Shown piece after piece: positions 1-64,000 of a DNA stretch of 64,000 nucleotides. This DNA comes from an uncultured Gemmatimonadales bacterium (lineage in GTDB: Bacteria > Gemmatimonadota > Gemmatimonadetes > Gemmatimonadales > GWC2-71-9). Location of the stretch: positions 51,631-115,630 of the forward strand of contig OY970263.1 of the NCBI GenBank assembly GCA_963715665.1, given 5' to 3'. Below the pieces are notes generated by a model. The model did no database searches, had not been told where the DNA came from, and saw only the letters and a program-made list of their open reading frames with translations. How positions within the stretch are numbered: position 1 is the stretch's first letter; each line of letters opens with the position of its first letter. Position numbers and translations under genes: made by a program.

Positions 1-2046
1 TTCTTCAGCACGTACTTTACCGGCCAGAAGGAGCTGGCGGTGATGGCGGCGATGCCGCGTCCGGAGCGGGCCCAGTTCCTGTCGCGGGTGCTGGGTTATG
101 ACCGGCTCCGCGAGGCGCAGGACGCGCTGCGCGAAGCGCGCTCGGTGTTGCGCGCGGAGCTGTCGGGCATCGAGCAGGTGCTCGGCGAGCCGGGCGTGCT
201 GGAGCAGGAACTCGACGAGGGCCGCGCGGCGGTGGCGGCGCGGCGTGCCGAACGGGATCAGGCGGCCGGCGTCGAACAGGAGGTGCTGCAGCGCGCGGCG
301 GCGCTCACGCCGGGGTGGGAGGAGGCACGCGCCCGCCGGGCGGCGTGGCAGGCGCTCGATGGCGAGCGGCGTGTGGCGGAGGGAACCGTGGCGGCCGCGC
401 GGGCGCGTTTCGAGGCAATCGACAAGGAACTTGCCGCCGCGGTGCGCGCCCGCGACCGGCTGGCGCAGCTCGAGCCGTCGATCGGTGAATGGGAAGCACT
501 CAGCGCCGAACGGGACGCACTCGACGCGGCGGCACAGGCGCATCACAGCCGCGGGCAGCAGGCGGCACGTCGCGACCAGATCCGCGTGCGGCTGGAAGAA
601 CTGGAACCGCTGCTCGGCGCCGTCCCGGGTGCCGAGGCGCTGGCCGAACTGGCCCGGGACCGCGACCGCGCCGCCGCCGACCGTGACGCCGTGCAGGGCA
701 CGGTGGCGCAACTCCGCACCCGCTGGGCGCAGGACGTCCAGGAGGCACGCACCCGCCTCGAGGCGTTTCGCGACCGGTACCGCGAACTGTCGGCGCAGCG
801 CGTCCTCATCGAGCAGCAGGGGCCCGAGGGAATCTGCCCGACGTGCGGCCGCCCGCTTGGCGCCGATTTCCGTGCGCTGCTCGAATTGCTGACGCGCCAG
901 ATCGTCGAGGTGGAAACCGACGGACAGTATTACCGGCAGCGCGTCGAGCAATTGCGTGACGCACCGGCCGACGTGGTGGAGATGGAATCGCGGGTGGCAG
1001 AAGCCGGGGTGACATTGCAGCAACGGACCGAAGCGCTGGCGGACGCGCACGCCAGGCAGCGGCAGCGCACCGTGCTGCTCGGCGAGCGGGACCGACTGGC
1101 CGCCGAGCTGGTGCAGCTCGATGCGGCGGTGCAGGGCGAGGTCCCCGGCTACGACGCCGAACGGCACCAGCAGGTGCGAGCCCGCCTGGCGGTGCTGGAG
1201 CCGTTGCGCCGCGAGCACGACCAGCTCGCCGGGGCGGCCCAGCGGGCGGAGGCGCTGCTCGGCAACGCGGCGGAAGCCGAGCGGCTGGCGTCGGCGGCGG
1301 AGGCATCGCTGGCGGCAATCGACCAGCGGATCGGAACACTCGGCTGGGATCCGGCGGCGTTCGAGGCGTTGGAGCGCGCCGTGCAGCAGGCGCAGCAGGA
1401 ACTGCAGGCGGCGCGCCTGGCGGTGGTGACGGCGGCGGCGGCACTCGACGGCGCGGAGCGGCTGCTGCAGTCGGCGGCGGCCCGCCAGGCCGATCGTGCC
1501 GCCCGGGCCGAGCACGCCCGCGGCGTGGCGGCGTCGATCGGCGTGCTCGACGAACTCGACCGGGCGTTTTCCGACCTGCGCACCGAATTGAACGTGCGCC
1601 TCCGCCCCGAGCTGGCCGAACGCGCCTCCCAGCTGCTCTCCGACCTCACCGCCGGCCGCTACTCCGACGTCGAGCTGGATGAGTCGTACATCCCGACCAT
1701 CGTCGAGGATGGCGAGGCGCAGCCGGTGATCTCCGGCGGCGAGGAAGACATCGTCAACCTTGCGCTGCGGCTGGCGATTTCGCAGATGATCGCCGAGCGA
1801 GCCGGGCAACCGCTGTCGGTGCTGGTGCTCGACGAGATCTTCGGTGCGCTCGACGAGGACCGGCGGCGCGCGGTGGTGGAATTGCTGCGGGCGCTGTCGG
1901 GACGCTTTCCCCAGGTTATCCTCATCACGCACGTCGACGGCCTGCGCGATGCCTTTGATCGCGTCCTTCGTGTCAGCAACGACATCCAGTCCGGAGTCAC
2001 CACTGTCACCGATGAGACCCCAGAGCCAGTCGATGTGGCGGCCTGA
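1..2046 (+). CDS. sbcC: SbcC/Rad50-family SMC-like ATPase (DSB-repair nuclease subunit), 5' end outside window
   Basis: Frame open from nt 1 (FFSTYFTGQKELA...) to TGA 2044-2046. Very long Ala/Glu/Arg/Leu coiled coil and a central zinc hook (GICPTCGRPL). C-terminal ABC signature, Walker B and H-loop (ISGGEEDIVNLALRLA...VLVLDEIFGALD...VILITHV). Confidence 0.85.
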   Translation, partial: FFSTYFTGQKELAVMAAMPRPERAQFLSRVLGYDRLREAQDALREARSVLRAELSGIEQVLGEPGVLEQELDEGRAAVAARRAERDQAAGVEQEVLQRAAALTPGWEEARARRAAWQALDGERRVAEGTVAAARARFEAIDKELAAAVRARDRLAQLEPSIGEWEALSAERDALDAAAQAHHSRGQQAARRDQIRVRLEELEPLLGAVPGAEALAELARDRDRAAADRDAVQGTVAQLRTRWAQDVQEARTRLEAFRDRYRELSAQRVLIEQQGPEGICPTCGRPLGADFRALLELLTRQIVEVETDGQYYRQRVEQLRDAPADVVEMESRVAEAGVTLQQRTEALADAHARQRQRTVLLGERDRLAAELVQLDAAVQGEVPGYDAERHQQVRARLAVLEPLRREHDQLAGAAQRAEALLGNAAEAERLASAAEASLAAIDQRIGTLGWDPAAFEALERAVQQAQQELQAARLAVVTAAAALDGAERLLQSAAARQADRAARAEHARGVAASIGVLDELDRAFSDLRTELNVRLRPELAERASQLLSDLTAGRYSDVELDESYIPTIVEDGEAQPVISGGEEDIVNLALRLAISQMIAERAGQPLSVLVLDEIFGALDEDRRRAVVELLRALSGRFPQVILITHVDGLRDAFDRVLRVSNDIQSGVTTVTDETPEPVDVAA

Positions 2047-2992
2047 CCGGACGGTCAGCGGTCCCGAGCGTGTCACGCGGCGGGACATCGACGCCCTGAA
2101 CCGGATCTTCTCCGATGCGTTCACCGAGCGGTACCGGCGGGACGGAATGTCCGGCGTGCGGGTGCCGTTCCTGAATCCGGCCATCTGGGAGTTTGCCATA
2201 GAACTGGCGGGCGAAGGGGCGATGCTCTGGCGCGACGCGCGGCACGAGATCGTGGCGTTCAACCTGGCGCACCTGTCGGGCACCGAAGGGTGGATGGGGC
2301 CGCTGGCGGTGCGCACCGACCGGCAGGGCCACGGCCTCGGGCGCCAGGTGGTGACGGCGGCAATCACGCTGCTGAAGGCGCGCGGGGCGGTGACGGTCGG
2401 CCTCGAGACGATGCCGCGCACCATCGAGAATATCGGGTTCTACTCGCGGCTCGGTTTCTCGCCGGGGGCGTTGACGGTCACCCTCGGCAAGGACACCGGC
2501 CTCGGTGCCGGCACCGGCGAGCGACTCGGCCTGCTTACCGGCGACGCCCGGGATCGCGCCATTGCGGCGTGCGGCGAGCTGGTCGCCGCGATCCGTCCCG
2601 GTTCCGATTACCGTCGCGAAGTGATGCTGACCACAGAGCGGCAGCTGGGTGACGTGACGCTGCTGCGGAACCCGGCCGGCGGCGTCGCGGCGTGGGCGTT
2701 GTGGCACAGCGCGCCGCTGGCCAACGGGCGCCTGCGCGAGGAGCTGCGAGTCCTCAAGCTCGCCGCGGTCGACGCGGCGGCGGCCGAAGCGGTGATTGCG
2801 GCGGTGGAACACGACGCGCGGCAGCTCGGGCTGTCGCGGGTGGCGCTGCGCTGCCAGACCGAATACGGCGAGCTCTATCGCGGGCTGATCGCCAGCGGGT
2901 TCCGGGTGCAATGGACCGACCTGCGGATGCACTTCGGGGCGCCGCCACCGGCGACCGGTGAGGCGATCCTGTTGACCAACTGGGAGATCTGA
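2033..2992 (+). CDS. GNAT-family N-acetyltransferase
   Basis: ATG 2033 overlaps the sbcC stop. The upstream part of track ORF 1844-2992 is sbcC out of frame. Acetyl-CoA binding motif RTDRQGHGLGRQVV and a second GNAT-like half. 319 aa. Confidence 0.75.
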   Translation: MWRPDRTVSGPERVTRRDIDALNRIFSDAFTERYRRDGMSGVRVPFLNPAIWEFAIELAGEGAMLWRDARHEIVAFNLAHLSGTEGWMGPLAVRTDRQGHGLGRQVVTAAITLLKARGAVTVGLETMPRTIENIGFYSRLGFSPGALTVTLGKDTGLGAGTGERLGLLTGDARDRAIAACGELVAAIRPGSDYRREVMLTTERQLGDVTLLRNPAGGVAAWALWHSAPLANGRLREELRVLKLAAVDAAAAEAVIAAVEHDARQLGLSRVALRCQTEYGELYRGLIASGFRVQWTDLRMHFGAPPPATGEAILLTNWEI

Positions 2993-3004
2993 GGGTGGCG
3001 CCGT

Positions 3005-3169
3005 TCAGCGCGGCGGCGGCGTGCCCCACTTCGACACCGCGATGCCGCGGATGATGAGGGCGACGCCGGCGACGAGGGCGAGGTGGATCATGCCGGTCGC
3101 GGGCTGCAGTGCAAAGAACACCACCGCCCAGACGGCCACCAGCAGCAGGCCGATCACGAATTCCACCAT
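3005..3169 (-). CDS. small two-helix membrane protein (54 aa, lmo0937-like)
   Basis: Below the ORF-track cutoff. Reverse strand ATG 3169 to TGA 3005 gives MVEFVIGLLLVAVWAVVFFALQPATGMIHLALVAGVALIIRGIAVSKWGTPPPR. Two hydrophobic helices with a basic tail. Confidence 0.45.
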   Translation of the reverse strand: MVEFVIGLLLVAVWAVVFFALQPATGMIHLALVAGVALIIRGIAVSKWGTPPPR

Positions 3170-3225
3170 CGCGCGCCTTTCGTTGTCGGTGACCTGACCG
3201 GTGTCCGGCCGGGTGTGCCGTTGCG

Positions 3226-3254
3226 TTGACCGGTCCCGCCTTGCCGCCTATTAT
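3226..3254 (+). promoter_or_regulatory. sigma70-like promoter (TTGACC-N17-TATTAT)
   Basis: -35 TTGACC at 3226-3231, a 17-nt spacer, -10 TATTAT at 3249-3254. This AT-rich hexamer stands out in GC-rich DNA. Predicted TSS is about 3260. Confidence 0.5.
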
Positions 3255-3260
3255 AGCGAT

Positions 3261-3470
3261 GGCAGGACAATGGCGGGGAGACTTCCGTTATTGAGCCAAC
3301 AGTTCGGAGTCCGGGCCCACATTCCTGATCCGACGCCATGCCCCCACGGGGGGAAGACGGACGACACGGAGAGGGCGCCAAGCAATTCTTCCGGGCTTCA
3401 TATAACCCCTTCCCGTCAGGGTTCTGCCACGCGGCGGCGTCCCGCGACTGCGGCGACGCCGCCTGGCTTT
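3261..3470 (+). ncRNA. candidate structured small RNA (6S-like architecture) or cis-leader of the downstream PTPS/QueD gene; class unassigned
   Basis: 3261-3280 (GGCAGGACAAUGGCGGGGAG) pairs 18/20 with 3409-3428 (CUUCCCGUCAGGGUUCUGCC). Inner helix GGAGUCCGG (3306-3314) pairs with CCGGGCUUC (3391-3399). Apical hairpin CCCCC-ACG-GGGGG is at about 3341-3353. Terminal GC hairpin GGCGGCGUC...GACGCCGCC (3433-3463) is followed by UGGCUUU. No credible ORF in the 320-nt gap. Confidence 0.4.
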
Positions 3471-3490
3471 GACGGACACAGGATCTGACG

Positions 3491-3904
3491 ATGCCTCGCG
3501 CCCTGGTGGTCCGCCGCGTGCACTTCAATGCGGCACATCGACTGCACAATCCCGCCCGCAGCGATGAATGGAACCGCGCCACGTTCGGGCCGTGCAACCT
3601 GCCGAATTACCACGGGCACAATTACGAAGCCGAGCTGTGTGTCGACGGCGAGATCGATCCGGCGACGGGGTATGTCCTGGACGTCGCGATCCTGAAGTCG
3701 CTTTTCGAGACCCACGTCGCGGCGCACCTCGACCACCGCAACCTGAATCTCGACGTGCCGTGGTTCCGCGACCGGCTGCCGTCGGCGGAGAACCTCGCGA
3801 TCTACATCTGGGAGCAGCTCGTCGACCGGGTGCCGGCCGGGCGCCTGGCGTGCGTCCGGCTGTGGGAAACGCCGCGCAACTTCGTCGAATACCGGGGGGA
3901 CTGA
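3491..3904 (+). CDS. 6-pyruvoyl-tetrahydropterin synthase / 6-carboxytetrahydropterin synthase (PTPS/QueD family, eukaryote-like PTPS-I type)
   Basis: 137 aa. Motifs FNAAHRL, PCNLPNYHGHNY, GEIDPATGYV, LDHRNLN and ENLAIYIW closely parallel animal PTPS (GKCNNPNGHGHNY, GEIDPATGMV, LDHKNL, ENVAVYIW). Confidence 0.85.
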   Translation: MPRALVVRRVHFNAAHRLHNPARSDEWNRATFGPCNLPNYHGHNYEAELCVDGEIDPATGYVLDVAILKSLFETHVAAHLDHRNLNLDVPWFRDRLPSAENLAIYIWEQLVDRVPAGRLACVRLWETPRNFVEYRGD

Positions 3905-3908
3905 GGCG

Positions 3909-4601
3909 ATGGGCCCGCTGCACGGCCGGACGGTCCTGGTGACCGGCGCGTCACGCGGCATCGGCGCCGCGGTGGCGGCCCGCTGCGCGGCACTCGGCGC
4001 GATGCTGATCCGGGTGGCCCGCTCGGCGATGCCCGACCTGCCGGGAGCGGCGGACCTCCGCGCCGACCTCGCCGATCCACGCGAGCGGGACGCCGTGCTG
4101 CGGCGCATCTCGGAGGCGCACGGGGTGCCCGACGTGATTGTCAGCGGTGCCGGCGCCTTCCTGCTCGCCCCGCTGGAGGACACCACCGACGCCCTCTTCC
4201 GCGAACAGCTGGCGATCAACCTCGAAGCGCCGTTCGGCATCGCCCGCCATTTCCTGCCCGGGATGCGGGCGCGCGGCAGCGGCCTGCACATCCTGATCGG
4301 CAGTGTCGCCGACATGAGGGCGTACGGCGGCAACTCGGCCTATGCCGCGTCGAAGTTCGGCTTGCGCGGCCTGCACGAAGTGCTGGCGGAGGAGTTCCGC
4401 GGCAGCGGCGTGCGCTGCACGCTGATCTCGCCCGGTCCGACCGATACCGCGGTGTGGGACCCGGTCGATCCGGACAGCCGCGACGACCTGATCCATCGCG
4501 CCGACATGCTGCGGGTCACCGACGTGGCCGACGCGGTCGCGTACGTGGCAACGACCCCGTCCCATGTGCACATCGAGACGATCCGCCTGGGCCCGGCCTG
4601 A
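3909..4601 (+). CDS. short-chain dehydrogenase/reductase (SDR), possible sepiapterin-reductase-like partner of PTPS
   Basis: 230 aa. Cofactor motif TGASRGIG and catalytic YAASKFGLRG (YxxxK). Starts 5 nt after the PTPS stop. Confidence 0.8.
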   Translation: MGPLHGRTVLVTGASRGIGAAVAARCAALGAMLIRVARSAMPDLPGAADLRADLADPRERDAVLRRISEAHGVPDVIVSGAGAFLLAPLEDTTDALFREQLAINLEAPFGIARHFLPGMRARGSGLHILIGSVADMRAYGGNSAYAASKFGLRGLHEVLAEEFRGSGVRCTLISPGPTDTAVWDPVDPDSRDDLIHRADMLRVTDVADAVAYVATTPSHVHIETIRLGPA

Positions 4602-4615
4602 ACCGACCGGCCCCG

Positions 4616-5182
4616 ATGTTCATCGAGCTCACCGACCTGCTGCGCTGTCCCAACGATCATCCCGAGGCGTTCCTGGTGCTGCTCCCCGACCGGATGGACG
4701 GCAGGCGGGTCGTGGCGGGCCACCTCGGCTGCCCGGTGTGCGGCTGGAGCATGGCGTGGAACGACGGCGTTCCCGACTTCGGTGGCGGGTGGCGCAGCAC
4801 GGTGGCACCGCCGTTCGACGCGGCGGGGGCGGTGGCGCTGCTGGGACTTGGCGGACCGGGTGGGTGGGTGGCGCTCGCCGGTGCGGCGGCAGGGCTGGTG
4901 GATGCGGTCCATGCGCTGCTTCCCGGGGTGCACCTGGTGGCGATCAATCCCGGCGCCGGGGTGGAGCCGTCGGACGACACCAGCGTGCTGGTGAGTGGGG
5001 CGTGGCCGCTCAAGTCGCGGATGTTGCGGGGAGCGGTGCTCGGCGCCGACGCGGCGGCGTGGCGCGACGCGGCGGCAGCGAGCGTGCTGCCGGGGCTGCG
5101 GCTGGTGGGGAGCGGCGAGCCTCCCGGTGGTGCCGAGGTGCTCGGACGCACCGCGGAGGCGTGGGTGGTGCGGGTGCGCTGA
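4616..5182 (+). CDS. hypothetical protein with N-terminal Trm112-like zinc-ribbon and a degenerate methyltransferase-like C-terminus
   Basis: ATG 4616 (MFIELTDLLRCPNDH...GHLGCPVCGW). The upstream part of track ORF 4454-5182 overlaps the SDR gene. The Gly-rich LGLGGPGGW resembles SAM motif I. Confidence 0.5.
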   Translation: MFIELTDLLRCPNDHPEAFLVLLPDRMDGRRVVAGHLGCPVCGWSMAWNDGVPDFGGGWRSTVAPPFDAAGAVALLGLGGPGGWVALAGAAAGLVDAVHALLPGVHLVAINPGAGVEPSDDTSVLVSGAWPLKSRMLRGAVLGADAAAWRDAAAASVLPGLRLVGSGEPPGGAEVLGRTAEAWVVRVR

Positions 5183-5188
5183 GCGGGG

Positions 5189-6990
5189 TCAGTCGAGACC
5201 GGCGAAGAGCTGCTCGATCTCCTTCTGGTAATGCTGTTCGATGATCCGGCGCCGCGCCTTGAGCGTCGCGGTGAGCTCGCCGGATTCGACGGTGAAGTCG
5301 TGGGGGAGCAGCAGGAAGCGCTTGGGCGTCTCGTACTGCGCCAGGTCGCGGAGGCTGCGCCGCGCCTCGCGTTCGAGCCGCTCCTGGACCTCCGGCATCC
5401 GCACCAGCTGCTCCGGATCGCGCTCGGCGATGCCGCTGGACGCGAGCCACGGCGCGAGTGCGTCGAAGTTCGGCACCAGCAACATGAACGGGAACTTGTG
5501 GCGGTCGCCGAGCAGCACCGCGTTGCGGAAGTACTCGTTGGTGCGGAGCATGTTCTCGATCGGCTGCGGCGCGATGTACTTCCCGCCTGACGTCTTGATG
5601 AGGTCCTTCTTGCGGTCGGTGATCCGCAGGCAGCCGTCGTTGTCGATCTCGCCGATGTCGCCGGTGTGGAACCAGCCGTCGGCGTCGATTGCCGCGGCGG
5701 TGGCTTCCGGCTGGCGGTAGTACCCCAGCATGATGTTGCGGGCCGCGCGTCGAGGATCTCGCCGTCGGTGGCAATCCGGACCTCGACCCCGGGGATCGGC
5801 CGGCCGACGGTGCCGCAGCTTGATCATGTCGAAGGTGTTGACGGCGATCACCGGCGAAGTCTCGGTCAGGCCATAGCCCTCGAGGATCGGCAGCCCCGCG
5901 CCGAAGAAGAAGCGGCAGATGTCGGGAGACAGCGGCGCCCCGCCGGAGATGAAGAAGCGGATCCGGTTGCCGATGCGGCGGCGCAGCTTGCGAAAGACCA
6001 GCCGGTCGGCGATGCGCGCCCCGAAGCGGAGGCCGGGCGGCACGCGCTGGCGGGCAAAGAGGTAGTCGCTGCGTTTCTCGGCGGTGGCGCGAGCCCACTC
6101 GAAGATGGCGCGCCGCAGCCCGCCGGCCTGGAGCGCCGCCTCGGTGACGCGGGCGTGGATCTTCTCGTAGAGTCGCGGCACCGACGCCACCACGGTGGGC
6201 GCCACCTCCGCCATCTCCGCGGCGACGGTGTCGACGAGGTGGCGTAGTCGATGGCGGCGCCGGCGTGCAACATGGTGTAATGGCCGACCATCCGCTCGAA
6301 GATGTGGCAGAGCGGCAGGAACGACAGATAGCGGTCGCCGGTGCCGAGCGAAAAGAGGTCGAGGGCGGCGACGACGTTGCTGGTGATGTTGCCGTGGCTC
6401 AGCATGACGCCCTTGGGGTCGCCGGTTGTTCCCGACGTGTAGATCAGCGTGGCGAGGTCGCCGGCCTGCACGCCGCGGGCGGTGGTCTCCCAGTCGGCGA
6501 AGCGGTCTTCGGCAGAGGCGCCAAGGGCCTCGAGGGACGTGAGCGAGGCGGCGCCGGCGGGGAGTGGCACGTCGTCGAAGGCGAAGACGTGCTGCAGCCC
6601 CGGGAGCTCGGCGCGGGCCTCGGTGATCTTCTCGAGGAACGCGGCGGACGAGACGAACACCGCCGCGGCGCCGGCGTCGCGCAGGATGTAGGCCACCTGC
6701 GACGCCGGCAGGGTGGGGTAGATCGGCACGTCGACCAGGCGGGCGGCGAGGCAGGCGTAGTCGACGATGGCCCACTCGGGGCGGTTCTCCGAGAGGATCG
6801 CCACCCGGTCGCCGGCGCGGAGGCCGAGTTCGAGGAGTCCACTGAGCACCCGCTGCACCCGGCGGCGCAGTTCGTCGTAGCCCATCCCGTGCCACTGCCC
6901 GTCGATGCGGCGGCGCATGACGACGCGGCCGGCGGGGTACCGCGCGCCGGCGTCGAGGAAGAGCTGGTTGAGGGTTGCCGGCTGGGTCAC
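5189..6990 (-). pseudogene. long-chain fatty acid--CoA ligase (AMP-forming, FadD-like), interrupted by frameshifts
   Basis: N-terminal half in frame of 5866-6990 (GTG 6990; ...LIYTSGTTGDPKGVMLSHGNI...HYTMLHAGAAIDYA). C-terminal half in frame of 5189-6895 (VDTVAAEMAEV...GYGLTETSP...WFHTGDIGEIDNDGCLRITDRKKDLIKTSGGKYIAP). Frame change near 6245. A +1/+2 pair near 5750-5815 garbles the expected GTVGRPIPGVEVRIATDGEIL. Confidence 0.8.
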
Positions 6991-7364
6991 CGGTGGCGCA
7001 CCGTGCCGGTGCCTCCGGTGGTGTCGACCGGTTGCGGGGTGAGCGTCACCGTGATCAGCGACGAGGCGAGGGTGCCGGCGGCGGCCTGCACCCGGGCGTG
7101 TCCGGAGTCGCTCAGCGCCACGATCAGGCCGCTGGTGGAATCGAGCGCGACGAGCGCGGTATCGGGGGTGCGCCAGACGATGCCGGTGGCGACCTGGTTG
7201 CCCGACGCGTCGAGCGCGACGGCGAGCAGTTGCGCGGTGTCACCCTGCGCCAGCGTGAACGACGCCGGGGTGCGGACCTCGATCGCCACCACCCCGCCAT
7301 CGACCGCCGGCAGCGAACTGCACGCCGCCACGAGCGCGAGCCCCGCGAGCGCCGCGCGCTTCAC
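6987..7364 (-). CDS. lipoprotein with bacterial Ig-like (Big_2) domain
   Basis: GTG 7364. Signal peptide plus lipobox (KRAALAGLALVAAC). Big_2-like TLAQGDTAQLLAVALDASGN...VTL. GTGA overlaps with both neighbours. Confidence 0.65.
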   Translation of the reverse strand: MKRAALAGLALVAACSSLPAVDGGVVAIEVRTPASFTLAQGDTAQLLAVALDASGNQVATGIVWRTPDTALVALDSTSGLIVALSDSGHARVQAAAGTLASSLITVTLTPQPVDTTGGTGTVRHR

Positions 7365-7819
7365 GGCACCTCCCGCAGCGGCGGTGCGCCGACACCGGGT
7401 TCGCCGGTGAGCTGCTGGAGGGTTGCGCGGGCGTGATCGACCCAGCGGGCCATCTCGGGGTCGCGAGGCGGGCGGGCCAGAAAGGCGCGCAGGTGTTCGA
7501 GGGCGCGATCGGTGTCGCCGCGCTTGAGCAGCAGGAAGGCGAGGCCGTAGTGGGCGCCGGCCAGCTGCGGATCGAGTTCGAGGGCGCGGCGATAGTAGCG
7601 AATCGCTTCCTCGCGCCGCCCGGTGCGCGAGAGCGCGATGGCGATGTACTGCAGCACCTTGATGTTGTGGGGTTGGTCGCGCAGCGCCAGTTGATACGAC
7701 GTGATGGCGCCGTCGTAGTCACCCTGACGTTCGAGGGCGAGCCCTTCGTTGAGGTAGTCGAGCCGTTGCGGCTTGACTATCTCCTGGTCGCCTGAAAGGA
7801 GCCGTCGCCACCAGCTCAT
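7361..7819 (-). CDS. tetratricopeptide (TPR) repeat protein
   Basis: Three TPR-like units (GDYDGAITSYQLALRDQP, GRREEAIRYYRRALELDP, GDTDRALEHLRAFL). Start uncertain: ATG 7819 or GTG 7852. Confidence 0.65.
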   Translation of the reverse strand: MSWWRRLLSGDQEIVKPQRLDYLNEGLALERQGDYDGAITSYQLALRDQPHNIKVLQYIAIALSRTGRREEAIRYYRRALELDPQLAGAHYGLAFLLLKRGDTDRALEHLRAFLARPPRDPEMARWVDHARATLQQLTGEPGVGAPPLREVP

Positions 7820-7901
7820 GCCGCGTGAGTGTCGCAAGGAACGGACATTCACGGTAACTTAGGCCGCGGCCGTGGTCCGAGCAACGCGATTGGAGGTCCT
7901 G

Positions 7902-8411
7902 ATGCCCCGCCGACGCCCGGAACCATCCCGGGATATCCTCGAAATCGACTGGCCGTTCTTCGGCGAACTCTGTCGGGCGCTGGCGCTGCACGTTGCCCGC
8001 GACTACGACCCGGATGTCGTGGTGGGCATCGCCAAGGCGGGGGTCATTCCGGCGGCGATCATCGCGTCGATCCTGCAGCGGGAACTGGTGACGATGGCGA
8101 TCGCCCGGCCCGGCGAGACCGGGGCACCGCAGCTGATCTCGCCCCCGCCGCCGTCGATCCGGGGCCGTCGCATCCTGCTGGTCGACGAGACCTGCGACAC
8201 CGGTGACACCTTCAAGCTCGCGCTGCAGGCGGTCAAGGCCATCGGTCCGGCCGACGTCCGCACCGCGGCGTCGTTCCAGACCGGGCGCTGGCCGCCCGAC
8301 TTCCACGCCTTCGTGACCGAAAAGGCGATCGTCCTGCCGTGGGACCGCGAAATCATCGAAAATGGTGAGCTGGTGGTGCGTCCCGACCTGAGGGCCTGGC
8401 TGGAACACTGA
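7902..8411 (+). CDS. phosphoribosyltransferase-family protein
   Basis: ATG 7902 lies 5 nt after GGAGG (7892-7896). PRPP-binding loop ILLVDETCDTGDT. Confidence 0.75.
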   Translation: MPRRRPEPSRDILEIDWPFFGELCRALALHVARDYDPDVVVGIAKAGVIPAAIIASILQRELVTMAIARPGETGAPQLISPPPPSIRGRRILLVDETCDTGDTFKLALQAVKAIGPADVRTAASFQTGRWPPDFHAFVTEKAIVLPWDREIIENGELVVRPDLRAWLEH

Positions 8412-8438
8412 GCCGGTGGCGGGTCGGCGGCGGCGGTG

Positions 8439-8981
8439 CTACTGGGGCAGCTCGTCGCGGCCGAACGCCTCGTACCACGGCCGGTCGGCCGCGAGCAGGT
8501 CGTAGACCGCCTGCAGGGTCTCGGTCGATCCGGCGAGGAAGCGGCAGGCATCGTCGCCCCGTGACCGGCATTCCACCTCGAGCACCGCCAGCGGGGCGCC
8601 GGCCTGGGCGGTGAAGAACGCCGCAAAGCAGCCACAGGTGAAGTGACACCCGGGATGCGTTGCGGTTGCCGGCGCGGCTTCCGCCCAGTCGCCGGCTTCG
8701 AGCAGCACGGCGCGGTCTCCCACCGGCGTCACGGTGATCGATCCCCACCCGAGGGCCACGCAGAGTTCGTCGAAGAGCGGCGGAAACCAGCGCGCGTCGA
8801 GGCGGCCGGCGTCGTCGAGTCCGGTGCGCTCCGCGACGCGGTTCCGCCAGCGGTCGAAGAGCGCCTCGCCGGTGGCGAAGCCGGCGTCCTGCAGCACGTC
8901 GGCGGCGACGCCTGGCCCGACCGCTTCGAGGCGGAGACGGAGGCGGCGAAGCGACTCGGGTGCGATGGAGAAGTCTGGCAC
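8439..8981 (-). CDS. V4R (4-vinyl reductase) domain protein
   Basis: 180 aa, GTG start. C-terminal Cys pattern HPGCHFTCGCFAAFF...VECRSRGDDACRF is typical of V4R hydrocarbon/ligand-binding domains. Confidence 0.55.
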   Translation of the reverse strand: MPDFSIAPESLRRLRLRLEAVGPGVAADVLQDAGFATGEALFDRWRNRVAERTGLDDAGRLDARWFPPLFDELCVALGWGSITVTPVGDRAVLLEAGDWAEAAPATATHPGCHFTCGCFAAFFTAQAGAPLAVLEVECRSRGDDACRFLAGSTETLQAVYDLLAADRPWYEAFGRDELPQ

Positions 8982-8993
8982 GGCGCTGCGAAG

Positions 8994-11800
<2,807 letters not shown>

Positions 11801-11846
11801 GAGGTCCTTTCCGGTGCATCATCCGGCCCTGCGGCCCGAGGAGTGA

Positions 11847-13195
11847 ATGGTTGTTCCCCGCCTGATCGAACGCAAGCGAGATGGTGGCGCGCTCACCGGT
11901 GACGAATGGCGTGCGCTGGTTGCCGGCTACACCGCCGGACAGGTGCCGGATTACCAGATGGCGGCGCTGGCGATGGCGATCTATTTCCGCGGCCTGCAGC
12001 CGGACGAACTCGCCGCGCTCACCGACGCCATGCTCGACTCCGGCGACCGGCTCCGGTTCGACGGCGAGACGCGGCCCCGCATCGACAAGCACTCCACCGG
12101 CGGCGTCGGCGACAAGACGTCGCTGCTGCTGGCGCCGATGCTGGCGGCATGCCGGCGTGCTGGTGCCAATGATGTCGGGGCGTGGGCTGGGCCACACTGG
12201 TGGAACGCTCGACAAGCTCGAAGCGATACCCGGCTTCCGGACCGACCTGCCGCTGGCACGGGCCACCGCCCAGGTGCGTTCTCTCGGGGCCGCGATGATC
12301 GGACAGACCGCCGAGATCGCCCCGGCCGATCGGCCGGCTCTATGCGCTGCGCGATGTGACCGGCACGGTCGAGTCGATCCCGCTGATCAGCGCCAGCATC
12401 ATGTCGAAGAAGCTCGCCGAGGGGCTCGACGGACTGGTGCTCGACGTCAAGATCGGCTCGGGCGCGTTTCTGCCCGAGCCCGAACGCGCCCTTGCCCTGG
12501 CGCGCACCATGATCGACCTCGGCGTGGCGCGGGGTTGCCCCACGGTCGCGCTGGTGACGGCGATGGACCGGCCCCTCGGCGTCGCGTGCGGCAACGCGCT
12601 GGAGGTCGAAGAGTCGATCGCCGGCCTCCGTGGCGAAGGCCCCGACGACCTGATGACGGTGACCTACGCCCTCGGTGCCGAGATGCTGCTGCTCGCCGGA
12701 TCGACCGCGACGCTCGAGGCGGCGCACGAGCGGTTGCGCGAGGTGGTCGCGTCGGGCGCGGCACTCGACGTGTTCCGGCGGATGGTTGCGGCGCAGGGCG
12801 GCGACCCGAAGGTGGCCGATGACCCGTCGCGCCTGCCACGCGCCCCGGTCCGGCGCGAGGTGACCGCGACGGCAAGTGGCGTGGTGCAGCAAGTGGAGCC
12901 TCGCGCGCTGGGCCGCGTGATCATCGAGCTCGGCGGTGGTCGCCGCACGGTGACCGACCGCGTCCTTCCCGACGTGGGGCTGCTGGTGCCGGTCAAGCCG
13001 GGCGATCACGTGGCACGGGGCGACGTCCTCGCGGTGGTCTGTGCCCGGACCGCCGAAGCCGCCGCCGGCGTCGAGGCGGCGGTGCGGGCGGCGATCCCGG
13101 TGGGAAGCGCCGCCGTCGAGCGTGCGCCGCTCATTGCCTGGCGCGTGACGGCCGAGGGCGAATCGCGATACTCGCAGCACGAAGGAGGTCGGTGA
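11847..13195 (+). pseudogene. deoA: thymidine/pyrimidine-nucleoside phosphorylase, interrupted by two frameshifts
   Basis: The protein reads through three frames. First: [17 protein letters not shown]...[23 protein letters not shown]. Second, from about 12150: [28 protein letters not shown]. Third, from about 12340: [22 protein letters not shown]... to the stop at 13195. Confidence 0.85.
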
Positions 13196-13443
13196 TGGGG
13201 ACCTGGATCGGTGTCGCGGCGCTTGGCGCCCTGCTGCTCTGGCTTCTGGGCGCCGGCCGGCGCGGCAATCCGGTGGCGCCGGAAGATGACATGCAGACGC
13301 CGACCGATGTGGATGAACTCGAGGAGGCCGAGCGCGAGGTGAGGGACGATCCCGACGCCAGGCCCGCCGCGGATGCGGTCGACGACGACGAGGACGACTG
13401 GGGGCCGGGATCGGGGCATTCGCCGATGCCGGGGGTGTGGTAG
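13195..13443 (+). CDS. small membrane-anchored acidic protein (hypothetical)
   Basis: ATG 13195 lies 6 nt after GGAGG (13184-13188). One TM helix (WIGVAALGALLLWLLGA) then an Asp/Glu-rich tail. Confidence 0.5.
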   Translation: MGTWIGVAALGALLLWLLGAGRRGNPVAPEDDMQTPTDVDELEEAEREVRDDPDARPAADAVDDDEDDWGPGSGHSPMPGVW

Positions 13444-13464
13444 GGGAGCAGTGAGACGAGAACA

Positions 13465-13494
13465 GTGAGCCGGCGCCCGATGGCGGCGGCTCAC
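13465..13494. terminator. bidirectional stem-loop between convergent genes
   Basis: GTGAGCCG (13465-13472) pairs with CGGCTCAC (13487-13494). Lies between the stop at 13443 (+) and the gyrB stop at 13508 (-). Confidence 0.45.
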
Positions 13495-13507
13495 GGTTCT
13501 CTATTCC

Positions 13508-15450
<1,943 letters not shown>

Positions 15451-15474
15451 GCGTCCTCGCTCGAGAAGAATGCG

Positions 15475-15794
15475 TCACGATGCGTCGAGCGAACCGACCT
15501 GCCATCGAATATGTTGCACCCGTTCCGCGTCCCGGGCGGTTGAGCCGGGCGAGGATCTGCGGGCGTCATCAGCCCGAGTTCGGTGGCCCAGGCGTGATTG
15601 ATCACCGTCACCAGCAGTGTGCCGTCGCGGCCCACCGACCGGGGGCGGGTCATCGCGGCGATCTGCGGACCCACCAGCTCGGGCCAGTCCGCCACGGCGC
15701 GGGCCGTTGCGAAGGCGCGCCGCCGCCGGATGGCGCGCCACGCCAGCGCGCCAGGGCCTCCTTGAGCGGCGTCGGCGCCTTCGTCGTCGGTCAC
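15475..15794 (-). pseudogene. DUF721 (DciA-like) protein of the recF-gyrB region, frameshifted
   Basis: GTG 15794 overlaps the recF stop (GTGA). [42 protein letters not shown] is typical of DUF721. The C-terminus (...[14 protein letters not shown], stop 15475) continues in another frame. Confidence 0.6.
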
Positions 15795-16877
15795 GCCGCC
15801 TCCGACCAGGTCGGCGCGGCGCGGCCATCCTGCATGGTCCAGCGCGGCAGGTCGAGGCCCCGGGGAGCTCGTCGGCGCGCGGCGCGGTGATGATCCGCTG
15901 GCCCGGTTGCGCGGCGAGCCGCGCGGCGAGCGACGCCTGGCGCCGCGGATCGAGTCGGCAAAGACGTCGTCGACCAGCAGCGCCGGATCGCACCCCGCGG
16001 GCCCGCGCCAGCGTCTCCCACTCCAGCAACCGCAGCGCGATGGCGGCCGAACGCTGCTGCCCGGTGGAGCCGTAGTCGCGCAGGGCATGTCCGTCGAGAC
16101 CAGCGCCAGGTCGTGGCGGTGCGGGCCGACATGGGTATGGCCCGCGCGCCAGGTCGCGCGACGTGGTGAGGGCCAGCTTCTCCGGCCACGCCGCGGGGTC
16201 GCGGAGCGCGTCGTCGCCGCGATAGCGGAGGGCCACCGCCGCGGTCTCGCCCGCGACGCCGAGCTCCCGTCGCCACGGTTCGTCGGCCCACGCCGCCCAA
16301 TCGCCAGGCGCCGCGCGACGACCGGGGCGCCGTGCAGTCGCCAGCGCGACGTCGAACGCGCTCGCCGCGCGGCGCATCGCCGGCCCGCAGCGCGGCGTTG
16401 CGCTGTGCCAGCGCCGCGCGGTACCGCAGCAGCGCCTCGAGATACGCCGCGGTCGGCCAGCGACAGCATCCGGTCGAGCCAGCGGCGCCGTTCGCCGGCG
16501 CCACCGCGCACCAGGGCGAGGTCGGCGGGGAGAAACGCCACCGCGAGCCAGCGTCCGAGTGCCGCGGTGATGGTGCGGCACTCTTCGCCGTCGACGGTGA
16601 TCCGCTTCTGGCGGGTCGCGGCCTGGAAGGTGGCGGTGACCGTCCCGCCGTCGGCGCGGGTCAGCGCCACGTGGAACCCGGGGCCGCCGAAGCGGCCGAG
16701 TTCGCGATCGGCGGCGCCACGAAAGGAGCGGAACAGCACCGGATAGGCCAGCGCCTCGAGGAGATTGGTCTTGCCGTGCCCATTCGGGCCGACCAGCGCG
16801 AATCCTTCGTCGGGCAGCTCCAGTTCGGCGTCGGCGAGGTTGCGGAAACTCCGCACGACCAGTGCGGTGGCGCGCAT
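15791..16877 (-). pseudogene. recF: DNA replication and repair protein RecF, reading frame broken at 6 or more sites
   Basis: N-terminus intact ([43 protein letters not shown]...[14 protein letters not shown]). Later RecF peptides are scattered over three frames ([22 protein letters not shown]; [11 protein letters not shown]; [20 protein letters not shown]; [11 protein letters not shown]-like; GQRIITAP). Confidence 0.85.
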
Positions 16878-16879
16878 CC

Positions 16880-17672
16880 TCAGCGGCCGTGGAACGCCGG
16901 CGGCCGCCTTGTCAAGAAACGCCCGCGGTGCCTTCGGCGCGGTCGGCGGTGTCGCAGGCGGCGCCGAACAGTGCCGCTTCCATTGCCAGCGCCTCGTCGC
17001 GGCCCAGGTCGCTGCCGCCGGTCACCGACTCGAGGCAGAGGCGCACCGCCGTCGGGCCCTGCGCCAGGATGGTCCGCAGCAGCGCGCGCGATTCGTCGAG
17101 CAGCTTCTCGGCCGGCACGATGCGATTGACCAGCCCGATGCGGCAGCGCCTCGTCGGCATCGATCATCGTTGCCGGTGAGCAGCAGTCTCGAGCGCCCGG
17201 CCCGCGGCCCACCAGCCGTGGCAGGCGCACCGTCCCGCCGTAGCCCGGGAATGAGGCCGAGCTTCACCTCGGGCTGCCCGAACCGGGCCCCGGGCGCGGC
17301 AAGGCGGAGGTGGCACGCCATCGCCAGTTCGCAGCCGCCGCCGAGGGCAAAGCCGTTGACCGCGGCGATCACCGGCTTGCGCAGCTGCTCGATTTCGCGG
17401 AACACACGCGATCCCGCGCGTGCAAACTCCTGGCCGCGGCCGGGATCGAGGGCGGCAAGCTCGGCGATGTCGGCCCCGGCAACGAACGCCTTGCCGCCGG
17501 CGCCGGTGAGGATCACGCCGCGGACCGCGTCGTCGTGCGCGATGTGCTGCACGGTCTCGGCCAGGTGCGCTGATGACCGCGGCGTTGAGGGCGTTGAGTT
17601 TGTCGGGCCGGTTGATGGTCAGGAGCGCGATGCCGTCGGCGTCGGTCTACAGCAGCAGGTCGAATTCGCCAT
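16880..17672 (-). pseudogene. enoyl-CoA hydratase/isomerase (crotonase) family, frameshifted
   Basis: The core is in one frame (VRGVILTGAGGKAFVAGADIAEL...KPVIAAVNGFALGGGCELAMACH...FGQPEVKLGLIPG). The N-terminus (ATG 17672, in-frame TAG at codon 9) and C-terminal pieces (IGLVNRIVPAEKLLDE...; [12 protein letters not shown], stop 16880) are in other frames. Confidence 0.8.
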
Positions 17673-17720
17673 CCCGGAAAGATAGCTTGGGGCACCCCTT
17701 CAACGGACCGAGAATCGGCG

Positions 17721-19208
17721 ATGCCAGACATCCTCGCCCTGGACCAGGGAACCACCGGTTCGACCGCGCTGGTGGTCGACGCGAACGGTGCGGTGATCGG
17801 CCGCGGCTATCGCGAGATCACCCAGCATTATCCGCGGCCCGGCTGGGTGGAACACGATCCGGCGGAGCTGGTGGCGGCCACGGTCGCCGCGGCGCGGGAT
17901 GCCCTCGCCGCCGCCGGCCGACCGGTCGATGCTATCGGGATCACCAACCAGCGGGAGACGGTGGTGCTCTGGGAGCGGGAGACGCTGCGGCCGGTGGGCC
18001 GCGCCATTGTCTGGCAGGACAGAAGGACCGCGGCCCGCTGCGACGCCCTGCGGGCGGACGGCACCGAGGCGTGGCTCCGGGAGCGCACCGGGCTGCTCTG
18101 TGATCCGTACTTCTCGGCGACCAAGCTCGAGTGGTTGCTCCGCGACAGCGACCTGCGGCGCCGGGCCGAGCGGGGCGAGGTGGTCTTCGGCACGGTCGAC
18201 AGCTGGCTGGTGGCGGCGTTGAGTGGTGGCGCGGTGCACGCCACCGACGTGACCAACGCGTCGCGCACCCTGCTGGCCGATCTTGCCACCGGGTCGTGGG
18301 ACGACGAGCTGCTGGCGCTGTTCGGCGTGCCGCGCGCGATGCTGCCGGAGATCGTCGAACCGTCCGGGGCGATCGCCCGCACCACCGCGGGGCTCTTCGG
18401 GGCGCCGCTGCCGATCACCGGCATGGCGGGCGACCAGCAGGCGGCGCTCTTCGGCCAGGGATGCGTCGCCCCGGGTGCGGCCAAGGTGACCTACGGCACC
18501 GGCGCGTTCCTGCTGCGCTTTGCGGGCGACACGGCGGCACCGGTGCCGGATGCCGGCGTGCTCGCCACCATTGCGGTCGGTGCCACCGGCCACCGGGCGT
18601 GGGCGCTGGAGGGGAGCGTGTTCGTGGCGGGCGCGGCGGTGCAGTGGCTCCGTGACCTCGGAATGATCGCCGGGGCCGGCGAGACGGCAGCGCTGGCCGC
18701 CGCGGTCAATGACACCGGCGGCGTGGTGGTGGTGCCGGCGTTCACCGGGCTGGGTGCGCCGTACTGGAACGCCGCCGCGCGCGGCAGCATCACGGGGCTC
18801 ACCCGGGGCACGACGCGGGCCCACCTGGTCCGCGCCACGCTGGAAGCGATCGCGCAACAGACCGCCGACCTGGTGGAGAGCATGGGCGGGGTCACCGCGC
18901 TGCTGGTCGACGGTGGTGCCGCGGCGAACGACTGGCTGATGCAGTTCCAGTCCGACCTGCTCGCGGCACCGGTGACCCGCCCGGCGGGTGTGGAGGCGAC
19001 CGGTTACGGTGCCGCGCGTCTCGCGGCGACCGGACTCGGCGCCACGTTGCCACCGGCGCCGGCGCTGGGCGCCGTCACGACGTTCCATCCGGCCCGGGAC
19101 GCCGGGTGGCGGGACGAGCGGCGCGGCGAATGGCGCCGCGCGGTGGCCGCAACGCTGGCGTGGAGCGGGGCTGCTCCGGACACTTCCCCACCTTCGCCAG
19201 CGGCGTGA
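17721..19208 (+). CDS. glpK: glycerol kinase
   Basis: 495 aa, uninterrupted. LALDQGTTGSTALV, GWVEHDP, GITNQRETVVLWE, YFSATKLEWLL, GMAGDQQAALFGQGC, KVTYGTGAFLL. Confidence 0.93.
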   Translation: MPDILALDQGTTGSTALVVDANGAVIGRGYREITQHYPRPGWVEHDPAELVAATVAAARDALAAAGRPVDAIGITNQRETVVLWERETLRPVGRAIVWQDRRTAARCDALRADGTEAWLRERTGLLCDPYFSATKLEWLLRDSDLRRRAERGEVVFGTVDSWLVAALSGGAVHATDVTNASRTLLADLATGSWDDELLALFGVPRAMLPEIVEPSGAIARTTAGLFGAPLPITGMAGDQQAALFGQGCVAPGAAKVTYGTGAFLLRFAGDTAAPVPDAGVLATIAVGATGHRAWALEGSVFVAGAAVQWLRDLGMIAGAGETAALAAAVNDTGGVVVVPAFTGLGAPYWNAAARGSITGLTRGTTRAHLVRATLEAIAQQTADLVESMGGVTALLVDGGAAANDWLMQFQSDLLAAPVTRPAGVEATGYGAARLAATGLGATLPPAPALGAVTTFHPARDAGWRDERRGEWRRAVAATLAWSGAAPDTSPPSPAA

Positions 19209-19261
19209 TCACGCTATACTTCGCCAGCAGGATGCAAGCGGGAAATCTTCAAGGAATCTTC

Positions 19262-19687
19262 ATGAAACCGGGAGCCAAATTCGCCATCGGCGCCACCGTG
19301 ATCGTGGCGAGCGTGGCGGTGATGATCGGCGAGGGAATCAAGCAGACCGGGACGTACTTCCTCACGCCGACCCAGCTGGAGCAGCGGACCCAGTCCGACC
19401 CATCGTTCTACAACGTCGGGTTGAAGGTGAGTGCCAAGGTGGTGCCCGGCTCGATCCAGCGTGACCCGGCCGACCAGCGGATCGACTTCAAGATCAGCGA
19501 TGGGACGCAGACGTTTCCCGTGACGTACGTCGGGCTGGTGCCCGACACCTTCACGGACGCCAACGACATCGACGTGGTGGTGGAGGGCAAGCTCGGCCGC
19601 GACGGCGTGTTCCACGCCACCGACGTGATCGCCAAGTGCGGCTCGCGCTACGAGGCGGTCTGGAAGAGCCAGGGGAAGAACGGCTGA
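19262..19687 (+). CDS. ccmE: cytochrome c maturation heme chaperone CcmE, Cys-variant (CxxxY)
   Basis: ATG 19262. N-terminal TM anchor and OB-fold body. The heme-binding position reads VIAKCGSRYEA instead of the canonical AKHDENY. Confidence 0.85.
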   Translation: MKPGAKFAIGATVIVASVAVMIGEGIKQTGTYFLTPTQLEQRTQSDPSFYNVGLKVSAKVVPGSIQRDPADQRIDFKISDGTQTFPVTYVGLVPDTFTDANDIDVVVEGKLGRDGVFHATDVIAKCGSRYEAVWKSQGKNG

Positions 19688-19694
19688 GGCGGGC

Positions 19695-21746
19695 ATGACC
19701 CTGCTGGGAACGTTTGCGCTGTGGGCCGGGCTGCTCTTCGGAGTGCTGTGCACCGGCCTGGCCTTCTTCGGCGGCTGGGAGCGGCGTCCCCAGCTGGCGA
19801 CCGTGGTGACCCGCTGCGCGTACGCGGTCTGTGCCGCGATGCTGGTGGCGGCGGTGGCGTTGTGGAAGGGGATCTTCACCCACGACTTCAACATCATCTA
19901 CGTCGCCGACTATACCTCCCGCAACCTCCCCGAGTATTACCTCATCTCGGCCTTCTGGGCCGGCCAGCGCGGGTCGCTGCTGTTCTGGGCGACGGTGCTG
20001 TCGATCTTCGGCGCCCTGGCGCAGGCGCTGACGTCGTCGCGCCACAAGGAGCTGCTGCCCTACGTGGCGGGCGTGACCAGCGGGGTGGCGTCGTTCTTCA
20101 TCATGGTGATGCTGTTCGGCCAGGACGCCAACCCGTTCCAGCGGTTTGCCTTCACGCCGCCGGACGGCAACGGCCTCAACCCGCAGCTGCAGAACCCGGG
20201 GATGGTGATGCATCCCCCGATGCTCTACCTCGGCTACATCAGCATCACGATGCCGTTTGCCTTTGCGATCGCGGCGTTGCTCGCCAAGCGGCTCGACACC
20301 GGCTGGATCATCGCCATGCGGAAGTGGGCGCTGGCGTCGTGGCTTTTCCTGTCGATCGGCATCACCCTCGGGATGTGGTGGGCGTATGTCGAACTCGGCT
20401 GGGGCGGCGTCTGGGAGTGGGACCCGGTCGAGAACGCCTCGCTGCTGCCGTGGCTGGTGCTGACGGCGTTCCTGCACTCGGTGATGATCCAGGAAAAGCG
20501 CGGCATGCTGAAGCGCTGGAACGTCTCGCTGATCATCGCCGCGTTCCTGCTGTCGATCTTCGGCACGTTCATCACCCGGTCGGGCGCGATCTCGTCGGTG
20601 CACTCGTTCACGCAGTCCGACATCGGCTACTTCTTCCTGGCGCTGCTGGCGGTGGCGGCAATTCTGTCGTTCACGCTGCTGTCGACCCGCTGGCCGCAGC
20701 TCGAAGCCGACGTGCAACTCGAATCGCTGGTGAGCCGCGAGTCGGCGTTCCTGTTCAACAACCTGGCGCTGGTGGGGATCGCGTTCTCGGTGCTCTGGGG
20801 GACGCTCTTCCCGATCATCTCGGAACTGGTGCGGGGCACCAAGATCACGGTCGGCCCGCCGTTCTTCAACCGGGTCAACATCCCGCTCGGCCTGTTCCTG
20901 CTGCTGCTGACCGGCGTGGGGCCGCTGATTGCGTGGCGCAAGGCGTCGCTGGCCAACCTGCAGCGGCAGTTCCTGGCGCCGTCGGCGGGCTTCGTGCTGA
21001 CGTTCGTGGTGATGATCGCGCTCGGCATGCGCGACTTCTACGCGCTGATCGCGGTGGCGCTGGCGGGCTTCGTGCTGGTGACCATCGGCCAGGAGTTCTG
21101 GCGCGGCATCCGGGCCCGGATGGCGATGCACCACGAATCGCCGCTGGTGGCGGTGGGGCACCTCGTGGCGCGCAACCGGCGGCGCTACGGCGGCTACATC
21201 GTGCACGTCGGCGTGGTGTGCTACTTCGTCGCGTTCACCGGGCTGGCGTTCAAGGTGAAGCAGGAAGTGGTGCTCCACCCCGGCGAGTCGGCCACGATCC
21301 ACTCGCCGTTCGGCTACGACTACACGCTGACCCACCTTGGCGTGTCGCAGTACAAGACGCTCAACCGCGAGACGTCGGCTGCCACGCTGCAGGTGGCGCG
21401 CGGCGGCAAGGTGGTCGGCACGGTCAAGTCGGAGCGGCGCCAGTATGTCGATTCGTTCGGCAATCCCACCTTCGAGCCGTCGACGGCGGTGGGGATCCGG
21501 AGCACCCTGCGCGAAGACCTCTACGTGGTATATGCCGGGTCGCCCGACGGCACCGAGACGGCGCGCTTCACGTTGATGATCAACCCGCTGGTGGCGTGGT
21601 TCTGGATTGGTGGCGCAATCCTCGCCTTCGGCGGGATTCTCACCATGTGGCCCGGCGGGCCGCAGATCCGGACCCGGCGCCGCCGGGTGATTCCGCAGGC
21701 GGGCTACGCGGTCAAGCTCGCCGAGGTGGCCGAGGTGGCGGAATGA
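19695..21746 (+). CDS. ccmF: cytochrome c-type biogenesis heme lyase CcmF
   Basis: 683 aa polytopic membrane protein. WWAYVELGWGGVWEWDPVENASLLPW (WWD domain) and conserved His-containing loops. Confidence 0.92.
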   Translation: MTLLGTFALWAGLLFGVLCTGLAFFGGWERRPQLATVVTRCAYAVCAAMLVAAVALWKGIFTHDFNIIYVADYTSRNLPEYYLISAFWAGQRGSLLFWATVLSIFGALAQALTSSRHKELLPYVAGVTSGVASFFIMVMLFGQDANPFQRFAFTPPDGNGLNPQLQNPGMVMHPPMLYLGYISITMPFAFAIAALLAKRLDTGWIIAMRKWALASWLFLSIGITLGMWWAYVELGWGGVWEWDPVENASLLPWLVLTAFLHSVMIQEKRGMLKRWNVSLIIAAFLLSIFGTFITRSGAISSVHSFTQSDIGYFFLALLAVAAILSFTLLSTRWPQLEADVQLESLVSRESAFLFNNLALVGIAFSVLWGTLFPIISELVRGTKITVGPPFFNRVNIPLGLFLLLLTGVGPLIAWRKASLANLQRQFLAPSAGFVLTFVVMIALGMRDFYALIAVALAGFVLVTIGQEFWRGIRARMAMHHESPLVAVGHLVARNRRRYGGYIVHVGVVCYFVAFTGLAFKVKQEVVLHPGESATIHSPFGYDYTLTHLGVSQYKTLNRETSAATLQVARGGKVVGTVKSERRQYVDSFGNPTFEPSTAVGIRSTLREDLYVVYAGSPDGTETARFTLMINPLVAWFWIGGAILAFGGILTMWPGGPQIRTRRRRVIPQAGYAVKLAEVAEVAE

Positions 21747-22396
21747 ACCGGCGCGAATGGCTTGCCGGGCTCGGCCTGATGGCGGTGCCGCTGGCGCGGA
21801 CCCGCGGCGCCCGCCGGATCACGCTGCCGAGTGTGTTGCGGCGCCGGGCGCAACAGGCCGGTGGCGCCCAGCAGCCGGCACAGCAGCCGGCGCCCGGGGC
21901 GGCCGCGCCGCCGGCCAATGCCCTCGACGACGCATCGCTGGTGGGGCGTGCCGCGGCACCGGTCGATCGTTTCGACAACGACCCGTTCGTGATCTCGATC
22001 GAACGCCGACTGCGCTGCACCTGCGGCTGCACCCTCGACGTCTACACCTGCCGCACCACCGACTTCACCTGCACCTACTCGCCGGCGATGCACAAGGATG
22101 TCGTCACGATGCTGCAGCAGGGGGCGACGTCGGACCAGGTCATCCAGGCGTTTGTCGACCAGTACGGCGAATCGGTGCTGATGTCGCCGCCGGCGCGCGG
22201 GTTCAACCTTGCCGGGTACCTGGTGCCGGGGCTGGTGATCACGGCAGCGGGGCTGGCCCTCGCGGCGTACCTCGGCCGGCGGCGCGACCTGCTGGTCGTC
22301 CCGGCGCCGGTGGCGACCGGGCCCGGCGCACCGGCCGGCCCCGACGCGGCAGAGCTGGAACGGCTGCGCCGTGCCCTCGACGAAGTGGAATCGTGA
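21743..22396 (+). CDS. ccmH: CcmH/CycL-family cytochrome c biogenesis protein (variant LRCTCGC motif)
   Basis: ATG 21743 overlaps the ccmF stop (ATGA). Only the last 217 codons of track ORF 19721-22396 are real. Motifs: ERRLRCTCGCTLDVYTC...QVIQAFVDQYGESVLMSPP and a C-terminal TM helix. Confidence 0.75.
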   Translation: MNRREWLAGLGLMAVPLARTRGARRITLPSVLRRRAQQAGGAQQPAQQPAPGAAAPPANALDDASLVGRAAAPVDRFDNDPFVISIERRLRCTCGCTLDVYTCRTTDFTCTYSPAMHKDVVTMLQQGATSDQVIQAFVDQYGESVLMSPPARGFNLAGYLVPGLVITAAGLALAAYLGRRRDLLVVPAPVATGPGAPAGPDAAELERLRRALDEVES

Positions 22397-22954
22397 ATGA
22401 TCATCGAGGCGTTTGCCGCGGTGATGGTGGGAATTGCGCTGATCTGGCTGGTGGTGCAGCCGCTGGTGCTCCCGGCGATGGCGGGTCCGGAGTTGCCCGA
22501 CCTTCCTGATCCGGAAGAGACGCCGCGGGGCCAGGCGCTGCTGGCGCTGAAGGAAATCGAATTCGATCGCGCCACCGGCAAGCTCTCCGAAGCGGATTAC
22601 GAATCGCTCTACGCCCGCTATTCGGTGCGGGCCATCGAGGTGCTCGACGCGCCACCGGGCGCGGCTGGCGCGGCCGAGCCCGGCGGGGACGACCCGATCG
22701 AAGCGCTGATCGCGGCGCGCCGGGCGGCGCTGCCGACGGCGGGTGCCGTCGGTGCCACGCCGGTTGTGGCGCTGCCCGACGGCGTTGCCCGCCGCTGCCT
22801 GCTCCACGGCGATGCCGTGGAACCTGACGCTGTCTTCTGCTCGGTCTGCGGCGCCGCACTGGTCACCGCCGACGGGCAGTGCGTCGCGTGCGGCACGACG
22901 GCTCCCGCCGACGCGGCGTTCTGCCCCGGCTGCGGAGCGCGCCTCACCGGGTAA
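22397..22954 (+). CDS. membrane-anchored CcmI-N-terminal-like protein fused to a double zinc-ribbon
   Basis: Starts immediately after the ccmH stop. TM helix (AFAAVMVGIALIWLVV). ALLALKEIEFDRATGKLSEADYESLYARY resembles the CcmI N-domain. C-terminus CSVCGA...CVACG...CPGCGA. Confidence 0.6.
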   Translation: MIIEAFAAVMVGIALIWLVVQPLVLPAMAGPELPDLPDPEETPRGQALLALKEIEFDRATGKLSEADYESLYARYSVRAIEVLDAPPGAAGAAEPGGDDPIEALIAARRAALPTAGAVGATPVVALPDGVARRCLLHGDAVEPDAVFCSVCGAALVTADGQCVACGTTAPADAAFCPGCGARLTG

Positions 22955-22962
22955 CCGGCCCC

Positions 22963-22990
22963 GGCGGGAGGCTCCGCAGAACCTCCCGCC
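22963..22990. terminator. bidirectional GC-rich stem-loop between convergent genes
   Basis: GGCGGGAGG (22963-22971) and CCTCCCGCC (22982-22990) form a perfect 9-bp stem with a 10-nt loop. Confidence 0.55.
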
Positions 22991-23015
22991 GCTGGCCGCC
23001 CGGACATTCCCTCGA

Positions 23016-24254
23016 TCACGGCAGGTGCGCCGTGGTGAACCACCCCGCGGTTCTCGCCCCGCTGTACTTCAATTCCCAGTTGGCACCGCCCGGCGCCGGT
23101 CCCGTCACCGTCGTCGAGACGCCGTTGCCGATGAAGTCGTCGTTGGTCTTGATCAGGTCCCACGCCGTCGCGAGCAGCTTGAAGATCGACGGCGCGGCCT
23201 GGATGCCGCGGTAGTACCACGGCTCGACCTTGCCGCTGGTGATCGAGTGGTAGACCTGGTCGACCTGGTCGACGGTCCTGGTGATCGAGATCGAATCGGC
23301 GTGATCGACGCACGGCTCGTTGTCGTCCTCCCAGGCCACGATCCGGATCGGTGCGCCAGGATGCTGTGCCTGGTACCTGTTGAGGGCGTCGTCGGAGAGC
23401 AGCAGTGCGCGGCCGGTCCAGTCGGCACCGTTCTGGTCGAAATAGTCGGGGCCGTAGTCGTTGCCACCGGCGCAGGCGAGCTGTTCCGAGGTGCCGTTGT
23501 CGCCCTCGCCGTAGACGTGGTACTCGTACTCCGGCTCTCCCTTCAGCCAGCTCTCGTACGAACCGCTGATGTGGCTCTGCACCAGGTAGAGCCCCGGCAC
23601 ACCGGGAGTATCGGTCGACGTGCCGCTGCCGGTGCCGCCGCTGCCGCCGGGAGACGTCGTTCCGCCGCACATGTCGAGGCACTCCTCGACCTTTTCGGGG
23701 TGCCCGCCGGTGAAGTCGGTTTCCTGCGGCACCAGTGCCAGCACCGGTTCGGCCGGCGGCGTGTCGGCGTCGAGCAGCAGGCGCTGGCCCGAGACGGTAT
23801 ACGCCACCGGGGCCTCGCCGTCCTGGCCGATGGTCGCGACCAGCAGGTTGGTGTCACCGGTCCACGCGTGGCGTTGCGCCGCCACCGGGAAGTAGAGCTC
23901 GAGGGCCCGAGCCTGGTCGAGGTCGGAGAGCAACTCCGGCACCGTGCGAGACGCGCCCCGCGCCAGCGATGCCAGCAGGTATCCCTGGTCGGTGTGCGAG
24001 AGCACCTGGAACTGGAGCTTTCCCTCGGGAGCATTCGACTGGTCGAGTCGCTCCTTGACCGAGGCGCGGACGGCGGGATTGGCAAGCGCGAGGGCGAGGG
24101 CGCGCGTCAACCGCTCGCGGGCGGCGGGGGCGCCACCGGGCGCCAGCGCCGTGGCGCCGATGGGATCAGGGGGTGGGGTGGTGGGGGCCGGCTGGTCGGC
24201 GCACCCTGCGAGCAGGGCAGCGGCGGCGCCGAAGGCGATGATGCGACGCAACAT
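23016..24254 (-). CDS. lipoprotein of unknown function
   Basis: ATG 24254 lies 5 nt after GGAGG. Lipobox AAALLAGC. Pro/Gly/Thr/Ser linker (GGTTSPGGSGGTGSGTSTDTPG) between two domains. No family recognised. Confidence 0.65.
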   Translation of the reverse strand: MLRRIIAFGAAAALLAGCADQPAPTTPPPDPIGATALAPGGAPAARERLTRALALALANPAVRASVKERLDQSNAPEGKLQFQVLSHTDQGYLLASLARGASRTVPELLSDLDQARALELYFPVAAQRHAWTGDTNLLVATIGQDGEAPVAYTVSGQRLLLDADTPPAEPVLALVPQETDFTGGHPEKVEECLDMCGGTTSPGGSGGTGSGTSTDTPGVPGLYLVQSHISGSYESWLKGEPEYEYHVYGEGDNGTSEQLACAGGNDYGPDYFDQNGADWTGRALLLSDDALNRYQAQHPGAPIRIVAWEDDNEPCVDHADSISITRTVDQVDQVYHSITSGKVEPWYYRGIQAAPSIFKLLATAWDLIKTNDDFIGNGVSTTVTGPAPGGANWELKYSGARTAGWFTTAHLP

Positions 24255-24341
24255 GAAAACCTCCCGGATACGGGCTGGCGGTGCGCGGGCGGCGGAAGTG
24301 CCGCACGGCACCGCGCACGATCGGGAGGAGGAGGGAAGAAT

Positions 24342-24367
24342 GCCGGCGCGCTTCCGCGCGATCCGGC
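24342..24367 (-). terminator. stem-loop after the ABC-exporter permease
   Basis: GCCGGCGCGC-TTCC-GCGCG(AT)CCGGC forms 10 bp with a 2-nt bulge. It is followed on the minus-strand RNA by AUUCUUCCCUCC. Confidence 0.4.
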
Positions 24368-24381
24368 GCATTTTGCCGCGC

Positions 24382-26100
24382 CTACACCTCGAGCGCGGCG
24401 AGGCGCCGCGCCGCGCGGTGCATCGGCACCACGCCCGCGACGATGCAGAGCAGGGCGGCGATGCCGAACAGCACCGCGCCGCTCACCCCGACGCCGGTGG
24501 CAGCACCGCTCTGGCTGGCGCGGACCCGCTCGTTGATCGGGATCGCCTCCAGCATGATCACCGCGCCGAGCAACGCCACGGCAAGCAGCATGAAGACCAG
24601 TCCGCCGAACGAGGTGGGGATCTGTGCCGCGTTCTCGCTCTCGAATTGCGGAAACAGGGTGCCCATGCCGAGGGCGAGGCCGCCGACGGCGAGCGTGTAG
24701 GCCACCACGGTGGCGACGCTCACCAGCAGCATGAAGGCGTTGGCCCGGAGCAGCACGTCGGTGGTGACCGTCAGGCCGAGGGCGAGGGTGAGCAGCGGGA
24801 CGATGCCCACCAGGTACTTGCCGCGAAGCATGGCGCGGGGGTCGAGCGGCGAGGAGCGGAGCAGCCAGAGCTGTCGGCCTTCCAGCGACACCGACGGGAA
24901 GATGAAGTGGGCCGCGACATTCGCGATGGCGAACCCCGCCAGTCCCTGGCTCAGGAAGACGATCAGGGTGATCAGCACCGCGGGCACCCGTTCGCCGGTG
25001 AACAGCGGCAACGCCTGCACGTTGAAGAGAATTACCAGCACCAGCACGCCGATCAGGATCAACTGGCTCCACTGTGTGCTGTCGCGGAAGAAGATTCGCA
25101 GGTCCTTGAGGATGAACTCGCGGCGCAGCGGCGGCATGCCACCGAGCAGCCAGCCGCCGGCGGTGGCCCAGCGCGAGCGCCGCCCGAAGCGGTCGGCGCC
25201 TTCCTGGGCCCGGGAATAGGCCGCGGCGTACCAGCGGCGATGCAGCGACGCACCAATGACGACCATGCTTCCGGCGGTGGTCCACAGCAGCAGGATCGGC
25301 AGCGGGTCGGCGATCCGGGTCAGCCAGTTCATCAGCATGCCCGCCGACCACTCGCTGGGCAGCAGCGGATGACTCGGCGCGCGCAGCACCGCGATGAAGT
25401 CGACGAGGTTCTGGAACCCTTCGGGGCGCGCCAGCTGCTCGGGCCGCAGCACGCGGATGAAGAGCACCAGGGCGCCGGCCGCCGCCACGGTGACGAGGCC
25501 CAGCAGGTCGCGGGTGCGCCGCGCCGGGAAGACCGTCACCAGCAGCAGCGTGATGGTGCTGCCGATGACGCCGCTGATGATGAACAGCGGCAGCAATGCC
25601 GCCGCGGCGACCAGCGGGAAGAGCGGGCCGCCGTGCCAGACGATGCCGTACGCCGCCAGCAGCGGCACGGCGAGCAACGCCACCATCCACGATGAGTGGA
25701 CCACGGTCTCGGCGAGCTTGGCGAGGTAGAAGCGGCCCCATTCGACGGGGGCCGCGACGAGCATGTCGAGGTCGCGCGCCAGGAAGAAGGTGGACAGCGA
25801 GGTGACGAGGTTGGAGAGCAGCAGGATGGCGCCGAAGGCGAGCAGCGCCATGTCGAGCAGCTTGCCGGCGAGGAGCGGCCCGATCTCGGGGACGCCGGCG
25901 AAGTAGCGCAGCACCCGCCATGCGATGGTGAAGGCGGCCCCGAGGAAGAGTGTTCCGGCGACACCGAGCAGCACGCCGCGGCCCGGGAGCCCGTCGGCCT
26001 GCCGGCGCCGGAGCCGCGCCCAGGTGCTGCGCCACTTGGGCGAGGTCAGCGTCATCAGCCCGGGCTGCGCCGGCGCGAACGGACTACCCGAGAATGGCAT
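24382..26100 (-). CDS. polytopic permease of a putative ABC exporter (ABC-2/putative-exporter type)
   Basis: 572 aa with about 12 hydrophobic helices. Directly downstream of the ABC ATPase. Start is ATG 26100 (17-nt overlap) or ATG 26055. Confidence 0.7.
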   Translation of the reverse strand: MPFSGSPFAPAQPGLMTLTSPKWRSTWARLRRRQADGLPGRGVLLGVAGTLFLGAAFTIAWRVLRYFAGVPEIGPLLAGKLLDMALLAFGAILLLSNLVTSLSTFFLARDLDMLVAAPVEWGRFYLAKLAETVVHSSWMVALLAVPLLAAYGIVWHGGPLFPLVAAAALLPLFIISGVIGSTITLLLVTVFPARRTRDLLGLVTVAAAGALVLFIRVLRPEQLARPEGFQNLVDFIAVLRAPSHPLLPSEWSAGMLMNWLTRIADPLPILLLWTTAGSMVVIGASLHRRWYAAAYSRAQEGADRFGRRSRWATAGGWLLGGMPPLRREFILKDLRIFFRDSTQWSQLILIGVLVLVILFNVQALPLFTGERVPAVLITLIVFLSQGLAGFAIANVAAHFIFPSVSLEGRQLWLLRSSPLDPRAMLRGKYLVGIVPLLTLALGLTVTTDVLLRANAFMLLVSVATVVAYTLAVGGLALGMGTLFPQFESENAAQIPTSFGGLVFMLLAVALLGAVIMLEAIPINERVRASQSGAATGVGVSGAVLFGIAALLCIVAGVVPMHRAARRLAALEV

Positions 26101-26839
26101 CGAGGTCGTGTTCGACGTGGCCGCCGGTGAGGCGGAGGAAGAGTTCTTCGAGGCCGGCGTGGCGCGAGTCGCTGGCGGCGCGGAGTTCGTCGAGCGTGCC
26201 GCAGGCGACCAATTCGCCCTGGCGGATGATGCCGATCCGGTCGCACATCCCCTCGACCACCTCGAGGGTGTGGGTGCTCATCAGCACGGTGCCGCCGCGT
26301 TCCACGAAGCGGCGGAAAATCCGCTTCAGGAGCCGCGCGCTCTTGGGGTCGAGCCCGACCATCGGCTCGTCGACCACGATCACCTCGGGGCGGTGCACCA
26401 GTGCGCCGGCGATGATCAGCTTCTGCCGCATGCCGTGGCTGTACGATTCGGTCAGCTCGTGCTTCCAGTCGCTGAGCTCGAAGAGTCCCAGCAATTCGTC
26501 GATGCGCCGCTCGATGTCGGGGCCGTCCTGGCCGAAGAGCGCCGCGGTGAAGCGGAGAAATTCGGCGCCGGTCAGCTTGTCGTAGACAAACGGTCGGTCG
26601 GGGATGAAGCCGAGCTTTGCCTTTGCCGCCAGGGGCTTGCGGGCGATGTCGATCCCGCCGATCTCGATGGCGCCGGCGCTGGGGGCCAGGATGCCGGCGA
26701 TCATCCGCATGGTGGTGGTCTTGCCGGCGCCGTTCGGCCCGAGAAAGCCGAACAATTCGCCGCGGCGGATCTCGAGGTCGATACCCTTGACCGCCTCGAA
26801 CCGGCCGTAACGCTTCACGACGCCGCGTAACTCGATCAT
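26084..26839 (-). CDS. ABC transporter ATP-binding protein
   Basis: ATG 26839. Walker A GPNGAGKTT, Q-loop, signature YSHGMRQKL, Walker B VIVVDEPMVGLD, H-loop STHTL. Only the last 251 codons of track ORF 26084-28339 are real. Confidence 0.9.
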   Translation of the reverse strand: MIELRGVVKRYGRFEAVKGIDLEIRRGELFGFLGPNGAGKTTTMRMIAGILAPSAGAIEIGGIDIARKPLAAKAKLGFIPDRPFVYDKLTGAEFLRFTAALFGQDGPDIERRIDELLGLFELSDWKHELTESYSHGMRQKLIIAGALVHRPEVIVVDEPMVGLDPKSARLLKRIFRRFVERGGTVLMSTHTLEVVEGMCDRIGIIRQGELVACGTLDELRAASDSRHAGLEELFLRLTGGHVEHDLDAILG

Positions 26840-28401
26840 CGGATCACTCCGTCGCCGGTGGTCGGGAGCGGCACCAGCCGCGCATTGGCCACCAGCGGCA
26901 ACATCCCGTCGCGTCCGCCCGATCCGGCGAGCGCCAGACGAATGAGGTTGGTCGGTGCCGGCACGAGGCCCCGCACCGGATCGACGGCGAACCATCCGCC
27001 GCGTCCACCCGGACTCCACACCTCCGCCCAGGCATGCGGATAGAGGGTATCGCCGCGTACCGCGACGCCGGTAACGTAGCGCGCCGGAATCCCCGCGGCG
27101 CGGGCGGCGGCCACAAAGAGCCGCGCGATCCCGTCGGGGCGGCCGCGGTGCGCCGCCAGGGTCCCGAGGGCGTCCTGCGGCGCGCCGATCGCGGTGTCGA
27201 GCCGGACGGTGCGGCGGATCGTGTCGATCAACGCCATCAATCCCACCGATTCGGCGACCATGCCGTCGAACGACGCCGCGAACGTGCGCACCGCATGGGC
27301 GTCCGACTGGATCATCGGATCCTCGGGGACCTCCCGCGGCGTGATGACCACCGGGTGGCTCACCTCGGGGCCCACCGTGATGGTGTCGCCGTGGACCGTC
27401 TGCCGGCCGCCGCTCAATCCGGCCAGCAATGCGGTATCGACCGGCGTGCCGTCGCGATGCAGGGCGAGGTAGCGTCGCGGGGCCGTGCTGGTGTCGATCA
27501 ACCGACTCGCCGCCAGCAACCGCATGGCCGGGAGGGCGGCGGCGACGCTGCCCGGGTCGGCCGCAACGCGCCGCTGGAAACGGGAGATCGCGAGGTCGAA
27601 ATCGGTGCGCACCCAGGTGACCCCGAGTGGCGTCTGGCGTCCCAGCACGTTGCCACGGTGGTCGACCCAGAGCCGGTACGGACCGAGCGGACCGACGATG
27701 TCGAGGGCCACCGCGTGCGCCGTGGTCTGGTGCGCCGCCACCCACCCTTCGACGGGATCGGTGCGCGAACTGTCGGCATAGTCGATCGTCGAGTCGCGGC
27801 CGGCGACGACCGGCGCTTCGACCACCGCCGGTGGCCAACCGTCGGCGACCAGCACGGTGCGCGAGCGTCCCGAGGCGGCAACGCCGGAAAGCGCCAGGCG
27901 GTAGCTCAGGGCGCTCTGGGCCACCGGGCGGGCGTCGAGGTGCAGCTTCCCGACGGCGCGGCGGGTGCCGTCGAGCGAGCTGACCATGATCGAATCGCCC
28001 CGGGCGATCACCGACCAGTCGACGGCGCGTCCCGGCATGCTCGATCGCGCGGTGATCCCCTCGAGGCCGAGGGTGGCGTCGAGGTGGGTTTCCGAGCGCC
28101 AGGTGGTCCGGGTCAGGCGGCCGTCGCGGGGTACCTCGAAGGTCTCGGTGGCGACGATCCGGTAGCCCGGGGAGAGGGTGTCGAGGGTGATGCCCCCGCT
28201 GCCGACTTGCACCGAGCCGGCATCGATGGCGAACCACCCGCCGCCGGGGGCGAGCCGGAGTGCTGCCTCGCTCGACAGGTCGGTGGCGCGGTCGGCGTGG
28301 ACCTGCCGCCACGCCAGCCAGCCGAGGGAGCCGCCCCACCCCAGCAGGACGACGATGGCGAGCGAGGCCCGGAGCGAGGGACGGTAGAGGATCAGTGCCA
28401 T
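26836..28401 (-). CDS. membrane-anchored transglutaminase-like domain protein (catalytic Cys apparently absent)
   Basis: ATG 28401 (TTG 28419 is an alternative). N-terminal TM helix. C-terminal TGase-core pattern GRPDGIARLFVAAARAAGIPARYVTG...HAWAEVW...WFAVDP, with His and Asp kept but no Cys at the nucleophile position. ATGA overlap with the ATPase gene. Confidence 0.7.
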   Translation of the reverse strand: MALILYRPSLRASLAIVVLLGWGGSLGWLAWRQVHADRATDLSSEAALRLAPGGGWFAIDAGSVQVGSGGITLDTLSPGYRIVATETFEVPRDGRLTRTTWRSETHLDATLGLEGITARSSMPGRAVDWSVIARGDSIMVSSLDGTRRAVGKLHLDARPVAQSALSYRLALSGVAASGRSRTVLVADGWPPAVVEAPVVAGRDSTIDYADSSRTDPVEGWVAAHQTTAHAVALDIVGPLGPYRLWVDHRGNVLGRQTPLGVTWVRTDFDLAISRFQRRVAADPGSVAAALPAMRLLAASRLIDTSTAPRRYLALHRDGTPVDTALLAGLSGGRQTVHGDTITVGPEVSHPVVITPREVPEDPMIQSDAHAVRTFAASFDGMVAESVGLMALIDTIRRTVRLDTAIGAPQDALGTLAAHRGRPDGIARLFVAAARAAGIPARYVTGVAVRGDTLYPHAWAEVWSPGGRGGWFAVDPVRGLVPAPTNLIRLALAGSGGRDGMLPLVANARLVPLPTTGDGVIR

Positions 28402-28485
28402 TCGGCTGTCTTTACGCAAAGGACGGGCCGCATCCGGTCCCCGCCGGTTGCTCGGGGTTCGGGCTCCGCCTTACCATTCCGGGCT

Positions 28486-31350
<2,865 letters not shown>

Positions 31351-31410
31351 CTTCGCGGCGGCGCCGCCGGATTGGGTAGATTGTCGGGGCGGGGCTCTCC
31401 GGAGGCGCGC

Positions 31411-31626
31411 GTGAAGACAGAGGCCATCATCGAGGTCCTCGGTTTTGCCAACGGGCACCTTCAGCCGGTCCGCCTCGTGCTGCGGGACGGCTCGGAGGTG
31501 GTCGGCGTGCCGTCGACGGTCGACGTCCATCCGGCCGCCAACGAAGTCTTCCTGCATCCCACCGGCAGCGACGACACCGAAATCGGCGTGTCGCTGACGG
31601 CCATCGTCTCCGCCCAACTGGTATAG
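31411..31626 (+). CDS. small hypothetical protein (71 aa)
   Basis: GTG 31411 lies 5 nt after GGAGG (31401-31405). VKTEAIIEVLGFANGHLQPVRLVLRDGSEVVGVPSTV... No family recognised. Confidence 0.4.
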   Translation: MKTEAIIEVLGFANGHLQPVRLVLRDGSEVVGVPSTVDVHPAANEVFLHPTGSDDTEIGVSLTAIVSAQLV

Positions 31627-31629
31627 CCC

Positions 31630-32295
31630 ATGGTCTCACTGCTCGACATCATCGGCCCGGTCATGGTCGGACCCTCCTCGTCACACACCGCGGGTGCGTG
31701 CCGCCTGGGACTGATTGCGCGGGCGCTGATCGGCGGCACGCCGGACACCGCCCGGGTCGAGCTGCACGGTTCGTTCGCGCGGACCGGCACCGGGCACGGC
31801 ACCGACCGCGCCATTGCCGGCGGACTGCTGGGGTTCTCTCCCGACGACGTACGGCTGCGGGAATCGCTCGAACTCGCCGAAGCCGCCGGCGTCGCGATCA
31901 CCTTCGAGAACACCAAGCTGCGCGGCGAGCACCATCCCAATTCGGTGCGGATCACCGTGACCCGCGAAGGCCGTCGCGCCACCATGGTCGGTTCGTCGAT
32001 CGGCGCGGGGCGCATCGTCGTGACGTCGATCGACGGCTTTCCGGTCGATGTCACCGGCGCCTACACCACCCTCGTCGTCGTTGCGCACGACGAGCCGGGG
32101 ATCGTGGCGCGACTCGCCACCGCACTCGCCGAACACGATGTCAACCTCGCCACGATGCGGGTGTCACGCCGCCAGAAGGGCGGCGACGCGATCCATGTCT
32201 ACGAACTCGACTCTCCCCCCGACCCCGGCGCCCTCGCCCGGCTCCGCGAATTGCCGGCGATGAAGACGTTGCGGGTGATCGACCGGGTGTCGTGA
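31630..32295 (+). CDS. sdaAB: L-serine ammonia-lyase (iron-sulfur dependent), beta subunit
   Basis: MVSLLDIIGPVMVGPSSSHTAGA...HGTDRAI and a C-terminal ACT-like domain. Confidence 0.9.
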   Translation: MVSLLDIIGPVMVGPSSSHTAGACRLGLIARALIGGTPDTARVELHGSFARTGTGHGTDRAIAGGLLGFSPDDVRLRESLELAEAAGVAITFENTKLRGEHHPNSVRITVTREGRRATMVGSSIGAGRIVVTSIDGFPVDVTGAYTTLVVVAHDEPGIVARLATALAEHDVNLATMRVSRRQKGGDAIHVYELDSPPDPGALARLRELPAMKTLRVIDRVS

Positions 32296-33179
32296 TGTTC
32301 GAGTCCCTGCTCGACGCCGTTGCCGCCGCCGAATCGGCCGGGCTGTCGCTCGGCGAGCTGGCGCTGCGGAGCGAGGCGGAAGAGGGGCTGCGCAGCCGCG
32401 AGGAGGTCGAAGCCGGCCTCCAGCGCGCGCTCGACGTGATGCGCGGTGCGGTCGCGACCGGCCTGACCGGCGAGCTCCGCAGCGTCTCCGGGCTGGTCGG
32501 CGGCGACGCCGCGCGCCTCGCTGATGCCAAGGGGCCGCTCGCCGGGACGGTCTTCACTGACGCTCTCGCCGCCGCCCTCGCCGTGCAGGAAGTGAACGCG
32601 GCAATGGGGGTGATCGTCGCCGCTCCGACCGCGGGCGGCGCCGGTGTCCTGCCCGGTGTCCTGCTGGCGCTGGCCCGGCACCGGCAATCGAGTGACGCCG
32701 AGCTGGTCCGGGCACTCGCCGCCGCCGGGCTGATCGGCGCCGTGGTGGCGGTCCGGGCGTCGCTCTCCGGGGCCGAAGGCGGCTGTCAGGCGGAGACCGG
32801 CGCTGCCGCCGGGATGGCCGCCGGAGCCGGCGTCGAGCTGCTCGGCGGCACGCCGAGGCAGGCGATACACGCCGTCTCGGTCACCATGCAGGGCACCCTC
32901 GGGCTGGTCTGCGATCCCCTCGGCGGCCTCGTCGAGGTGCCCTGCGTCTACCGCAACGCGACTGGCGCGGCGATGGCCCTCGCCGGAATCGAAATGGCCC
33001 TGGCCGGAGTGGAATTCCCGATTCCGGTCGACGAGGTCGTCGATACCATGGGACAGATCGGTCGGGAGATGGATGTCCGGTACCGGGAGACCGCCGGCGG
33101 CGGGCTGGCGGCGACGCCGACGGGAAGGCGGCTGGCGCGGGAACGGCTGGTGACGCTGAAGCCGCGGAAGTCGCGCTGA
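32295..33179 (+). CDS. sdaAA: L-serine ammonia-lyase (iron-sulfur dependent), alpha subunit
   Basis: ATG 32295 overlaps the sdaAB TGA. AAPTAGGAGVLPG, GAEGGCQAETG, GLVCDPLGGLVEVPCVYRNA. Confidence 0.9.
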   Translation: MFESLLDAVAAAESAGLSLGELALRSEAEEGLRSREEVEAGLQRALDVMRGAVATGLTGELRSVSGLVGGDAARLADAKGPLAGTVFTDALAAALAVQEVNAAMGVIVAAPTAGGAGVLPGVLLALARHRQSSDAELVRALAAAGLIGAVVAVRASLSGAEGGCQAETGAAAGMAAGAGVELLGGTPRQAIHAVSVTMQGTLGLVCDPLGGLVEVPCVYRNATGAAMALAGIEMALAGVEFPIPVDEVVDTMGQIGREMDVRYRETAGGGLAATPTGRRLARERLVTLKPRKSR

Positions 33180-33195
33180 GGGCATCGTTCCCGGT

Positions 33196-33222
33196 TGAAA
33201 CATTCGTGACGACCGGTGCGTA
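33196..33222 (+). promoter_or_regulatory. candidate ECF-sigma (SigW/SigE-like) promoter TGAAAC-N17-CGTA upstream of the small-protein array
   Basis: TGAAAC at 33196-33201, a 17-nt spacer, CGTA at 33219-33222. About 90 nt upstream of the first array gene. Motif match only. Confidence 0.3.
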
Positions 33223-33314
33223 GGCGGTCGAGGATCGAGGACCGGCCCTGAGCGGCGAGCGGCCGTGGCCGCGCCAGGTCGACGGGGTGAGGGAGCGAGG
33301 AATTCAGGGGAGTC

Positions 33315-33578
33315 ATGGAAGACATACTCGCGATCGTATTGATCTTCGGAGGCGGCACCTGCATCGCGCTGGCGTTCTCGCCGCTCGGGCGGGCGCTGGC
33401 CGACCGGCTGCGCTACGGGAAAACGCCGCCGGTGGTGGAGAACGACCCGGCGATCTATTCCGAGATCGATCAGATGCGGGCCGAAATGAACGAGCTGCAG
33501 GAGCGCCTGGATTTTGCCGAGCGGTTGCTGGCCAAGCCGGGCGACTCCGAACTCCCGGTGCAGGGGAGTGAGCAATGA
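33315..33578 (+). CDS. array member 1: small single-TM protein with C-terminal ERLDFAERLLA helix (87 aa)
   Basis: MEDILAIVLIFGGGTCIALAFSPLGRALADRLRYG...EIDQMRAEMNELQERLDFAERLLAKPG... Stop overlaps the next start (ATGA). Confidence 0.7.
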   Translation: MEDILAIVLIFGGGTCIALAFSPLGRALADRLRYGKTPPVVENDPAIYSEIDQMRAEMNELQERLDFAERLLAKPGDSELPVQGSEQ

Positions 33579-33880
33579 CCAACGGACATCTGGCAATATT
33601 GATCATCTTCGGTGGCGGGCTGCTGGTGGCGCTGATCGCGGTCATCGCCAACAGCGACATCGGGCAGTCGATTGCCGACGCCATCCGCCACAACAGCGGC
33701 GCCAGCGAGGGCGCGGCGGTCCGGCGCGAGCTGGAGCAGATGCGGGGCAACGTCGAACAGCTGCAGACCGATGTGGAGTCGCTGCATGCGCAGCTGGGCG
33801 AGGCCCATGAGCGGCTCGATTTTGCGGAGCGGTTGCTCACCGAGCGGCACGACGCGCGCATCGAGGGACCCGGAGCATGA
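33575..33880 (+). CDS. array member 2: small single-TM protein with C-terminal ERLDFAERLL helix (101 aa)
   Basis: MTNGHLAILIIFGGGLLVALIAVIANSDIGQSIADAIRHNSG...LEQMRGNVEQLQTDVESLHAQLGEAHERLDFAERLLTERHDARIEGPGA. ATGA overlaps on both sides. Confidence 0.7.
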   Translation: MTNGHLAILIIFGGGLLVALIAVIANSDIGQSIADAIRHNSGASEGAAVRRELEQMRGNVEQLQTDVESLHAQLGEAHERLDFAERLLTERHDARIEGPGA

Positions 33881-34248
33881 CCGGCCGTCCGTGGTGGCAA
33901 CGTCCGGTCACACTGCGCACCGTCTTCTGGGGGGCGGCGGCGGCGATTCTCGGTTCGGCGGTGGCGCGCGACGGCCGCGAGCTGGCGCCCGGAATCCTGC
34001 TGGCGGTGGGCGCGCTGGTGATGCTGGCGCTGGTATTCGCATTCCACGGCGCGGTGACGCCGGCTGGCGACGAGCCGGCGGACGCGGCGGAGCTGCCACC
34101 GGCGCGACTCGACGAGATCGAAGCGCGCCTGGCCGACCAGGGTGCCCTCGAGCAGCGGTTGCTCGAATTGGAGGAGCGGCTCGACTTTGCCGAGCGGTTG
34201 CTGGCCGAGCGGCACGACGCGCGGATCGAAGGGCCGAGGGCGCCATGA
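33877..34248 (+). CDS. array member 3: two-TM protein with C-terminal EERLDFAERLLA helix (123 aa)
   Basis: ...VFWGAAAAILGSAV...ILLAVGALVMLALVFAF...LDEIEARLADQGALEQRLLELEERLDFAERLLAERHDARIEGPRAP. Confidence 0.7.
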   Translation: MTGRPWWQRPVTLRTVFWGAAAAILGSAVARDGRELAPGILLAVGALVMLALVFAFHGAVTPAGDEPADAAELPPARLDEIEARLADQGALEQRLLELEERLDFAERLLAERHDARIEGPRAP

Positions 34249-34532
34249 ACAGCTTCAACGGGAACGAACTCGCGCTTGGCATCATCATCATCGCCTTCTT
34301 TTTCGTGCGGCCGATCGCGCGGGCGTGGGCCAAGCGGCTCGACGGCAGTGCCGATCTGCACGGGCTGCGCGACGAGCTGACGCGGCTCGACGACCGGGTG
34401 GCGCAGCTGGAGGCGGAAAACGCCAGGTTGCTCGAGGTGGAAGAGCGGCTGGATTTTGCGGAACGGCTGCTGGCCGGGTCGCGGCAGGCGGACGGCAGCC
34501 CGGCGTCGCCGGTGACCGACGGGACGAGGTGA
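34245..34532 (+). CDS. array member 4: single-TM protein with C-terminal EERLDFAERLLA helix (95 aa)
   Basis: ATG 34245 (in frame within track ORF 33672-34532). MNSFNGNELALGIIIIAFFFVRPIARAWAKRLDG...LRDELTRLDDRVAQLEAENARLLEVEERLDFAERLLAGS... Confidence 0.7.
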   Translation: MNSFNGNELALGIIIIAFFFVRPIARAWAKRLDGSADLHGLRDELTRLDDRVAQLEAENARLLEVEERLDFAERLLAGSRQADGSPASPVTDGTR

Positions 34533-34537
34533 AGGCG

Positions 34538-34891
34538 ATGGACTCCGAGGCTGTGATCAGGATGCTGTTGGAATCCACCGGATTTGTCTTCATTCTGTTG
34601 GCGGGCCTGGCCGCACTGGCGGCGATTCGGGTGATCTGGAAGCGCGGTTCGGAGATGCACGCCGATTCCGGCGAGCTGCGAAGCGACCTCGACGCGCTGC
34701 GCGCCCGGCTCGACGCCATCGAGCAACGTGGGCTGACCTCGGGCGAAGTGGACGCCCAGTATTCTCGCCTCGCCGAACTCGAGGAGCGGGTCGACTTTGC
34801 CGAGCGACTGCTGGCGCAACGGCCGAGCGGCGCCACGCTGCCACTGGTCGCGCGCCAACCCTCACCGCCGACCGGGAGCCCGGTGCAATGA
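34538..34891 (+). CDS. array member 5: single-TM protein with C-terminal EERVDFAERLLA helix (117 aa)
   Basis: ATG 34538 (in frame within track ORF 34142-34891). MDSEAVIRMLLESTGFVFILLAGLAALAAIRVIWKRG...LRSDLDALRARLDAIEQ...YSRLAELEERVDFAERLLAQRP... Confidence 0.7.
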   Translation: MDSEAVIRMLLESTGFVFILLAGLAALAAIRVIWKRGSEMHADSGELRSDLDALRARLDAIEQRGLTSGEVDAQYSRLAELEERVDFAERLLAQRPSGATLPLVARQPSPPTGSPVQ

Positions 34892-35277
34892 GCAACAACT
34901 CCGTTTCCCGATTCTGGGGTGTGGTGGCGATCCTCGGGCTCACCATGCCGGCGCTGCTGTTCCTGGCGTACACCATGGACGAAGCCGGGCGACAGAATCC
35001 GCCGATCGTGCCGCTGTTCGGGTTGCTCGCCGTGGCCGCGATGTACGTTGCGGTGATTCGTGGTCCGGTCGGTCGCGGCATCGCGCGGATGCTGGAGGGC
35101 GGTCCGGTGACCGACGACCAGCTGTCGACGCGCATCAACCAGCTCGAGGCGCAGAGCGCCGACCTGGTCTACGAGCAGCAGCGGCTCATGGAGGTCGAGG
35201 AGCGGCTCGACTTCGCGGAGCGGCTGCTGGCGCAGCGCGGCGCGCCGATCACGCCACGCCCACCGGAGGTGAACTGA
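34888..35277 (+). CDS. array member 6: two-TM protein with C-terminal EERLDFAERLLA helix (129 aa)
   Basis: ...FWGVVAILGLTMPALLFLAY...IVPLFGLLAVAAMYVAVIRGPVGRGIARMLEGG...INQLEAQSADLVYEQQRLMEVEERLDFAERLLAQRG... Confidence 0.7.
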   Translation: MSNNSVSRFWGVVAILGLTMPALLFLAYTMDEAGRQNPPIVPLFGLLAVAAMYVAVIRGPVGRGIARMLEGGPVTDDQLSTRINQLEAQSADLVYEQQRLMEVEERLDFAERLLAQRGAPITPRPPEVN

Positions 35278-35669
35278 TGGCGCACGGCAAGAACAACGAC
35301 GACATGGTCGCGCTGTTCATCGGCTTCGGCTTCGGTGCCGCCGGAGTGGCTGGCGCGCTGGCGTGGGTCACCAGCGCCATCGGTCCGGCGTCGATCCCGA
35401 TCTGGGCGATCGCGGTCTGGGGCGGCATGATGATCTTCCGTGGACCGTTCGGGAAGGCGCTGTCGACGCGGGTGGCGGGCCAGGCGATGGACGGCCCCGT
35501 CGAGGTGCCGCCGGAACTCTATGGCGAACTCGACGAGTTGCGCGCCCGCCTTGGCGAACTCGAGGAACGGGTCGACTTTTCCGAGCGCCTGCTGGCGCAG
35601 GGCAAGGAACCGGCCCCGCTCGATCGCGCCGCGATGCTCGGGGTGGATCCGCGCCCCTCGACCAGCTGA
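35277..35669 (+). CDS. array member 7: two-TM protein with C-terminal EERVDFSERLLA helix (130 aa)
   Basis: ATG 35277 overlaps the previous TGA by 1 nt. ...MVALFIGFGFGAAGVAGALAWV...IPIWAIAVWGGMMIFRGPFGKALSTRVAG...LYGELDELRARLGELEERVDFSERLLAQGK... Confidence 0.7.
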   Translation: MAHGKNNDDMVALFIGFGFGAAGVAGALAWVTSAIGPASIPIWAIAVWGGMMIFRGPFGKALSTRVAGQAMDGPVEVPPELYGELDELRARLGELEERVDFSERLLAQGKEPAPLDRAAMLGVDPRPSTS

Positions 35670-35711
35670 AAGGTGCCGGACCTTGACGTGCTTATTCATT
35701 CAGAGGACTCC

Positions 35712-36098
35712 ATGACGACACGCGACGACGTGCGCTCCTTCCTGGACCGGCTCGACATGCCGGTCGAACCGGTGGCGGACGACATGTGGCTGATCCGCAC
35801 GCCGGAGGGGGCCGAACTGGTGGTGAACTACGCGCCGCCGGTGCTGCTGCTGCGGGTGCGGGTCATGCCGCTGCCCGCCGACCAGGGGCGGGCCGGCGAA
35901 CTGAGCCGCCGCCTGCTGGAATACAACGCGCGCGACTTGGTGCACGGCTCCTACGGCATCGAGGGGAGCGACATCGTGCTCAGCGACGCGCTGGAGCTGG
36001 AAAACCTGGACTTCAACGAGTTCCGCTCGAGCGTCGACTCGCTCACGCTCGCCCTTGCATCTCACGTGAGCGCTCTGGCGCCGTTCGGGGAGAGGTAA
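35712..36098 (+). CDS. YbjN-like (type III secretion chaperone-like fold) protein
   Basis: ATG 35712. MTTRDDVRSFLDRLDMPVEPVADDMWLIRTPEGAELVVNYAPPVLLLRVRVMPLP...LLEYNARDLVHGSYGIEGSDIVLSDALELENLDFNEF. The pattern is typical of the YbjN/sensory-transduction-regulator family. Assignment is by sequence pattern only. Confidence 0.55.
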   Translation: MTTRDDVRSFLDRLDMPVEPVADDMWLIRTPEGAELVVNYAPPVLLLRVRVMPLPADQGRAGELSRRLLEYNARDLVHGSYGIEGSDIVLSDALELENLDFNEFRSSVDSLTLALASHVSALAPFGER

Positions 36099-36104
36099 TC
36101 CGCC

Positions 36105-36868
<764 letters not shown>

Positions 36869-36872
<4 letters not shown>

Positions 36873-37951
36873 CCCGCGAGCGGGTCCTGATCATCGCCGA
36901 CGGCGATCTCGGACCGATGACGTCCAAGACCGCCAACGCGATCATCCGCTACCACCCCGAGCGGGTGGTGGCGGTGCTCGACCACCAGTTTGCCGGGCGC
37001 ACCGTCGGCGAGGTCCTCGGCTTCGGCGGCGCCATCCCGGTGGTCGGGACGATGCGCGAGGGGTTGGCGCTCGGCCCGACTATGGTACTCATTGGTATAG
37101 CGCCGATGGGGGGCCGGCTCCCGCCGGCGTGGCACGGGTGGCTGCTCGAAGCCCTCGCCGCCGGCTGCGACCTGCAGAGCGGGTTGCACACCTTTCTTGG
37201 CCACGACGCCGGGCTCGCCGCCGCGGCCCGCGCCGCGGGGCGCACCATCGACGACGTCCGACGGCCGCCGCCCGACCTGCCGGTGGCGTCGGGCCTGGCC
37301 CGCGACGTCGCGCCGCTGGTGGTGCTCACGGTCGGCACCGACTGCAACGTCGGCAAGATGACGGCGCAACTGCAGCTGGTGGAGGCGCTCAACGCCCGCG
37401 GAGCGCGCACCCGGTTTCTCGCCACCGGGCAGACCGGCATCATGATCGAGGGGTGGGGCGTCGCGGTCGACGCGGTGGTGGCGGATTTCGTCGCCGGCGC
37501 CGCCGAATGGCTGGTGCTCAAGGGGGCCGCCGAGGGTAGCCCCGACGTGCTGCTGGTCGAGGGGCAGGGGAGCATCAATCACCCGGGCTACAGCGGCGTC
37601 ACCCTGGGCCTGCTCCACGGCTCGTGCCCCGAGGCGATGATCCTCTGCCACCACGCCACCCGGCGGACCATCGGCGACTACCGGTATCCGTCGGGATTTC
37701 CCATCCCGCCGCTCCGGGAATACGTTCAGTGGTACGAGACGGCGGCGGCGATGGTCCACCCCTCCCGGGTGATCGGCATCGCCCTCAACACGTATGACAT
37801 GGACGACCTGGCAGCCCGCGCCGCCTGCCAGGCAGCGGCCGACGAAACCGGATTGGTCGCCACCGATCCGGTGCGATTCGACCCGGCCCCACTGGTCGAC
37901 GCGGTGCTGACCGCGGCTGCGGCGCGCCGCGAATCCCGGATTCCGGAGTAG
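36869..37951 (+). CDS. DUF1611-domain protein (DgcN-like, P-loop-containing)
   Basis: GTG 36869 overlaps the pspA stop (GTGA). VLTVGTDCNVGKMTAQLQL and VLLVEGQGSINHPGYSGVTLGLLHGSCP are typical of DUF1611. Only the last 360 codons of track ORF 35786-37951 are real. Confidence 0.7.
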
Positions 37952-37956
37952 CCCTC

Positions 37957-38442
37957 ATGCCGCACATCACGCCGGCGCACTGGCACGTCATCATCAACCA
38001 CCTGCCGCTGGTCGGCGTCCCGGTAGCGGCGATGCTGCTGATCTGGGGGCTGCTGCGCCACGAAGAGGCGGTGATCCGGGTGGCCCTGCTCGCCGCGATT
38101 CTCGGCGCCCTGTCGGCGTGGCTGACCGATTACACCGGCGACGGCGCCAAGCACGACATCCGCGGAGAACCGTGGGCCACCCGCACCGTGATCTCGCAGC
38201 ACGAAGAGGCCGGTGACAACGCGATGATCATCTCGCTGGTGGCGGGGGCGGCGGCGCTCGGCACGCTGGTGATGGCGCGCAAGGGCAGGCCGGTGCCGCC
38301 CTGGGCCGCCGTGGGTGTGGTGGTGCTGCTGCTGGCGGCCTCGGGATTTCTCGCCTGGGCGGGGTGGCAGGGCGGCAAGATCCGCCACACCGAGTTCGGA
38401 CTCACGCCGTCTCCGCCCGCCGCGACGCAGCCATCGCCCTGA
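37957..38442 (+). CDS. four-helix integral membrane protein (DUF2231-like)
   Basis: 161 aa. HWHVIINHLPLVGVPVA... plus three further hydrophobic helices. Confidence 0.55.
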   Translation: MPHITPAHWHVIINHLPLVGVPVAAMLLIWGLLRHEEAVIRVALLAAILGALSAWLTDYTGDGAKHDIRGEPWATRTVISQHEEAGDNAMIISLVAGAAALGTLVMARKGRPVPPWAAVGVVVLLLAASGFLAWAGWQGGKIRHTEFGLTPSPPAATQPSP

Positions 38443-38448
38443 CGGCGG

Positions 38449-39876
38449 TCAGCGCGAGGGCGCTTCCCGCCGGGTTTCCAGGAACGCCACCAGTTGGTCG
38501 ATCTGCTGCGTGGTGAGCGTGCTGCCGTACGCCGGCATGTTGTAGCCACCCACCGCGATCCGTTCCGCCAGCCCCGCGGCACTCACCCGGTCGCCGACAT
38601 GGTCGAGGGCCGGTCCGCGGTGTCCCCCGCTACCGGCGATGCTGTGGCAGTAGTGACAGCCGTGGGTGTTGAAGAGGTCGAGCCCCGCGGCGGCGGAATC
38701 GGAGAGGGGCCCGACGGTGGCTGCCGCCAGCGGCTGCACGCCGAAGTCGGGCACCCACGGGTGACGCTCCGCCAGCCACCAGAAGCCACCCACCATCAAC
38801 ACGATCACCAGCACGATCGCCACCGCCCACGGGCGGCGCCGCGGATGGCGCTCGCCGCGGTTGGAGAGGAACGGCACGGCGAGCAGCACCAGGCCGGCGA
38901 GCAGCGGGCCGCCGACGATCACGTACGGTTCGGCGCCGTGGGGCAGCACGGCGAGTACGCCGAAGTACCAGAGCAGGTACCAGTCGGGCGCGGGCGACGC
39001 GTTGATGATCGCCGGGTCGGGGGGCAGGCCGAGCTTTGGCGGACCGATGACGTCGGCGAGCAGCAGGATCACCGCCACCATGCCGACCGCGAACAGCACG
39101 TCGCGCCACATCGCGTCGGGCCAGAATGGCACGCCGTCGCGGCTCAGCATGTCGTGGTACCAGCGGCGATAGGTCTTCGGGTCGACCGGGCGGCCCGCCA
39201 CCGGTGGCTCCGAAATGCCGTTGCGGACCACCAGGAAGAGGTGCAGCGCGAGCAGCGCGAAGATCATCGCCGGCACCAGGAAGACGTGCAGCGCGAAGAA
39301 GCGGCTCAAGGTGCTGCCGCCGATGGTGTCGCCGCCAAGCACGAACGACACGAGGTACTTGCCGACCACCGGAACCCGCCCCGCCTGTTCCGCGGCGACG
39401 ATCACCGACCAGACGGCGTTCTGGTCCCACCGCAACAGCTGGCCGGTAAACCCCATCAGCATGGTCAGCAGCAGCAGCACGGCGCCGGACAGCCAGCCCA
39501 TTTCGCGGGGATACTTGTACGCCGCGAAGAGGAAGGTGCGGATGGCGTGGACGCCGATGAACAGCACCATCGCCGACGCGCCGAAGTAGTGGGCGCCGCG
39601 CAGCAGGTGCCCGAGCGGTGCGGTGAGGGTGATGAACTTGAGGCTGTCGTAGGCCTGGCCGGACGACGGCACGTACGAGAAGGCGAGGGCCACGCCGGTG
39701 ACGACCTGGAGAATGAACGCCACCAGCGTGGCGCTCCCGAAGACGTACCACCAGGTCGAACCCGCCGGCACCAGGTGGCGCGCCAGCGGACCGACGAGTC
39801 GCGACGTGCCGGTGCGATCGTCGAACCACTCCCACGCCGCGCGGCAGTGGCGTGCCAGGCCTGCGGCGACCCCCAT
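38449..39876 (-). CDS. cytochrome b (b6 + subunit IV-like) fused to a C-terminal mono-heme cytochrome c domain
   Basis: ATG 39876 overlaps the Rieske stop (ATGA). Motifs: WWYVFGSATLVAFILQVVTG, HLLRGAHYFGASAMV, RFFALHVFLVP, PDWYLLWYF. C-terminal CHYCH (CxxCH) and NMPAYG (Met ligand). Confidence 0.88.
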   Translation of the reverse strand: MGVAAGLARHCRAAWEWFDDRTGTSRLVGPLARHLVPAGSTWWYVFGSATLVAFILQVVTGVALAFSYVPSSGQAYDSLKFITLTAPLGHLLRGAHYFGASAMVLFIGVHAIRTFLFAAYKYPREMGWLSGAVLLLLTMLMGFTGQLLRWDQNAVWSVIVAAEQAGRVPVVGKYLVSFVLGGDTIGGSTLSRFFALHVFLVPAMIFALLALHLFLVVRNGISEPPVAGRPVDPKTYRRWYHDMLSRDGVPFWPDAMWRDVLFAVGMVAVILLLADVIGPPKLGLPPDPAIINASPAPDWYLLWYFGVLAVLPHGAEPYVIVGGPLLAGLVLLAVPFLSNRGERHPRRRPWAVAIVLVIVLMVGGFWWLAERHPWVPDFGVQPLAAATVGPLSDSAAAGLDLFNTHGCHYCHSIAGSGGHRGPALDHVGDRVSAAGLAERIAVGGYNMPAYGSTLTTQQIDQLVAFLETRREAPSR

Positions 39877-40436
39877 CAGCCCTGGCCCTGGTCCGGCATC
39901 TTGCCGGCGATCGGGATCGGCGCGGTGAGGATCTCGACCTGGCCGCGGCGGACCCGCACCTGGTATTCCGCCAGCGGGCGCGGCGGCGGCCCGGCGGCAA
40001 CGCGCCCGTCGGCGTAGAACACGCCGCCGTGACAGGGACACATGAACAGCGCGGCGTCGGGCACCCAGCGCACCGGGCAACCGAGGTGACTGCAGTTGAC
40101 CGAGAAGGCCCGGAACTCGGCGTCACCGGTGCGGCGGAGCCACGCCGCGGTGCGGGCGGTGACGCCGGCCCACGGCAGGGGTGACGCGTCGACCAGCTGG
40201 ACCTCGACAGTCGCGCCGATCGGGAAGTCCTCGACGGCGCCGACGGCACGCCAGAGGCGCGGCACCCGCTCCACCAGCGGCTGCAGCACGAACCCCAGCA
40301 CCGGCACGCCGAGCAGCACGGCGATGACGGCGCCACCGATCGCGCTGAGGCGGGCGAAGAAGCGCCGGCGGCGCATCAGCGGCGGCGGTGGATCGCCGTC
40401 TGGCACCGGAACGTCGAGCACGCTCTGTTCAATCAT
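39876..40436 (-). CDS. Rieske [2Fe-2S] protein of the bc complex
   Basis: TM anchor after an RRRRFF (Tat-like) motif. Cluster ligands CSHLGC...CPCHGG. Confidence 0.9.
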   Translation of the reverse strand: MIEQSVLDVPVPDGDPPPPLMRRRRFFARLSAIGGAVIAVLLGVPVLGFVLQPLVERVPRLWRAVGAVEDFPIGATVEVQLVDASPLPWAGVTARTAAWLRRTGDAEFRAFSVNCSHLGCPVRWVPDAALFMCPCHGGVFYADGRVAAGPPPRPLAEYQVRVRRGQVEILTAPIPIAGKMPDQGQG

Positions 40437-40596
40437 GGAGCATCTCCCGCGCCCATCCCGCCGAGGCCAGCAGCAGAATCGCCAGTCCGGCCAACGTGAT
40501 GAGCCATTCGGTCACGACGCCGAGCAGCGTGATGGTGATGCCGAATGCCACCGCGGCGGGCCACCACGTCGGTCCCACATGCGGCTCGGAGGTCAT
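40429..40596 (-). CDS. small two-TM subunit (cytochrome oxidase subunit IV-like, 55 aa)
   Basis: ATG 40596 overlaps the ctaG stop (ATGA). MTSEPHVGPTWWPAAVAFGITITLLGVVTEWLITLAGLAILLLASAGWAREMLHD. Overlaps the Rieske start by 8 nt. Confidence 0.5.
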   Translation of the reverse strand: MTSEPHVGPTWWPAAVAFGITITLLGVVTEWLITLAGLAILLLASAGWAREMLHD

Positions 40597-41405
40597 CGGG
40601 TCCCCGCCGCCGCGAGGTCCGCGTCGTTCCGCTGCGGTTCGTGCGCCCAGCGCAGGAACGCCGCCAGCATGAAACCGAGGTAGAGGAGTCCCACCGGCAC
40701 CCACATCAACAACCCGCCGACCTGCTGGTCGACGGCCGGGACCAGCCCCCAGCGGCCGCGGATCGTTGCCAGCAGGTGCAGCGAGTCGGCGGGATGGAGG
40801 TAGGCCGGATAGATCCCCGGCGGCGCAAACGTCAGGATGATGCCGAGCAGGGTGCCGGAGACGACGGCGGCGCCGAGATAGCCGATCAGCGCAAGCGGGC
40901 GGAGGCGGCTCTCGCGCCTCGGCGAGAGCACCGGCCACCAGAACATCACCGACGTCGCGACCAGCATCAGGTGCTCCAGCGCGTGTGCCGGTGCGCTCAC
41001 CAGCGTGAGGTTGAACAGCGCCGGGGCGTGCCAGGTCCAGAGCGTCACGGTTGCCGCGGTGAAGGTGATGCGCGGGTCGCCGAGCATCGTCTCGATCCGT
41101 CGTCCTCCCGGGAGCTGGCGTGCCCGCTCCACCAGGTCTGGTGGCAGGCCGACCACCAGCAGCGGGGCGGCGCCGAGGATCAGCAGCAGGTGCTGCAGCA
41201 TGTGGGCGCTGAACAGGTATTCCTCGCCGATCCGGTGCAGCGGCGAGACCTGGCAGGCGGCGATCAGCGCGAGCGCGAGCAGGAATGGTGTCGCTTCTCG
41301 GCGCCAGCGGAAGCGCAACGCGGCGGCGTAGCCGAGCCCGATTGCGCCAAGGGTCACCAGCAGCGGAAGCGAAAAGGTCCAGAGTGAGTCGACAGGCATC
41401 GTCAT
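40593..41405 (-). CDS. ctaG: cytochrome c oxidase assembly factor CtaG (Bacillus caa3_CtaG type)
   Basis: ATG 41405 overlaps the subunit III stop. Polytopic membrane protein. AHMLQHLLLILGAAPLLV, HALEHLMLVATSVMFWWPV, VDQQVGGLLMWVP. Confidence 0.75.
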   Translation of the reverse strand: MTMPVDSLWTFSLPLLVTLGAIGLGYAAALRFRWRREATPFLLALALIAACQVSPLHRIGEEYLFSAHMLQHLLLILGAAPLLVVGLPPDLVERARQLPGGRRIETMLGDPRITFTAATVTLWTWHAPALFNLTLVSAPAHALEHLMLVATSVMFWWPVLSPRRESRLRPLALIGYLGAAVVSGTLLGIILTFAPPGIYPAYLHPADSLHLLATIRGRWGLVPAVDQQVGGLLMWVPVGLLYLGFMLAAFLRWAHEPQRNDADLAAAGTR

Positions 41406-41941
41406 GGGGTCATCCAGAGATAGATCACGCTGAAGACCACCACCCACACGGCGTCGACAAAGTGCCAGTAGGCGGTGATGCAGGTCACGGCGGTGTGGCG
41501 CGGATGGTCGCGGTCGGCCACCACCGCCAGGATTCCCAGCAGCAGCAACCCGACCGCGACATGGAGTCCGTGGAACCCGGTCACGGTGAAGAACGCCGAG
41601 CCGAAGACATTGCTCGACGGGGTCAGGCCGGCGGCGAGGAGGTCGTGATACTCGATGCCCTGGCCGGCGAGGAACGCGGCGCCGAGCACGATGGTGGCGG
41701 CGAGCCAGCCCCGGAAGCGGCCGGTGTGCCCGCGCCGCGCGGCGTGCGCCGCCTGGTGCACGGTGACGCTCGACGCGAAGAGCAGCACCGAGAAGATCGC
41801 GGTGCGGCTGACGGCGAGGTAATGATGGGGCGTGGCGCCGAAGTGCCCGCTGAGATAGACGTAGCTCATCACCAGCGTGAGGAAGAAGAACGCTTCCGAC
41901 GCAATGAACAGCATCATCCCGAGCGGGGTGCGCGCCGTCAC
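41402..41941 (-). CDS. ctaE: cytochrome c oxidase subunit III
   Basis: GTG 41941 overlaps the subunit I stop (GTGA). MMLFIASEAFFF..., FFTVTGFHGLHVAVG, YWHFVDAVWVVVF. Confidence 0.88.
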   Translation of the reverse strand: MTARTPLGMMLFIASEAFFFLTLVMSYVYLSGHFGATPHHYLAVSRTAIFSVLLFASSVTVHQAAHAARRGHTGRFRGWLAATIVLGAAFLAGQGIEYHDLLAAGLTPSSNVFGSAFFTVTGFHGLHVAVGLLLLGILAVVADRDHPRHTAVTCITAYWHFVDAVWVVVFSVIYLWMTP

Positions 41942-43581
41942 GTCCCGGCTCCGGCGTCGGCCTGGTCGGGGTGGGCCAGGTCCCAGAGCGGCCGCCGGCC
42001 GCGGATCGGCGGCAGGGCGTCGAAGTTGTGCTCCGGCGGCGGCGACGTGGTGGCCCATTCCAGCGTCCACGCGTCCCACGGGTTGTCGCCGGCGGGCTCG
42101 CCGTGGCGGAACGACCACCAGAGGTTGAGCACGAACAGCCCGATGGCGCCGGCCAGGATGAACGCGCCGATCGTGGAGATCAGGTTGAGGGTGCCGTACC
42201 ACGGCAGGTCGGGGTAGGTGTACACCCGCCGCGGCATGCCGAGGATGCCGAGGATGTGCTGCACGAAGAACGTCAGGTTGAATCCGACCACGGTGAGCCA
42301 GAAGTTCCAGCGCCCGAGCCGCTCCGACATCATCCGGCCGGTCATCTTGGGAAACCAGTAGTAGGCGCCGGCCAGCACCGCGAAGAACGTCCCGCCGAAG
42401 AGCACGTAGTGCATGTGCGCCACGACGAAGTAGGTGTCGGTGAGTTGCCAGTCGATGGGCACGGTGGCGAACATCACGCCGGTGACCCCGCCGATGACGA
42501 ACTGGATCAGGAACGCGATGGCGAACAGCATCGCGGTGGTGAGCCGGATCGAGCCGCGGTACATCGTCGCGGTCCAGTTGCAGATCTTCACGCCGGTCGG
42601 CACCGCGATGAGCATGCTGGCGCCGGAAAAGACCACGTCGGTGGGCCGTCCCAGTCCGACGGCAAACATGTGATGCACCCAGACGCCAAAGCTCAGCACG
42701 CCGATGGCGACGGTGGAACCGGCGACGAATTCATACCCGAAGATCGGCTTGCCGGAGAAGACCGGGATCACCTCGCTGATGATCCCGAACGCCGGCAGCG
42801 CCATGATGTACACCTCGGGGTGCCCGAAGAACCAGAAGATGTGCTGCCAGAGGATCGGGTCGCCGCCGCCGGTGGCGTCGAAGAAGCGGGTGCCGAGTTG
42901 GCGGTCGGCCAGCAGCATGGCGAGGCCGGCGTTGAGCGGCGACATCGCCACCAGGATCAGCACGCTGGTGACCAGCACCATCCAGACGAAGAGCGGCAGC
43001 CGACGGATCGTCATGCCGGGCGCGCGCATCGTGACGATGGTGACGATGAGGTTGATGGCGCCACCGATGGTGCCGATGCCGACTTCCATCAGGCCGACGA
43101 TCCAGTAGTTGGTCGCCGCACCGCTGGCATAGGCGCGTTCGGCGAGCGGCGCGTAGCTGAACCAGCCGTTGGCCGGGGCGCTGCCGGTGGCGAGGCCCAG
43201 GTAGAGCAGCACGCCGCCCAGCGCAAAGACCCAGAACCCCAGGGCGTTGAGCCGGGGAAACGCGACATCCGGTGCGCCGATCATCAGCGGCACCAGGTAG
43301 TTGGCCAGCCCCACCAGCAGCGGCACGACCACCAGGAAGATCATCGTGGTGCCATGCAGCGTGAACAGCGCGTTGTAGGCCTGCGGCGAGACCAGGGTGT
43401 TGCGCGGCGTGGCGAGTTGCGCCCGCATGATGAGCGCTTCGATGCCGCCGATCAGCAGGAAGAAGAGCGCCGTGCCGAGGTAGAGCAGCCCGATCTCCTT
43501 GTGGTCGACGGTGCTGACAATGCGGAGCAGGCGGGAACGCGCCGGGGCGCCGGCCGCGATCGGTGCGGTGGTTGTCGTCAC
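41938..43581 (-). CDS. ctaD: cytochrome c oxidase subunit I
   Basis: GVG 43581 is a GTG that overlaps the subunit II stop (GTGA). VDHKEIGLLYL, LFWFFGHPEVYI, GVWVHHMF, AHMHYVLFGG. 547 aa. The remainder of track ORF 41938-44943 is out-of-frame coxII. Confidence 0.95.
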   Translation of the reverse strand: MTTTTAPIAAGAPARSRLLRIVSTVDHKEIGLLYLGTALFFLLIGGIEALIMRAQLATPRNTLVSPQAYNALFTLHGTTMIFLVVVPLLVGLANYLVPLMIGAPDVAFPRLNALGFWVFALGGVLLYLGLATGSAPANGWFSYAPLAERAYASGAATNYWIVGLMEVGIGTIGGAINLIVTIVTMRAPGMTIRRLPLFVWMVLVTSVLILVAMSPLNAGLAMLLADRQLGTRFFDATGGGDPILWQHIFWFFGHPEVYIMALPAFGIISEVIPVFSGKPIFGYEFVAGSTVAIGVLSFGVWVHHMFAVGLGRPTDVVFSGASMLIAVPTGVKICNWTATMYRGSIRLTTAMLFAIAFLIQFVIGGVTGVMFATVPIDWQLTDTYFVVAHMHYVLFGGTFFAVLAGAYYWFPKMTGRMMSERLGRWNFWLTVVGFNLTFFVQHILGILGMPRRVYTYPDLPWYGTLNLISTIGAFILAGAIGLFVLNLWWSFRHGEPAGDNPWDAWTLEWATTSPPPEHNFDALPPIRGRRPLWDLAHPDQADAGAGT

Positions 43582-44534
43582 GGGCGCTCCAGGTAGGCCA
43601 CCAGCGCCGCGAGGTCGCCGGACGAGAGGTCGACCTTCGGCATCAGCACCCCCGGCTTGACGGCGTCCGGGTCGGCGATCCATCGCACCAGGTTGGCCGG
43701 CGTGTTGTCGAGCGCTCCCGCGCCAAGGGTGGCGCGGAGCCGCAGGTGCGCCAGGTCGGGGCCTGCATCGGTGCCGCCGCCGTCGCCGTCGGGGCCGGTG
43801 TGGCAGGCGCCGCAACTTCGCGTCGCGAAGACCGCGCGTCCCCGCGCCACCAGCGAGTCGGAGGGCGCGGCGGGCTGCGGTTGCGCATTGGACGCCAGCC
43901 ACCGCTGGAACGCCGCGGCGGAATCCGCCACCACGCGGATCCGCATCCACGCGTGCTCCGTGCCGCAGAACTCGGCGCACGCCCCGCCGAAGATCCCGGC
44001 CGAATCGGCCGAAAGCCAGATCCGCCGCGGGGCGCCCGGCGTCATGTCGATCTTGCGCGCCAGCTCCGGGACCCAGAAGTCGTGGATCACGTCGGCCGAA
44101 CGCAGTTCCACCAGCACCGGCCTTCCGGCGGGGATGTGAATCTCGTTGGCGGTGACCACGCCCGATCCCGGGTAGCGGACTTCCCACCACCACTGGTGTC
44201 CGATGACGACGATCTCGGGAGTACGCCCGTCGGTGGCGGGATCGGCGGTGGTCATGGCGTGCAACGAGACGGCAAAGACGACCGCCACGATGAGCAGCGG
44301 CACGCCGGTGAGCACCAGCTCCGCCGACGGGTGGCCGTGGATCTGTGGCGGCGGTGGCGCGCCGGGGCGATGCCGGAACCGGACGATGAACCAGGTGATG
44401 GCCGTGGCGACGGCCACCAGGATGGCGAGGGAGATCCAGAAGGTGAGGTCGAAGAGCCCGCTGATCGCGGCGCTGAATGGCGATGCTGGCGAAAGAACGC
44501 TCGCCCCCGGGCCCGAGCCGATCGCGCCGATCAC
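43578..44534 (-). CDS. ctaC: cytochrome c oxidase subunit II with fused C-terminal cytochrome c domain (caa3 type)
   Basis: CuA site HDFWVPELARK...CAEFCGTEHAWM. C-terminal CGACH plus VLMPKV. The start is uncertain. GTG 44534 was chosen because the track start at 44720 leaves only 12 nt to the divergent gene. Confidence 0.85.
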   Translation of the reverse strand: MIGAIGSGPGASVLSPASPFSAAISGLFDLTFWISLAILVAVATAITWFIVRFRHRPGAPPPPQIHGHPSAELVLTGVPLLIVAVVFAVSLHAMTTADPATDGRTPEIVVIGHQWWWEVRYPGSGVVTANEIHIPAGRPVLVELRSADVIHDFWVPELARKIDMTPGAPRRIWLSADSAGIFGGACAEFCGTEHAWMRIRVVADSAAAFQRWLASNAQPQPAAPSDSLVARGRAVFATRSCGACHTGPDGDGGGTDAGPDLAHLRLRATLGAGALDNTPANLVRWIADPDAVKPGVLMPKVDLSSGDLAALVAYLERP

Positions 44535-44732
44535 CGGAAAATCGCCCCCTCTCTGCTGTGCGGTCGTGGGAACCGGCGGCGGCCGCAGCGGGCCGCCGCC
44601 CGATGGCCCCCGTCTGATATAGCGCTGGCGGGGGCGCCGCGCCAAGCGGTGGGTTCCGGAGGCCCCCCGCGGGCGGCTCGCCGTCGCGGGTGTAACGAGG
44701 TACCTTCCCGGAATCCTCATTCAGGCGGGTCG

Positions 44733-46859
44733 ATGTTTCCTGCCTTGGCGCTGCTTTTCCAGGCGCTGCCTGTTCAGCACTTCCCGATGATGCCGTCGCC
44801 GGGGTCGACCCCCGACGTGGCCGTGGCGCTCCACGCGGCGTGCCCGGCGGGCCGCGGGCTGGACCGCGCCGGCCTGCTGGCCTACGAGGTCCGCCGCGCC
44901 GCCTCGGCGGCCGCCCTTCCCACCGCCGCCAATTGGACCGCACTCGGCTGTGCCCGGGCGCTGTTGTGGGACGACGGTGCGATCAGTCACGACGGACCGC
45001 TGATGGTGTCGGGAGATTCGTGGGCGGTGGGTGGTCTTCGGGCCCTGCTGGAAGCGCTGAAGCAGCAGCCGACCGGTGAGCCGGCGGCGCGGGTGCTCGC
45101 GCTGCTGGCGCTCGACGACGAGAGCGATCTCGATGCCCTGAGGCCGGCGGTGACCGCGGCCCTCGGCCGCGCGGTGGCGGGCGGCGTGCACGATGCCGCG
45201 ACGTTGCGCGGCTGCAGCTACTTCGGGATGGATGCCGGCGACACCGCGGCGGTGCGGCAGTGTGCCGCGATGGCGTTGCGCGCGGGGGTCGACTCGACGT
45301 GGCACGAGGTCGCGCTGACGCGGCTGGCGTTCCGCGACGCCGACACGGCCCTCGGCACGACGTTGTTCCTGCGCGCCGTCGCGGCGGCGCACGACACCGC
45401 CTCGCGAGACGAGATCACCTGGCAGCTGCAGTGGTTCCTGACACCGGACGAGGAACAGGAGTGGACCACGCTCCCCGCCTCGGCGCGGGCCAGCTGGGTG
45501 CGCGACCGGCTGGCGTCACGCGACGTGCGAGACGGGCAGCCGCCGGGGGCACGGCTGGCGGAGCAGTTCAAGCGGCTGGAGTACGTGCTGGCCAATTTCC
45601 GGCTGCATCCGGCGCGGGTGATGGACACCACGTTTGGACGGATTGCCGCCACGCCGATGGCCCCGCATTCCGACAGCGAGACGTTGCACGACTGCGAGCC
45701 CGGACTCATCGCCGCTCGACCCTATCGCTACTTCGTGCGCTGGGACACTCGGATCGACGACCGAGGGGTGGTCTGGATGCGTTTCGGAAAGCCTGATGAG
45801 CGGACCTTCTTCTCCCACTCGGTATGCCATCCGCGGCTCTTGAATCCGCGTGAACTCTGGAAGTACGACGTCAATGGGCAAACGCTCCTGCTGGACTTCG
45901 AAGGCGAGGAGTTCGGCGGCTCGGTCGAAGCTACGCGGCTGGTGACTGGCGTGCTTGGTACCTACATGTGCGACATCGACCCCGAACGCTGCTACCTGAC
46001 CAATCGGGCGGAGTCATTCGCTGGTCTGCCTGCGGAGCGCCTCGAAGCGCTCCGTTTCGAGGACGCCGCCAACGTCGCGAAGGCCACCACCACCGACGAC
46101 AACTCCCCCCGCGGGCTGGCGCCGATCGAAACCATCGCGCACCTGCACCGGCTGTGGGATCCGGTCACCGGCGAGCGCGTGGCGCTGGTCACTTACGCCT
46201 TGAAGTCCAGTGACCTCGCCATCCAGCACACCGACACCATGCGCACCGCGGTGGTGGACCTGTCCGTCCGCCAGTGGGCGGCGGGCCGCGGCACGTGGAG
46301 CGACACCACCATTCCAAAACACTTGCGCCTCCCCGACACGACGCTCAAACGCACCCACCTCACCGGCTTCGTCCTGCTCCCGTCCGAGCCGGGGGTGACG
46401 TCGTGGAGCGTCGTGGCAACGCAGCCCGCCGGGCGGCGCGGCATCTCGTACGACGTGAGCGGCGACTCGCTTGGCTCGGGGCCGCTGGCGCTCTCGGACC
46501 TGGTGATCGGGGCCGCGAGCCAGGGGCTGGTGTGGAACAACCACGGGGCCGAGATCACCCTCGCGCCGCTCGACGCGGTGAATCGCATCGAGCCGCTGTC
46601 GCTCTACTACCAGATCAACAGCACCGTGCCCCGCCCGAAGGCGAGCACCAACGTGGTGCTCTATCGCATCCAGGACGGGCGCGTGGCCGATTCGGCGGCG
46701 CTGCAGGTGGTGCTGGAGAGCCCACTGCCGGCGGGGATCAGCGAGACGGCGCCGCTGGTCGATGTCTCGCGGCTCCCGAAGGGGAGCTACCGGCTCGACG
46801 TGCGGCTCACCGATGGCGCGGTCTCCGTCCGGCGCAGCACGATTCTCGACCTGGAGTAG
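44733..46859 (+). CDS. GWxTD-domain protein (large, probably exported)
   Basis: ATG 44733. The upstream 390 codons of track ORF 43563-46859 are antisense to coxI/coxII. YFVRWDTRIDDRGVVWMRFGKPDE matches the GWxTD signature (GW.TDRG...G.PD). Confidence 0.65.
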   Translation: MFPALALLFQALPVQHFPMMPSPGSTPDVAVALHAACPAGRGLDRAGLLAYEVRRAASAAALPTAANWTALGCARALLWDDGAISHDGPLMVSGDSWAVGGLRALLEALKQQPTGEPAARVLALLALDDESDLDALRPAVTAALGRAVAGGVHDAATLRGCSYFGMDAGDTAAVRQCAAMALRAGVDSTWHEVALTRLAFRDADTALGTTLFLRAVAAAHDTASRDEITWQLQWFLTPDEEQEWTTLPASARASWVRDRLASRDVRDGQPPGARLAEQFKRLEYVLANFRLHPARVMDTTFGRIAATPMAPHSDSETLHDCEPGLIAARPYRYFVRWDTRIDDRGVVWMRFGKPDERTFFSHSVCHPRLLNPRELWKYDVNGQTLLLDFEGEEFGGSVEATRLVTGVLGTYMCDIDPERCYLTNRAESFAGLPAERLEALRFEDAANVAKATTTDDNSPRGLAPIETIAHLHRLWDPVTGERVALVTYALKSSDLAIQHTDTMRTAVVDLSVRQWAAGRGTWSDTTIPKHLRLPDTTLKRTHLTGFVLLPSEPGVTSWSVVATQPAGRRGISYDVSGDSLGSGPLALSDLVIGAASQGLVWNNHGAEITLAPLDAVNRIEPLSLYYQINSTVPRPKASTNVVLYRIQDGRVADSAALQVVLESPLPAGISETAPLVDVSRLPKGSYRLDVRLTDGAVSVRRSTILDLE

Positions 46860-46861
46860 CC

Positions 46862-47992
46862 ATGCGTCGGATGTCGCTGGTCATGACGATCGCCGTGCTC
46901 GCGCTGTCTGCCATCCGTGCCGATGCCCAGTCGGTGCTCGGGCGCCTCGTCGACAGCACCACCCGCCAGGGCGTGGCTGGAGCCCTCGTGACACTCGAGC
47001 GCACCGACGGGACGATTGCCGGTCACGGGATTTCCGGCGCTGGCGGCCAGTTCCTGCTGCGCGCGCCCGGCGCCGGGAGCTACGCGCTCGGCATTGCCGC
47101 GATCGGCTATCGCCGGCATGCCGCGATACCGGTGACGGTCGACACCGGCGTCGTGACCCTGCCCGATGCCCTCCTTGCACCGATCGTCGTGACGCTCCCC
47201 GAAATGATCGCGCTGGGCGGCAAGCGCGAGTGCGGCAAGTCGGGGCTCGACGACGCGTCGTTCGGCCGGATCCTCGAGGGCGCCGAGCAGTCGCTCGACG
47301 TCATGCAGCAGACCATCGAATCGGACGACGTCGCGTTCGACGTCGATCTGATCCATCGCCGGATCGCGAACGGGAATCCGCCGGACACCATCGCCGACAC
47401 GACGGTGAGCCGACTGCACAACTGGCCGGTGCAGAGCATTCCGCCGGACTCGTTGCGCAAGGTCGGCTTTGCGCGGCCGATGACCAACAAGGAAGGCTCG
47501 GGGTGGATCTACTACGGCCCCGACGTCAGCGTCCTCTTCTCGGATTGGTTTCTCGCCGGACACTGCTTCACGGTGGCGCGCAGCGCGTCTTCCGACAGCA
47601 CGCTGCGGATTGCCTTCGAGCCGCAGCACCACACGAGGAACGTCGACATTCGCGGCGAGCTGCTTCTCGACCGGCGGACCCTCGCTCTGGAGCGGCTGTC
47701 GTTCACCCACGTCTTCTTTCCGTTCGGATCGCTCGACGGCGCGTCGGGCGGCCGCCTGACGTTCCTGCACGTCGCCGAGGGTGTCTGGCTTCCGGTCGAA
47801 TGGACGCTGTGGGCACCGGTTGCCGTTCAGTCGCGCCCCATTTCGCGACCGATGCTCGGCAACGGGGGCCGGGTCGGGGTCGCGCAGCCGTCGCTGCTCG
47901 CGCCGGTGAGCGCCTCGGGTGGCACCCTGACCGTGGTGGGTCGGGTGGAGCTACACGGCCAGCTGGCCAAGGTCTCGGTGCTCGGGCAGTGA
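46862..47992 (+). CDS. secreted carboxypeptidase-regulatory-like (CarboxypepD_reg) domain protein
   Basis: ATG 46862, 2 nt after the previous stop. Signal peptide MRRMSLVMTIAVLALSAIRADAQ. Then SVLGRLVDSTTRQGVAGALVTLERTDGTIAGHGISGAGGQFLLRAPGAGSYALGIAAIGY. Confidence 0.65.
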   Translation: MRRMSLVMTIAVLALSAIRADAQSVLGRLVDSTTRQGVAGALVTLERTDGTIAGHGISGAGGQFLLRAPGAGSYALGIAAIGYRRHAAIPVTVDTGVVTLPDALLAPIVVTLPEMIALGGKRECGKSGLDDASFGRILEGAEQSLDVMQQTIESDDVAFDVDLIHRRIANGNPPDTIADTTVSRLHNWPVQSIPPDSLRKVGFARPMTNKEGSGWIYYGPDVSVLFSDWFLAGHCFTVARSASSDSTLRIAFEPQHHTRNVDIRGELLLDRRTLALERLSFTHVFFPFGSLDGASGGRLTFLHVAEGVWLPVEWTLWAPVAVQSRPISRPMLGNGGRVGVAQPSLLAPVSASGGTLTVVGRVELHGQLAKVSVLGQ

Positions 47993-48062
47993 TGCGTTGA
48001 TCGGTCCCGCCGTGCGGTGGAATGGCATCGGCAGAGGGGTGGCGCGGCGGTATATCGGGGCC

Positions 48063-48275
48063 ATGCGCCGACGGCTTCTCCTCCTCGACCTCGATCCCGG
48101 CCCGCCGCCCTGGCGGACCGGCGCCTCGCACGCGGTGCCGCTGGTGATGCTGCCATTGCCCGGCGGGCGCGCCGCTGCCGCCCTGCCGCTCCGCGACGAA
48201 ACCCCCGAAGAAGCGCTGGCGGCCTTGCTCGCCGACGGCGTGGCGATCCGGGGTTCACGGGTCATCGAGCTGTGA
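48063..48275 (+). CDS. small hypothetical protein (70 aa), weakly supported
   Basis: ATG 48063 within track ORF 47997-48275. No recognisable motif and no clear SD. Confidence 0.25.
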   Translation: MRRRLLLLDLDPGPPPWRTGASHAVPLVMLPLPGGRAAAALPLRDETPEEALAALLADGVAIRGSRVIEL

Positions 48276-48320
48276 CCGCGCGCCGTTGACCGCCTTGCCG
48301 GGCGCCAGCACCTTGCTGGC

Positions 48321-49211
48321 ATGACGCACCTTCTGGCGACGCTGCGCCTGACGCTGGCCGACGTGGTCACCCTCGGCCTGATCTGGGTCTTTGCCTGGGT
48401 CGCCTGGCAGGCGGTGAACCTGGTCGGGCGGCGGATGGTTCTGGCCGCCACCACCGGCGAACACCTCACGCCGTCGCGCGAGCAACGCGCCCGCACCGCC
48501 AGCCTGCTGCTGCGCGGTGTCGGGCATCTGGCGATCGTGCTGGTGGCGATTGCCGGCACCCTCGGCGTCTTCAAGGTCAACCTCACGCCGGCACTGGTCG
48601 GCACCGCGATCCTCGGCCTCGCGGTGTCGATCGGCGGGCAGGGGATGGTCAAGGACCTCATCGCCGGATTCTTCTTCCTCACCGAAGACCAGTTCGGCGT
48701 GGGCGACATCATCGACGCCGGCGGCAAGTCGGGTGTGGTCGAGCGGATGACCCTGCGGCTGGTGATGCTGCGCGACATCGAGGGGACGCTCCACATCGTT
48801 CCCAACGGGCAGATCACCACGGTGAGTAATCACACCCGCGGCTGGGCGCGCGCGGTGGTCGACGTGGCCGTGGCCTACGACGCCGATGTCGACATGGCAA
48901 TCCGCGTGCTGCGCGACGAGGCGATGCGGTTCGCCGCCGATCCGGCGTGGCGCGATCGCTTCGACCAGGCGCCCGAGGTGGTCGGCGTACAGCAGCTGGG
49001 CAAGGACAGCGTCACGATCCGGGTGCTGCTCCGGACCCGCCCGGGCATGCAGTGGGAGGTCAACCGCGAGTTCCTGCGCCGCATCAAGCTGCGCCTCGAC
49101 CGCGAGGGGATCGAGATTCCGCTGCCGCAGCACGTCGTCCATCTGCGGGAGTCCGGCGCCCCGGTGGCGGCGCGCTCCGGTCCGCGTCCGGTGCCGGAGA
49201 AGGCGTCATGA
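48321..49211 (+). CDS. mscS: mechanosensitive ion channel (MscS family)
   Basis: Three TM helices, then GLAVSIGGQGMVKDLIAGFFFLTEDQFGVGDII...GVVERMTLRLVMLRDIEGTLHIVPNG. Confidence 0.88.
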   Translation: MTHLLATLRLTLADVVTLGLIWVFAWVAWQAVNLVGRRMVLAATTGEHLTPSREQRARTASLLLRGVGHLAIVLVAIAGTLGVFKVNLTPALVGTAILGLAVSIGGQGMVKDLIAGFFFLTEDQFGVGDIIDAGGKSGVVERMTLRLVMLRDIEGTLHIVPNGQITTVSNHTRGWARAVVDVAVAYDADVDMAIRVLRDEAMRFAADPAWRDRFDQAPEVVGVQQLGKDSVTIRVLLRTRPGMQWEVNREFLRRIKLRLDREGIEIPLPQHVVHLRESGAPVAARSGPRPVPEKAS

Positions 49212-50734
49212 CGCTGCGACTCTACAACACCATGACCCGCCAGGTCGAACCGTTCGCGCCGCTCGCCGCGCCAGACGTGTCGCTCTACACCTGCGGGCCG
49301 ACGGTGTACAACTACGCCCACATCGGCAACTTCCGGACCTTCGTCTTCGAAGATGTGTTGCGCCGCTGGCTGGACGCGAACGGCTTTCGCGTGCTGCACA
49401 TCATGAACCTCACCGATGTCGACGACAAGATGATCCGTGGCGCCCGCCAGCAGGGCGGCACCATCGCGACGCTGGCGCAGCCGTTCATCGATGCGTTCGT
49501 CGCCGACCGCGACTACCTGCGACTGCTGCCGGCCGATGCCTACCCGCGCGCCACGGAGTTCATCCCGCAGCAGGTGGCGCTGGTCAGCGCGTTGCTCGAG
49601 AAGGGGATCGCCTACCGGAGCGACGACGGCTCGGTGTATTTCGCGATCGATCGATTCCCGGCGTACGGGCGGTTGTCGCACCTCGACCGCCGCGAGCTGC
49701 GCACCGGCGCCAGCGGGCGCGTCAACGCCGACGAATACGCCAAGGAAGACGCCCGTGACTTCGTGCTCTGGAAGGCGGTCCGGCCGGAGGACGAGGCGGT
49801 CGGCGCGGCGTGGGACGCCCCGTTCGGGCGGGGTCGCCCCGGATGGCACCTCGAATGCTCGGCGATGGCGCTCGACATCATTCGCCAACGGCTCGGCACC
49901 GACGTGCTCGATATCCACGCCGGTGCGGTGGACCTGATCTTTCCGCACCACGAGGACGAGATCGCCCAGAGCTGCGCCTACACCGGCGAGAGCCACTTTG
50001 CGCGGTGGTGGATGCACGGCGAATTCCTCACCATGGCCGGCACCAAGATGTCGAAGCGCTTCGGCAATATCCTCACCGCCCGCGACCTGCGGCTGGAAGG
50101 GATCGATGCCGGCGCCGTGCGACTGCTGTTCGCGACGACGCACTACCGGCAGAAGCTCGACTTCACCGACGAGGCGCTGGCCGCGGCCCGCGAAGGTTCG
50201 CGCCGGCTCGGCGAGTTCGCCACACGGCTCGGCGAAGTGACGCGCGGGGTCCGGGTGAGCGGAACCACCGACGCATTCGATCAGCTTGCGACCCGCCTCG
50301 ACGACGAGTTTGCGGCCGCCATGAACGACGACCTCAATACGCCGCGCGCACTGGCTGCGCTGTTCGAGTCGGCGGTCGAAGGGAACCGGTTGCTGGACGG
50401 CGGCGCGGCACCGGGAGAGGGGTTTCCGTCGAGCTGGCAGCGGGCCACCGCGGTGTTGCAGGTCGTGCCGGCCGAGAGCAGCCGGGTGCGGGTCGACGCC
50501 GCGGGCAACGCGGAGGGCCGGGCATCGGCGTCCGGAACGGTGACGGTCGGTGACGCGTACCCCGACGGCGAGGCGAGCCAGCAGGCCTGGGCCACGGCGT
50601 GGGCCTCCCGCCGCGTCGCGGCCAAGCAGGCTCGCGACTTCGCCGAGGCCGATCGCATCCGGGCGCTGCTGGCCGAGCACGGCTGGGAGGTCCGCGACAA
50701 CCGGGATGGCACGGCCACCGTCCAGCGGCGGTAG
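49208..50734 (+). CDS. cysS: cysteine--tRNA ligase
   Basis: ATG 49208 overlaps the mscS stop (ATGA). CGPTVYNYAHIGNFR (HIGH), GWHLECSAM, KMSKRFGN (KMSKS). Confidence 0.93.
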   Translation: MTLRLYNTMTRQVEPFAPLAAPDVSLYTCGPTVYNYAHIGNFRTFVFEDVLRRWLDANGFRVLHIMNLTDVDDKMIRGARQQGGTIATLAQPFIDAFVADRDYLRLLPADAYPRATEFIPQQVALVSALLEKGIAYRSDDGSVYFAIDRFPAYGRLSHLDRRELRTGASGRVNADEYAKEDARDFVLWKAVRPEDEAVGAAWDAPFGRGRPGWHLECSAMALDIIRQRLGTDVLDIHAGAVDLIFPHHEDEIAQSCAYTGESHFARWWMHGEFLTMAGTKMSKRFGNILTARDLRLEGIDAGAVRLLFATTHYRQKLDFTDEALAAAREGSRRLGEFATRLGEVTRGVRVSGTTDAFDQLATRLDDEFAAAMNDDLNTPRALAALFESAVEGNRLLDGGAAPGEGFPSSWQRATAVLQVVPAESSRVRVDAAGNAEGRASASGTVTVGDAYPDGEASQQAWATAWASRRVAAKQARDFAEADRIRALLAEHGWEVRDNRDGTATVQRR

Positions 50735-50861
50735 GACGAGCGGGGCCAGGGGTCGGTCGCGGCATCCCGGCCCCCGCCGAATCCGGCCCAGCGCACCAGG
50801 AGGCGGTCTCCGGGTCTCGGGCCCACGCGGAAGCTGGTCCAACGGGCCGAGTCCCGCTTTC

Positions 50862-50947
50862 GGGGCCGTGGGCCGTGGGCCGTGGGCCGTCGGCTCCGGG
50901 CTCCGGGCTCCCCGGGCTCCGGGCTCCGGGCTCCGGGCTCCGGGCTG
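50862..50947. repeat. tandem heptanucleotide repeats (GGGCCGT)x4 then (GGGCTCC)x~7; G3N4 tract on the + strand
   Basis: Eleven G3+ runs mostly 7 nt apart (50862-65, 70-72, 77-79, 84-86, 898-900, 905-07, 914-16, 921-23, 928-30, 935-37, 942-44), followed by TTTTT (50947-50951). Confidence 0.85.
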
Positions 50948-50968
50948 TTTTTCCCTTCTAACCCCCAC

Positions 50969-50998
50969 TTGCGTGCCGACTTGCGGCGCCAGTATCTT
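50969..50998 (+). promoter_or_regulatory. candidate promoter of the tRNA-tuf operon (TTGCGT-N18-TATCTT)
   Basis: -35 at 50969-50974, -10 at 50993-50998, about 45 nt upstream of the first tRNA. Confidence 0.35.
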
Positions 50999-51042
50999 GC
51001 GAGTCTGTCGGGGCACCGGGCTTTTGGCAGGTCCGGGAGTTC

Positions 51043-51118
51043 GCTGACGTAGCTCAATTGGTAGAGCACCCGATTTGTAATCGGGCGGTTGTGGGTTCAA
51101 GTCCCGCCGTCAGCTCCA
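51043..51118 (+). tRNA. thrU: tRNA-Thr (anticodon TGT)
   Basis: Acceptor GCTGACG/CGTCAGC, D-arm GCTC-AATTGGTA-GAGC, anticodon arm CCCGA-TTTGTAA-TCGGG, T-arm GTGGG-TTCAAGT-CCCGC, CCA encoded. Confidence 0.93.
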
Positions 51119-51167
51119 GTGAGTGAGGCGCCGAAAGGTTGCGGGGCAGGTTGGTTGGGCAGGACTC

Positions 51168-51251
51168 GGTGGGGTGGCCGAGTGGTTAATGGCAGCAGAC
51201 TGTAAATCTGCCGGGCTTCGCCCTACGTAGGTTCGAATCCTACCCCCACCA
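51168..51251 (+). tRNA. tyrU: tRNA-Tyr (anticodon GTA), long variable arm
   Basis: Acceptor GGTGGGG/CCCCACC, anticodon arm GCAGA-CTGTAAA-TCTGC, long variable arm, T-loop GGTTCGAATCC. Confidence 0.9.
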
Positions 51252-51281
51252 CTTGGCCGGTTGGCGCAGTGGGCATCGACC

Positions 51282-51354
51282 GCGGGTGTAGCTCAGTTGG
51301 TAGAGCATCAGCCTTCCAAGCTGAGGGTCGCGGGTTCGAGTCCCGTCGCCCGCT
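51282..51354 (+). tRNA. glyT: tRNA-Gly (anticodon TCC)
   Basis: Acceptor GCGGGTG/CGCCCGC, D-arm GCTCAGTTGGTAGAGC, anticodon loop CTTCCAA, T-loop GGTTCGAGTCC. Confidence 0.92.
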
Positions 51355-51418
51355 CTGTGGCTGGATGCAGGACGAGGACGCGCCGCGGGGACCTGAGCCC
51401 TGGGCACCGGGGGAGCAG

Positions 51419-51491
51419 GCTCGCGTAGCTCAGTCGGTAGAGCACATCCTTGGTAAGGATGAGGTCACCGGTTCGATCCCGGTCGCGAGCT
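51419..51491 (+). tRNA. thrT: tRNA-Thr (anticodon GGT)
   Basis: Acceptor GCTCGCG/CGCGAGC, D-arm GCTCAGTCGGTAGAGC, anticodon loop TTGGTAA, T-loop GGTTCGATCCC. Confidence 0.92.
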
Positions 51492-51669
51492 CTCACGGCA
51501 GGGGGAGCGACGTGGTGACCTGCCAGTAGTCCGCGCCGGGCAACCGGATTGATCCGGGCCCGGCGCATTGTGTCGGAAAGATTGACAGCGCGGGCCACGG
51601 GGCGTGAGTCGGACGCTCACGGCGCCCCGGTCAGGCGAGCAGAACCGAACCACACGAGGACGCGGACAC

Positions 51670-52872
<1,203 letters not shown>

Positions 52873-52881
52873 GCGGGGCCA

Positions 52882-53121
52882 ATGGACGAGCCGGAAACCC
52901 AGGCATCGGGAGGCGTGGTCGCGAAGGCGGCCGGCGTCCGCGACTTCCTGGTCACCACCCGCTACGAGATGGACAAGGTGAGCTGGCCGCAGCGCGACGA
53001 GCTGCGCAAGGCCACCCAGGCGGTGGTGCTCGGTTCGCTCGCCCTCGGTGTGCTCATCGGCCTGCTCGATTGGGTGCTGCAGAAGATCCTGGTCGACGGC
53101 GTCGCCCTGCTGGCCCGGTGA
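52882..53121 (+). CDS. secE: preprotein translocase subunit SecE
   Basis: 79 aa. FLVTTRYEMDKVSWPQRDELRKATQAVVLGSLALGVLIGLLD. Position between tuf and nusG. Confidence 0.85.
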   Translation: MDEPETQASGGVVAKAAGVRDFLVTTRYEMDKVSWPQRDELRKATQAVVLGSLALGVLIGLLDWVLQKILVDGVALLAR

Positions 53122-53675
53122 CGGGAGTCGCGGTGGAGTATCGCTGGTACGCTATTCAGACGACCGCCGGCCACGAGAACAAGGTCCGGTCGTTGCTGGT
53201 CCAGCGGATCAAGGACGATCCGCGGCCCGAGGGGCAGAAGCTGGTGGCCCAGGCCCTGGTCCCCACCCAGGAAGTGGTGGAGATCAAGAACGGCAAGAAG
53301 GTCACGGTCGAGCGGAAGCTCTACCCGGGCTACGTGATCGTGCAGATGGGGCTGAACCAGGAGGCGTTGCACCTGGTCAACTCCATCCAGGGCGTGATCA
53401 AGTTCGTCGGAACGGCCAAGGCACCGCTGCCGCTCCGCGACGATGAGGTCAATCGCCTCCTCGGCATTGCCGAGCCGGAGGCCGAGACGACGCCCAAGGA
53501 GGAGATTCCATTCCTCCCGGGGCAGGCGGTGGAGATCATCGAGGGGCCGTTCTCGGATTTCAACGGCACCGTCGAAGAGGTCATCGCCGACAAGGGCAAG
53601 GTGAAGGTGTCGGTGTCGTTGTTCGGACGGCCGACGACCGTGGAGCTGGATTACCTGCAGTTGCGGGGACACTAG
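53118..53675 (+). CDS. nusG: transcription termination/antitermination factor NusG
   Basis: GTG 53118 overlaps the secE stop; the start may be a few codons downstream. [14 protein letters not shown] (NGN) and C-terminal [27 protein letters not shown]. Confidence 0.9.
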
Positions 53676-53776
53676 CACGACGACCCTGGGCCACCGGCCC
53701 TGGGCCGCAGTTCCGGCGACCGCCCCGGATTTCGGCGGCAGGGCGAGTGCAGCCCGAAAGGAGTGGTGATCGGCGC

Positions 53777-54202
53777 ATGGCAAAGAAAGTTCAGGCCATG
53801 GTGAAGCTGCAGTGTCCCGCCGGCGCGGCCAACCCCGCGCCTCCGGTGGGCACCGCACTGGGCCCCCACGGGGTCAACATCATGGAATTCTGCAAGCAGT
53901 TCAACGCTCGGACCCAGGCGCAGGCCGGCATGGTGATCCCGGTGGTGGTCACGATCTATTCCGATCGGACCTTCACCTTCATCACCAAGACGCCGCCGGC
54001 GGCCAACCTCCTGCTCAAGGAGGCGGGGATCGAGAAGGGCAGTGGCGCCCCCAACCGCACCAAGGTGGGGAAGGTGACGCGCGCCCAGCTGAAGAAGATC
54101 GCCGAGCTCAAGATGGCCGATCTCAACGCCTCCGATCTCGAGTCGGCGATGCGGATGGTCGCCGGCACCGCGCGATCGATGGGGCTGGAGGTGGCGGACT
54201 GA
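53777..54202 (+). CDS. rplK: 50S ribosomal protein L11
   Basis: ATG 53777. [43 protein letters not shown]. Confidence 0.95.
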
Positions 54203-54888
54203 TGCCCGCGGGAAAGCGGTATCGCGAGGCCTCCGCCCGGCTCGAACCCGGCAAGCTCTATTCGGTGCCGGAGGCGGCGGCGCTGGTCAAGCAGACCTGC
54301 TACGCCAAGTTCGACGCCACCGTCGACGTGGCGGTCCGTCTCGGCGTCGATCCGCGCCACGCCGACCAGGTGGTGCGCGGCACGGTGGTGCTGCCGCACG
54401 GCACCGGCAAGAAGATCCGGGTGCTGGTGATCGCCCAGGGCGACCGCGCCAAGGACGCCGAGGCGGCCGGCGCGGACTTCGTCGGGACGGAATACCTGCA
54501 GAAGCTCAAGGACGGCTGGCTCGACTGCGACGTCATCGTGGCGACACCGGACGTCATGGGCCAGCTCGGTGCGCTGGGCCGGATCCTCGGCCCCCGTGGC
54601 ATGATGCCCAACCCCAAGGCGGGGACGGTGACAATGGACGTCGCCAAGGCGGTGCGGGACATCAAGGCCGGCAAGATCGAGTTCCGAGTCGACAAGACCG
54701 GCAACCTCCACGCGCCGATCGGGAAGGTGTCGTTCAGCGAGCAGCAGCTGGCCGACAACCTCCACGCGCTCCTGGAGACGATCGTCAAGGTCAAGCCGTC
54801 GGCGGCGAAGGGAACCTATCTGCGCTCCGCCACCGTTTCGGGGACGATGGGCCCCGGCATCAAGCTCGACATGGCGGGGTACCGATGA
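54202..54888 (+). CDS. rplA: 50S ribosomal protein L1
   Basis: ATG 54202 overlaps the rplK TGA. ...[34 protein letters not shown]...[26 protein letters not shown]. Confidence 0.95.
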
Positions 54889-55385
54889 GCAAGACGCAAC
54901 GGCAGGAGACGGTCGCGGATCTCGCGGCGCGGATCAAGGCGTCGCCGACGCTGTTCGTGACGGATTTCACCGGCCTGGACGTGATGACGATGACCGAGTT
55001 CCGCCGGCGCCTCCGCGCCAACGGGGCGCGCTACGTCGTCGTCAAGAACACCCTGGCCCAGCGGGCGCTGGCCGACAACGAGATCTCGGCGCTCGACGAG
55101 CACCTCACCGGGCAGACCGGGCTGGTCTTCGCCGGCGACGATGCGATGGCCGCCGCCCGGGTCCTCGGCGATTTCGCCAAGGAATTCCAGCGGCCGACGG
55201 TGCGGGCCGGGTGGATGGATGGCAGGATGGTGGCCGCGGCGTACATCACCCGGCTGGGTTCGATCCCGCCGCGGGAGACGCTGCTGGGACAGTTGGTTGG
55301 GGGGTTCAACAACGTGCTGTATCAGATGGTCGGCGCGCTCGAGGCGCTCCGCCAGCAGCGCGAACAGGCCGGTCAGGCCAGTTAA
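54885..55385 (+). CDS. rplJ: 50S ribosomal protein L10
   Basis: ATGA overlap with rpl[45 protein letters not shown]...[11 protein letters not shown]. Confidence 0.93.
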
Positions 55386-55404
55386 GGACACGGAGAACAC
55401 AATC

Positions 55405-55788
55405 ATGGCGACGATGCTCAGCAACGACGAGATCCTCGAGGCGATCGGCAACAAGACCGTGCTCGAACTGGCCGACCTGATCGAGGCGTTCAAGACGAAG
55501 TTCAACGTGTCGGTGGCGGCGATGGCCGCCCCGGGCGGCGGCGCCGGGGCCGGTGCCGCACCGGCGGTCGAGGAGCAGACGGAGTTCACCGTCATCCTCA
55601 AGGCGGCCGGCGAGAAGAAGATCAACGTCATCAAGGTGATCCGTGAGGTCACCTCGCTGGGGTTGAAGGAAGCCAAGGATCTGGTCGATGGCGCGCCCAG
55701 CACCGTGAAGGAAGGGGCGTCGAAGGCCGAGGCCGAGGAGATGAAGAAGAAGCTCGAGGATCAGGGCGCGACCGTCGAGCTGAAGTGA
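55405..55788 (+). CDS. rplL: 50S ribosomal protein L7/L12
   Basis: ATG 55405. Ala/Gly hinge, then [45 protein letters not shown]. Confidence 0.95.
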
Positions 55789-55803
55789 CCCGCGAAGCGG
55801 GTC
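55787..55803 (+). terminator. stem-loop at the rplL stop (possible rplL-rpoB attenuator)
   Basis: GACCCGC-GAA-GCGGGTC forms a 7-bp stem overlapping the TGA. There is no U-tract, so function is uncertain. E. coli has an attenuator in the equivalent gap. Confidence 0.3.
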
Positions 55804-55986
55804 ATCCCGACCCGGCTGCGGTTTCGGGCCGGTGACGGATCACCCGCGAACTTCGCAACGGTCACTTTCAGCGAGACGGCATGACGACTCGACGCGAGTA
55901 CAGCATTCCTAATGACGGCCGTATCGGCCTCCGCAAGGTTGCGGAGGCCGGGGCGGTGCCGTCGCTATTTGCCTCAGGATGGGCCG

Positions 55987-60453
<4,467 letters not shown>

Positions 60454-60460
60454 GGCGGAG

Positions 60461-64000
<3,540 letters not shown>

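Follow-up and report, generated by a model that had tools for sequence, protein, structure and literature searches.

A non-coding gap in the genome of a Gemmatimonadales bacterium, located just before a gene of the PTPS/QueD family, contains what looked from the start like a strong promoter followed by a structured RNA. The original prediction left two options for it, either an independent small RNA similar to 6S RNA or a cis-regulatory leader of a pterin or queuosine gene. Which of the two is encoded there is the question that we have addressed, analyzing the whole stretch of DNA available (64 kb, referred to as the window) and the equivalent loci of related genomes and metagenomes. Our analysis indicates that a gene for a small RNA, about 170-210 nt long, is really present in the gap upstream of the PTPS gene, and that it is conserved. 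From comparison of sequences and folds we suggest, with a probability of about 0.7, that it is the 6S RNA gene (ssrS) of this bacterium, belonging to a divergent lineage that would be spread through the Gemmatimonadota.

Promoter, extent and distribution of the RNA gene

The coordinates of the features are collected in Table 1. A near-consensus promoter had been claimed in the gap, and the scan confirmed it as the sole sigma-70-like promoter between positions 2900 and 4000, where shuffled sequences are expected to provide 0.1. It is conserved among relatives. TTGACN was retained at the -35 position in at least 132 of the 146 unique family members, and 126 of these 146 kept at least 9 of the 12 promoter consensus positions with a spacer of 16-18 nt. 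In the family alignment both the -35 (TTGAC) and the -10 (TATnnT) boxes are conserved, and the latter ends a few nucleotides 5' of the base of the closing stem P1. Judging from the position of the promoter, transcription would start at about 3260-3262, and the ends given for the primary transcript (3260 and 3470) are those deduced from the promoter and the terminator together. The RNA core has 169 nt, or about 210 nt including the terminator, and family members have between 170 and 183 nt. That the plus strand is the RNA strand is fixed by the G-U pairs, and likewise by promoter and terminator. On the other side of the gap, the small ORF divergent from the RNA promoter codes for 54 hydrophobic amino acids and has no Pfam match; tblastn matches to it were found in 25 related genome loci (42-92% identity), and given this conservation the ORF probably encodes a genuine membrane protein of small size.

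Table 1. Features of the RNA locus and its neighbours, in window coordinates.
Feature	Position	Strand	Basis or remark
Small minus-strand ORF	3005-3169	-	Upstream border of the non-coding gap
Non-coding gap	3170-3490		321 nt, between the minus-strand ORF and the PTPS/QueD-family gene
-35 box TTGACC	3226-3231	+	Promoter scan and family conservation
-10 box TATTAT, 17-nt spacer	3249-3254	+	Promoter scan and family conservation
Predicted primary transcript	3260-3470	+	6S-like RNA core (3260-3428) plus 3' terminator hairpin
P1 closing stem, 5' strand	3260-3280	+	Pairs with 3409-3428
P2, 5' strand, UUGAGCC core	3292-3297	+	Pairs with 3394-3400
Internal loop	Between P1 and P2	+	Consensus fold
Central bubble, 5' strand AACAGUUCGGAGUCCGG	3298-3314	+	No covarying long-range pairing
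Apical (internal) arm	3315-3376	+	Short helices with conserved internal loops between them
P3	3315-3318/3373-3376	+	Covariation
Apical hairpin CCCCC/GGGGG	3341-3345/3349-3353	+	Tip of the apical arm
Central bubble, 3' strand GCCAAGCAAUUCUUCCG	3377-3393	+	Variable in sequence, no conserved pairing
P2, 3' strand GGGCUUCA	3394-3400	+	Consensus fold, compensatory changes
P1 closing stem, 3' strand	3409-3428	+	Fold and covariation
GC-rich terminator hairpin (3433-3463) and weak U tract UGGCUUUG	3433-3471	+	Fold, sequence
PTPS/QueD-family gene	3491-3904	+	PF01242, E = 1.2e-33
SDR oxidoreductase, second gene of the pterin-type operon	3909-4601	+	PF00106

The homologues of its PTPS assign the window to the Gemmatimonadales, and an identical contig was identified in a public assembly. 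By nhmmer, the non-coding element was detected in practically every one of the 80 related genomes, ahead of the PTPS gene. A covariance model (R1), built from the alignment, located it in 79 of the 80 QueD-selected Gemmatimonadales loci; the exception (L030) has just 135 nt of upstream sequence, and two other loci are cut by contig ends. Within the 64 kb of the window R1 identified a single copy (3255-3434, 132.9 bits). Since a sample selected by QueD is biased by its own selection, metagenome contigs were scanned with a pattern drawn from the RNA itself, which removes this bias. R1 confirmed 74 of the 80 metagenome matches listed, with scores between 76 and 178 bits, and the six that it did not confirm were discarded as chance. 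Two oddities of the related assemblies were found along the way. A contig labelled 'Bacillota bacterium MAG294' (L071, JBLMWC010000098.1) carries an RNA-PTPS locus of the Gemmatimonadales type and is probably mis-binned. Besides, the MAG cluster1_bin.40 has a near-identical RNA-PTPS-SDR locus on two contigs (L018 and L019), for which strain heterogeneity in the bin is more likely than a true duplication.

Conserved fold and covariation

The window RNA together with the GC hairpin folds as a closed rod of -103.1 kcal/mol, a stability above that of dinucleotide shuffles of the sequence (z = -3.2). The pairing of its 5' and 3' ends was borne out by the fold, and so was the apical CCCCC/GGGGG hairpin. 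In the conserved fold, the closing stem is GC-rich and has about 20 bp in the window (12-13 bp in the family model); helix P2 is formed by UUGAGCC and GGGCUUCAA, and the central bubble of the window has 17 nt per strand.

The check for covariation in relatives strongly supported this fold with P2. All 12 modelled pairs of P1 show compensatory changes across relatives, the three outer pairs of P2 covary, and covariation was also found for P3, P5 and P6. In the QueD-selected alignment 96.4% of the cells were paired and 25 of the 36 pairs had changes on both sides, the values for the mixed set of 73 sequences being 94.5% and 23 of 36. The covariation score was 0.373 for the QueD-selected set, against a maximum of 0.089 when the partners were slid, and 0.403 for the mixed set, against 0.124. 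In neither set did any shuffle attain such values. A screen for extra helices and pseudoknots, in which the covariation of all columns was compared against all, returned the consensus helices and clade-correlated noise only. Outside the helices, the internal loops of the apical arm are near-invariant in sequence (ACAU, GUCAUG, GGGGAAGAC and GGUGAGGG). Of 78 loci, 74 have AAC as the three nucleotides located 3' of GAGCC, where the bubble begins, three have GAU and one has AUU, the third nucleotide being always a pyrimidine.

One part of the original prediction has to be redrawn. It included a 9-bp helix between 3306-3314 and 3391-3399, with an asymmetric loop of about 25 nt on one side and 9 nt on the other. 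This helix is indeed present in the minimum-energy fold of the window (-73.8 kcal/mol, versus -62.8 for the conserved fold), but it is not a conserved pairing. It competes with P2 and has no family support, and in 150 relatives 3394-3400 pairs instead with 3292-3297, with compensatory changes. The helix is an alternative pairing in the window sequence only. In place of the asymmetric loop, the conserved bubble is made of 17 nt on each side, and it had been misplaced because the prediction relied on the non-conserved helix.

Genomic context: neighbouring genes and terminator

At the QueD-selected loci the RNA is always directly 5' of the PTPS gene, with a median distance of 73 nt from P1 to the start codon. 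Most relatives have an operon PTPS-FolE-SDR, in which FolE (PF01227) is located between the other two genes (for example at 3392-3976 of L060). The clade of the window has no folE here, with nothing between 3904 and 3909, and has lost it from this position. The set PTPS-FolE-SDR is typical of the synthesis of a tetrahydrobiopterin-like pterin and not of queuosine. The linkage proves little by itself, because the whole SMC-GNAT-RNA-PTPS block is syntenic; the PTPS/QueD gene is a neighbour of the RNA and not part of it. The ORF that follows the SDR gene in the window (4616-5182) is conserved in 60 related genome loci and gave a weak N-terminal match to a Trm112-like zinc ribbon (NF038101, E = 1.3e-4).

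A different picture was obtained from the loci selected by the RNA. There were 69 confirmed ones with enough downstream sequence to identify the next gene. In 33 of them this was a Na/Ca exchanger (PF01699) on the opposite strand and convergent with the RNA, in 28 it was PTPS and in six FolE, both on the same strand. The remaining two had a fumarase-like ORF (recognised by eye) upstream and cytochrome b (PF00033) downstream. Overall, a convergent or unrelated gene was found downstream in 35 of the 69 loci, and the RNA was fully conserved even where the convergent gene separates it from the pterin operon. From this conservation it follows that the RNA has a gene of its own and that it is not, as a rule, a leader or riboswitch. 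It is an independent gene, with its own conserved promoter and usually with its own terminator. In the metagenome locus L123 the exchanger, at 8596-9807, is a convergent insertion that separates the RNA from PTPS/FolE, as it is in 32 other metagenome loci, and its stop codon overlaps the terminator hairpin of the RNA, which may act there as a bidirectional terminator.

The GC hairpin that had been described upstream of the PTPS start codon was confirmed. By a crude count, a hairpin is found 3' of P1 in 144 of the 146 members, and at least three of the next nine nucleotides are U in 85 of them; among the QueD-selected loci the majority carry a GC hairpin and a U tract after P1. Seven loci (L003, L006, L007, L008, L015, L020 and L028) have no terminator and the start codon is only 20-33 nt after P1, so that there the RNA is part of the mRNA leader. 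In L002 the usual terminator is replaced by a long purine-rich/pyrimidine-rich inverted repeat (2783-2884; GAGGGAA...GGAGGGAAGGAGAG and CCCUCUUUCCCUCUUUCCC, about -49 kcal/mol). A conserved CTTGACC-N16-CAAYTT was found in L041, L047, L048, L050, L053, L058 and L061, about 40-75 nt past the RNA terminator and before PTPS; this clade-specific box has the look of a second promoter, one that would serve only the operon. In the window, no other promoter-like site was detected between the RNA and the PTPS gene in the scan from 2900 to 4000 and the U tract is weak, so the PTPS and SDR genes are probably expressed by read-through of the terminator, like fau/ygfA behind ssrS in E. coli.

Likeness to 6S RNA and to other known systems

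By its published definition (PMC8876501), 6S RNA forms a rod of about 200 nt in which a closing stem, a central bubble largely without structure and an imperfect apical stem follow one another, and the sequences of different lineages have little identity; it has been described as present in nearly all bacteria (PMC8414754). The core described here falls within the typical length of about 160-200 nt, has the rod fold with closing stem, bubble and imperfect apical stem-loop, shows the two signatures (the helix flanking the bubble and the apical hairpin) in register and belongs to a stand-alone gene. The score for the Rfam 6S model (RF00013) stays below the gathering value of 46.4 bits, with no match for the window copy, 19.0 bits for one relative (L117) and 15.6 for another (L162).

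These two relatives are divergent members from different clades. For L117, RF00013 was the top of 4227 families (E = 0.038), and for L162 it was the best on the RNA strand (E = 0.24). Both alignments are full length, covering model positions 1-187, and both place UGAGCC on CuGAgCC and GGGCUUCA on GGuUCaAg. In the apical part, CAUGCCCC...GGGGAAGAC aligns with cAaGCCcgg...ccgGGAAgCc of the Rfam 6S, and the apical GCCCC..GGGGAAG falls on GCCcgg..ccgGGAAgCc. The best score of the family is far below the gathering threshold; the per-family significance is much better than the E-values listed, because 6S was a prior hypothesis.

The rest of the Rfam searches were negative. At gathering thresholds the whole 64-kb window provided four tRNAs and no 6S, with no known-family match for the element; the four tRNA genes are clustered within about 450 nt on the plus strand (51043-51491, 64-74 bits). 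At E <= 10 neither 6S nor any riboswitch matched the RNA region of the window or the relatives L060, L120 and L139. The model for 6S-Flavo (RF01685) gave no match at any threshold, and those for preQ1, THF, THF-II, Moco and ZTP gave none at gathering or relaxed thresholds. Some low-scoring matches, to CcsR1, scr5239, lncRNA fragments and ArcZ (the last on the wrong strand), were considered chance. In the reverse direction, R1 and a second family model (R2) were run with filters off against the ssrS locus of E. coli and did not detect ssrS. The elements by which known 6S RNAs rearrange show no clear conservation in the family. The pairing between the distal 5' bubble and the 3' strand of P2 had -8.5 kcal/mol versus -6.2 for shuffled sequence, with p <= 0.05 in 14% of the members, and the 3' bubble hairpin of the E. 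coli type was not enriched across the family compared with shuffled sequence. The internal loops of the apical arm show a sequence conservation above what is expected for 6S, and could mark a different partner.

Part of these data would also fit a conserved stand-alone small RNA whose role is other than the sequestration of RNA polymerase, for example a protein scaffold, and whose rod only resembles 6S. The high sequence conservation of the apical loops is in favour of such a role, together with the negative reverse searches against E. coli ssrS, the four of six members without RF00013 match and the small energy difference of the rearrangement pairing. We consider it unlikely nonetheless, since among 4227 families RF00013 comes out best on the RNA strand for two members of different clades, in full-length alignments that keep the motifs in register, E. 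coli 6S has matching proportions and a matching helix next to the bubble, and none of the other Rfam families fits. A GC-rich inverted repeat arisen by chance and without function has a negligible probability. GC-rich genomes do give many stable predicted folds and the z value of the window is only -3.2, but some 150 homologues with a conserved promoter, extensive compensatory changes and invariant loops refute it.

The second option of the original prediction was a leader, that is, a riboswitch or other cis-regulatory element that senses a metabolite of the pterin, folate or queuosine pathways and controls PTPS-FolE-SDR through the terminator. Its position directly upstream of PTPS/QueD in all the QueD-selected loci, and of FolE in six others, speaks for it, as do the seven loci in which the RNA lies within the mRNA leader and the single promoter detected for queD in the window. 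As a general role it was rejected on genomic context: an opposite-strand gene lies between the still conserved RNA and the operon in 33 of the 69 RNA-selected loci, and two more have no pterin genes nearby, so that the RNA is not invariably in a same-strand 5' UTR. One clade has, besides, the promoter-like box TTGACC-N16-CAAYTT between terminator and queD, the GC-rich closing stem of about 20 bp is unlike a ligand-gated P1, and, with the whole surrounding block syntenic, linkage is a poor argument by itself. The RNA did not match any known aptamer class for pterin, folate or queuosine at gathering or relaxed Rfam thresholds, and no antiterminator was obvious by eye. We find this role quite improbable. 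The first option, an independent 6S-like RNA, has gained from the RNA having its own promoter and terminator, from its varied context, from the 6S architecture and from the two weak RF00013 matches.

The sequence shows or predicts a strong housekeeping-type promoter, with transcription starting at the base of the long closing stem, and an RNA that folds into a rod (P1, P2, a bubble with about 17 nt in each strand, and the irregular apical arm) and usually ends at an intrinsic terminator. 6S RNAs, common regulators of RNA polymerase in bacteria, are abundant and accumulate in stationary phase. If the RNA described here is one of them, a working scheme can be proposed from what is known of 6S in E. 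coli and B. subtilis. The rod would mimic an open promoter and sequester the RNA polymerase holoenzyme with the primary sigma factor. The polymerase could then copy the 5' bubble strand into helix P2, giving a short product RNA. In E. coli 6S (U44) and B. subtilis 6S-1 (C40) this product starts at the third nucleotide after the helix, which by analogy with E. coli would place the template start at C3300. The predicted product RNA would have the sequence 5'-GUUGGCUCAAUAAC..., beginning 5'-GUUGGCUCAA, and such products would be complementary to UUGAGCCAAC. Their synthesis, by copying AAC and UUGAGCC, would unwind P2 and free the polymerase; a possible stabiliser of the released form in the window is the alternative helix 3306-3314/3391-3399.

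A literature search on 6S or structured RNAs in Gemmatimonadota and on riboswitch candidates of PTPS or folE, with the two main 6S surveys outside its scope, gave nothing relevant. What is new here is most likely a divergent lineage, so far unannotated, of a kind of RNA that is itself well known. Pipelines based on RF00013 would not annotate this RNA in abundant soil bacteria, because the standard model misses the lineage. The seed alignment of about 150 sequences with its covariation-supported structure (models R1 and R2) could be used to enlarge the 6S family or to found a sister one, and would be useful for annotation as well as for the physiology of Gemmatimonadota, in which the RNA is a concrete candidate regulator of RNA polymerase for the cultured Gemmatimonas strains. 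With a 6S gene ahead of a folate- or pterin-related gene in two phyla so distant from each other, the placement would be a recurring one, testable at the locus. A functional coupling of the Gemmatimonadota 6S gene to the synthesis of GTP-derived pterins is a doubtful proposal. It would draw on the many lineages in which the RNA heads a PTPS-FolE-SDR operon transcribed only through or past the 6S terminator, in parallel to the proteobacterial unit of ssrS with fau/ygfA (5-formyltetrahydrofolate cyclo-ligase). If true, the link between 6S and folate or pterin could have an ancient or a convergent origin, and it could have a meaning for growth-phase control instead of being an accident of synteny.

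Among the closest known systems is E. coli 6S (SsrS, RF00013), which shares the closing stem, the bubble of about 17 nt per strand and the irregular apical arm. For the successive segments we estimate lengths of about 38/17/62/17/35 nt in the RNA described here, and of about 41/17/73/16/37 nt in that of E. coli. The helix that borders the bubble on the side of the closing stem is UGAGCC/GGCUUCA here and UGAGCC/GGUUCA in E. coli; P2 corresponds to the downstream helix of E. coli 6S. Three relatives read UGAGCCGAUA, identical to E. coli 6S, and the apical hairpin CAUGCyC...GrGAAGmC is common to both RNAs. The gene directly downstream on the same strand is fau (5-formyl-THF cyclo-ligase) in E. 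coli (ssrS-fau, L082 1484-2290) and PTPS, often with FolE, here (3260-3904 in the window). There are also differences. The sequence likeness is too low for the RF00013 cutoff (no match for the window and at most 19 bits for relatives), and the 9-bp release hairpin of the 3' bubble of E. coli 6S is not clearly conserved in the Gemmatimonadota RNA. E. coli 6S is processed out of a longer transcript, while the RNA described here usually ends at its own terminator.

B. subtilis 6S-1 shares the architecture and also, as predicted here, a product RNA with G as its first nucleotide, opposite to a C located three nucleotides into the 5' bubble. The product RNA of 6S-1 has the sequence GUUCGGUCAAAACU, and its predicted counterpart here is GUUGGCUCAAUAAC. 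The helix 3306-3314/3391-3399 of the window resembles the 'central bubble collapse helix' of 6S (PMC8876501), but this collapse-type alternative is not clearly conserved across the Gemmatimonadota family. The small cis-acting aptamers THF-II (folE motif) and preQ1 have in common with it the position upstream of folE or of queuosine-pathway genes; they differ in that the Gemmatimonadota RNA has about 170 nt and that a convergent gene often stands between it and the operon. Finally, 6S-Flavo (RF01685) is a divergent 6S lineage, also from the FCB superphylum, for which a separate model was needed, as RF00013 misses it. Although RF01685 itself does not match the Gemmatimonadota RNA, 6S-Flavo parallels the situation proposed here.
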